The notes under the pieces: model-generated
Databases searched by the model: none
Told to the model about the DNA's origin: nothing
What the model saw: the letters and a program-made list of their open reading frames with translations, nothing else
In this document: in pieces, positions 1-32,000 of the stretch
Numbering within the stretch: the stretch's first letter is position 1
Layout of the letters: every line of letters starts with the position of its first letter
Position numbers and translations under genes: made by a program
Source: Geobacteraceae bacterium
GTDB taxonomy: Bacteria > Desulfobacterota > Desulfuromonadia > Geobacterales > Pseudopelobacteraceae
Length of the DNA: 32,000 bases
Assembly: GCA_025355325.1 (NCBI GenBank)
Contig: JANXZX010000098.1
Coordinates: 1-32,000, forward strand
Reading direction: 5' to 3'

Positions 1-6
1 CAGGTC

Positions 7-34
7 AAAAAAAAGGGCGGGATTTCTCCCGCCC
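7..34 (-). terminator. Rho-independent terminator downstream of the porin gene
   Basis: The 8-bp GC stem GGGCGGGA/TCCCGCCC (15-22/27-34) has a 4-nt loop. On the minus strand it is followed by an 8-nt U run (7-14). It lies 33 nt past the porin stop. Confidence 0.8.
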
Positions 35-67
35 TTCAGGACTGATGTCTTCTAAATCGTCAAACGA

Positions 68-1135
68 TTAGAAGTTAATCTGCCATTTTGCGCCAATTGC
101 GTAGTCTTTCTTCTTTTGATCAGTACCACTGCCGTCCTTCAGCTGGTCGTAGTAATCAAATTCAGGAGTAACGGTGACGTTTTTGGCCAGCGTAATAGGA
201 GCGTTGATAAATAACGCCATCTTGTCGTCATATTTAGCACCGGAAATGTCCTGTTTGTCAGCTACATAGCCAAAGCCAATATTCCCGCTGAGGGTGTCAG
301 AGAATTTCTGGGTAGCCTGAAGATAACCTTCAAAGCCGACAGTATTCTTATAATCAGTACCAACCATTCCAGAAACTGCACGGCCAGCAAAGCCCATTTC
401 AGCTGCATTCTGAGAGAAGCTCAGGCTGCCCTGCAATGAAGTTGCTCCAAAAGCAGCAGTACCCTGCGCATAACCAAGGAAAGAATTAACAGACTTGTCA
501 GAAGAGTTTTTGTATGTCTGACCAACTACACCAACATTGTAACCGACTGTGCCAGCTTTACCGGCATAACCGATATTCAGTTTTGGCAGTATCTGTGAAG
601 ATTTTCCGCCATTTGCTGATTCAAAGTTAGAAAAACCACCAGCTGTGGAAGTCGCAGTTACTGACACATTGCCAGTCGGCTGAATGGCAGCAAAGTACAG
701 ACCATTATTCAGTTTCACTTTGAGCTGCGCCTGACGGGTATCCCACAACGCTCCGAGGCCGTTATTAGAGTTATCATCACCGTGAACCTGGGCAGATGTG
801 AGGTAGTAGTTGTTGTAATCCTGACCAACAGTCAATACGCCACCACCAAAATTCCAAGTTCCGTAGAGCAGGCGGATATTAGCGCCGCCAGAAGCACCGT
901 ACTCTACTTTACCACCAACATCACCATTTTTGAAGTCAACTCCAAAACGGCTGTTGGTCTGTAGATGCTCATCAAAACCTGCAGTTTGGCCAGTTGTCGC
1001 TTTGGTATCATTCATGTTGTAAAACGTTGACAGACGTGCAGAACCGTAAAAAGATGTTTCTGCCATAGCCGGAATGGCCAATGCGGAAAGTGCGCCTACT
1101 GCTGCTGCGATTGCTACTGTTTTTTTAAAGCTCAT
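68..1135 (-). CDS. Outer-membrane beta-barrel porin
   Basis: The N-terminus has a Sec signal peptide (MSFKKTVAIAAAVGALSALAIPAMA). The body is Gly/Tyr/Asn-rich with alternating beta-strand character, and the C-terminus ends in Phe (WQINF). I prefer the ATG at 1135 because GGAGG lies 7 nt upstream; the track ORF begins 5 codons earlier at 1150. Confidence 0.7.
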   Translation of the reverse strand: MSFKKTVAIAAAVGALSALAIPAMAETSFYGSARLSTFYNMNDTKATTGQTAGFDEHLQTNSRFGVDFKNGDVGGKVEYGASGGANIRLLYGTWNFGGGVLTVGQDYNNYYLTSAQVHGDDNSNNGLGALWDTRQAQLKVKLNNGLYFAAIQPTGNVSVTATSTAGGFSNFESANGGKSSQILPKLNIGYAGKAGTVGYNVGVVGQTYKNSSDKSVNSFLGYAQGTAAFGATSLQGSLSFSQNAAEMGFAGRAVSGMVGTDYKNTVGFEGYLQATQKFSDTLSGNIGFGYVADKQDISGAKYDDKMALFINAPITLAKNVTVTPEFDYYDQLKDGSGTDQKKKDYAIGAKWQINF

Positions 1136-1297
1136 AGTGTGTTCCTCCATTTTTTATGATAGTTGCTTGTACTACTGCGGATAACATACTCTCAGATTTG
1201 TTTGATGCCGTTGCTCACCACCTTTCATAGTAAATTTGGCCTGAACTTCTCAAACGACTTCGCCATCAAAATCGCATACTCTCTGAAACACAAATAC

Positions 1298-1332
1298 CTT
1301 TAAGCATCCGATTCAAACAAGGATGCTTAAAG
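1298..1332 (-). other. 12-bp stem-loop in the 440-bp porin/epimerase intergenic region (possible distal terminator or porin 5'-leader structure)
   Basis: CTTTAAGCATCC (1298-1309) pairs perfectly with GGATGCTTAAAG (1321-1332) across an 11-nt loop. On the minus strand it is followed by the U-rich stretch GUAUUUGUGUUUC. Its function is unknown. Confidence 0.3.
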
Positions 1333-1589
1333 GCATAATATAAAGGCGTGATATTTTTTTCGTTCTGAAACGTTCAAAATATGGTCGCTCCCGGTTGTCG
1401 CTGCCAGCTGTGCTGGAACTCAGTGTTATTAATCGGTTAGCTACTTCTTAGTCTCGTTTGTTTCAGGTTCTGTTCTATTTGAATGGCCAAAATATACAAC
1501 AAATCAAACGAATGTCAACAAAAATTTAACAATAAGCAGATAACCCCCTGTTTATTCGTGATAAACATCAATAAAACCTCTGTTTAAAA

Positions 1590-1994
1590 TCAGTGTCCTG
1601 CCTGACACAACTCCGTCAACACACCTTTACTACTTTTCGGGTGAATAAAGGCAATGCTGCTTCCGTGTGCGCCGTGGCGCGGTTTCTCATCGATCATCCG
1701 GTTGCCGCTTGCAAGTAATGTGGCAATTGCCGCCTCGATATCTTCGACTTCATAGGCTATGTGATGAATACCGGCACCGTTCTTTTCTATAAACCTGGCA
1801 ACCGGGCTATCTTCGGAGGTCGGCTCAAGCAATTCTATCATGGATTCGCCAACATGCAACATGGCGACCCGAACTTTCTGTTCAACAACTTCCTCGGTAC
1901 CGGCAAAGGACATACCAAGGGCGTCGCGATAAAAGGGAATTGCATCGTCGAGTGAGGTAACAGCTATGCCGATATGGTTGATTTTTGTAAGCAT
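1590..1994 (-). CDS. mce: Methylmalonyl-CoA epimerase (VOC/glyoxalase fold)
   Basis: At 134 aa, it starts INHIGIAV...AIPFYRDALGM and contains IHHIAYEV, which is typical of the epimerase. An AAAGGA SD lies upstream. It sits last in an operon with the mutase and carboxylase genes. Confidence 0.85.
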   Translation of the reverse strand: MLTKINHIGIAVTSLDDAIPFYRDALGMSFAGTEEVVEQKVRVAMLHVGESMIELLEPTSEDSPVARFIEKNGAGIHHIAYEVEDIEAAIATLLASGNRMIDEKPRHGAHGSSIAFIHPKSSKGVLTELCQAGH

Positions 1995-2013
1995 GAATAA
2001 ATCCTTTCATTTT

Positions 2014-2043
2014 GAAACACAGAGCAACTGAGCAACGGAGAAA
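2014..2043. repeat. Inverted-repeat arm A of the GxxExxY cassette (GAAACACAGAGCAACTGAGCAACGGAGAAA)
   Basis: It matches the reverse complement of 2463-2492 at 28 of 30 positions. The sequence is built from repeated (N)GAGCAAC units. It ends 19 nt upstream of the mce start codon. Confidence 0.85.
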
Positions 2044-2087
2044 TTCTTGAGATCATGGTTATAGCCCAATTCCGACTATTATAACGA

Positions 2088-2498
2088 TTAACAGGCAATT
2101 CTTATGAGGCCGTCTTTCAGGAGCTTGGTATTAAAATTAATCAGAAGTCCAATTTTGTTACCTGTCAATTTCAAGTATGTATAAATTTGGGCCTCATGTA
2201 TTGGCAATACTTTTTCAACACACTTTAACTCTACAATGACCTTGTTCTCAACAAGCAAATCAATACGAAATCCTTCGTCAAAAACTATTCCTTTGTATGA
2301 GACGGCTAGGGGCATCTGACGATCAAACCGTAAACCGGATTTTTCAAGTTCAAATGCAAGACATGACTCATACACCGATTCCAAAAGGCCAGGTCCAAGT
2401 GTTTTATGTACTTCAATCGCACAGCCGATAATACTGTTCGTAATATCGGAATCAAAAAAGACTTTCTCAGTTGCTCCGTTGCTCTGTGTTTCAATCAT
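2088..2498 (-). CDS. GxxExxY family protein (PD-(D/E)XK nuclease-like superfamily)
   Basis: The family-defining block is LGPGLLESVYESCLAFELEKSGL, followed by RIDLLVENKVIVELK (D..E.K nuclease-like motif). The first 12 codons (MIETQSNGATEK) are encoded by the flanking repeat. No SD is present, and the start lies 5 nt after the mutase stop. Confidence 0.8.
   Translation of the reverse strand: MIETQSNGATEKVFFDSDITNSIIGCAIEVHKTLGPGLLESVYESCLAFELEKSGLRFDRQMPLAVSYKGIVFDEGFRIDLLVENKVIVELKCVEKVLPIHEAQIYTYLKLTGNKIGLLINFNTKLLKDGLIRIAC
2463..2492. repeat. Inverted-repeat arm B of the GxxExxY cassette
   Basis: Its reverse complement reads GAAACACAGAGCAACGGAGCAACTGAGAAA. It pairs with arm A (2014-2043), overlaps the 5' end of the GxxExxY ORF and lies 11 nt from the mutase stop. 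Confidence 0.85.
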
Positions 2499-2503
2499 TA
2501 CTT

Positions 2504-4156
2504 TTACAGCACGACCGTTTCAGTGTGCTTTCCGAATACACCTCTGAAAACATCGGCGATTTCACCCAGAGTGGCATACGTTTTAACTGCCGCGAGGATG
2601 TACGGCATCAGGTTGTCCGTGCTTTTTGCAGCAATCTCAAGTTGCGCCAGCGCTGCGGCGACTGCTGCATTATCACGTCCTGACTTCATCCCGGCAAGTG
2701 ACTTCTTCTGGGATATTTCTACTTCTTCCTTGACCCTGAGCAGACCGGTTGGAGGTGGCTCCTGTACGGTAAACTTGTTAACGCCAACGATAATCAGTTC
2801 ATTTTTTTCAATCGACTTCTGGTATGCATACGCAGAGTCCTGAATTTCCTTCTGCTGGAAACCGCGTGAAATTGCTTCAACAGCTCCACCAAGTTTGTCG
2901 ATTTTTTCAATATATTCCAGCGACGCTTTTTCAATCTGATCAGTCAAAGACTCAACAAGGAACGACCCGGCCAGCGGGTCTATACTGTCAGCAGCGCCTG
3001 ATTCGTAAGCAATGACCTGCTGTGTTCGGAGTGCGATTCTGACAGAATCCTCTGTTGGAAGCGCCAGCGCCTCGTCACGGGAATTGGTGTGCAGCGACTG
3101 GGTGCCCCCCAATACGGCGGACAGCGCCTGAATTGTGACGCGCATGATGTTGTTGTCCGGCTGTTGGGCGGTGAGAGTACAACCAGCCGTCTGGGTGTGA
3201 AAGCGGAGCATCTGCGATTTCGGGTCTTTGGCACCGAACCGCTCAGTCATGATTTTCGCCCAGATACGGCGAGCGGCACGGAACTTCGCAACCTCTTCAA
3301 ACAGGTTGTTATGAGCATTGAAGAAGAATGCCAGTCGTGGCGCGAATTCGTCCACGGCCAAACCTGCTTTGATGGCTGCTTCCACGTAGGCAATTCCGTC
3401 AGCCAGCGTGAATGCAACTTCCTGAACAGCGCTGGAACCGGCTTCGCGAATGTGGTAGCCGGAGATGGAAATGGTATTCCACTTGGGGACATTGTCTTTG
3501 CAGTAGGCAAAGATGTCCGTGATAATCCTCATGGATTCCTTGGGAGGATAGATATAGGTACCGCGAGCCATGTACTCTTTGAGGATGTCGTTCTGTATGG
3601 TTCCGGAGATCTTGTCGGCCGAAACTCCCTGCTTTTCCGCAACGGCGATATACATGCAGAGAAGGATGGCGGCTGTTGAGTTGATCGTCATCGAAGTGGA
3701 AACCTTGTCGAGCGGGATGCCGTCAAAAAGAATTTCCATATCGGCCAAAGAATCGATGGCAACACCAACTTTGCCGACTTCACCAAGGCTCATACCGGCA
3801 TCGGAGTCGTAGCCCATCTGGGTCGGCAGGTCGAAGGCGATCGAAAGTCCGGTCTGACCGGCGGACAGGAGGTATTTGTAGCGCTCGTTTGATTCTTTGG
3901 CGGTACCGAAACCGGCATACTGGCGCATAGTCCAGAAGCGGCCGCGATACATGGTCGGCTGTACTCCGCGAGTATAGGGATAGTCCCCGGGAAAGCCCAA
4001 CTGTTCATCATAACCGGGATAGTCGAAGCCGGGGGTGAAGCAGCGCTCCATCTCGATATTCGATGATGTCAGAAATTTTTCCATCCGTTCAGGAGATTTG
4101 GCTAGACCTTTAGCAACTTTCTCATTCCATTTTTGCTTTTTATCTTTGATGCTCAT
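2504..4156 (-). CDS. Methylmalonyl-CoA mutase family, catalytic (large) subunit without a B12-binding domain
   Basis: The sequence [42 protein letters not shown] and [16 protein letters not shown] are classic acyl-CoA mutase TIM-barrel motifs. The protein ends after the barrel and linker, with no DxHxxG B12 domain. I prefer the ATG at 4156 (MSIKDKK), which has a GAGGTG SD. Confidence 0.9.
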
Positions 4157-4292
4157 GATGTAACACCTCAAAATTGATTTTATATAGTGACTACGTAAAC
4201 GGGCAAGGGGCTAAAGAAAAAGTATCACCTCTTAACTTCAGCCCCCTGTTTTCAGATTTATACCTCAACAAACTAACAAAATTAATTCATGC

Positions 4293-7202
4293 CTATAACG
4301 TGTTGTGCAGCACAGCTTTCAAATATAACGTCGTCCGCTCACGTCTTTCAGCTTCAACCGCTTTGTGGTCAACTTCGATAAATTTCTCATCAGGGGTAAT
4401 TTTGAAGAGCGGCTGCCCCTTCTGAACTATGGTTCCATCGGCCCCTTCCATGATGATCTTGTCAATAGTTCCGGAGAACGGCGCCCGGATGGTATTAAAC
4501 ATTTTCATAACCTCAATTATATACAGCGGCTGCCCTTCGTCGAAATGCATCCCCTCACTCACAAAAGTCGGCAGACCGGGCGCTTCCTGTCCGTAATACA
4601 TACCGCCGCACACTGAAACGATTTCGTCAGCTTTGGTAGCCGGAGGTGGCACAAGAATCTTCTTCATTCGCGCCTGTAGGTCAAGGTCGGTCAGATAATC
4701 TGGGATTACAACTTCCAGATCATCCAGAACCTTCATATCCCAGAATTTGGTATTTTCTCCGATCAGGAACAACATACCCAACAGTTCGAGTCCGGCTTCA
4801 TAACCAAAGTGAGCGGAACGGATCTGCTCCCAGGTCTCCGCATCAAAGCCGGCTTGAGGTTTTTCCTTTTTCACCAACTCATTGAGCTTGAAGTACTCGT
4901 CGCGTTCCAACCCGAGCTTCTCGCGCAGTGTGCGGTAAAAGTGCAGCGACTGTTGCAGCAACTCGTTGTCATGATCCCAGATAATTTCGGCTGCCGGCTT
5001 GTGCGGCCGGTAATTCATATGCAGGTACTCGTAGGTTTCGTTGAGGACGCCAAGAGGGTTCCTCAGCCAGACAACCTTGCCTTTTTCGATACGGAAATTC
5101 TTCGTGTTCGTGCTCAGCCAACCAGAGAGAAGATGCGGATCTTCAAGGAGGCGCTCCATGGGACGGGTTATCAGAGTCCCCTTGCGATCAAGAAGTGCAG
5201 ACATGTTTTTCAGCTCTTTGGCACAAACATCCGGCTGGTCGGCATACTGCTCTGCAACATGTTTGGCGTAATGCTTCTTCATCTGGAAGAAGGCATAAAC
5301 AACATCCAGACGGTTTGCCTCTTCTTTAAGCGTTCCAACCAGGGCAAGATATGGCACTACGAAGCGGGTCGTCGGCTTGGCCATGACATTCCGGCCCAGG
5401 AACCAGTTTACCAGTCCATAATGAAATTCAAGGTTCGTCGCCAGGGCGCTGCCGCGCAACGTCGTACTGCGCAGTACCTCGGAGAGACGTTCGTAACTGG
5501 CCAGACGGTCCTCGCCCTTGGTGAGAAGCAGGGCAATATTTGAGTCATACGCGCCGGCAACTTTGTATTTCATAAATATGCCGGTGTCCGGGTTGGTCAT
5601 GCAGATGCCCTGATCGTCGCGAACTTCGCCTTTGATCGGCTTCGACCAGTAGCGGATCATTCCGCCTGCATGGGGCGAAAGAGAAGCATCCGTGGCATTC
5701 AGACGAGCCTCTACCGAAGCATTAAAGCGGACAATTCGCTCCGGCTTCGGCAACCGTTCCTTATGCTGCGCCAACAGCGCCATTGCTTCAACCAGAGATT
5801 CAACGATAAAGAAATCTTTCGGGTCTTTCGGGTTGGTGAACTTGAGGCTGTAGCAAAGTTCCGTAACACGGTGCTCAACCTGGATGCGGGTATTCACCTC
5901 CATGAAGAAATGACGGTCACGGTCAACAATACACTCAAAGGTTGAGGCAGAGTCCAGACCGACAGCCTGGCCAAACCGTGCCGACTCCTCTTCCATCCGT
6001 GCAAGCACCTTCAAGTCGGACTCAAGTGCCGTTACTTCCGCTTTTCGTCCGGCAGCTTTGGCCTTCTCAATTGCCGCCATTAACCCTTCCTGAGTAACGG
6101 AAACTTCCAGAAGTTTCTGCTCGTGCATCTGCAATGAGCAGTCACGGCCACCAAGAGATATGCACCACACTCCGTTCCCCAGCAACTGGATCTCATTGTG
6201 ACGGGTCTGCTCGATGTTCAATTCAACCAGGACGTTTTTGTTGTCGCCAACGCCATTGGCCTTGACCTCGTTCAGGACTTCACGCACCATCGCAGGCGCT
6301 TCGGCAGCCGCCTTGGCAATCGCCTTGTCATCGGCTTTTTTGAGGCCGAGCAGCGAGGCGCCGAGAATACGCTGTCCCTTACCACCACCGCCGCCGATCG
6401 CTTTGACACGGAAGCGGCTTTGGGGATATTTTTTAAACAGTTCTGTTACTTCAATCTGAACCTGGGCACAGAGCTCCTCTATGGAATACAGATCTATTCC
6501 CTTGCTGTAGGAGGTCATCAGGATATGGTCGGCCAGCACCTCAATGGCAAGTTTCTTATCTGCAAGAATTTTCTTGTCGCAGGCCAGCCCCTCTGCTTCG
6601 ACAAGCATGAGGAGTTTTTCACGGGTAGGATATTTCTTTAATAATGTCAGTGCAGTTACGTTATTGATACCGGGGGTGACGCTGACATTCACCTGCAATG
6701 CAGTGCGTTTTGCTTCGTCCTTCTTGCCTGCCCGCGCCTGAGTGTTGGCACATGGCCCGATGAACTTGAGCCCTGCCTTTTCAATAGCAGCAACAAACTC
6801 TTCGTCTTCAGCCATAAATCCGTAACCGGCAAAGATCGAATCATAGCCGTTGTCTTTAGCCATACTGATGATCTGATTTATACGCTCGACTCGCTCTTCC
6901 TTGCTGGCGCCGCTGTAATCAGGCACCCGGTGAACACGTTTCGAATCAGTCAGTTGACGTAGTTCGGGGGCAAGAGCATTCGGATAGATGATTGAGTCTT
7001 TTTCAGAAAGCAGAATACCGTAATGGGTAATCCCCATCTCTTCATAGACATCCATTGCTTCCTTACGGATCGGCCCACGGCAGACAATCAGCGGCTTAAG
7101 ATCCTCGCAGGAAAAAGAACGCACCCACTCGGAAGAAGACTTGCTCAACTTGCGGTTCCGGTGGATCAGGGGGTTATGTTTGTAGTAATCGGTCTGTGGC
7201 AT
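4293..7202 (-). CDS. Biotin carboxylase / biotin carboxyl carrier fusion (acyl-CoA carboxylase alpha-like), atypically long at 969 aa
   Basis: An ATP-grasp glycine loop (VKAIGGGGGKGQRIL) and a biotin-carboxylase-like core (HFFMEVNTRIQVEHRVTE) are present. The C-terminus is a biotinyl domain with the EVMKM motif. About 400 aa separate the core from the BCCP domain. Confidence 0.85.
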   Translation of the reverse strand: MPQTDYYKHNPLIHRNRKLSKSSSEWVRSFSCEDLKPLIVCRGPIRKEAMDVYEEMGITHYGILLSEKDSIIYPNALAPELRQLTDSKRVHRVPDYSGASKEERVERINQIISMAKDNGYDSIFAGYGFMAEDEEFVAAIEKAGLKFIGPCANTQARAGKKDEAKRTALQVNVSVTPGINNVTALTLLKKYPTREKLLMLVEAEGLACDKKILADKKLAIEVLADHILMTSYSKGIDLYSIEELCAQVQIEVTELFKKYPQSRFRVKAIGGGGGKGQRILGASLLGLKKADDKAIAKAAAEAPAMVREVLNEVKANGVGDNKNVLVELNIEQTRHNEIQLLGNGVWCISLGGRDCSLQMHEQKLLEVSVTQEGLMAAIEKAKAAGRKAEVTALESDLKVLARMEEESARFGQAVGLDSASTFECIVDRDRHFFMEVNTRIQVEHRVTELCYSLKFTNPKDPKDFFIVESLVEAMALLAQHKERLPKPERIVRFNASVEARLNATDASLSPHAGGMIRYWSKPIKGEVRDDQGICMTNPDTGIFMKYKVAGAYDSNIALLLTKGEDRLASYERLSEVLRSTTLRGSALATNLEFHYGLVNWFLGRNVMAKPTTRFVVPYLALVGTLKEEANRLDVVYAFFQMKKHYAKHVAEQYADQPDVCAKELKNMSALLDRKGTLITRPMERLLEDPHLLSGWLSTNTKNFRIEKGKVVWLRNPLGVLNETYEYLHMNYRPHKPAAEIIWDHDNELLQQSLHFYRTLREKLGLERDEYFKLNELVKKEKPQAGFDAETWEQIRSAHFGYEAGLELLGMLFLIGENTKFWDMKVLDDLEVVIPDYLTDLDLQARMKKILVPPPATKADEIVSVCGGMYYGQEAPGLPTFVSEGMHFDEGQPLYIIEVMKMFNTIRAPFSGTIDKIIMEGADGTIVQKGQPLFKITPDEKFIEVDHKAVEAERRERTTLYLKAVLHNTL

Positions 7203-7235
7203 GGCTTCTCTATCTCCAATCTGGAATGAATAAAA

Positions 7236-8960
7236 TTAATGGAATTCGCGCTGAATAGCCTGCATCGGTCCCGGCTTGTAATGACGCAGGAAGAAGTTCA
7301 TATTCTCTCCCAGTACCTTGCGCAGGTCGGTGGGCATAACAAGCGAGGAAATGGATCCAAGGGCAAGACCCTCTTTCGGATTCATAAGCTCTTTTTCATA
7401 GCGCATATTCAAAGCAGCGTCCTCAATTTTCAGCCAGTCGGCGGCATCCTTTTCAGCATCAATCTTCGCTTCTCCGGGCGCCATGCCTGCAGCAACCCGC
7501 TCATTGATACCACTTTTTACGCGCCCGGCAACGGCAGCACGCATCTTGCGCACCTCATCCTTATAGACAAATTCCTTGCCGGCCGGCCCCATAACCGCCA
7601 GACGGGTAGTCGGCAACGCAAGAACGAGATCGGCGCCGGTGGGGTAGTTGTTGTACGAAGCATACGCCCCGCCGTAGGCGTTACGGATGATCAGCAGAAT
7701 ACGCGGCGTTCTGATATCGACGATGGAATCGAGCATGGCACGACCGGCCTGAACGATTCCGCGACCTTCCTGCTCGCGACCCGGCAGGAATCCGGTAGTA
7801 TCTTCCATGAAGATCATCGGAATGTTGTATATATTGCAGAAACGGTTGAAACGGGCAATTTTGTACGCGGAATCGACCGTAATCTGTCCTGAGGCGACCG
7901 CACTGTTATTGGCAACAAAACCTACGACATTGCCGCCGAGGCGACCCAGAGCTGTAACTGCTTCACGGGCACGATCCCGCTGAAGTTCAAAATAGTCACC
8001 ATGGTCGCAGATCTGCTGGATCATGATGGAAACATCAAAAGGTGTATTAAAACCGGTTGGAGAGTTAAAAGCCTTCTTCAACAGGGTGTTGATTTCCCAT
8101 GTCTTGCGGTCCAGCGGATCGCTTGTTTCCCGGAAGCGGGCCATAACACTGTTGTTATCGGGAAGATAAGAAAGCAGACTCAAAGCAGTACGCAGGGCAT
8201 CTACCTCATCCTCGACCGTCATATCGGCAACACCGGACTGCCCGTGTACTTTGGGGCCGCCAAGATCCTCCGGCGTCACGTCCTCACCGAGAACCGACTT
8301 GACAACACCCGGTCCGGTCAGACCGAAGAAAGTATCCTGCGGCTGAATCAGGAAACTGCCCTGGCGGGGAAGATAGCTGCCTCCGCCGGCATTGAAGCCA
8401 AACATACACATGATTGAAGGAACAACACCACTGATTTTCCGGAGCGCCGTAAAAGCTTCGGCATAACCGTCAAGACCACCAACCCCTGCCGGCACAAACG
8501 CGCCGGCTGAATCGTTCATGCCGATCAGCGGGATACCTTTCTCACCCGCCATCTGGAACAGTAGAGCCAGTTTGCGACCATTGGTTGCGTCAATTGAACC
8601 GGCCCGCACCGTAAAGTCATGGCCGTAGAGGGCAACATCGCGACCGCCAACATTAAGAATACCGGTTACCAGAGAGGCGCCGTCCAGATTTTTGCCCCAG
8701 TTCTGAAAGAGTACGTTGGGCTCATTTTCCGTCAGGACACGGATACGTTCCCACACGGTCATACGCTTTTTGAAGTGCTGCTTCTCAATCTGCGCGATAC
8801 TGACAGACTTGATTGGGCGCTGAATCAGCTCATGGCCTTCCTTCATGGCCTCTTCATAGCCACCCTTTTTCCCCGGAATTTCACCAGGAATCGTGAATTC
8901 AAGGGTTTCTGCAGGTTTGAACGGGTTTTTCAGTGATGGTTTAATTGCAGTTTTTGACAT
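7236..8960 (-). CDS. Acyl-CoA carboxyltransferase (propionyl-CoA carboxylase beta / methylmalonyl-CoA carboxyltransferase family)
   Basis: At 574 aa, it shows the Carboxyl_trans pattern ([37 protein letters not shown]). It lies directly upstream of the BC/BCCP gene, 34 nt away. Confidence 0.9.
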
Positions 8961-9026
8961 CTTTTCGCCATCCTTCCAGTTTAATGTTTATCAACAACGC
9001 TGTTCTTGTTTTTGATGTAACTCTTG

Positions 9027-9590
9027 TTATCGTGTAACGACAGCCAACACCTTTACTTCAGAACCATCCTTTGAAAGCAGACGGTGTTTTAACGAAGAGT
9101 CAAAATATACGCAGTCGCCTTCTTCCAGAATGATCCGCTTTTCATCAAGCACCAACTCAGCCGTTCCGCTCATGATAAAAAGAAACTCTTCACCATCGTG
9201 ACTGTAGGTATTCTCTTCGAGCGCCTTTTCGGTAATCGAAAGAAGAAACGGCTCCATTTTCTTGTTTTGTTTATGGAATGACAGCGACTCGTAAGAATAC
9301 CCCTGACTGGTGCCGGCCTTTGAGATAACGCGAGGAATCGCCTTTCTTTCATTGGAGCGGACGACTTCATATCGACATTCTTCTTCGTCTTCCGTAAAGA
9401 AAATACCTATTTTTACATCAAAGAATTTAGCGATTCTGGATAAGGTCGCAATCGGAGGTGAAACGTTATTATTTTCGATTTGTGATATGAGAGCGGGAGA
9501 AAACCCGGTTTCCTTGGCTACGGCTTGGAGGGTCAGTTTTTTTGAAAGACGGAGCTTTTTAATTTTAGCCCCAATGTTGAATTCACGCAT
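9027..9590 (-). CDS. XRE-family HTH / cupin-domain transcriptional regulator
   Basis: The N-terminus is an HTH (IKKLRLSKKLTLQAVAKETGFSPALISQIENN). The C-terminus is a cupin (GEEFLFIMSGTAELVLDE...GDCVYFDSSLKHRL). It is the first gene of the carboxylase/mutase cluster, and no terminator lies before the carboxyltransferase gene. Confidence 0.85.
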   Translation of the reverse strand: MREFNIGAKIKKLRLSKKLTLQAVAKETGFSPALISQIENNNVSPPIATLSRIAKFFDVKIGIFFTEDEEECRYEVVRSNERKAIPRVISKAGTSQGYSYESLSFHKQNKKMEPFLLSITEKALEENTYSHDGEEFLFIMSGTAELVLDEKRIILEEGDCVYFDSSLKHRLLSKDGSEVKVLAVVTR

Positions 9591-9634
9591 CCAAACCCCT
9601 GACTATCAAAGTAAAACTCAGTTTCCGTGCGGGG

Positions 9635-9663
9635 TTTGTATACAATTTGCTTTACAATGTCAA
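9635..9663 (-). promoter_or_regulatory. Candidate promoter with a palindromic operator for the XRE-cupin regulator
   Basis: The minus strand reads TTGACA(9663-9658)-17 nt-TACAAA(9640-9635). The perfect 10-bp palindrome TTGTATACAA (9636-9645) overlaps the -10, and an extra TTGTA half-site lies 7 nt upstream. The -10 lacks the conserved final T. Confidence 0.3.
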
Positions 9664-9731
9664 TAAAATTCCTTCAGTGCTAACAAAATAATAACAGCGT
9701 AAGTAAAATAGTGTTTACTTTAAATAAAAAA

Positions 9732-11015
9732 TTATCCCTGTTTCAGCCTGCGAGCCAGCAGTTGGAGCGTGTGTACAACTTCGACATCTGAACCGTGCTG
9801 TTTGAGGCCGTCTGAAAGCTGCATCATGCAGCCGGGGCAACCGGTTGCAACGGCCCTGGCTCCGGTGGCAACTATGGCCTCGCTCTTGGCATCGTTGATA
9901 TTCATGGACGAGTCATAGTGGTACACATTGAATGTCCCCCCCAGACCGCAACATTTATCAGCCCCGTCCATTTCGGACAGCTGGACACCTGGCGTCCCCT
10001 TCAGCAATTCGCGCGGCTGTTTTGTTATTCCGCGTGTACGCAGATGGCACGGATCGTGGTAGGTTATCTGTATCGGCTCACCGGCTCCAGTCTCGGTCGG
10101 ATCAAGCCCAAGCTGCTGTAAAAGCTGGGAGGCATCAACGGTTTTTTTGGCCAGCGCATCCAGCCGCTCCCGAAGCTCAGGGTTGCGCTTGCCAACTACC
10201 AGTGGATACAAACGATGGAGTGCGCCGCCACAGGTAGCGCAGGCGCTCATGACATAATCCACGTCAAATTTTTCAAATTCTTCCAGGTTCTTTTCGGCAA
10301 GATCACGAACAGTTGAGAGGTCCCCACCGGACATCCCGGGCAGTCCGCAGCACTGCTGGCCTTTGGGAATAATTATCGTACAGCCGAGGTGGCGAAACAG
10401 GGCCAACGCCGCCTCACCGACCTCCGTATAAACAAAATTGGTCATGCACCCTACAAAGAAGGCGATGCGCGGCTTGCCAGGTTCTCCCGGAATAACTTCC
10501 GGATGCTGATCAATAAAACTGTTTTTGGCAATTTCAGGGATAAAGCGGGTATTGCCGACAAACGGCATCGGGAAACGCAAACGGAGACCGGAGGTTTCAG
10601 GAACTTTCTTGAAAAACAGCGGGCCGAGCAGCGAGGCCATTTTGGCCCCCATTTTCATGCGGCTTCTGCTTTTTATCACTTGACCGACAGCAGCATGAAA
10701 TGTGGTCAGGCCACGTTTCTTTGCCAGTGATTCCCGGGCGGCGATGACAATCTCGTCGGTAGGCACATCGTTGGGACACTTTTCAACGCAGCTGCCGCAC
10801 AACAGACATTTTGACATGGCCAGATACGTCTGGTCATCCAGTTCAATATCATCCGCCAGAACATGCTGAGCCAGTGCCACCTTTCCACGAGCCACCGCCG
10901 GTTCACGCTGGAATGTCGCAAAGGCAGGGCAGTTGGTACGGCAGGCGCCACATTTAACACATTTTTTCAGTTGATCTTCAACCCGTTTGAGGGGATCGAT
11001 GGTAGTATCAGACAT
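9732..11015 (-). CDS. (Fe-S)-binding oxidoreductase subunit, GlcF/HdrD-like with two CCG domains
   Basis: It has two 4Fe-4S ferredoxin motifs (CVKCGACRTNCP, CLLCGSCVEKCP) and two cysteine-rich CCG motifs (CCGLPG, CCGLGG). Confidence 0.8.
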   Translation of the reverse strand: MSDTTIDPLKRVEDQLKKCVKCGACRTNCPAFATFQREPAVARGKVALAQHVLADDIELDDQTYLAMSKCLLCGSCVEKCPNDVPTDEIVIAARESLAKKRGLTTFHAAVGQVIKSRSRMKMGAKMASLLGPLFFKKVPETSGLRLRFPMPFVGNTRFIPEIAKNSFIDQHPEVIPGEPGKPRIAFFVGCMTNFVYTEVGEAALALFRHLGCTIIIPKGQQCCGLPGMSGGDLSTVRDLAEKNLEEFEKFDVDYVMSACATCGGALHRLYPLVVGKRNPELRERLDALAKKTVDASQLLQQLGLDPTETGAGEPIQITYHDPCHLRTRGITKQPRELLKGTPGVQLSEMDGADKCCGLGGTFNVYHYDSSMNINDAKSEAIVATGARAVATGCPGCMMQLSDGLKQHGSDVEVVHTLQLLARRLKQG

Positions 11016-11032
11016 AGTTTACATTCCTTCTT

Positions 11033-11165
11033 GAAACACTGAGCAACGGAGCAACAGAGAGAACAAACACTGACTTATAGTAAACAATCATGCGGGAGAT
11101 TTACAAGTTGTTTAATCGGTAAAATATCTTTAGATCTTCTCCGTTGCTCTGTTGCTCTGTGTTTT
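11033..11165. repeat. ORF-less copy of the GAGCAAC inverted-repeat pair (arms 11033-11063 and 11136-11165, ~72-bp interior)
   Basis: Arm C reads GAAACACTGAGCAACGGAGCAACAGAGAGAA. The reverse complement of arm D reads AAAACACAGAGCAACAGAGCAACGGAGAAG. This is the same repeat family and the same geometry as the arms flanking the GxxExxY gene. Confidence 0.8.
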
Positions 11166-12485
11166 AAATTGCAGTTTCCAATCGTCCAACGCCACCAATG
11201 CCCGCTCTGCCAACTTCTGCCGCCGTTCCTTCTTTTTTATTTTCCCCGCCAGTTCCGGGAAAAGTCCATAATTCACATTCATCGGCTGGAAATGCTTAAC
11301 ATCAGCATTGGTAATATGGTGCATCAAAGCGCCCAGAGCGGTTTCAGGAGGCGGCACCGGAATCGGCTCGCCCTGCACAAAACATACAGCAGCAATTCCC
11401 GCCAGAAAACCACTGGCAACCGACTCCACATACCCCTCCACCCCGGTAATCTGGCCGGCAAAGAAAATTCTCGGCTGGCTCTTCAACTGCTGCGTATCTT
11501 CAAGCAACGCCGGAGAATTGATAAACGTATTACGGTGCATCGACCCGAGCCGAACAAACTCGACATTTTCAAGCCCCGGAATCATCCTGAAAATTCGGCG
11601 CTGTTCAGGCCAGGTCAGCTTGGTCTGGAAACCGACCAGATTATACATGGTTTTTTCGCGGTTTTCGGCCCGCAACTGGATGACAGCGTGTGCCTCATAA
11701 CCGGTATTCGGATCAATCAACCCGACCGGCTTCATCGGCCCGAAACGAAGCGTTTCCACGCCGCGCGCCGCAAGCTCCTCAACCGGCATACACCCCTCGA
11801 AGTGAACGACCTTCTCAAAATCACGCGCAGGAACCTTCTCGCCGCGCAAAAGTTCATCGACAAAGCGCAGGTATTCATCTTCATTGAGCGGACAGTTAAG
11901 ATAGTCATCGCCATCTCCCTTACCGTAGCGCGAAGCGGCGAACACCTTCGTCATATCGAGAGAATCTGCTGCAACAATCGGAGCGATTGCATCATAAAAG
12001 TACAGCCGGTCACCGGTCAGGTCAGCCAGAGACAAGGCCAGAGCATCACTGGTAAGCGGTCCTGAAGCGATGACAACCGTCCCCTCAGCCGGAATGGCGG
12101 TTGATTCCGCCCGTTCAACCCGTATCAGCGGATGGGACTCAATTTTCCCGGTAACGTAATCGGAAAAAAGTTGTCGATCCACCGCCAGCGCACCGCCTGC
12201 CGGAACAGAGGTTGCTTCGGCCGCCTCCATCGCCAAAGAGCCACAGCGACGCAGCTCTTCTTTAAGCAGGCCCACGGCATTATCAAGCGAAATTCCGCGC
12301 AGGGAGTTGGAGCAGACCAGTTCCGCCAGGCCGGGAAGATGGTGGGCAGGTGAGAACCGCTGCGGTTTCATTTCATGGATAACAACCGAAACGCCGCGCT
12401 GCGCGGCCTGCCAGGCGGCTTCACAGCCAGCAAGGCCGCCGCCGATGATGGTAATTTGTTTCTGTGATTCTATGCTATTTGGCAA
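11130..12485 (-). CDS. trmFO: Methylenetetrahydrofolate--tRNA-(uracil-5-)-methyltransferase TrmFO (Gid)
   Basis: The FAD motif [18 protein letters not shown] is present and Gid/TrmFO-like sequence runs the full length. The start is TTG at 12485 with an AAGGAGA SD. The last ~12 codons ([11 protein letters not shown]) are encoded by repeat arm D. Confidence 0.9.
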
Positions 12486-12544
12486 AGGGCTCTCCTTGAA
12501 TTGTCATGCAACTCTGTATTAGATGATATTCCAATTTCAAATAG

Positions 12545-13054
12545 TTATTCTTCAAACAGAAGCCGCCTTAATCGTTCCAGTCCCTCTGCCGGAAGCCTTC
12601 TGCCGACGGTTGGCCAGACGGAAAGCCACTTCATAAGTTCTTTTGACTCAAGCAATTGTAAACGATGAGCTTCCTCTACAATCCAGAAACTGCCCCGGAA
12701 TGCTACTCCCTCCTCGGAACATCTTTCACGCAATGGTCGATCACCGGCAAGGACAGTATGACCATTCACCTTGGCATGACACAGCGTCATCATATCAATA
12801 GTGCTTACCCCACCCCGACGCATGCCAGTTGCCATGCTGGCCAGATCGCGTGTCGTTTCGACTACAGCAATCCCCGATTGTATTATGTTCTGCACCAAGC
12901 CCGGTTGACTTGCGTGTTCGCATTCATCCAGCACAACATCCAATATCTCGCATGGAGCAATTCGCGGTAATATAGCGATCCCGCCAACGTACTCAAGATC
13001 GATCAGAATACTGGTGTCGGCGAGGAGGATCAAGGCAGTTCCTCCGAAAGCCAT
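12545..13054 (-). CDS. PIN-like nuclease domain protein (putative toxin)
   Basis: Acidic residues follow PIN spacing: LLADTSILIDL, LDECEH, TIDMMTLCHAKVNGHTVLAGDRPL. The ATG at 13054 overlaps the upstream gene by 25 nt. An alternative TTG at 13033 follows GGAGGA by 6 nt and forms a TTGA overlap with the upstream stop. Confidence 0.6.
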   Translation of the reverse strand: MAFGGTALILLADTSILIDLEYVGGIAILPRIAPCEILDVVLDECEHASQPGLVQNIIQSGIAVVETTRDLASMATGMRRGGVSTIDMMTLCHAKVNGHTVLAGDRPLRERCSEEGVAFRGSFWIVEEAHRLQLLESKELMKWLSVWPTVGRRLPAEGLERLRRLLFEE

Positions 13055-14097
13055 TTATTGAGTTCTGTCCGGACGGTGTGGACCGGTTCTCCCAGAACTT
13101 CGGCGGCCTTGGAAGTGGTAATTTTCTCTTCAATCAGGGCCTGATACACCAGCCGGTCAAGTCGGCGAAGAGAATCAGGGGGAGTAAGGTTTATCGGCTC
13201 GTCTTCCTTGCCGTACTTCTCATTTATCTTGGCTATCTGCTGGAACGTCTGACGTGAAGAAATAATACCGAGTTGCCCCGCACGAACCAGAACCGTCCTC
13301 ATGCTTACAGAGTATCGGCGTTTGATGTCACCCAACAGAGAAAACGGCAGCCATCGGTTACGGTAGGGGTGCAGCTCGGCTTCGACCATGTTACGCGGTA
13401 GAAGCACCGCACCCGCCAGAAAATTAGCCGCCTGTTCCCGTGGATCCGTCTTTCCGGATTTCACAGTCGCCACTGCGGGAGCCTGATACTCCTTGCGATG
13501 AAAAATCAGATGGGAAAGCTCGTGGAGCGCCGTGAAATATTGCCGCTCCGTGCGATGATCCGCGTTGACGAAGATCGCTCCGCCGACCTCATCCGTGTAG
13601 GCCGAAAACCCGGAAACTGAGTTCGGCAGCTTTTGCAGAAATACTTTGATTCCCTTACCTTCCAGCAATGACAAAACATCACCAAGCGGGGCATCCTCGA
13701 CACCCAGCCAGTCACGCACCTCGTGTGCCACCTGTTCGACCATATGGGGATCGAATGTGGTTAATGGGCGGGATATCGGCAAATTCGGTAGAGCACCGGC
13801 CAGCTTCTCAATATCGGCGTAATCGCAGGCTTTACGGGTCAGCACTTTTTTAAGACCTGGCGATAACGACTCAGCAGCATCCGCCCGGAACAGCAACACC
13901 GGCTCAGCTTCATTATCCGTCCCGAGCATAACATCAATCGGTACATTCAGAATCCGGCACAGCTTGATGACTTGCTGCATTGAAGGCTCACGATCTCCGC
14001 GTTCCCAGGCAGCAATGGTTTGGCGCGTAACTCCAGCCTGTTCGCCCAGAGACTCCTGTCCTATGCCGGCCAGCTCTCTAACCTCGCGTAAAATCAT
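13030..14097 (-). CDS. XRE-type HTH fused to an ImmA/IrrE-family (COG2856, M78) zinc metallopeptidase
   Basis: The N-terminus is an HTH (LGEQAGVTRQTIAAWERGDREPSMQQVIKLCRILNV). The central region carries the peptidase HExxH motif (YFTALHELSHLIFH). An AAGGA SD lies upstream. Confidence 0.8.
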   Translation of the reverse strand: MILREVRELAGIGQESLGEQAGVTRQTIAAWERGDREPSMQQVIKLCRILNVPIDVMLGTDNEAEPVLLFRADAAESLSPGLKKVLTRKACDYADIEKLAGALPNLPISRPLTTFDPHMVEQVAHEVRDWLGVEDAPLGDVLSLLEGKGIKVFLQKLPNSVSGFSAYTDEVGGAIFVNADHRTERQYFTALHELSHLIFHRKEYQAPAVATVKSGKTDPREQAANFLAGAVLLPRNMVEAELHPYRNRWLPFSLLGDIKRRYSVSMRTVLVRAGQLGIISSRQTFQQIAKINEKYGKEDEPINLTPPDSLRRLDRLVYQALIEEKITTSKAAEVLGEPVHTVRTELNKWLSEELP

Positions 14098-14147
14098 GGG
14101 AGATTCCTTTCTTCCTACTGATCAAATAAGTAAGGGCATTGCATAGC

Positions 14148-14211
14148 ATGTTATATTTATGTAACATTACTTGCATAAAATTGATAATTTTACAACAGCT
14201 AAATGTTACAT
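14148..14211. promoter_or_regulatory. AT-rich promoter/operator region with repeated ATGTTA(C/T)AT motifs upstream of the HTH-ImmA gene
   Basis: ATGTTA (14148-14153) and TAACAT (14162-14167) form an inverted pair, and ATGTTACAT recurs at 14203-14211. They lie 50-115 nt upstream of the ATG at 14097 in the most AT-rich stretch of the window. Confidence 0.3.
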
Positions 14212-14255
14212 TACAAATATTGCTTTCAATCAAGCCACATTCGAACACAACAACG

Positions 14256-14278
14256 AAAAAACCCGGCTTTAAGCCGGG
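14256..14278 (-). terminator. Rho-independent terminator after the HipS-HIRAN gene
   Basis: The stem CCCGGC/GCCGGG (14262-14267/14273-14278) has a 5-nt loop and is followed on the minus strand by a 6-nt U run (14256-14261). It lies 31 nt past the stop at 14310. Confidence 0.75.
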
Positions 14279-14309
14279 CGGCGCTTGGTATATGACTCGA
14301 CAAAAAATC

Positions 14310-15068
14310 TCAGGCGGCAATTGCCAACAATGGCTGAAATTCCGGCGCAGACATCGGTTCATAACTAACAGCCCAGCGGCCTTTGATCTCAATTAGCACC
14401 CGTTGTTTGGATGGTGCAGGTGTAGGGTTCACCTTTACCACAGTAGCCCTGATATCGTTCGGTGATTCACAGATTGCTTGGAACAGGTCTTTAACAAGGT
14501 ATCTGGGTGTCCAGCCGATCATGTGATAGTCGTCAGGTGTCTCCAGCTGAACCGCCAGAACCGTTACCGGGTTATTCAGTTCGATTGCTACCCGCAAATG
14601 CTCACCACTTTGCAATTTCATAAGCCTCTCTTGCGCCGCTGCGTTTACATGCCGCCATCCGTGCAGAAAGAATTTGCAAGCGAACTCCCCATTCTTGCGC
14701 CGTACAGTCTTCGGAAAAACTTCCAGATTATCAGTTTGCCTCTCTCCGCCAGTTAGAGCCAAAATTTCCAGCGGACTGGCATGTTGGGGGTCAAGACCCA
14801 ATTGCTGAATGTAATCCTTAAAATCTTCGCGCCCCTCACCCAGAATTCGGTTACGAAACAGCGGGAAAAGTTCCGATGATTTGTAAATCTTGTGGAAATC
14901 AGGAAATGCGTCAAGCGGCTCCAGCCCCGCACGCTGTCTCGCTATTTCTGCGCCTTGAGTATATTTGAATTCAAAACGTGATCTTGCAATAACGGCATCC
15001 AGACGCCCAATAGGATACCATGCCCGTGTATTCGCTTTATCCTGCCATGCTACAAATAGTGTTTTCAC
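14310..15068 (-). CDS. HipS-like (HipA N-subdomain-like) / HIRAN domain fusion protein, putative antitoxin or sensor partner of the kinase
   Basis: The N-terminal ~120 aa fit the HipA N-terminal pattern (YPIGRL..FEFKY..LFPLFRNRILGEG..LEILALTGGERQTDNLEV). The C-terminal ~110 aa fit HIRAN (LQSGEHLRVAIELNNPVTVLAVQLE..MIGWTPRYL..ATVVKVN). The start is GTG, with a GAGG SD overlapping the kinase stop. Confidence 0.65.
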   Translation of the reverse strand: MKTLFVAWQDKANTRAWYPIGRLDAVIARSRFEFKYTQGAEIARQRAGLEPLDAFPDFHKIYKSSELFPLFRNRILGEGREDFKDYIQQLGLDPQHASPLEILALTGGERQTDNLEVFPKTVRRKNGEFACKFFLHGWRHVNAAAQERLMKLQSGEHLRVAIELNNPVTVLAVQLETPDDYHMIGWTPRYLVKDLFQAICESPNDIRATVVKVNPTPAPSKQRVLIEIKGRWAVSYEPMSAPEFQPLLAIAA

Positions 15069-15077
15069 AGTTGAACC

Positions 15078-15962
15078 TCATTCAATCTTTTCCTGGTAGT
15101 TGCCAACATGTGACAACAGAACCTCTTTCGCGGATGCATCCATCCATTTTACGGGAATACGCTCCACTATGCCAACGATTTCTTCTTCACCCACATGCCT
15201 GAGAAGTTGCAAACAGTGGGAAAAATATTTGGGAAATGACTTGGCTGTTTTCTGAGCCAGCAACAAAGGATTGTCTCTGTCTGTATCAGCTGCATCCCAG
15301 TAAATCCCACCCCGCCCACGCAAAACATAGCGTTCAATGCCGTCTCGCTCAAGGAGTATCCTTTTTCGTTTTTCGTCTCGCAATTCCCGACCCAGCGAAG
15401 AAGCATGGTCAAAAGATGGCGCAATTGAATGCATGGTTTTACCTCGGGAAATCCAACGCAGAAGTCCCCAGTTGTCATGATGGCGGTCGGTGTTGCAAAT
15501 CAATGCATCAAGAACAATGTAGCCGGCTAATATGCGGAGCTGCCCTGACCGCTTGTTCTGCGGGAAGACCCGTTCAACCGCTGTAATGATGTTTTTTATA
15601 CAGTGGTCGCTTTGGCCCCATTGTTTTGACTTCTCATAGTCCGTTATACGCCCTGCCAACACCTCGCTGCCATGAATAAGCTCAAAACCTTTCTTTGTCT
15701 CAACGAACGAGCGGGACGCGCATCCTCGTTGGCCCATGAAGGTTGCCAACTCAACCTGTGCGGCGGGTATTTTCAGAAGCCTCGCCAGCTCCGAAGCAAT
15801 TTTCTCCGACCAATCTTCGCCGGTGTTTTCTCTGGTGAATTTGAACAACCATGGCTGAGTGTCACCTTGCAAACGAAACCAGAACTTTGGTTTGCTGCCG
15901 AGTTGTTCAATGACCTCGGGGCTGTCTGATTGGAGTTCAAGGATTTTGAAAGGTTCAGTCAT
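15078..15962 (-). CDS. HipA-family Ser/Thr kinase, core kinase domain only (putative toxin)
   Basis: HipA_C hallmarks are present: LGSKPKFW, the catalytic loop CNTDRHHDNWG, and APSFDHASSLG. I prefer the ATG at 15962 (MTEPFKIL), because the in-frame upstream ATG at 16064 lies inside the predicted promoter just after the topA terminator. Confidence 0.8.
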   Translation of the reverse strand: MTEPFKILELQSDSPEVIEQLGSKPKFWFRLQGDTQPWLFKFTRENTGEDWSEKIASELARLLKIPAAQVELATFMGQRGCASRSFVETKKGFELIHGSEVLAGRITDYEKSKQWGQSDHCIKNIITAVERVFPQNKRSGQLRILAGYIVLDALICNTDRHHDNWGLLRWISRGKTMHSIAPSFDHASSLGRELRDEKRKRILLERDGIERYVLRGRGGIYWDAADTDRDNPLLLAQKTAKSFPKYFSHCLQLLRHVGEEEIVGIVERIPVKWMDASAKEVLLSHVGNYQEKIE

Positions 15963-16040
15963 GGTAAATTTTCCTGCATCTATGATTGGCCTACCGTCTT
16001 CGTCCCCAAAATCGGATCTGACTCTCAATTTTTTTGGCAG

Positions 16041-16068
16041 ATTATACGCAGGCCAAGCACGCATGCAA
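16041..16068 (-). promoter_or_regulatory. Candidate sigma70 promoter of the kinase/HipS-HIRAN operon
   Basis: The minus strand reads TTGCAT(16068-16063)-16 nt-TATAAT(16046-16041), with a perfect -10. It lies 5 nt after the topA terminator and about 80 nt upstream of the ATG at 15962. Confidence 0.55.
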
Positions 16069-16073
16069 GCAAG

Positions 16074-16099
16074 AAAAAAGGCGGGGGTTTCTCCCCGCC
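16074..16099 (-). terminator. Rho-independent terminator of topA
   Basis: The stem GGCGGGG/CCCCGCC (16080-16086/16093-16099) is followed on the minus strand by a 6-nt U run (16074-16079). It lies 45 nt past the topA stop. Confidence 0.8.
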
Positions 16100-16143
16100 T
16101 TTAAAGCGATCTTAACGCCAGAAGGCTGTTGTCGATACTATCT

Positions 16144-18447
16144 TCACTCGCTGGTATAATCACAGCCCTCTTTGGGACACTTCAAAAACTCACCCTTGCG
16201 TTTGTAGATCTTTTTGACCAAGAGCGGGAAACCGCATTTCGGGCAGGGGCTTTCCACCGGCAGATCCCACAGGGCAAACTTGCACTGAGGATATTTATTA
16301 CAGGAGTAGAATAACTTGCCAAAGCGGGATTTTTTCTCGATGAGCTGTCCTTCCTTGCACTCCGGACAGACCACGCCGGTATTCAGCGGCTTGACCAGAG
16401 GCTGGATATTCTTGCAGGCCGGATAGCCGGAGCAGGCCAGATATTTGCCAAAGCGGCCATCCTTGATCAGCATCGGCAAACCGCATTTCTCACATTTTTC
16501 ATCCGAGATGACCGGTTCGGCTACCTCGCCACCCTCCTGATCGACGTTGCGGGTATATTTGCACCCTTCCTGGAAACCGGAGCAAGCGATAAATTTACCG
16601 CGTTTTCCGAGCTTCACAACCAGCGGCTTGCCGCATTCAGGGCAGAGCTCATCAGTTGCCTCCGTCGTCAGGTCAGCCTTATTAACCTCGCCTTCCTTCT
16701 GTTTCAGCAGGGTAATAAACGGCTCCCAGAACTCCTTCAGAAGCGGCCGCCACTCTTTTTCGCCACGGGAAACCTGATCCAGCTCTTCTTCCAGAGCGGC
16801 GGTAAAGTTGTAGTCTACGTATTTCTGGAAATGAGCCGTCAGCAGATCACTGACCACCATGCCGACGTCTTCCGGGAAGAAGCGTTTCTTGTCGAGACGG
16901 GCATACTTCCTCTCCACCAGCGTGTTCATGATCGAAGCAAAGGTTGACGGGCGGCCAATACCGTACTCTTCCAGCGTCTTGACCAGCGTTGCTTCGGTGT
17001 AGCGGGGCGGCGGCTGAGTAAAGTGCTGCTCGGGCAAAACTTCATGCAGCTTGAGCGAAGCTCCTTCTTTCATGGACGGCAGCAGCCCTTCTTTTTCTTC
17101 GTCCTGATCATCGAGCCCTTCAATATACAACTTCATAAAACCGGGAAACCGGATGACCGTTCCGGCGGCGCGCAGCCCCGCCTTGCGTGAACCGGCAAAC
17201 GGGCCGGCTGCAGGGGGCACAGCCAGATCAGCAATAATATCGACCGAGGTCTGGTCCAGGAGCGCTTCAGCCATCTGGCAGGCAACGGTTCGCTTCCAGA
17301 TCAGTTCATACAGTTTATACAGGTCAGGCGTCAGGAACTTCTTTAATTCTACAGGGGTCTTGGCGATATAGGTTGGCCGGACCGCCTCATGAGCTTCCTG
17401 AGCATTTTTGGATTTGGTTTTGAAAATCCGTGGTTTGGCGAGCGCATATTCCTTGCCGTACGCGGCAGAGATAACGTCATGGGCGTCTTTCAATGCCAAC
17501 GTGGAAAGGTTGACACTGTCGGTACGCATATAGGTGATCAGGCCGACTGTTCCTTCGTCACCAATATCAATACCTTCATAGAGTTTCTGCGCCGTTGACA
17601 TCGTCTTTTTGGCCGAAAAGCCAAGCTTGCGCGAGGCCTCCTGCTGTAACGTAGAGGTGGTGAACGGAGGTGACGGATTGCGTTTTTTCTCCGTTTTGGT
17701 GATTTTGGCAACCTGGTAACTACCTGACTGCAACGCAGCTTTCAGAGCGGTCGCAATGTCCTCACCGGGAATGTCGAACTTGCCGAGTTTTTTACCCCCC
17801 ACATCGACCAGACCGGCCTTGAACTCCTGACCGGCGGAGACCCCGAGACGGGCCGCAATGGTCCAGTATTCCTGTTCGTTAAAGGCGAGAATTTCCTTTT
17901 CACGCTCACAGACGAGACGCAACGCCACCGACTGGACACGACCGGCGGAAAGCCCGTAGCGGATCTTTTTCCAGAGGAACGGCGAGAGATTGAAGCCGAC
18001 CAGATAATCAAGAATTGAGCGGGCCTGTTGGGCGTTTACCAGATCAAGGGCAATATCGCGGGGATTTTTGACGGCATGCAGAATCGCCTCTTTGGTGATC
18101 TCGTGAAACTCGACCCGCTGGATTTTGATGCCCGGGTTCTTTTTATCGAGACCAAGGGCCGCCAGCAGATGCCAGGAGATCGCTTCTCCTTCGCGGTCGG
18201 GGTCAGTTGCCAGCAACAGTCTATCCGCCCCCTTGAGCGCCGCTTTGATGGCATCGAGATGTTTTTTGCTTTCCGGCAACACGTGGTACTTGGGTTCAAA
18301 ACCCTTTTCAATATCCACTGAACCCTGCTTGCTCGGAAGAGCGCGGACATGCCCGAATGAAGCCAGAACTTTAAAATCAGGCCCCAGAAATTTTTCTATG
18401 GTTTTCCCCTTGGCAGGAGATTCGACGATAACGAGATTATGTGACAT
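16144..18447 (-). CDS. topA: DNA topoisomerase I
   Basis: It opens with a Toprim N-terminus (LVIVESPAKGKTIEKFLG) and carries the type IA core with the active-site region GLITYMRTDS. Four C-terminal Cys4 zinc-ribbon repeats are present (CPECG...C..C type). Confidence 0.95.
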   Translation of the reverse strand: MSHNLVIVESPAKGKTIEKFLGPDFKVLASFGHVRALPSKQGSVDIEKGFEPKYHVLPESKKHLDAIKAALKGADRLLLATDPDREGEAISWHLLAALGLDKKNPGIKIQRVEFHEITKEAILHAVKNPRDIALDLVNAQQARSILDYLVGFNLSPFLWKKIRYGLSAGRVQSVALRLVCEREKEILAFNEQEYWTIAARLGVSAGQEFKAGLVDVGGKKLGKFDIPGEDIATALKAALQSGSYQVAKITKTEKKRNPSPPFTTSTLQQEASRKLGFSAKKTMSTAQKLYEGIDIGDEGTVGLITYMRTDSVNLSTLALKDAHDVISAAYGKEYALAKPRIFKTKSKNAQEAHEAVRPTYIAKTPVELKKFLTPDLYKLYELIWKRTVACQMAEALLDQTSVDIIADLAVPPAAGPFAGSRKAGLRAAGTVIRFPGFMKLYIEGLDDQDEEKEGLLPSMKEGASLKLHEVLPEQHFTQPPPRYTEATLVKTLEEYGIGRPSTFASIMNTLVERKYARLDKKRFFPEDVGMVVSDLLTAHFQKYVDYNFTAALEEELDQVSRGEKEWRPLLKEFWEPFITLLKQKEGEVNKADLTTEATDELCPECGKPLVVKLGKRGKFIACSGFQEGCKYTRNVDQEGGEVAEPVISDEKCEKCGLPMLIKDGRFGKYLACSGYPACKNIQPLVKPLNTGVVCPECKEGQLIEKKSRFGKLFYSCNKYPQCKFALWDLPVESPCPKCGFPLLVKKIYKRKGEFLKCPKEGCDYTSE

Positions 18448-18461
18448 ATGTAGTAGATTCC

Positions 18462-19556
18462 TTATCCAGTAACAGCATAGTGTGTGCCGGGTAGCGGCGT
18501 AACCGCCCCCTTGAGTTCAAGGTGCAGTAACATAGAGGAAACCTCACCGGCTGTCAATTCAGTTTGGGAGATGAGGTCATCAATGTGCAGTGGCGAGCGT
18601 GCCAACAGTTCATAAATTGCTGCTTCTTTCGGGGTCAGCGCAAAGGTTCGCGCAGGTGGCGCAAACAACGGAGCATCAGCAGAAGCACGGGCATACTCCG
18701 GGAGTTCTTCCAGAATATCTTCAACGCAATCAACGAGCTTTGCCCCCTGTTTGATCAGACGATTGCAGCCCCGGCTGGTGGCAAAGGAAATATTTCCCGG
18801 TACGGCAAAGACGTCACGCCCCTGCTCCAGAGCATACTGGGCGGTGATCAGTGAACCGCTTTTTTCAGCGGCCTCGACAACCAGCACACCACTGGACAGC
18901 CCGCTGATAATCCGGTTGCGCCGGGGAAAATTTTCGGCCAACGGCTGGGTTCCGAGTGGAAATTCCGACAGCAGACACCCCTTCACCGCCATTTCCTCGA
19001 AGAGGGCACGATTTTCCGGCGGATAAACCGTGTCTACGCCACATCCCAACACGCCGAGACTTCTTCCTCCTGCCCGTAGTGCTGCTTTATGAGCTGCGGT
19101 ATCAACACCACGCGCCATACCCGACACGACACAAACCCCGTGACTTGCAAGTGCCTCAGCCAGATTCCCGGTGGTCATAATTCCGTACGATGTCGCCCGG
19201 CGCGAACCGACGATCGCAATTGACAGCTCACAGGAACGCAGCTCCCCCTTAACGTACAGAAACGGCGGCGGATCGGGAATTTCAAACAGAGACTTAGGAT
19301 AGTCGCACGAAGTATATGTCACCAGCCGCGCCGCGCTTGCCTCCAACCGGCGGCACTCCTCCTCCGCAAAACGCCGCCATTCACCACTTTTTATGGCATC
19401 AATCACCACAGGAGTTATCCCCCTGATACCGGCAAGTGAAGCGGGTGACGCATTCAACGCAGTTTCCGGCGTATCGAAACGTTCCAGAAGGCGCCGGAAC
19501 GAAACATTGCCGATTCCGGGAACCGCTTTGAGACCTATCCAGAAAAACTCATCCAT
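18462..19556 (-). CDS. dprA: DNA-processing protein DprA (Smf)
   Basis: The DprA Rossmann-like core is present (IAIVGSRRATSYG, SGMARGVDTAAH, AVPGNI) with a C-terminal winged-helix-like tail. I prefer the ATG at 19556 (MDEFF), because the track start at 19595 lies inside the upstream terminator hairpin. Confidence 0.9.
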   Translation of the reverse strand: MDEFFWIGLKAVPGIGNVSFRRLLERFDTPETALNASPASLAGIRGITPVVIDAIKSGEWRRFAEEECRRLEASAARLVTYTSCDYPKSLFEIPDPPPFLYVKGELRSCELSIAIVGSRRATSYGIMTTGNLAEALASHGVCVVSGMARGVDTAAHKAALRAGGRSLGVLGCGVDTVYPPENRALFEEMAVKGCLLSEFPLGTQPLAENFPRRNRIISGLSSGVLVVEAAEKSGSLITAQYALEQGRDVFAVPGNISFATSRGCNRLIKQGAKLVDCVEDILEELPEYARASADAPLFAPPARTFALTPKEAAIYELLARSPLHIDDLISQTELTAGEVSSMLLHLELKGAVTPLPGTHYAVTG

Positions 19557-19579
19557 TATAATACCTGCAACACTCCAAT

Positions 19580-19603
19580 AAAAAAGACCGGCCAAAGCCG
19601 GTC
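19580..19603 (-). terminator. Rho-independent terminator after the LysM gene
   Basis: The stem GACCGGC/GCCGGTC (19586-19592/19597-19603) has a 4-nt loop and is followed on the minus strand by a 6-nt U run (19580-19585). Confidence 0.75.
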
Positions 19604-19624
19604 TTTAAGACAATATTTTATCCG

Positions 19625-20632
19625 CTATTTTGTTTGGCTGACGATCCGGTCACCCTTGTAGATGGCATCAATGCTCTTGACGACCAAAGCGGTTGACGAT
19701 TTTTCTCCCGTTTCAATAACTACCAACGCCCCCAACAGTTCCTGAGGCAGCCGGTCTATTCGACCCTCAACATATTTTTGGTCTATCGTTACGTCCCGGA
19801 CAACATAGAGCATGTTACCGACTTCAGCACCCTGACTGGTCCCGAGATCTATATATACGATATCTCCGGAGGCGATAACCTTCGCGCCGCTAAAGCTCTC
19901 GATGATATACCCCTTCAGATCATTGGCACTGTTTTTCAGTGAAATTTCTCTCCGCCGGTTCTCTTTGTAGGGGACCAGATACGCACCTGGACTAATCTCC
20001 CTGAATGATTTTGTAATAATAGCCCTTGACGATTTCTTCTCAACATCGGTCAGCTGAAGCGTCCCGAGCGGAATCATCTTGTTGCCCATTTTTTCATTAC
20101 TCATCGGATGGTTAACCAGAACATCCTTCCGGAAAATAGAGAACTTATCACCACTGGCAGCTGGCCGATCTGAACCGAGATCTGTGTAGACGATATCATC
20201 AACACCGGTAACTATCCGATCATGCTGAGCCCCGATCACCATACCGTAGGGCTTGAAGCCGTTCTCTGCCAGAAAACCGGCCGTGCCGTAGAGAGTGTAG
20301 GTTTTTTCAGCGGCAACAGTCTGAAGTTTTTCAGCAGCCGCAACATTCTTCTGCATAGGTGCCGTTGCTGCCTGTTCTTTGGGAACAAACTCCAGCCGGT
20401 CAGGAAAAACCCTCAACTTCTGACCCGGATAAATAAAATGCGGGTTGGTTACCTGGCTGTTTTTTGACCACATATTCGGCCAGTAGTTCGGATCCTTAAT
20501 AAAACGTTCGGAAAGTCCCCACAGGGTATCGCCCTGCTTGATGACATAAATGGTAGGCTCGTCCTGAGCGGCAGCAAACACGAAACACGGCATGGCTAAA
20601 AGAGCCAGGAGCAACAGCAATCTGATTTTCAT
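19625..20632 (-). CDS. Secreted LysM domain-containing protein
   Basis: It has a signal peptide (MKIRLLLLLALLAMPCFVFAAA) and a LysM motif (YVIKQGDTLWGLSERFIKDPNYWPNMW...IYPGQKL). A GAGG SD lies upstream. Confidence 0.8.
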   Translation of the reverse strand: MKIRLLLLLALLAMPCFVFAAAQDEPTIYVIKQGDTLWGLSERFIKDPNYWPNMWSKNSQVTNPHFIYPGQKLRVFPDRLEFVPKEQAATAPMQKNVAAAEKLQTVAAEKTYTLYGTAGFLAENGFKPYGMVIGAQHDRIVTGVDDIVYTDLGSDRPAASGDKFSIFRKDVLVNHPMSNEKMGNKMIPLGTLQLTDVEKKSSRAIITKSFREISPGAYLVPYKENRRREISLKNSANDLKGYIIESFSGAKVIASGDIVYIDLGTSQGAEVGNMLYVVRDVTIDQKYVEGRIDRLPQELLGALVVIETGEKSSTALVVKSIDAIYKGDRIVSQTK

Positions 20633-20675
20633 GGAGGTTACCTCATTCGCCTTTTAAATTAGGAGCTGATCGGGT

Positions 20676-21404
20676 TCAATGTGCATTCAGACGTTCACGG
20701 GCTTTTACTGCTGCGGAACTGCTTGGATATAACGTAATAATTTTCTCGAATATGGCATTTGCTTTTTCATTTTCCTTCAGGGATGTCATCGTATAACCAA
20801 GCTTCAGGAGAGCGTCCGGAGCCTTGGAACTTTTAGGATAGCTGTCCACCACCTTCTGAAAAGCTTCTTTTGCTTTGGGAAGATCCGAAAGACTGTAGTG
20901 GCACTCGCCAATCCAGTAAACAGCATTGGCGGCATAGTCGCCCTGACTGTTGTTTTTGAGAAATGATTCAAACGAATTGATAGCGGCTAAAAAATTATTG
21001 GCACTGTACAGACCGAATGCTTTGATATACTCCGCCGGAGGTCCGGTCTCTTTGGCAGCTTTGACCGGCGAGGGCTGATTGACGATCTCCACCTTGGGGG
21101 TTTGCAGCTGTTGGACAAGATTCGCAACCTTGGCCTTAAGCTCGTCGCGGGAGATCCGCAGTTCACGATTCTCTTCCTTAAGCTGTTTTATCTCACCAGC
21201 TGCCGACTGAAGCCGATCATCCTGAGTCTGCAGCATACCGGCTAATTCATTCTGGCGCTGTTCTGCTTTTTTTGACGTCTGAATCAAAAACTCAATCTTC
21301 GCTTCAGACTCCGTCTGACGCTTGACTATCAGGTCATTAGCGGCACAACCAGACAAAAAAAGTGATAAAAGCAGTAATGGTACGATTCGGCTGTTTAACG
21401 GCAT
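20676..21404 (-). CDS. cpoB: YbgF/CpoB-like coiled-coil + TPR protein with a lipoprotein signal
   Basis: A lipobox (LFLSGC) is followed by a coiled-coil segment. The C-terminal TPR region shows the YbgF pattern (YWIGECHYSL...YPKSSKAPDALLKLGYT...YPSSSAAVKARERL). It is not next to tol-pal genes in this window. Confidence 0.6.
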   Translation of the reverse strand: MPLNSRIVPLLLLSLFLSGCAANDLIVKRQTESEAKIEFLIQTSKKAEQRQNELAGMLQTQDDRLQSAAGEIKQLKEENRELRISRDELKAKVANLVQQLQTPKVEIVNQPSPVKAAKETGPPAEYIKAFGLYSANNFLAAINSFESFLKNNSQGDYAANAVYWIGECHYSLSDLPKAKEAFQKVVDSYPKSSKAPDALLKLGYTMTSLKENEKANAIFEKIITLYPSSSAAVKARERLNAH

Positions 21405-21563
21405 AATACCCCCACTTATCTGTACTTTTTTATAATTAAAGCGATATAGTGACCTTTGTCAAGCGAAAGGTGCCTTTTCGGTTTTATTGACTCACTGATT
21501 ATGATAGCATTAGCCCCCCGCGAAACAAGCGAACCGCCAACAACATTATTATTGGAACTCCCC

Positions 21564-22799
21564 ATGCAAAGACCTGAATTGCTGGCCCCGGCCGGTAACA
21601 TGGAAAAACTTGCCATAGCCGTACATTACGGAGCCGATGCGGTATATCTTGGCGGCCAGGCCTTCGGTCTGCGCAACATGGCCGACAATTTTTCCGTGGA
21701 TGAAATGAAAAATGCCCTCGATTTCTGCCATACAAAGGGCGTTAAAGCGTATCTGACGGTCAACAGTTACCCCCGCAACGAGTCGCTTCCCGAACTGGAG
21801 AACTATCTGGCAGAGGTTGCCCCGCTCCCCTTTGACGCATATATTGTGGCAGACCCGGGGGTGATAGATGTAATACAACAGATATCCCCGGAGCGTGAAC
21901 TGCACCTTTCGACCCAGGCCAACACCATCAACTGGCGCTCTGCCCGGTTCTGGCAGAAACAGGGGGTGCGCCGGATCAATCTGGCTCGGGAAATGAGCCT
22001 CGAAAATATTCAGGACACCGTGGCAAACGTTCCCGGCATGGAATTCGAAGCCTTCGTGCATGGTGCACTCTGCATATCCTATTCCGGTCGCTGCCTGATT
22101 TCCAGCATGCTGACCGGACGCGATGCCAACCAGGGCGAATGCACCCACCCATGCCGCTGGAGCTACCATCTGGTGGAGGAATCACGACCGGGGGAATATT
22201 TTCCGGTCGTCGAGAATGAAAACGGTACCTTTATATTCAACTCCCGCGATCTCTGTCTGCTGGAGCATATTCCGGCTCTTGTCGCCAGCGGGGTGCATGC
22301 TCTCAAGATCGAAGGGCGCATGAAAGGAATCAACTACGTCGCTTCGGTGCTGCGCGTCTATCGTCAGGCTCTTGATGAGTATCTGGCAAACCCGGACTGG
22401 TGGACCTGCCGCCCCGAATGGCTTGGCGAGCTGACCAAACTGAGTCATCGCGGCTACACAACCGGCTTCCTGTTTGGACAACCCCGCACCGTTGGACAGG
22501 AATACGAGTCAGCCTATATCCGGAGCCACGATTTTGTCGGTATCGTTGACGAGGTACGAAAGGATGGTACGCTACTTATCAGTGTGCGCAACCGGATCAA
22601 GGCCGGCGAGCTGATTGAATGCATCGGACCGGGCATGCGGAGTGACTCCCTGGTGTTGCAGCAGTTCTCCATACTTCCCGAGCGCGGCGCGGCCATCCCG
22701 GCGGAGTTCGCCAACCCCAACCAACGGATTCTTTTATCAGTGCCGTTCGCGGTCGAAGCGGGTGATCTCCTGCGCCGCGAAAAGACCGTCACTGCGTGA
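21564..22799 (+). CDS. Peptidase U32 family protein
   Basis: The MQRPELLAPAGN start and the motifs AVYLGG and EAFVHGALCISYSGRCLIS are typical of U32 (YhbU/YegQ/RlhA-like) proteins. I prefer the ATG at 21564 over the track start at 21456, which would add a 36-aa non-conserved leader. Confidence 0.85.
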   Translation: MQRPELLAPAGNMEKLAIAVHYGADAVYLGGQAFGLRNMADNFSVDEMKNALDFCHTKGVKAYLTVNSYPRNESLPELENYLAEVAPLPFDAYIVADPGVIDVIQQISPERELHLSTQANTINWRSARFWQKQGVRRINLAREMSLENIQDTVANVPGMEFEAFVHGALCISYSGRCLISSMLTGRDANQGECTHPCRWSYHLVEESRPGEYFPVVENENGTFIFNSRDLCLLEHIPALVASGVHALKIEGRMKGINYVASVLRVYRQALDEYLANPDWWTCRPEWLGELTKLSHRGYTTGFLFGQPRTVGQEYESAYIRSHDFVGIVDEVRKDGTLLISVRNRIKAGELIECIGPGMRSDSLVLQQFSILPERGAAIPAEFANPNQRILLSVPFAVEAGDLLRREKTVTA

Positions 22800-22830
22800 A
22801 CAACAAACGCACCACCAAGGAATTACTCGT

Positions 22831-24192
22831 ATGAACGACCCGAAACTTCCCCCCCAGAACCTTGACGCCGAAATGTCCATTCTGGGCGGCATACTCATTG
22901 ATAACGATGCCATCAACCGGGTGCTGGAAAGCATCGTTCCGGAAGACTTTTACCGCGAGGCGCATCGCAAGATTTTTATTGCGATGATGCAGCTTTCCGA
23001 CCGGCGCGAACCGTGCGACCTGGTAACGCTGACCGAAACCCTGAAAAAAAAGGGTGAGCTTGATGAAATCGGTGGTGCGGCCTACCTGCTGATGCTGGTC
23101 GATTACGTCCCGACGGCGGCCAACGTTACCTACTACTGCAAAATCGTCAAAGAAAAGTCGGTAAACCGCAAGCTGATCACCATTGCCACCGGGATTGTCA
23201 CCCGCAGCTACGAGGATCAAACCGATGTGAACGAGCTGTTGGACAAGGCCCAGAAAGACCTGTACGAGATCGGCGTCAACAAGCTGCGCCCCCAGTATGT
23301 TCCGATACAGCCGCTCATCAAAGAAGCCTTCAAAATCCTCAAATCCCTGAATGAACGCAAGGAACACATTACCGGAGTCCCAACCGGTTACGTGGATCTA
23401 GACCAGATGACCGCCGGTTTCCAACCGGGTAACCTGATCATAATTGCCGCCCGCCCCTCGATGGGAAAAACGACTCTGGCGCTCAACATTGCCCAGCACG
23501 CCAGTGCCGAGAGCAAAAAGAAAACAGCCTCCGTCATTTTCTCGCTGGAAATGGGCAAGGAAGACCTGGTTATGCGCTTTCTGGCCTCCATCGCCCGGGT
23601 TGACGCCAGCCGGATGCGTACCGGCCACTTCCACGACAGCGACTGGCCGCGCCTGACCAGAGCAGCCGGGGTTCTCCACGACGCCAAAATATTTATCGAT
23701 GATACTCCTGCCATCAGTGTTCTGGAGTTGCGCTCCAAAGCGCGACGCCTGAAAAGCGAACATGACATCGGACTGATCATTGTCGATTATCTACAGTTGA
23801 TGAAATCAGGTACCCGCATTGAATCGCGCCAGCAGGAAATTTCTGAAATATCTCAATCCCTGAAGGCGCTGGCCAAAGAATTGAGTATACCGGTCGTCGC
23901 CCTTTCCCAGCTCAACCGGGAATTGGAAAAACGCGCCGACAAACGTCCGATGATGAGTGACCTGCGTGAATCGGGAGCCATTGAACAGGATGCCGACGTT
24001 ATCATGTTCGTCTACCGCGAGGCGGTCTACTGCGAGCAGTGCCGCAAGCGTGACGGTTCCTGTACCCAGGGGCATGATCGCAATGCCGAACTGATCATCG
24101 GCAAACAGCGTAACGGCGCGATCGGCACCGTCAGCCTCGCCTTCTTCGGCGAGCATACCCGTTTTGAGAATTTGAGTGACCGTAACGAGTAA
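22831..24192 (+). CDS. dnaB: Replicative DNA helicase DnaB
   Basis: It starts PPQNLDAEMSILGGIL and has Walker A (ARPSMGKTTLALN), LIIVDYLQLM and the QLNR motif. The true start is the ATG at 22831, which has an AAGGA SD. The track ORF runs 72 codons further upstream and overlaps the U32 gene. No intein is present. Confidence 0.95.
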   Translation: MNDPKLPPQNLDAEMSILGGILIDNDAINRVLESIVPEDFYREAHRKIFIAMMQLSDRREPCDLVTLTETLKKKGELDEIGGAAYLLMLVDYVPTAANVTYYCKIVKEKSVNRKLITIATGIVTRSYEDQTDVNELLDKAQKDLYEIGVNKLRPQYVPIQPLIKEAFKILKSLNERKEHITGVPTGYVDLDQMTAGFQPGNLIIIAARPSMGKTTLALNIAQHASAESKKKTASVIFSLEMGKEDLVMRFLASIARVDASRMRTGHFHDSDWPRLTRAAGVLHDAKIFIDDTPAISVLELRSKARRLKSEHDIGLIIVDYLQLMKSGTRIESRQQEISEISQSLKALAKELSIPVVALSQLNRELEKRADKRPMMSDLRESGAIEQDADVIMFVYREAVYCEQCRKRDGSCTQGHDRNAELIIGKQRNGAIGTVSLAFFGEHTRFENLSDRNE

Positions 24193-24237
24193 GAGCGAGT
24201 ACTATCGGATTTCTGGTTTATGATCTGGAGGTCAACC

Positions 24238-25890
24238 ATGTCAGAGCAGGTCAAAAAAGGTTCCCTGGGCGAAATTCTTTCCGCCTGCAACATCATCAAC
24301 GAAGACGACATAGCAGCCGCCCTGGCGGAACAGGGGCGTACCGGGGTACGCCTTGGTGAGGCACTGATCTCTCTGGGGATTGTCACTCAGGAGGACATTG
24401 ACTGGGCGCTGTCAAATCAGCTGGACCTTCCTTACATCCGGCTCAAAGCCGACATGATCGATCCCGAGGCGATTCAGCTTGTCCCGTCAGCAACGGCACG
24501 GAAATTCAACCTGATTCCGCTCATCAAAGCGGGAGGTGAACTGAATATTGCCATCTCCGACCCGCTCAACAAAATTGCCATCGAGGCGGTCGAGCAGCAG
24601 AGCGGCTGCCAGGTAAATATTTCGGTGGCCCTGATCCGTGAAATCCGGGAGATGATAGATATCTTCTACGGCAGCAGCGAGCATGAGCATCTCGGATTTG
24701 ATTCGAGCGCATTCTCCGAAACCGTACTGGAAACCATAAACAGCGACCTTACCGGCGGCAAGCTACTTGACTACCTGCTGATCTTTATCCTGCAAAACCG
24801 GCTCTCATCGCTCTCCCTTCAGCCGATGGGAGATACCGTGATGGTCAGCGGCAGGCGTGGCGGCATATCGCGCCCGATCGGCTCGCTGGACACAACCTAT
24901 TTCCCCGACCTCACCCGCAAAATCCGTAAGAGTGCCGGATGCACCGCTTCGAATGAACCGCAGGCGAACGGACTTATGACGTTCAGCTACCGTTCACACC
25001 CGATTACCTTTCAGATCTCCATCATGAATGGTTATGGGGGGGACTACATCACTATCCGGCAGCATCTTTCCGCCACTGTTCCTAACCGACTTGCCGATCT
25101 CCACCTCCCGACGGCGCATGAGACTGATTTTATCCTCCTGTCACGCAAACAACAGGGGATAACCTTCTTTGCCTCACGAAACACGCAGGAACGTAATCGT
25201 TTTATGGATCTGATGCTGGATGAGATTGACACCACCGGCAAGAACGTGATCATTCTGGGCGAAGGGCCGGGAAAAACGACCAGGCGATTCCCGCGCATCA
25301 TTCTGCCGCGCAATGAAATGGAACGTGCCGAAACCATTATGAGAACCTTGGAGCATGCCCCCGACATTCTGGTGATTGAAGATGTGACCGAGGGCATGCC
25401 GTTTACCGCCGCCTGTCGGGCCGCCATGCGCGGCAAACTTATCCTTGCCGGGCTGGAAATTCGTGGCACCCGCAATGTCTTGCGTCAGCTGTTGCTGTAT
25501 CAGCAGCAGAACTATTTTCTGCCATTCTTTGTCAACGGTCTGGTCTCGTTCAAGGGGATCCAACTGCTCTGTCCGGAATGCCGAACCGGCTACACTCCCC
25601 CTGGCGAGGAACTGGCGGCAATGAACCTGCGCGAAATCCCGGCATCCTTTTATCGCACCAAAGGGTGTGATGCCTGTGGCCATAGCGGTTTCAGCGGACG
25701 AAAATTCCTGACGGATGTTGTGGTCTTCACTGACGAATTCCTGCGAATATTTGAACAGTCAAGCGATGTTGCCGCCGTGGAAAATTACCTTACCATGGCC
25801 GGTTACCACGGCCTGGAAGAAGAAGGTCTGCAATTGCTCAAGAACGGCACAGTTTCCCCGGAAGAATATATCGCATCCATCATTTTATAG
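24238..25890 (+). CDS. PilB/GspE/MshE-like protein: MshEN-type N-domain plus a degenerate ATPase core
   Basis: Two 24-aa MshEN-like motifs lie at residues 9-32 and 38-61. The Walker A is shortened (GEGPGKT), no Asp box is recognisable, the Walker B is altered (PDILVIEDV), and the tetracysteine motif is retained (CPEC...CDAC). The start has a GGAGG SD 6 nt upstream of the ATG at 24238. Confidence 0.75.
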   Translation: MSEQVKKGSLGEILSACNIINEDDIAAALAEQGRTGVRLGEALISLGIVTQEDIDWALSNQLDLPYIRLKADMIDPEAIQLVPSATARKFNLIPLIKAGGELNIAISDPLNKIAIEAVEQQSGCQVNISVALIREIREMIDIFYGSSEHEHLGFDSSAFSETVLETINSDLTGGKLLDYLLIFILQNRLSSLSLQPMGDTVMVSGRRGGISRPIGSLDTTYFPDLTRKIRKSAGCTASNEPQANGLMTFSYRSHPITFQISIMNGYGGDYITIRQHLSATVPNRLADLHLPTAHETDFILLSRKQQGITFFASRNTQERNRFMDLMLDEIDTTGKNVIILGEGPGKTTRRFPRIILPRNEMERAETIMRTLEHAPDILVIEDVTEGMPFTAACRAAMRGKLILAGLEIRGTRNVLRQLLLYQQQNYFLPFFVNGLVSFKGIQLLCPECRTGYTPPGEELAAMNLREIPASFYRTKGCDACGHSGFSGRKFLTDVVVFTDEFLRIFEQSSDVAAVENYLTMAGYHGLEEEGLQLLKNGTVSPEEYIASIIL

Positions 25891-25911
25891 GGTTTGAAGA
25901 GGAGGTTTATC

Positions 25912-26979
25912 ATGGCACGCATTGATGCACTCTTTAATATGATGAAGGAACAAGGGGCATCCGACCTGCATCTTTCCACCGGCAATCCGCCTATTTTCCG
26001 TCAGCGCGGCGAAATGGTGCGCCTCAATTTCAAGCCACTGGGACACGATGAACTGAAAGCGATCCTGTTTGAAATTTTGACTGAAAAACAGCAGGCACAC
26101 TTCACAGAAACCAAGGACCTCGATTTTGCCTATGAAGTCCCCGGATTAGCACGTTTCAGAGGCAATATCATGATGCAGTACCGTGGTATTGCTGCGGTAT
26201 TCCGTATCATTCCCACAAAAATACTTTCGGCGGATGAATTAGGTCTTCCCGAAGGCGTACGCCGCATGACCAACTTCAAAAAAGGGATGGTGCTGGTGAC
26301 CGGGCCGACCGGATCCGGCAAGTCAACTACGCTCGCGGGCATGATTGACCTCATCAACTCAAGCCGCAAGGAACATATCCTGACCTTCGAGGACCCGCTG
26401 GAGTTCATTCATGAAAACAAAATGTCACTCCTGAATCAGCGTCAGATCGGTGAACATACTGAAAGTTTTGCTTCAGCGCTCCGGGCGGCGCTTCGTGAAG
26501 ATCCCGACGTCATACTGGTAGGCGAAATGCGCGACCTGACGACCATACAACTCGCCATGAGTGCGGCAGAAACCGGGCATCTGGTTTTTGGCACGCTGCA
26601 CACCAGCACTGCGGCAAAGACGGTTGACCGGATTATCGACGTGTTCCCGACCGACCAGCAGGAACAGGTTCGCGCCATGCTGTCCGAATCATTAAAGGGG
26701 GTAATCTGCCAGCAGCTCCTGAAGACCGCCGACGGCAAGGGCCGCGTTGCCGCGCTTGAAATTATGCTCGGCACCCCGGCAATCGCCAACCTGATTCGCG
26801 AAGGGAAGACATTCCAGATTCCATCTATTATGCAGACCGCCAAAAAGGACGGCATGCAGCTGATGGATCAACATCTGCTCGATCTGCTGAAAACGAAGGC
26901 GGTCAACCCGGAAGAAGCCTACCGGTGCGCCAGCGACAAGAAGCAGTTCGAACAATATCTGACACCGGCACCAGCCTGA
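25912..26979 (+). CDS. pilT: Type IV pilus retraction ATPase PilT
   Basis: It has Walker A (GPTGSGKSTT), Walker B (DPDVILVGEMRD), the His box (GHLVFGTLHT) and the PilT signature AIANLIREGK. The start has a GAGGAGG SD before the ATG at 25912. Confidence 0.9.
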   Translation: MARIDALFNMMKEQGASDLHLSTGNPPIFRQRGEMVRLNFKPLGHDELKAILFEILTEKQQAHFTETKDLDFAYEVPGLARFRGNIMMQYRGIAAVFRIIPTKILSADELGLPEGVRRMTNFKKGMVLVTGPTGSGKSTTLAGMIDLINSSRKEHILTFEDPLEFIHENKMSLLNQRQIGEHTESFASALRAALREDPDVILVGEMRDLTTIQLAMSAAETGHLVFGTLHTSTAAKTVDRIIDVFPTDQQEQVRAMLSESLKGVICQQLLKTADGKGRVAALEIMLGTPAIANLIREGKTFQIPSIMQTAKKDGMQLMDQHLLDLLKTKAVNPEEAYRCASDKKQFEQYLTPAPA

Positions 26980-26987
26980 GAGTTATC

Positions 26988-27476
26988 ATGAATTTCAACC
27001 ACTTCGACAAAAGCGGCAATGCCATCATGGTTGATGTCAGCGCCAAGCAGCCAACCATGCGAACCGCCATAGCAGCGGCCGATGTGCGGCTCTCGCCGGA
27101 ACTGCTTGCAGCAATCAAAGCGGGCGGTGTGGCCAAGGGTGATGTGCTCGGTGTAGCCCGTCTGGCCGGAATAATGGCCGCCAAACGAACGTCTGACCTG
27201 ATCCCGCTTTCTCATCCGCTCGCCATCCATAACATCACGGTCGATTTTGAAATGAATGATGTAACCGGAGTGGTTTCAGTACGCTGCACCGTACGGGCCT
27301 TTGAGCGTACCGGTGTAGAAATGGAAGCCATGACCGGAGCCACTCTTGCGGCACTGACGATTTATGACATGTGCAAGGGGAGCGACAAATCAATATCAAT
27401 CGGCGAAATCAGACTGCTGTTCAAGGAAGGCGGCAAGAGCGGCGTTTACCGGCGAGACGTGGATTGCAACGTTTAA
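26988..27476 (+). CDS. moaC: Cyclic pyranopterin monophosphate synthase MoaC
   Basis: Classic MoaC blocks are present: MVDVSAK, GDVLGVARLAGIMAAKRTSDLIPLSHPL, GVEMEAMTGA...YDMCK. The true start is the ATG at 26988; the track start at 26925 overlaps pilT. Confidence 0.9.
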   Translation: MNFNHFDKSGNAIMVDVSAKQPTMRTAIAAADVRLSPELLAAIKAGGVAKGDVLGVARLAGIMAAKRTSDLIPLSHPLAIHNITVDFEMNDVTGVVSVRCTVRAFERTGVEMEAMTGATLAALTIYDMCKGSDKSISIGEIRLLFKEGGKSGVYRRDVDCNV

Positions 27477-27488
27477 TTCGGCATCCAT

Positions 27489-28277
27489 ATGCAGAGTGAA
27501 CAATCCATACGACTTTTCGTTTTTGCAGGAGTCCTCCTGCTTGTCGCTCTCGGAGAAGTAATCGCACCCCGCAGGCCGTTGCAGGACAGCAAAAGAAGAC
27601 GCTGGTTTACCAATATAGCCCTGGTTTTTATCGACACCGCAGCAGTCAGGCTGCTGTTTCCCATCCTTCCCGTTACCCTGGCGCACATTGCTGAAGAGCG
27701 TGGGTGGGGGATTCTCAACTATCTCCACATCTCCCTCTGGCTGAAGGTTCTGCTCAGCGTCATCATTCTCGATTTCATCATCTATCTTCAGCACCGCCTG
27801 TTCCACCATGCCCCGCTTCTGTGGCGCCTGCACCGGATGCACCATACCGACCTTGATCTGGACGTCACCAGCGGCAATCGCTTTCATCCGTTGGAAATCA
27901 TCATCTCGATGCTGATAAAAATGACGGCGGTCGTTCTTCTGGGTGCACCGGCACAAGGAGTGCTCGCCTTTGAGGTGGTGCTGAATGCCTGTGCCATGTT
28001 CAACCACGGCAACATCAAACTTCCGGCTGCGCTGGATCGTCTGCTGCGCCTGGTTATGGTTACCCCGGACATGCACCGCGTCCACCATTCGATCTTTGTC
28101 CGCGAAACCAACAGTAACTTCGGCTTCAACCTTCCCTGGTGGGATCGGATTTGCCGCACCTATCGCCCTCAGCCCGAAAAAGGCCATCTGGATATGACTA
28201 TCGGCCTCAAGGAATATCGCGACCCGGAAAAGCTCACCCTGCCCCATCTGCTGGTTCAGCCGTTTATCTCATCGTGA
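27489..28277 (+). CDS. Fatty acid hydroxylase / sterol desaturase family membrane protein
   Basis: Three histidine boxes (HRLFHH, HRMHHTD, HRVHHS) are present, together with hydrophobic transmembrane segments. Confidence 0.8.
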   Translation: MQSEQSIRLFVFAGVLLLVALGEVIAPRRPLQDSKRRRWFTNIALVFIDTAAVRLLFPILPVTLAHIAEERGWGILNYLHISLWLKVLLSVIILDFIIYLQHRLFHHAPLLWRLHRMHHTDLDLDVTSGNRFHPLEIIISMLIKMTAVVLLGAPAQGVLAFEVVLNACAMFNHGNIKLPAALDRLLRLVMVTPDMHRVHHSIFVRETNSNFGFNLPWWDRICRTYRPQPEKGHLDMTIGLKEYRDPEKLTLPHLLVQPFISS

Positions 28278-28317
28278 CAGACGGCAGATACATATACGCA
28301 TAATTTCAGGAGGCACT

Positions 28318-28932
28318 ATGACAGAACCGAGAAATTTTGATGCTGTGGCAGAGCAGTGGGACGAAGAACCGCGCCGGGTTAAACTGGCCGGAGAAATTGC
28401 GGCGGCCATACAGGAAGGCATTCCGCTTTCGGGTGATTGGGATGCCCTTGATTTCGGCTGTGGCACAGGACTGGTCACCTTTCAGCTTGCTCCGTTTGTC
28501 CACTCAATCACCGGTGTAGACAGTTCGTCAGGAATGATTGAACGTCTTACCGCAAAAATAGCCACAGCCGGTGTTTCAAATGTATCTGCAAAACTCTACA
28601 ATCCGGACACGGCAGAACTGTCCGCCGGGAGATATCATCTCATCACCAGCGCCATGACTCTGCACCACGTTAAAGATATTGTCCCGCTCCTCGCGTCTTT
28701 TAAAGCGTTGCTGCATCCCGGCGGCCGGATAGCACTCGCTGACCTTGAAACAGAGGACGGCAGCTTTCACGAAGACCCCACCGGCGTATTCCATCACGGT
28801 TTCAGTGCCGAAGAACTTTCCGATATGCTCAGGAAGGCCGGTTTTTCCGCTGTTTCCATTGAAACCGCCACAACGATTGTAAAAGGCGAGCGAATTTTCC
28901 CGGTACTTCTGGCTACGGCCACATCCTGTTGA
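28318..28932 (+). CDS. Class I SAM-dependent methyltransferase
   Basis: Motif I is ALDFGCGTGL and the post-I/II pattern includes LHPGGRIALAD. A strong AGGAGG SD lies upstream. Confidence 0.8.
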   Translation: MTEPRNFDAVAEQWDEEPRRVKLAGEIAAAIQEGIPLSGDWDALDFGCGTGLVTFQLAPFVHSITGVDSSSGMIERLTAKIATAGVSNVSAKLYNPDTAELSAGRYHLITSAMTLHHVKDIVPLLASFKALLHPGGRIALADLETEDGSFHEDPTGVFHHGFSAEELSDMLRKAGFSAVSIETATTIVKGERIFPVLLATATSC

Positions 28933-28952
28933 GTGTACTAAATTCTGCCTGC

Positions 28953-28982
28953 TTGACATTGATCCGACTAAACTGGTATGAT
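28953..28982 (+). promoter_or_regulatory. Near-consensus sigma70 promoter with an extended -10
   Basis: The plus strand reads TTGACA (28953-28958), an 18-nt spacer ending in TGG, then TATGAT (28977-28982). This gives a perfect -35, a 5/6 -10 and a TGn extension. Confidence 0.65.
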
Positions 28983-28988
28983 CATTCA

Positions 28989-29064
28989 TTACAATTGTTG
29001 TACCGGATAGCAGATAGCAGATAACACGTCATCGCAAGCCCCGGAAATTTCCGGGGCTTTTTTT
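28989..29064 (+). ncRNA. Candidate ~75-nt sRNA or terminator-containing leader of the DEAD-box helicase gene
   Basis: The unit is bounded by the promoter at 28953-28982 and the intrinsic terminator at 29038-29064. It contains a small hairpin (TACAA-TTG-TTGTA) and the tandem repeat GATAGCAGATAGCAGATA. It has no ORF. Confidence 0.35.
29038..29064 (+). terminator. Rho-independent terminator
   Basis: The perfect 8-bp stem GCCCCGGA/TCCGGGGC (29038-29045/29050-29057) has a 4-nt loop and is followed by a 7-nt T run (29058-29064). It lies 25 nt before the helicase start codon. Confidence 0.85.
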
Positions 29065-29089
29065 CGTACAACCAGAAAGAAGGAGTAGC

Positions 29090-30430
29090 ATGGAGTTTCA
29101 ATCGTTTAATTTACACCCCGTAATCGCAGCAAGTATCAAAGAGGCCGGATATGTCACACCGACGCCGATTCAGAAACAGGCCATACCAACGGTGATGCAG
29201 GGTCGCGACGTCATGGGTCTTGCCCAGACCGGAACCGGCAAGACCGCCGCATTTGCACTGCCGGTACTGAATCGTTTGATGGAAGGGCCGCGCGGCTGCG
29301 TCCGTGCTCTGGTCGTGGCCCCAACCCGCGAACTGGCCGAACAGATTCATGAATCATTCGTGTCGCTGGGAAAAAATACCCGCCTCAAAAGTGTTACCGT
29401 GTACGGCGGAGTCAACGTCAATCCGCAGATTCAGGCGCTCAAAAACGGCGTCGAAATCGTGGTGGCCTGCCCAGGCCGCCTGCTTGACCACATCGGACAA
29501 GGCACTATCGACTTATCACACCTTGAAGTACTGATTCTGGATGAAGCCGATCAGATGTTCGACATGGGCTTTCTGCCCGACATCCGCAAGATTCTGAAAC
29601 ATATCCCGGCAAAACGGCAGACCCTGTTGTTCTCTGCCACCATGCCCCCCAGCATCAATGCGCTTGCTCAGGACATCCTGACGAATCCGGTCACCGTTCA
29701 GGTTGGCAATACCGCGCCTCCGGTCACCGTTTCCCACGCTCTGTACCCGGTGGAACAGCACTTGAAAACGGCGCTGCTGCTGGAGTTGCTGAAGCATACC
29801 GATACCGAATCGGTGCTGATTTTCACCCGAACGAAGCACCGGGCCAAGCGCCTTGGCGAGCAATTGGAGACCGCCGGTTACAAAGCCGCTTCACTGCAGG
29901 GCAACCTGTCCCAGAACCGCCGCCAGGCTGCGCTGGACGGCTTTCGTGATGGTACATACCAGATTCTGGTGGCAACCGATATTGCTGCTCGCGGCATTGA
30001 TGTGTCGCAGATTTCGCACGTCATCAACTACGACATTCCGGACACCCCGGAAGCGTACGTGCACCGCATCGGCCGAACCGGCCGCGCCGCGAAAAGCGGT
30101 GATGCCTTTACCATGGTATGCAGCGATGACACCATCATGGTGCGGACCATCGAGAAAAAACTGGGAGCCCCTCTGGAGCGCCGTACGGTTGCAGGATTTG
30201 ACTACAGCATACCCGCCCCGAAAAAAGACGCCGAGTTTGCCAGACCGCCGCGCGAACCTCGTCCGGCCCGTAAGCCGACTGGCGCCAAAAAAAGTTCTGT
30301 CGGCTCAATAAACCCGTTCAAAAGCGATCATCCCGGCAGCAAACCTGCGGGACGTCCGCAACAGACACGACCGGGAGCAGCTGGTGGTGCACCAAAAACC
30401 GTGTTCAATAGTTCACGGCGCGGGAAATAA
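29090..30430 (+). CDS. rhlE: DEAD-box ATP-dependent RNA helicase (RhlE-like)
   Basis: It has a Q motif (TPTPIQ), motif I (AQTGTGKTAAF), DEAD (ILDEADQM), SAT (FSATMP) and HRIGRTGRA, plus a basic low-complexity C-terminal tail. An AAGGAG SD lies upstream. Confidence 0.9.
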   Translation: MEFQSFNLHPVIAASIKEAGYVTPTPIQKQAIPTVMQGRDVMGLAQTGTGKTAAFALPVLNRLMEGPRGCVRALVVAPTRELAEQIHESFVSLGKNTRLKSVTVYGGVNVNPQIQALKNGVEIVVACPGRLLDHIGQGTIDLSHLEVLILDEADQMFDMGFLPDIRKILKHIPAKRQTLLFSATMPPSINALAQDILTNPVTVQVGNTAPPVTVSHALYPVEQHLKTALLLELLKHTDTESVLIFTRTKHRAKRLGEQLETAGYKAASLQGNLSQNRRQAALDGFRDGTYQILVATDIAARGIDVSQISHVINYDIPDTPEAYVHRIGRTGRAAKSGDAFTMVCSDDTIMVRTIEKKLGAPLERRTVAGFDYSIPAPKKDAEFARPPREPRPARKPTGAKKSSVGSINPFKSDHPGSKPAGRPQQTRPGAAGGAPKTVFNSSRRGK

Positions 30431-30462
30431 TATTTTCGCTAGCATTGTGTCGTAACATCCAA

Positions 30463-30553
30463 AACCACCCCCCCTCAATCCCCCCTTATCAGGGGGGAGG
30501 CCTGAAGCAGAGCATTACAGGCTCTCCCCTGATAAGGGGAGCGGGGAGTGGTT
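30463..30553. repeat. G/C-tract imperfect inverted repeat (REP/MITE-like, possible bidirectional terminator)
   Basis: The left arm reads AACCACCCCCCTCAATCCCCCTTATCAGGGGGGAGGCC. The reverse complement of the right arm reads AACCACTCCCCGCTCCCCTTATCAGGGGAGAGCC. The arms are separated by ~17 nt, and each also contains its own CCCC(C)-N6-GGGG(G) mini-hairpin. Confidence 0.6.
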
Positions 30554-30611
30554 GATTTCAGTAACAGAAGTAATACCCTCCTTGAAATAGTAGTGGTCGA
30601 GGAAGCATTCC

Positions 30612-31493
30612 ATGGGAATATCAAAACACCCCTCTGTCGTCACAATGCCGAAGGTCGAAAAACCATATCCTTCCATCCTCACGTTCCTGAGTAGCCGCTT
30701 CCCCGCTCTATCACCGGATATCTGGGAAAAACGAATATTGGATGGTAAGGTTCTTGACGAAAAAGAACAGCCGATAACGCTGGCTACCGAATACACCCCC
30801 CTGAACCGTATTTTTTATTTTCGCGAAGTCACCTCAGAACCAGCCATTCCATTCGCTGAGAAGATCCTGCACCTTGATGACGAGATTCTGGTCGCCTGCA
30901 AACCGCATTTCCTGCCCGTTACCCCCGGCGGATGTTATGTAAATGAATGTCTACTGAATCGTCTGCGTAAGAGTACCGGAATCGAGGATTTGGCGCCGCT
31001 GCACCGGATTGACCGCGAGACCGCAGGATTAGTTCTCTTCTCCGTTAACAAAAAGAGTAGAGGACTTTATGCTTCACTCTTCATGAATGGACTCGTCGAA
31101 AAGACCTATCAGGCTCTCTCGCTATGTCAACCGACCCAAAAGCCGGAATCATGGCATGTTGAAAACAGAATAGAGCGGGGTGAACCCTGGTTCCGGATGA
31201 AGACGGTTCCCGGCAAGGTGAATGCCCGCTCCGTGATCAAACTGGAAGAAGTCAGAGATGAACTGGCGCGCTTCACTCTGCACCCGCACACCGGCAAAAC
31301 CCACCAGCTGCGAATCCACATGTGCGGCCTCGGCTTCGGGATATTGAACGACCGATATTATCCGGAACTGCAGCCGGAACGGGAGGACAACTTCAATACT
31401 CCGCTCCAGCTTGTCGCTCACCTGCTGCGGTTTAAAGATCCCCTGAGCGGCAGGCAGAGAGATTTTGTTTCCGAACGCACACTTTTGTGGTAA
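30612..31493 (+). CDS. RluA-family pseudouridine synthase
   Basis: The catalytic motif is HRIDRETAGLVLF, and GKTHQLRIH is present. A GAGGAAG SD lies 8 nt upstream of the ATG. Confidence 0.85.
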   Translation: MGISKHPSVVTMPKVEKPYPSILTFLSSRFPALSPDIWEKRILDGKVLDEKEQPITLATEYTPLNRIFYFREVTSEPAIPFAEKILHLDDEILVACKPHFLPVTPGGCYVNECLLNRLRKSTGIEDLAPLHRIDRETAGLVLFSVNKKSRGLYASLFMNGLVEKTYQALSLCQPTQKPESWHVENRIERGEPWFRMKTVPGKVNARSVIKLEEVRDELARFTLHPHTGKTHQLRIHMCGLGFGILNDRYYPELQPEREDNFNTPLQLVAHLLRFKDPLSGRQRDFVSERTLLW

Positions 31494-31544
31494 CTAGCGT
31501 ATGATGTAACCACCTTACGTACTGTCATTTTTGGATACCCGACC

Positions 31545-32000
31545 ATGTTCAAAATAAAACTTAACGAAGAGGCCCGTTTCGGGCTCATTACATTTGTCGC
31601 GTTTCTGGCGCTGCTGCTTTTGATGGTAATATTGAACTTTTTGCTTGGAGGGACAAAAGACAAAACCGCCGTAGAGAAGAAAAAAGAAAAAACCGTCATC
31701 ATAAGCGAGGCGAAGCAAAACAACTCCACCCCGAAACCACTCCCAAAAGCGGTTGTCAGCACGGTACGGGAAGCGATCAAAAAAACTGACCCTGAAACGG
31801 CATACATTGAAATCAATAAAGTGGCGAAAAACTCACCGGAATACGAAGAACTCAGAAAAATAATTGCCGAGGATACCCGGAAACGTAAAGCACCAAAAGT
31901 CCGTAAGGAAGAAGGGACATCACCGAGCGCCCCGATCCGCTACCTTGATGAATCATCTCCGCGCGACAGAATGACAGAGGCGATATTTGTCTATTTTGTG
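31545..32000 (+). CDS. Open-ended ORF (5' part): membrane-anchored Lys/Glu-rich protein of unknown function
   Basis: From the ATG at 31545 there are 152 codons with no stop before the window edge, so the ORF is absent from the track. One N-terminal TM helix (FGLITFVAFLALLLLMVILNFLLGG) is followed by a charged region. It is co-directional with its neighbours. Confidence 0.5.
   Translation, partial: MFKIKLNEEARFGLITFVAFLALLLLMVILNFLLGGTKDKTAVEKKKEKTVIISEAKQNNSTPKPLPKAVVSTVREAIKKTDPETAYIEINKVAKNSPEYEELRKIIAEDTRKRKAPKVRKEEGTSPSAPIRYLDESSPRDRMTEAIFVYFV

What the first reader, a model, noticed from the sequence alone, without database searches (positions are those of the whole stretch)
12486..16073. 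About 3.6 kb two-operon defence/TA island inserted between topA and trmFO, with no mobility genes
The order dprA-topA-trmFO(gid) is a widely conserved arrangement; the classic example is smf-topA-gid in Bacillus. Here dprA and topA are contiguous, but four accessory genes sit between the topA terminator (16074-16099) and the trmFO start (12485).

Both modules pair a DNA-status-sensing element (HIRAN, or an ImmA/IrrE-type protease-repressor) with a growth-arresting effector (kinase or PIN nuclease). The inter-operon spacer (14098-14255) is the most AT-rich stretch of the window. I could find no integrase, transposase, tRNA or flanking direct repeats.

The co-localisation may reflect a defence hotspot. 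It may also reflect a functionally linked four-gene system in which the HTH-ImmA protein controls both effectors. To my knowledge that four-gene combination is not a described system.
Basis: partly seen in the sequence, partly recalled or inferred. Interest (0 to 1): 0.65.

Follow-up and report, generated by a model that had tools for sequence, protein, structure and literature searches.

The report
Two stacked toxin-antitoxin cassettes, defence hotspot
Between two housekeeping genes of a Geobacter-like bacterium sit two separate, already-described kinds of two-gene toxin-antitoxin or phage-defence cassettes, at a spot where related genomes hold other defence genes or nothing, so this is an ordinary defence hotspot and not a new four-gene system.

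Summary
Four minus-strand accessory genes lie between topA and trmFO. These two genes are directly adjacent in 16 of 23 same-genus genomes and in six more distant relatives.

The "four-gene system" reading does not hold. The segment is two independent cassettes.

- **Cassette 1 (15962-14310):** a short HipA-core kinase plus a HIRAN-domain partner. This is the hipIN module of Gerdes 2021 and PADLOC candidate PDC-M03. The two genes are adjacent in 71 of 80 loci.
- **Cassette 2 (14097-12545):** an HTH-M78 repressor-protease (RmrA-like) translationally coupled to a PIN nuclease. This is the COG2856-Xre+PIN pairing predicted in 2009 and is RosmerTA-like. The two genes are paired in 50 of 54 loci.

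The cassettes co-occur in only 1 of 80 hipIN loci and 0 of 54 PIN loci. They have separate promoters, a terminator lies between them, and they differ in nucleotide history.

In relatives the same site carries type I, IIG or III restriction systems, another M78+PIN pair, hipIN alone or M78-PIN alone. No mobility genes were found.

hipIN is often embedded in type I restriction operons, and a 36-nt hsdS relic survives here.

Verdict: new members of known kinds in a core-gene defence hotspot. Interest is low to moderate.

The parts
16144..18447 (-). topA (DNA topoisomerase I), the conserved left flank
   Evidence: Pfam Topoisom_bac 9e-122, plus Toprim and zinc ribbons. Orthologues at 90-95% identity lie next to trmFO in 16 congeners.
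16077..16102 (-). Intrinsic terminator of topA
   Evidence: A 10-bp stem with 7 GC pairs followed by a T-run. It is conserved in G002, G021 and L127.
16041..16068 (-). Promoter-like TTGCAT-16 nt-TATAAT that belongs to the conserved flank and probably drives hipIN here
   Evidence: Read from the sequence. The same stretch follows the topA terminator in G002 (homology to window 16027) and G021, which both lack hipIN. Its function is inferred.
15980..16015 (-). Relic of the 3' end of a type I restriction specificity gene (hsdS); left edge of the hipIN homology block
   Evidence: It translates to PILGTKTVGQS*. It aligns to the end of the intact hsdS that overlaps hipI in L039 (...EAMILGTKKIDLP...) and to the hsdS remnant in L038. 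The nucleotide homology block with L038 and L039 starts at 16013.
15078..15962 (-). hipI: short HipA-core Ser/Thr kinase (294 aa), the presumed toxin
14310..15068 (-). hipN: N-terminal (HipS-like) domain plus C-terminal HIRAN domain (252 aa), the presumed antitoxin and DNA sensor
   Evidence: PADLOC PDC-M03B 2.3e-80. Pfam HIRAN scores 18.1 bits, below the cut-off. The AlphaFold model (pLDDT 79) has a C-terminal domain that matches the HLTF HIRAN structures 4s0n, 4xzg and 5bnh at probability 1.0. A GTG start lies 9 nt after the hipI stop. The kinase is adjacent in 71 of 80 loci.
14261..14279 (-). Intrinsic terminator ending the hipIN operon
   Evidence: An 8-bp stem with 6 GC pairs followed by T6. 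It lies in the stretch 14213-14304, which has no homology to either cassette's relatives.
14148..14216 (-). Promoter-like site (14216-14187) with repeated ATGTWACAT operator candidates (14148-14156, 14159-14167, 14203-14211) upstream of the HTH-M78 gene
   Evidence: Promoter-like match. Exact motif copies in the window occur only here. The same TAACAT/ATGTTA motifs flank a TTGTCAA box upstream of M78 homologues down to about 50% identity.
13030..14097 (-). HTH (Xre) plus M78/ImmA-IrrE zinc-peptidase fusion (355 aa), an RmrA-like repressor and presumed antitoxin
   Evidence: Pfam Peptidase_M78 7.8e-20 and HTH_3 2.1e-15. PADLOC RmrA 6.5e-39. The HEXXH motif (HELSH) is intact in the translation. 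NCBIfam spr1629 antitoxin scores 106 bits, below the 335 cut-off.
12545..13033 (-). PIN-like nuclease (162 aa from the TTG; 169 aa from the upstream ATG at 13054), the presumed toxin
   Evidence: GGAGG lies 7 nt before a TTG that overlaps the M78 TGA stop. A 162-aa product with PF11848 is called on an independent contig. The AlphaFold model (pLDDT 89) matches VapC-type PIN toxins at probability 1.0. D13, E44, D87 and D105 are invariant in 20 homologues. The M78 gene lies directly upstream in 50 of 54 loci.
11130..12485 (-). trmFO, the conserved right flank (TTG start, AAGGAG ribosome-binding site)
   Evidence: Pfam GIDA 7e-97. A 59-nt gap follows the PIN stop with no terminator hit between them, so read-through from the M78-PIN operon is possible. 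That is inferred.

Best explanation
**What it is**
The 3.6-kb interval is a composite of two independent, self-contained two-gene toxin-antitoxin-type cassettes. They are stacked in a variable defence-gene hotspot between the core genes topA and trmFO of a Geobacteraceae genome.

**Cassette 1: hipIN**
- HipI is a short HipA-core Ser/Thr kinase with all catalytic motifs intact (shown).
- By analogy with HipA and HipT, it probably phosphorylates an essential translation factor such as an aminoacyl-tRNA synthetase and arrests growth (inferred).
- HipN, encoded 9 nt downstream, would hold the kinase inactive through its N-terminal HipS-like domain (inferred).
- HipN's C-terminal HIRAN domain (fold shown) would bind DNA 3' ends or single-stranded DNA. 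This could serve autoregulation, or it could sense phage DNA or replication intermediates and release the kinase (inferred; proposed in Gerdes 2021).
- This cassette descends from an arrangement embedded in a type I restriction operon (hsdS-hipI-hipN-hsdR). A 36-nt hsdS relic still precedes hipI (shown).

**Cassette 2: HTH-M78 plus PIN**
- An Xre-HTH/M78 zinc-peptidase fusion (RmrA-like) probably represses its own promoter through the ATGTWACAT repeats and neutralises the PIN nuclease, to which it is translationally coupled (inferred).
- A trigger such as phage infection or DNA damage would inactivate or cleave the repressor, as with ImmA/ImmR, IrrE/DdrO or CapP/CapH. That would free the PIN nuclease to cut RNA and stop growth (inferred).

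**How the hotspot works**
- The two cassettes have separate promoters, a terminator lies between them, and they have different evolutionary histories.
- Their adjacency results from cassette gain, loss and decay at a hotspot.
- Because there are no mobility genes, exchange probably occurs by homologous recombination through the flanking core genes (inferred).
For: **Module identities**
- Pfam and PADLOC matches.
- HIRAN fold for HipN and PIN fold for the nuclease.
- Conserved kinase motifs and conserved PIN acidic residues.

**Pairing within each module**
- Kinase next to HipN in 71 of 80 loci.
- M78 next to PIN in 50 of 54 loci.

**Independence between the modules**
- M78 is found in 1 of 80 HipN loci, and hipIN in 0 of 54 PIN loci.
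- HipN is in 0 of 40 relatives and the PIN in 4 of 40.
- The nucleotide homology blocks are separate: 16013-14305 and 14212-12500, with a unique junction that holds the terminator.
- L039 has hsdS-hipIN-trmFO without M78-PIN.
- L127, L117 and L118 have M78-PIN-trmFO without hipIN.
- The operator motif is confined to the M78 promoter.
- M78-PIN has no conserved third neighbour among 100 neighbouring ORFs.

**Hotspot**
- The site is empty in 16 of 23 congeners, and the cargo varies in the others.

**Descent from a type I restriction operon**
- HsdR lies directly after hipN in 20 loci, and HsdS lies before hipI in 7.
- The hsdS relic is present in the window.

**Literature**
- hipIN (PMC8262856).
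- PADLOC candidates derived by guilt-by-embedding (bioRxiv 10.1101/2024.01.29.577857).
- COG2856-Xre with PIN (PMC2701414).
- The ImmA/Rosmer node associated with PIN-like domains (PMC10440598).
Against: - No experiment exists for either family in this form. hipIN and PDC-M03 are only candidates, and the PIN protein matches no PADLOC RmrT model.
- The HipS-likeness of the HipN N-terminal domain could not be shown here. The hhalign comparison against HipS of E. coli O127 gave probability 4.8%.
- One related genome (L037) again has hipIN followed by M78 and a PIN stump, at a different chromosomal site (yajQ-like gene to rimO). Some linkage by descent or by shared preference cannot be excluded. 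There, however, the 646-nt spacer is unrelated and carries a gene fragment.
- Most relatives are draft MAGs. For four congeners the site runs into a contig end.
Confidence: 0.8

Rival explanations
1. This is a single integrated four-gene system. The HTH-M78 repressor-protease senses DNA status and controls both effectors, the HipI kinase and the PIN nuclease.
For: - All four genes are co-oriented and contiguous.
- hipIN followed by an M78 gene and a PIN stump recurs in one other Geobacteraceae genome at a different chromosomal location (L037).
- Fused COG2856-Xre proteins have been proposed to regulate other genes as well (PMC2701414).
Against: - Co-occurrence is 1 of 80 from the hipIN side and 0 of 54 from the PIN side.
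- HipN is absent from all four relatives that carry the PIN.
- An intrinsic terminator and a separate promoter lie between the operons.
- The conserved operator motif is absent from the hipI promoter.
- The hipI promoter belongs to the conserved topA flank and is also present in genomes without hipIN.
- In L037 the spacer is unrelated and holds a gene relic, and the PIN is truncated to 33 codons.
- Close relatives carry each module alone at this very site (L039, L127).
Confidence: 0.05
2. The composition is the same (two independent toxin-antitoxin cassettes), but neither defends against phage. They are selfish addiction modules or decaying remnants that persist in a recombination-tolerant intergenic site. 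hipIN in particular would be an orphan left after loss of its type I restriction partner.
For: - The hsdS relic shows that the restriction genes were lost.
- Relics are common at this site: a PIN stump in G002, hsdM fragments in G004, and a PIN stump in L037.
- No experimental defence phenotype is reported for hipIN or PDC-M03 in the papers found.
- Toxin-antitoxin modules can persist as selfish elements (PMC2701414).
Against: - All four reading frames are intact, with catalytic motifs conserved.
- Cargo at the site in relatives is overwhelmingly restriction or defence genes.
- RosmerTA systems with RmrA-type antitoxins have validated anti-phage activity (PMC10440598).
- hipIN is enriched inside type I restriction operons, the criterion used to nominate defence candidates.
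Confidence: 0.15
3. The four-gene adjacency is an assembly or binning artefact of a draft MAG: a chimeric join between two contigs.
For: - The genome is a 241-contig draft.
- The junction 14213-14304 has no homologue in any fetched relative.
Against: - An independently assembled Logan contig from run SRR23617163, seen in 3 samples, is 100% identical over window 11610-16378 and so spans topA, all four genes and trmFO.
- A second contig covers 14273-16306 at 99.8% identity.
Confidence: 0.01

Closest known systems
hipIN module (HipI kinase + HipN, HipS-like-HIRAN), Gerdes et al. 2021, mBio (PMC8262856); the same pair is PADLOC candidate PDC-M03
   Same: - The kinase is a short HipA-core type. At 294 aa it falls in the 279-321 aa range given for HipG/I/J/M, and all core motifs are present.
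- The downstream gene has a C-terminal HIRAN domain.
- The gene order is kinase then partner, tightly coupled.
- PADLOC matches are strong: PDC-M03A 8e-85 and PDC-M03B 2e-80.
   Different: - No direct comparison with the paper's own sequences was possible.
- The HipS-likeness of the N-terminal domain was not demonstrable here.
- This copy sits next to an hsdS relic. The frequent embedding in type I restriction operons is not mentioned in that paper.
HipBST of E. coli O127 (HipT kinase, HipS antitoxin, HipB repressor)
   Same: The Hip kinase is split: the N-terminal subdomain is encoded as a separate protein that is thought to neutralise the kinase. The catalytic-loop region aligns between the two kinases.
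   Different: - There is no HipB-type HTH gene here, and a HIRAN domain is fused to the HipS-like part instead.
- The gene order is reversed (kinase first).
- Sequence similarity is very low (BLASTP E 0.003 over 40 residues; hhalign to HipS probability 4.8%).
- The kinase target is unknown here; it is TrpS for HipT.
RosmerTA (RmrT/RmrA) anti-phage toxin-antitoxin systems
   Same: The antitoxin-type protein has an N-terminal HTH and an M78/ImmA zinc peptidase (PADLOC RmrA 6.5e-39). It forms a two-gene operon with a variable toxin. An association of the ImmA/Rosmer node with PIN-like toxins is noted in PMC10440598.
   Different: - The PIN protein matches no PADLOC RmrT model, so PADLOC rules would leave RmrA as an orphan.
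- The toxin is a PIN/DUF3368 nuclease, unlike the validated Gordonia phage Kita RmrT, which depolarises the membrane (PMC10440598).
- No phenotype is known for this subfamily.
Fused COG2856-Xre protein in an operon with a PIN or RelE toxin (the predicted 'three-component' toxin-antitoxin system of Makarova, Wolf and Koonin 2009, PMC2701414)
   Same: The architecture is exactly this: an Xre HTH fused to a COG2856/M78 protease, followed by a PIN toxin in the same operon.
   Different: This is only a prediction in the literature. Whether the fusion acts as the antitoxin, as a protease of another repressor, or as both is unresolved.
VapBC (PIN toxin with an RHH, AbrB or Phd antitoxin)
   Same: The PIN fold has four conserved acidic residues. 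The top structural matches are VapC toxins. The toxin gene overlaps the upstream partner gene.
   Different: - The partner is a 355-aa HTH-M78 fusion, not a small VapB.
- The Pfam PIN score is below the gathering cut-off.
- The protein has a roughly 40-residue C-terminal helical extension, and its homologues are filed under PF11848 (DUF3368).
PrrC anticodon nuclease embedded in the EcoprrI type I restriction locus, and other 'embedded' defence genes (Payne et al. 2024, bioRxiv 10.1101/2024.01.29.577857)
   Same: hipIN homologues often sit between hsdS and hsdR of type I restriction operons. The window copy keeps an hsdS relic.
   Different: In this window the restriction genes are gone. No functional coupling between hipIN and a restriction enzyme has been shown.
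Core-genome defence hotspots (variable defence cargo between conserved core genes)
   Same: The flanks are conserved core genes that are adjacent in most relatives. Cargo is strain-specific and mostly restriction or toxin-antitoxin genes. Relics of earlier cargo are present.
   Different: This particular site (topA-trmFO in Geobacteraceae) is not, to my knowledge, described. No integrase or repeats were seen in any of the filled variants that were fully readable (the window, G002, G004, L117, L127).

Membership tests
hipIN (Gerdes 2021) / PADLOC PDC-M03 | Short HipA-core kinase that lacks N-subdomain 1 and keeps the conserved Gly-rich loop, catalytic motif and Mg-binding motif | tested here: met
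   The kinase is 294 aa. Pfam HipA_C scores 44.3 bits against a 30.5 cut-off, and PDC-M03A scores 8e-85. GSKxKFW, DRHHxN and FDH are at least 90% conserved in 57 homologues.
hipIN (Gerdes 2021) / PADLOC PDC-M03 | The partner protein has a C-terminal HIRAN domain | tested here: met
   The model's C-terminal domain matches HLTF HIRAN structures at probability 1.0, with target-normalised TM-scores of 0.5-0.75. PDC-M03B scores 2.3e-80. Pfam HIRAN alone is below its cut-off, at 18.1 against 24.7 bits.
hipIN (Gerdes 2021) / PADLOC PDC-M03 | [quoted passage not shown] | tested here: inconclusive
   hhalign of the HipN profile against HipS of E. coli O127 gave probability 4.8% and E 0.0084 over 42 columns. 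A PDB profile search found no Hip protein. The paper places HipN's HipS-like domains on a branch distinct from HipS.
hipIN (Gerdes 2021) / PADLOC PDC-M03 | A conserved bicistronic arrangement with the kinase gene first | tested here: met
   The kinase lies directly upstream of HipN in 71 of 80 loci. The window has a 9-nt gap.
hipIN (Gerdes 2021) / PADLOC PDC-M03 | Kinase toxicity neutralised by the partner; anti-phage activity | not testable with these tools
   This needs expression and phage assays. None was found in the literature searched.
RosmerTA (RmrT/RmrA) | RmrA: an HTH plus M78/ImmA zinc-peptidase protein | tested here: met
   PADLOC RmrA models score down to 6.5e-39. Pfam Peptidase_M78 scores 7.8e-20 and HTH_3 2.1e-15. 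HELSH (the HEXXH motif) is present.
RosmerTA (RmrT/RmrA) | The partner belongs to a recognised RmrT toxin family | tested here: not met
   The PIN protein hits only PDC-S70 (1.3e-05) in PADLOC and no RmrT model. I therefore file it as RosmerTA-like, not as a member.
NCBIfam spr1629 repressor/antitoxin (NF052239) | Score at or above the curated equivalog cut-off | tested here: not met
   It scores 106.4 bits against a cut-off of 335.
COG2856-Xre fusion + PIN operon (Makarova 2009) | A fused Xre-HTH/COG2856 protein in the same operon as a PIN-domain protein, conserved as a pair | tested here: met
   The genes overlap by 4 nt (TTGA) in the window. The pair is conserved in 50 of 54 loci down to 36% PIN identity.
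PIN-domain nuclease (VapC-like) | The PIN fold with the conserved acidic active-site residues | tested here: met
   The model has pLDDT 89, and its top Foldseek hits are PIN and VapC structures at probability 1.0. D13, E44, D87 and D105 are invariant. Pfam PIN scores 20.7 against 23.6 bits, below the cut-off.
Core-gene defence hotspot | The flanking core genes are adjacent in most relatives, and cargo at the same site is variable and defence-rich in the others | tested here: met
   The site is empty in 16 of 23 congeners. Cargo elsewhere includes type IIG, type I and type III restriction systems, another RmrA+PIN pair, hipIN alone and M78-PIN alone.
Integrative mobile element (genomic island with integrase) | An integrase or transposase, a tRNA or att-type direct repeats at the borders | tested here: not met
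   There is no tRNA and no flanking repeats above chance. No recombinase domain appears among the four proteins or the cargo proteins scanned.

The most novel reading that the evidence does not exclude
hipIN may be a restriction-linked guard, like PrrC. In its native setting, between hsdS and hsdR, the HIRAN domain of HipN would monitor DNA ends or the state of the type I restriction complex. It would release the HipI kinase when phage DNA escapes or inhibits restriction.

The copy in this window has lost its restriction partner. It would then act autonomously on phage DNA ends, with the M78-PIN pair as an unrelated resident module.

A weaker variant concerns the other cassette. HTH-M78+PIN pairs appear in two unrelated versions at the trmFO-proximal edge of this site. 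They may be preferred residents that stabilise the hotspot or provide its recombination boundary.
Probability: 0.12. Interest if true: 0.55.

Novelty: new member of a known kind. Interest (0 to 1): 0.28.

Why it matters
**Value for annotation**
- A tempting "new four-gene system" resolves into two known cassette types. This prevents a false system from entering catalogues.
- It adds a mobility-gene-free defence hotspot (topA-trmFO) for Geobacteraceae, a group used in bioremediation and electromicrobiology whose phage defences are little studied.

**A modest lead**
- hipIN (PDC-M03) is still untested experimentally.
- Its frequent position between hsdS and hsdR, together with its HIRAN domain, suggests a testable link between restriction, DNA-end sensing and a translation-arresting kinase.

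**The M78-PIN family**
- The family is small and found mainly in Geobacter-like genomes. It is a clean candidate for testing how fused repressor-protease antitoxins gate a nuclease.

Tried and rejected
**Tests that went against the four-gene idea**
- **Co-occurrence.** I searched from both sides, and the four-gene system was rejected.
- **Cross-regulation.** I looked for the M78 operator motif ATGTWACAT at the hipI promoter. It occurs only in the M78 promoter; the other hits in the window have 1 mismatch and are at chance level.
- **Third partner for M78-PIN.** Among 100 neighbouring ORFs no family occurs in more than 4, so there is no conserved third partner.

**Tests that found nothing**
- **Mobile-element signatures.** I checked for a tRNA, direct or inverted repeats and a recombinase. 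None was found.
- **Known RNA elements.** An Rfam search of 11000-17000 at E up to 0.1 gave no hit.

**Tests that were inconclusive or blocked**
- **HipS-likeness of the HipN N-terminal domain.** The hhalign comparison with HipS of E. coli O127 and the PDB profile search were inconclusive.
- **Apparent hipI 3' frameshift.** Relative to L037-L039 the window has a 1-nt difference near the 3' end. The window's C-terminal tail aligns to the end of the protein in more distant homologues, so the window frame is probably the ancestral one. I do not treat it as a defect.
- **Read-level confirmation of the junction.** I replaced it with an exact-protein look-up, which returned an independent identical contig.
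- **G012.** More than 19 kb of metabolic genes lie upstream of its trmFO. I treated this as a rearrangement and did not pursue it.

Full report
**1. What is in the sequence**

All genes of the region lie on the minus strand:

| Gene | Coordinates | Evidence |
|---|---|---|
| dprA | 18462-19595 | Pfam |
| topA | 16144-18447 | Pfam |
| HipA_C kinase | ORF 15078-16064 | Pfam 2.1e-11, above the cut-off |
| HIRAN-like protein | 14310-15068 | Pfam HIRAN 18.1 bits, below the cut-off |
| HTH_3 + Peptidase_M78 fusion | 13030-14097 | Pfam 2.1e-15 and 7.8e-20 |
| PIN-like protein | 12545-13054 | Pfam PIN 20.7 bits, just below the cut-off |
| trmFO | 11130-12485 | Pfam GIDA |

- Terminator-like hairpins follow topA (16102-16077) and the HIRAN gene (14279-14261).
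- The spacer before the M78 gene contains the lowest-GC 158-nt stretch of the window, 14103-14260 at GC 0.29.
- There is no tRNA, there are no flanking repeats beyond 12-16-nt chance matches, no recombinase domain and no Rfam hit.

Two gene starts need revision.
- The kinase most likely starts at the ATG at 15962, giving 294 aa. The longer ORF begins inside the promoter and terminator region.
- The PIN most likely starts at the TTG at 13033, giving 162 aa. GGAGG lies 7 nt upstream, and the TTG overlaps the M78 TGA stop.
- An independent gene call on a Logan contig gives exactly these 294-aa and 162-aa products.
- That contig, seen in 3 samples, is 100% identical to window 11610-16378, so the four-gene adjacency is not an assembly artefact.

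**2. It is an insertion into a conserved arrangement**

I searched 40 relatives with TrmFO and mapped the window's proteins onto the fetched loci.
- topA sits directly upstream of trmFO in 16 of the 23 same-genus species representatives with a locus. The gaps are about 30-190 nt, with one of 546 nt.
- It is also adjacent in 6 of 6 fetched same-order genomes, with gaps of about 0.5 kb.
- HipN is found in none of the 40 relatives, and the PIN in four.

**3. The site is a defence hotspot**

The seven congeners without direct topA-trmFO adjacency, and metagenome contigs from close relatives, carry the following at this site:

| Genome or locus | Cargo at the site |
|---|---|
| G002 | 4.8 kb: a 1111-aa type IIG restriction-methylase, an unknown 228-aa protein, and a relic of the last third of this same PIN gene (72% identity) abutting trmFO |
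| G004, and G024 up to its contig end | hsdM N-terminal fragments, then a different HTH-M78 (23% identity; RmrA 2e-11) with a different PIN protein |
| L117/L118 (trmFO 90% identical) | HD/dGTPase-like protein, DarG-C-like protein, type III mod and res, then M78-PIN (94% and 83%), then trmFO |
| L127 (topA 77% identical) | Only M78-PIN between topA and trmFO |
| L039 (uncultured Geobacter) | An intact hsdS overlapping hipI, then hipN, then trmFO, with no M78-PIN |
| G001, G006 | Other genes (a PD-(D/E)xK-like ORF; a Bro-N-like ORF) before the contig ends |
| G005 | The contig ends 454 nt upstream of trmFO and nothing could be identified |
| G012 | Rearranged |

None of the fully readable variants shows an integrase.

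**4. The two cassettes are independent**

*From the hipIN side.* A scan of genome contigs with a HipN alignment gave 80 loci.
- The kinase lies directly upstream in 71.
- An M78 homologue appears in only one, L037.

*From the PIN side.* A metagenome scan gave 54 loci.
- The M78 gene lies directly upstream in 50. The four exceptions are truncated contigs or fragments.
- hipI and hipN appear in none.

*Nucleotide homology* falls into two blocks.
- Block 1 is 16013-14305 (hipIN; 81-83% to L037-L039).
- Block 2 is 14212-12500 (M78-PIN; contiguous with trmFO in L117).
- Between them, 14213-14304 is unique and holds the terminator.

*The M78 promoter region* carries ATGTAACAT and ATGTTACAT repeats around a TTGTAA/TAAAAT promoter-like site.
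- The same motifs flank the promoter of M78 homologues down to about 50% identity.
- In the window, exact copies occur only there and not upstream of hipI.

*The hipI promoter-like site* (TTGCAT-16-TATAAT, 16068-16041) belongs to the conserved topA flank. It is present in G002 and G021, which lack hipIN.

*Neighbours.* Among 100 neighbouring ORFs of M78-PIN loci, no family recurs more than four times.

*The one exception, L037.* It has hipIN, then an unrelated 646-nt spacer carrying a gene fragment, then M78 (81%), then only the first 33 codons of the PIN. It lies between a yajQ-like gene and rimO. This is a second juxtaposition in a close relative. It is weak evidence for linkage by descent or by shared site preference, and it is not evidence for a system.

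**5. What each cassette is**

*hipI/hipN.*
- They match PADLOC's candidate PDC-M03A (8e-85) and PDC-M03B (2e-80).
- The architecture is the hipIN module of Gerdes et al. 2021 (PMC8262856). [quoted passage not shown] The authors proposed that the HIRAN domain senses DNA ends of invading phage.
- Kinase motifs are conserved in 57 homologues. The nearest solved relative by sequence is the HipA-fold kinase CtkA.
- The HipN model (pLDDT 79) has a C-terminal domain that matches HLTF HIRAN structures at probability 1.0.
- HipS-likeness of the N-terminal domain could not be confirmed.

*HTH-M78/PIN.*
- The M78 fusion matches PADLOC RmrA (6.5e-39), the antitoxin of RosmerTA systems. It falls below the NCBIfam spr1629 cut-off.
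- The PIN model (pLDDT 89) matches VapC-type PIN toxins. D13, E44, D87 and D105 are invariant.
- The PIN matches no RmrT model.
- Fused COG2856-Xre proteins in operons with PIN toxins were predicted in 2009 (PMC2701414). The ImmA/Rosmer node's association with PIN-like domains was noted in 2023 (PMC10440598).

**6. An extra finding: hipIN comes from type I restriction operons**

- In the 80 HipN loci, the gene directly after hipN is an HsdR in 20 cases.
- The gene before hipI is an HsdS in 7 cases.
- In L039, hsdS overlaps hipI.
- The window retains about 36 nt of the hsdS 3' end just upstream of hipI (16015-15980, PILGTKTVGQS*), as do L037 and L038.
- PADLOC's PDC candidates were nominated precisely because they are embedded in type I restriction, BREX or DISARM operons (bioRxiv 10.1101/2024.01.29.577857), so this is consistent with known work. 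The Gerdes paper does not mention it.

**7. Mechanism (inferred unless stated otherwise)**

*Cassette 1.*
- HipI phosphorylates an essential translation component and arrests growth.
- HipN holds it inactive through its N-terminal domain.
- HIRAN binding to DNA 3' ends or single-stranded DNA either autoregulates the operon or triggers release of the kinase during infection.

*Cassette 2.*
- HTH-M78 represses its own promoter at the ATGTWACAT repeats and neutralises the PIN.
- A trigger causes proteolytic inactivation of the repressor, as for ImmA/ImmR, IrrE/DdrO or CapP/CapH.
- The PIN then cleaves RNA.

*What is shown.* The shown elements are the domain identities and folds, the conserved catalytic residues, the gene coupling, the pairwise conservation, the independence of the two pairs, and the hotspot.

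**8. Verdict**

The "hotspot" reading is supported, and the "linked four-gene system" reading is not.
- Each cassette is a new member of a known or previously predicted kind.
- The earlier first-reader notes on the same stretch (e1-3761633, e1-3761634, e1-3761636) agree with what I found.
- A follow-up on a homologous M78-PIN cassette in another genome (e1-3152983) pointed me to the 2009 prediction, which I then read.

Noticed in passing
window 15980-16015; loci L039 166-1575, L047 10778-13957 and about 19 others: hipIN homologues are frequently embedded in type I restriction operons. HsdR lies directly downstream of hipN in 20 loci, and HsdS lies directly upstream of hipI in 7. The window, L037 and L038 keep a short relic of the hsdS 3' end before hipI. 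The Gerdes 2021 paper on hipIN does not mention restriction genes.
   Followed up: partly
G004 = L032 16738-18434; G024 = L034 3424-4751; compare window 12545-14097: A second, unrelated HTH-M78 (23% identity) plus a different PIN-domain protein occupies the same position and orientation immediately upstream of trmFO in two congeners. Two non-homologous versions of one architecture therefore sit at one site. This could be chance in a hotspot or a preference of such modules for this edge.
   Followed up: partly
G002 = L031 16733-16891: A relic of the last third of this PIN gene (residues 99-151, 72% identity, one internal stop) abuts trmFO, behind a type IIG restriction-methylase. The M78-PIN cassette was once there and was overwritten.
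   Followed up: yes
window 15078-15140, compared with L037, L038 and L039: A 1-nt indel difference near the 3' end of hipI changes the last 17 or so codons. It also changes whether hipI overlaps the hipN start (GTGA or ATGA overlap in L037-L039; a 9-nt gap in the window). The window's tail aligns with more distant homologues, so it is probably the older state.
   Followed up: partly
G021 = L016 958-1504: An otherwise empty site has a 546-nt topA-trmFO spacer. It shares the window's terminator and TATAAT box, and contains G/C-run inverted repeats (CCCCCCCTTTTGTAAAGGGGGG-type). It could be a small repeat element or a scar of lost cargo.
   Followed up: no
L117 571-6716: In a close relative from a metagenome, the cargo at the same site is an HD/dGTPase-like protein, a 201-aa protein resembling the DarG C-terminal antitoxin domain, and a type III restriction-modification pair, all upstream of M78-PIN.
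   Followed up: partly
window 12486-12544: Only 59 nt and no terminator-like hairpin separate the PIN stop from the trmFO start. The housekeeping gene trmFO may be partly transcribed by read-through from the M78-PIN operon in this genome.
   Followed up: no
PHROGs hits for window 15078-15962 and 14310-15068: Both the kinase (phrog_8728, 3e-49) and HipN (phrog_8026, 7e-47) have phage or prophage protein families of unknown function. hipIN-like pairs are therefore also carried by viruses.
   Followed up: no
window 11033-11165: An earlier first-reader note (e1-3761638) reports a GAGCAAC-arm inverted-repeat element at the 3' end of trmFO. I did not examine it.
   Followed up: no

Follow-up and report, generated by a model that had tools for sequence, protein, structure and literature searches.

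A hipIN kinase and HIRAN-partner gene pair with a frameshifted kinase tail, a putative toxin–antitoxin or anti-phage switch, in a Geobacteraceae genome

The window, a stretch of 32,000 nucleotides of Geobacteraceae DNA, carries on its minus strand two adjacent, co-oriented genes that are designated here hipI and hipN. The pair lies between topA and trmFO, in the company of a second toxin–antitoxin-like pair. The coordinates and strand originally predicted for both open reading frames, 15078–15962 for the kinase and 14310–15068 for its partner, are right. The locus contains the following features:

16077–16102, minus strand: intrinsic terminator of topA, the gene upstream (scan; stem of 10 bp, 7 of them GC pairs, then a T-run)
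16041–16068, minus strand: putative promoter of the pair (-35 TTGCAT at 16063–16068, 16-nt spacer, -10 TATAAT at 16041–16046)
15078–15962, minus strand: hipI, putative core HipA-family Ser/Thr kinase, 294 aa as found, without N-subdomain-1 (profile matches)
15122–15123, minus strand: extra G in a GG run, +1 frameshift (DNA alignment with relatives L003–L006)
15065–15121, minus strand: ancestral end of hipI, now out of frame, encoding FCCHMLATTRKRLNEVQL (repaired translation; TGA at 15067–15065)
15076–15079, minus strand: GAGG Shine–Dalgarno sequence of hipN, 7 nt 5' of its GTG (read from the sequence)
14310–15068, minus strand: hipN, 252-aa two-domain partner, putative antitoxin or sensor (PADLOC, homologues, AlphaFold2)
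14694–15068, minus strand: HipS-like N-terminal domain of HipN, residues 1 to ~125 (structure model and family profiles)
14373–14693, minus strand: HIRAN-fold C-terminal domain of HipN, residues ~126–232 (Foldseek and family profiles)
14261–14279, minus strand: intrinsic terminator ending the hipIN unit (scan; stem of 8 bp, 6 of them GC pairs, followed by TTTTTCGTTG)

The pair is a solo insertion at this site; no flanking direct repeats, tRNA or integrase marking the topA–trmFO insertion were found. The two terminators expected after topA and after the pair were both recovered by the scan (16102–16077 and 14279–14261), and the first is predicted to insulate the pair from topA read-through. The TTGCAT-16-TATAAT promoter of the original prediction is present as sequence; its -10 hexamer is a perfect match, but its -35 agrees with TTGACA in just 3 of the 6 bases. 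A consensus promoter scan did not call the site at 16041–16068; a promoter at this place is plausible. The promoter region contains no operator-like inverted repeat. The ATG at 15962 is consistent as the start of hipI with the N-termini of 36 homologues. A longer kinase frame of 328 aa, starting at ATG 16064, was rejected: this codon falls inside the proposed -35 hexamer (16063–16068), and the homologues begin at the position of ATG 15962.

HipI matches the Pfam family HipA_C (PF07804) with 44.8 bits, above the cutoff of 30.5 (E 1.5e-11, residues 22–189), and the PADLOC profile PDC-M03A over positions 2–285 of 302 (E 5.5e-85). The nearest solved structure by sequence is CtkA (3akj, E 1.6e-4). 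The HipA kinase signature read earlier in this protein (LGSKPKFW, CNTDRHHDNWG and APSFDHASSLG) is present in full, and its core elements are the Gly-rich loop L21–W28, the catalytic D159-R-H-H-D-N164 and the Mg-binding Asp D185, the residues equated with HipA D309 and D332 having been matched on motif and not by structural superposition. Residues G22, S23, K24, K26, K41, D159, R160, H161, H162, N164 and D185 are invariant across 37 homologues and kept in the window protein. The Gly-rich loop is already reached at residues 21–28, near the N-terminus, which bears out the reading of a kinase that lacks the HipA N-terminal subdomain.

HipN matches PDC-M03B almost from end to end (positions 1–242 of 245, E 2.3e-80). 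It has 2078 homologues. At 50% identity there are 1814 clusters, the best 150 of which are all of ~250 aa and cover both domains. The partner motifs quoted in the original prediction (LFPLFRNR, TGGERQTDNLEVFP, ELNNPVTVLAVQLE and MIGWTPRYL) are all found in the protein. The N-terminal half is HipS-like, as judged from family-level profiles and a structure model. When the N-domain model was compared with the PDB using Foldseek, the two best matches were both Legionella HipS from HipST/HipBST, 8ezr_A (E 0.01, probability 1.0) and 7vkb_B (probability 0.99), with TM 0.39–0.47; this model, folded alone, is moderate to poor (pLDDT 63), residues 76–125 being disordered. Couple_hipA (PF13657) matches 18 of 108 diverse HipN family members, at best with E 3.5e-7. 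The proposed HipA-N/HipS pattern thus stands on the fold match and on the family; the window protein itself gives no Couple_hipA match at E <= 1. With hhalign, the wider HipN alignment is collinear with E. coli HipA residues 5–107 at a non-significant level (E 0.03, probability 1.6%) and the narrow alignment (A1) gives no match to that protein; the HipN profile matches H. influenzae HI_0666 weakly (E 0.63). The full-length AlphaFold2 model of HipN is confident (pLDDT 86, pTM 0.83), whereas residues 76–125 are lost when the N-domain is modelled in isolation, which suggests that HipN is one integrated two-domain unit.

The C-terminal half adopts a predicted HIRAN fold, that of a domain whose other known role is in eukaryotic replication-fork remodelling. 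Foldseek with the full-length model retrieved the Lactobacillus protein lp_0118 (3k2y, target TM 0.69–0.77) and the HIRAN domain of HLTF (4s0n, 4xzf, 5bnh and 6kcs), at probability 1.0. A profile of the diverse HipN family reached 3k2y at E 1.4e-4 and HLTF at 0.026; the profile of close homologues found no sequence relative in the PDB, so that the diverse one was needed. Pfam HIRAN (PF08797) matches 83 of the 108 diverse family members at E <= 0.01 (best 2e-14); viral HIRAN proteins match the fold as well. The HIRAN assignment of the last ~110 residues therefore holds for the fold and for the family, although the window protein's own score, 18.1 bits (E 0.0024), lies below the 24.7-bit cutoff. 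The original prediction had staked itself on a significant HIRAN or HipA-N/HipS match for the product of 14310–15068; on the window protein taken by itself the outcome is borderline, and both domains are rescued by the stronger tests.

The G-x-R, N-P and G-x-x-P/K-R motifs are conserved and aligned between HipN, the HLTF/Rad5 HIRAN domains and 3k2y. At the NPYD motif of HLTF, which includes D94, the residue that contacts the 3'-OH, the window protein has N166-P167-V168-T169: Y93 is replaced by V168 and D94 by T169, so these two HLTF residues of the 3'-end pocket are absent. This Thr occurs in 40 of 42 close HipN relatives, and the neighbouring Tyr is Ala or Val in the window subclade. An Asp stands at the D94-equivalent position in 69 of the 108 members of the wider family, and the homologue from the P2 hotspot of E. 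coli has both Y and D. Because Thr replaces Asp and Ala or Val replaces Tyr, the HIRAN ligand in the window subclade may differ from that of HLTF.

On the HipA_C and PDC-M03A/B matches, the HIRAN and HipS-like folds and the fit to the published description, the window pair is a hipIN module, a type already predicted and not a new kind of system. The module was named by Gerdes, Baerentsen and Brodersen (2021, mBio; PMC8262856), as the original prediction had correctly stated when it attributed HipS–HIRAN partners to a study of about that year. The likeness to the published description comprises a short core kinase whose Gly-rich loop comes close to the N-terminus, a HipS-like and HIRAN partner gene downstream and no HipB; the assignment was made by architecture and description. 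The kinase, with 294 aa (298 when repaired), is within the 279–321 aa given for HipI (PMC8262856). The architecture is identical to that of the published modules, and the window copy differs in its frameshifted kinase tail and in the Thr at the HIRAN Asp position. The hipIN family is known from bioinformatics only, and our literature search turned up no experimental work on hipIN or hipL modules. The two genes, 9 nt apart, also match PDC-M03A and PDC-M03B end to end, an observation absent from the earlier sequence-only reading. PDC-M03 is a phage-defence candidate (Payne et al. 2024 preprint, 10.1101/2024.01.29.577857) that was nominated from copies embedded in BREX, DISARM or type I R-M loci, in contrast to the solo window copy between topA and trmFO.

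Two further Hip systems are close in design. HipBST, from E. coli O127:H6, Legionella pneumophila and Haemophilus influenzae, likewise has a split core kinase without N-subdomain-1 and a separate HipS-type protein, but in hipIN the kinase gene comes first, the reverse of the HipBST order, a HipB repressor is missing and the HipS-like part shares its chain with a HIRAN domain; the kinases belong to different clades, XI of Gerdes for hipIN and HipT for HipBST. HipL has the same three domains (kinase, HipS-like and HIRAN) in the same order, in one polypeptide instead of two genes. The C-terminal half of HipN shares its fold with HLTF/Rad5 HIRAN and lp_0118; in HLTF/Rad5 the domain is joined to an SNF2 helicase, and in HipN to the HipS-like domain.

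The kinase gene of the window does not have its ancestral end. DNA alignment with the closest relatives (L003–L006) reveals one additional G at 15122/15123, and the resulting +1 frameshift puts 14 unrelated residues in place of the conserved C-terminal 18. When one G is deleted in silico, hipI regains the family tail in a 298-aa frame with the C-terminal end FCCHMLATTRKRLNEVQL*, which agrees with its relatives, for example P0122 (...FCCHILATTKKRLNEVQL); positions F281, T289 and L293 of this tail are at least 90% conserved in the family. In the repaired gene, the TGA at 15067–15065 overlaps the GTG of hipN by 4 nt, and such an overlap of kinase stop and partner start (GTGA or ATGA) is found in 52 of 59 related loci. 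The 9-nt gap of the original prediction is present as described, but it is not the native junction, since it arises from the shift of the hipI stop. The GAGG overlapping that stop was found at 15076–15079 and is kept at the same position in close relatives, and GTG 15068 holds as the partner start, homologues using GTG or ATG at the same spot. The frameshift itself is absent from the earlier reading. Owing solely to it, the hipI and hipN frames of the window are currently the same.

Programmed frameshifting was rejected as the source of the extra G, the relatives simply lacking that base. Assemblies of other sequencing runs also contain contigs with this 294-aa version, which is therefore probably a real allele and not one assembly's error. 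Conservation of the shifted-out frame is still perfect, and the event is therefore very recent. Altered in its conserved C-terminal tail, the kinase of the window may be attenuated or inactive.

Across the family the two genes are paired in an obligatory and coupled manner. Of 77 evaluable species-level loci, 74 have a kinase gene (60 intact, 14 disrupted) directly upstream of hipN. Together with the 3 loci that lack the kinase, this makes 17 of the 77 (22%) in which a full-length HipN stands next to a disrupted or missing kinase, some of the disruptions, in metagenome-assembled genomes, being possibly assembly errors. When loci were found via the kinase, HipN was full-length in 56 of 57, the sole exception having an IS110 insertion by which the kinase tail is truncated as well. 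This asymmetry (17/77 versus 1/57; Fisher exact test, p = 5e-4) is of the toxin/antitoxin type, in which the toxin is dispensable and the antitoxin is not. HipN also evolves more slowly than the kinase, with a mean identity of 58% compared with 46–49%, and is the more conserved of the two in 98.5–99.9% of pairs in both ascertainment sets.

The window copy could be seen as a decaying remnant: its kinase would have been inactivated or crippled by the frameshift, and selection would now act on HipN alone, as an orphan antitoxin or immunity protein. The loss of the conserved 18 residues, the 22% of related loci with kinase decay beside an intact HipN and the truncated kinase tail at the only locus without HipN would all fit. 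Against it, every catalytic motif is preserved, as are 280 of the 298 residues, and the perfect conservation of the shifted-out frame places the event very recently. We consider this reading possible, if on the whole rather unlikely, and it is compatible with, not opposed to, the explanation that we prefer for the family.

The contexts of hipIN are mobile and of the defence type. Co-oriented type I R-M genes stand beside the pair at about half of the loci (39 of 77); hsdR is immediately downstream of hipN in 31, and in 23 of these hsdM/S is also upstream. The window copy, unlike many relatives, has no R-M neighbour, and no type I R-M operon was found around it, the locus running from topA to trmFO. 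The position between hsdM/hsdS and hsdR in 23 of 77 relatives resembles that of the PrrC anticodon nuclease in the EcoprrI type I R-M operon, and by this analogy suggests that R-M-embedded hipIN is a back-up suicide module linked to restriction. The likeness is positional: the effectors are unrelated (kinase versus ACNase), physical masking by the R-M enzyme has no known counterpart in hipIN, and the window copy is without such a neighbour. Distant copies of the pair occupy the P2 gpA–portal hotspot in ~38 of 55 viral contigs, and 21 E. coli genomes have the pair in this P2-prophage defence hotspot, which is also home to the anti-phage genes old and tin. Other carriers are a Vibrio prophage-like element and plasmids. 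A kinase-based scan of viral contigs gave only two distant loci, too few for statistics. In Actinobacteria, a deoxydinucleotide-specific nuclease (diDNase) adjoins hipIN. In the Rathayibacter phage NCPPB3778, gp43 is a HipS-like domain on its own (hhalign, 98.9% probability, E 2e-17) among neighbours that are all small genes, with no kinase match in that phage genome; it is a possible phage counter-measure.

The hipIN pair is probably a toxin–antitoxin or anti-phage switch. In the explanation that fits best, and towards which we lean with some reserve, HipI, a stripped-down HipA-type Ser/Thr kinase, would be the toxic, growth-arresting component. HipN, made from the next gene by translational coupling, would dock on it through its N-domain, the counterpart of HipS and of HipA N-subdomain-1, and hold the kinase off as HipS does HipT. 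The HIRAN-fold half, packed tightly on the HipS-like half, would serve as the input; binding of a nucleic-acid ligand (a free DNA 3' end, or ssDNA from phage infection or DNA breakdown, is the likeliest) would loosen the grip of HipN on the kinase. The freed HipI would then phosphorylate an essential host protein, possibly an aminoacyl-tRNA synthetase by analogy with HipA and HipT (the target of HipT is TrpS), and the cell or the infection would be arrested. Physical neutralisation, a DNA ligand, the kinase target and an anti-phage function are what we infer for hipIN from this comparison. The same logic, from DNA ends through the kinase to abortive infection, was already proposed by Gerdes et al. 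2021 (PMC8262856).

The asymmetric decay, typical of toxin–antitoxin pairs, and the presence of the pair in R-M operons and on mobile elements would fit a plain addiction (stabilisation) module, which guards its carrier (an R-M operon, a prophage or a plasmid) against loss. Here the HIRAN domain would sense no infection and would replace HipB as the DNA tether for autoregulation or localisation, in a module that, unlike hipBA and hipBST, has no helix-turn-helix antitoxin. Such a reading is unlikely, as the HIRAN domains characterised so far bind DNA ends irrespective of sequence (as cited in PMC8262856) and would be poor operator readers. The promoter region has no inverted-repeat operator, strong HipN conservation across phyla is unexpected for a simple labile antitoxin, and a hotspot shared with old and tin points to defence.

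The effect of HipN on the kinase may be of either sign, since the homologous N-subdomain-1 of HipA is part of the active enzyme and not an inhibitor. HipN could thus supply in trans, for activity or substrate choice, what HipA has in cis, with the HIRAN domain bringing the holo-kinase to DNA ends, where the target would be a phage or host replication/repair protein. The oddity of a permanent covalent inhibitor, the conservation of HipN above the kinase and an apparently 1:1 coupling speak for this split active kinase. It is nevertheless improbable: the kinase is often lost with HipN kept and the reverse almost never, a better fit to a harmful kinase with a protective partner; a phage encodes the HipS-like half alone, best read as a neutraliser; and HipS serves as the antitoxin in HipBST, the one split system that has been tested (PMC8262856).

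Very improbable, finally, is a restriction-coupled alarm in which HipN senses not intact phage genome ends but breakdown products, the HIRAN domain reading the 3'-OH of short ssDNA or oligodeoxynucleotides freed by restriction enzymes and exonucleases from invading or self DNA, so that translation stops when restriction is under way but failing, and the actinobacterial diDNase acts as an off-switch that clears the signal; if true, it would explain the place of the pair between hsdS and hsdR, the diDNase adjacency and the strong conservation of HipN, with solitary HipS-like domains such as gp43 of NCPPB3778 carried by phages as decoy antitoxins.

In hipIN, a family of translation-arresting kinases is joined to a HIRAN domain. 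The comparison offers several experimental handles on this family: the linkage to type I R-M, the P2 hotspot in ordinary E. coli strains, the asymmetric decay, the slower evolution of HipN, the Asp/Thr split at the HIRAN pocket and a candidate phage decoy. If the logic that we favour is true, these pairs would be toxin–antitoxin modules gated by a nucleic-acid signal, and would constitute a kinase-based, DNA-end-triggered branch of bacterial immunity.

The window carries two minus-strand genes, hipI and hipN, co-oriented and bounded by the topA terminator and a second terminator, within a run of housekeeping genes spanning 11130-19595.

Features of the window around hipIN
11130-12485: trmFO/GIDA-family gene
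12545-13054, (-): PIN-like gene (Pfam PIN 6.6e-4; PDC-S70 1.3e-5; DUF3368 in the precomputed annotation)
13030-14097, (-): HTH_3 + Peptidase_M78 gene (PADLOC RmrA 6.5e-39; NCBIfam spr1629 antitoxin family 1.6e-30, below cutoff)
GTG 15068 to 14310, (-): hipN, 252 aa, second gene of the pair
15078-15962, (-): hipI, 294 aa, Pfam HipA_C above the curated threshold
16144-18447: topA
18462-19595: dprA

HipI scores 44.8 bits against Pfam HipA_C (curated threshold 30.5), and among solved structures it is closest in sequence to CtkA, a HipA-like kinase (3akj; E 1.6e-4). The Gly-rich loop L21-W28, K41, the catalytic D159-R-H-H-D-N164 and D185 are invariant in an alignment of HipI with 36 homologues, with which the start at ATG 15962 also agrees. 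A mechanical ORF list contains a 328-aa kinase from ATG 16064, which starts inside the proposed -35 hexamer and finds no support among the homologues; 15963-16064 (-) is more likely a 5' UTR of ~75 nt. The sequence contains all the motifs quoted in the original prediction, together with the GAGG ahead of the GTG and the gap of 9 nt between the genes, and both terminators, after topA and after the pair, were found in the scan. The promoter assigned to the pair was borne out in its -10, which is perfect, but its -35 matches at 3/6 positions and the consensus scan made no call. A promoter-like site within the 3' part of hipI (TTGGCA-18-TAAAAT, 15146-15175 (-), a consensus match at 10 of 12 positions) could yield hipN-only transcripts, hence an antitoxin excess.

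Both proteins match the PADLOC PDC-M03 models end to end (5.5e-85 and 2.3e-80). The pair is a further member of a published family and so is not novel; the observation is confirmed and its interpretation supported. The hipIN module, a short HipI kinase followed by HipN (HipS-like plus HIRAN), was described together with its single-chain version, HipL, by Gerdes, Baerentsen and Brodersen (2021, PMC8262856), who proposed abortive infection as the outcome, with HIRAN detecting the ends of phage DNA and setting the kinase free. The growth-arresting kinase held by a DNA-end-reading partner, as first put forward for the window, is an idea already in that paper. PDC-M03 was nominated through “guilt by embedding” in BREX, DISARM and type I restriction-modification (R-M) loci (Payne et al. 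2024 preprint), and in Actinobacteria a deoxydinucleotide-specific nuclease gene adjoins HipA/HIRAN pairs (2025 NAR paper, PMC11706625). Full-text literature searches up to mid-2026 returned no experimental work on hipIN, hipL or PDC-M03.

The HIRAN half of HipN had been read from sequence patterns. The window protein taken alone falls below the Pfam HIRAN threshold (E 0.0024), but three other lines, a structural model, a family profile and matches of individual members, settle the identity of this half. With 42 homologues as input, AlphaFold2 gives a confident model (pLDDT 86, pTM 0.83) that matches HIRAN structures over its C-terminal half with probability 1.0, namely Lactobacillus lp_0118 (3k2y) and human HLTF (4s0n, 4xzf, 5bnh). 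Viral HIRAN proteins are matched as well. The family profile, made from 108 diverse members of an exhaustive search (1814 clusters at E <= 1e-3), matches 3k2y at 1.4e-4 and HLTF at 0.026, and 83/108 members match Pfam HIRAN individually. In the profile alignment the family N-P-x-D motif aligns with HLTF N-P-Y93-D94. The Asp is kept in 69/108 members of the wider family, and Tyr-Asp is retained in an E. coli homologue from a P2 prophage hotspot. The window subclade has Thr at the Asp position (T169, 40/42), preceded by Ala or Val; its hydroxyl is still able to hydrogen-bond a 3'-OH. To judge from these residues, reading of 3' DNA ends in the manner of HLTF is less secure for the window copy than for the family.

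Support for the HipS-like half is weaker but consistent. Window HipN has no match to Couple_hipA, the HipA N-terminal domain, in the Pfam profile scan, but 18/108 family members do (best 3.5e-7), and a model of the isolated N-terminal domain, although mediocre, finds as its two best PDB matches the HipS chains of Legionella HipST/HipBST (8ezr_A, 7vkb_B; probability >=0.99), followed weakly by Shewanella HipA. By profile comparison, HipN 6-121 aligns without significance to E. coli HipA 5-107, that is, N-subdomain-1. Residues 76-125 are well ordered in the full-length model and lose confidence in the isolated domain; the two halves therefore appear, in the models, to form one integrated body.

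The account that we favour, and consider somewhat more probable than its negation, is that HipI is a toxic kinase, that the HipS-like half of HipN would keep it off, and that the HIRAN half would act as the input, with binding of a DNA-derived ligand freeing HipI. Translation would then be arrested, and the outcome would be either abortive infection or growth arrest.

The original prediction missed a frameshift in hipI. From residue 281 on, HipI diverges from every homologue in the protein alignment, and DNA alignment with the closest loci reveals one extra G in the window at 15122/15123 (GAGG vs GAG). Removal of this G gives a 298-aa HipI ending FCCHMLATTRKRLNEVQL, near-identical to its relatives, whose frame stops at TGA (15067-15065), overlapping the hipN GTG. 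A 4-nt overlap is the hipI/hipN junction in 52/59 related loci; the frameshift thus accounts for the 9-nt gap. Across the family the lost tail is under selection, as its conservation indicates (F281, T289 and L293, each >=90%), and window HipI may be weakened or dead. The frameshifted allele also occurs in contigs from other sequencing runs, and the mutation is recent, because the shifted-out frame is undecayed. That the window copy is a decaying locus with a crippled kinase is thus a possibility that we entertain tentatively; it concerns this copy only and is compatible with a toxic kinase released by HipN.

A scan based on hipN, with one genome per species, gave 361 loci, of which the best 80 were analysed and 77 were evaluable. 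In 74/77 the kinase lies directly upstream: 60 of these copies are intact, and 14 carry a frameshift or a truncation. The kinase is absent in 3/77; HipN is always full length. In the reverse test, 80 metagenome loci were found via the kinase, and 56 of the 57 evaluable ones contain a full-length HipN. The sole exception (comparison locus L214, 295-2632) has an IS110-family transposase at the 3' end of the kinase gene, an insertion that also removes the conserved tail of the kinase. Decay is thus asymmetric, 17/77 for the kinase vs 1/57 for HipN (p = 5e-4), as would be expected of a harmful kinase with a protective HipN, with the caveats that some kinase breaks are possibly assembly errors in metagenome-assembled genomes and that each set favours the gene through which it was collected. 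HipN is also the more conserved partner: mean pairwise identity is 58% vs 46% for the kinase (HipN higher in 98.5% of 1770 pairs), and 58% vs 49% in the kinase-ascertained set (99.9% of 741 pairs), with both HipN domains equally conserved. The usual toxin-antitoxin pattern is the opposite. These rates suggest that HipN is under constraints in addition to keeping its own kinase in check, such as would act on a sensor whose ligand is universal. If the pair were a plain addiction module whose HIRAN domain serves to tether it to DNA, the kinase would again be harmful and HipN protective; we regard this reading as unlikely given the inverted conservation pattern. Alternatively, HipN could be an indispensable subunit of a split active kinase and direct it to DNA ends; this would accord with the near-constant pairing and is improbable beside the full-length HipN at loci with a broken or absent kinase.

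Type I R-M genes co-oriented with the pair flank it in 39/77 loci; hsdR is immediately downstream in 31 of those 39, and the full order hsdM/hsdS - hipI - hipN - hsdR occurs in 23. In ~30-40% of species-level loci (L012-L082; e.g. L019 1011-9725, L044, L064) the pair lies between hsdM/hsdS and hsdR, the position of PrrC in the EcoprrI type I R-M operon. Such loci sometimes hold further small genes; in L013 and L014, for instance, these encode proteins of 235 aa and 163 aa. In the two closest relatives with context, a ResIII-type helicase precedes the pair. A Vibrio Vinavirales element also carries a copy, next to its integrase, and further copies reside on plasmids of Cyanobacteria and Actinobacteria; on plasmid pn5 of Nostoc sp. 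UHCC 0926 (L140, 217-8107) hipIN adjoins DUF499 and DUF1156 genes, presumably a pair made up of an ATPase and a methyltransferase of R-M or BREX-like type. Unlike the embedded copies, the window copy sits in a housekeeping run, where hipIN and a second two-gene module form a 3.6-kb insertion in dprA-topA-trmFO. The GC content of the hipIN part falls slightly below that of the flanks (0.47-0.49 vs 0.53-0.56), and a search around the block at topA-trmFO turned up no flanking repeats, tRNA or integrase. The second module (12545-14097 (-)) is directly downstream of hipIN, its two genes overlapping by 25 nt; to judge by the profile matches, it resembles a toxin-antitoxin or defence pair of the Rosmer type.

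In IMG/VR, 55 viral contigs carry distant homologues (31-39% identity), and on ~38 of them the pair lies in the interval that separates a replication endonuclease gene of P2 type from the genes for portal and terminase. That interval is the P2 hotspot in which old and tin reside (Rousset et al. 2022, PMC9122126); the hipIN pair is not mentioned in that paper. A lead on the neutraliser role comes from the tailed Rathayibacter phage NCPPB3778, whose gene 43, among small genes, encodes a 127-aa protein consisting of the HipN N-domain alone (hhalign probability 98.9%, E 2e-17), HipS-like and devoid of the HIRAN half. No kinase match was found in the phage genome; the product would make sense as a decoy antitoxin, and a decoy or an anti-defence protein is possible.

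Relatives in phage and prophage
L224 2486-2869; KX911187.2 29921-30304: gene 43 of phage NCPPB3778
L141 6026-7677; NZ_CP054368.1 4306063-4307714: E. coli SCU-115 hipIN, proteins WP_001146828.1 and WP_000185757.1, in the P2-family prophage hotspot (replication endonuclease / portal-terminase)

The P2-hotspot version is present in 21/5426 complete E. coli genomes, SCU-115 among them, and is 33% identical to both window proteins. It offers a ready experimental model and the best place for direct tests. Although the finding itself is not novel and of moderate interest, the biology is attractive and directly testable.
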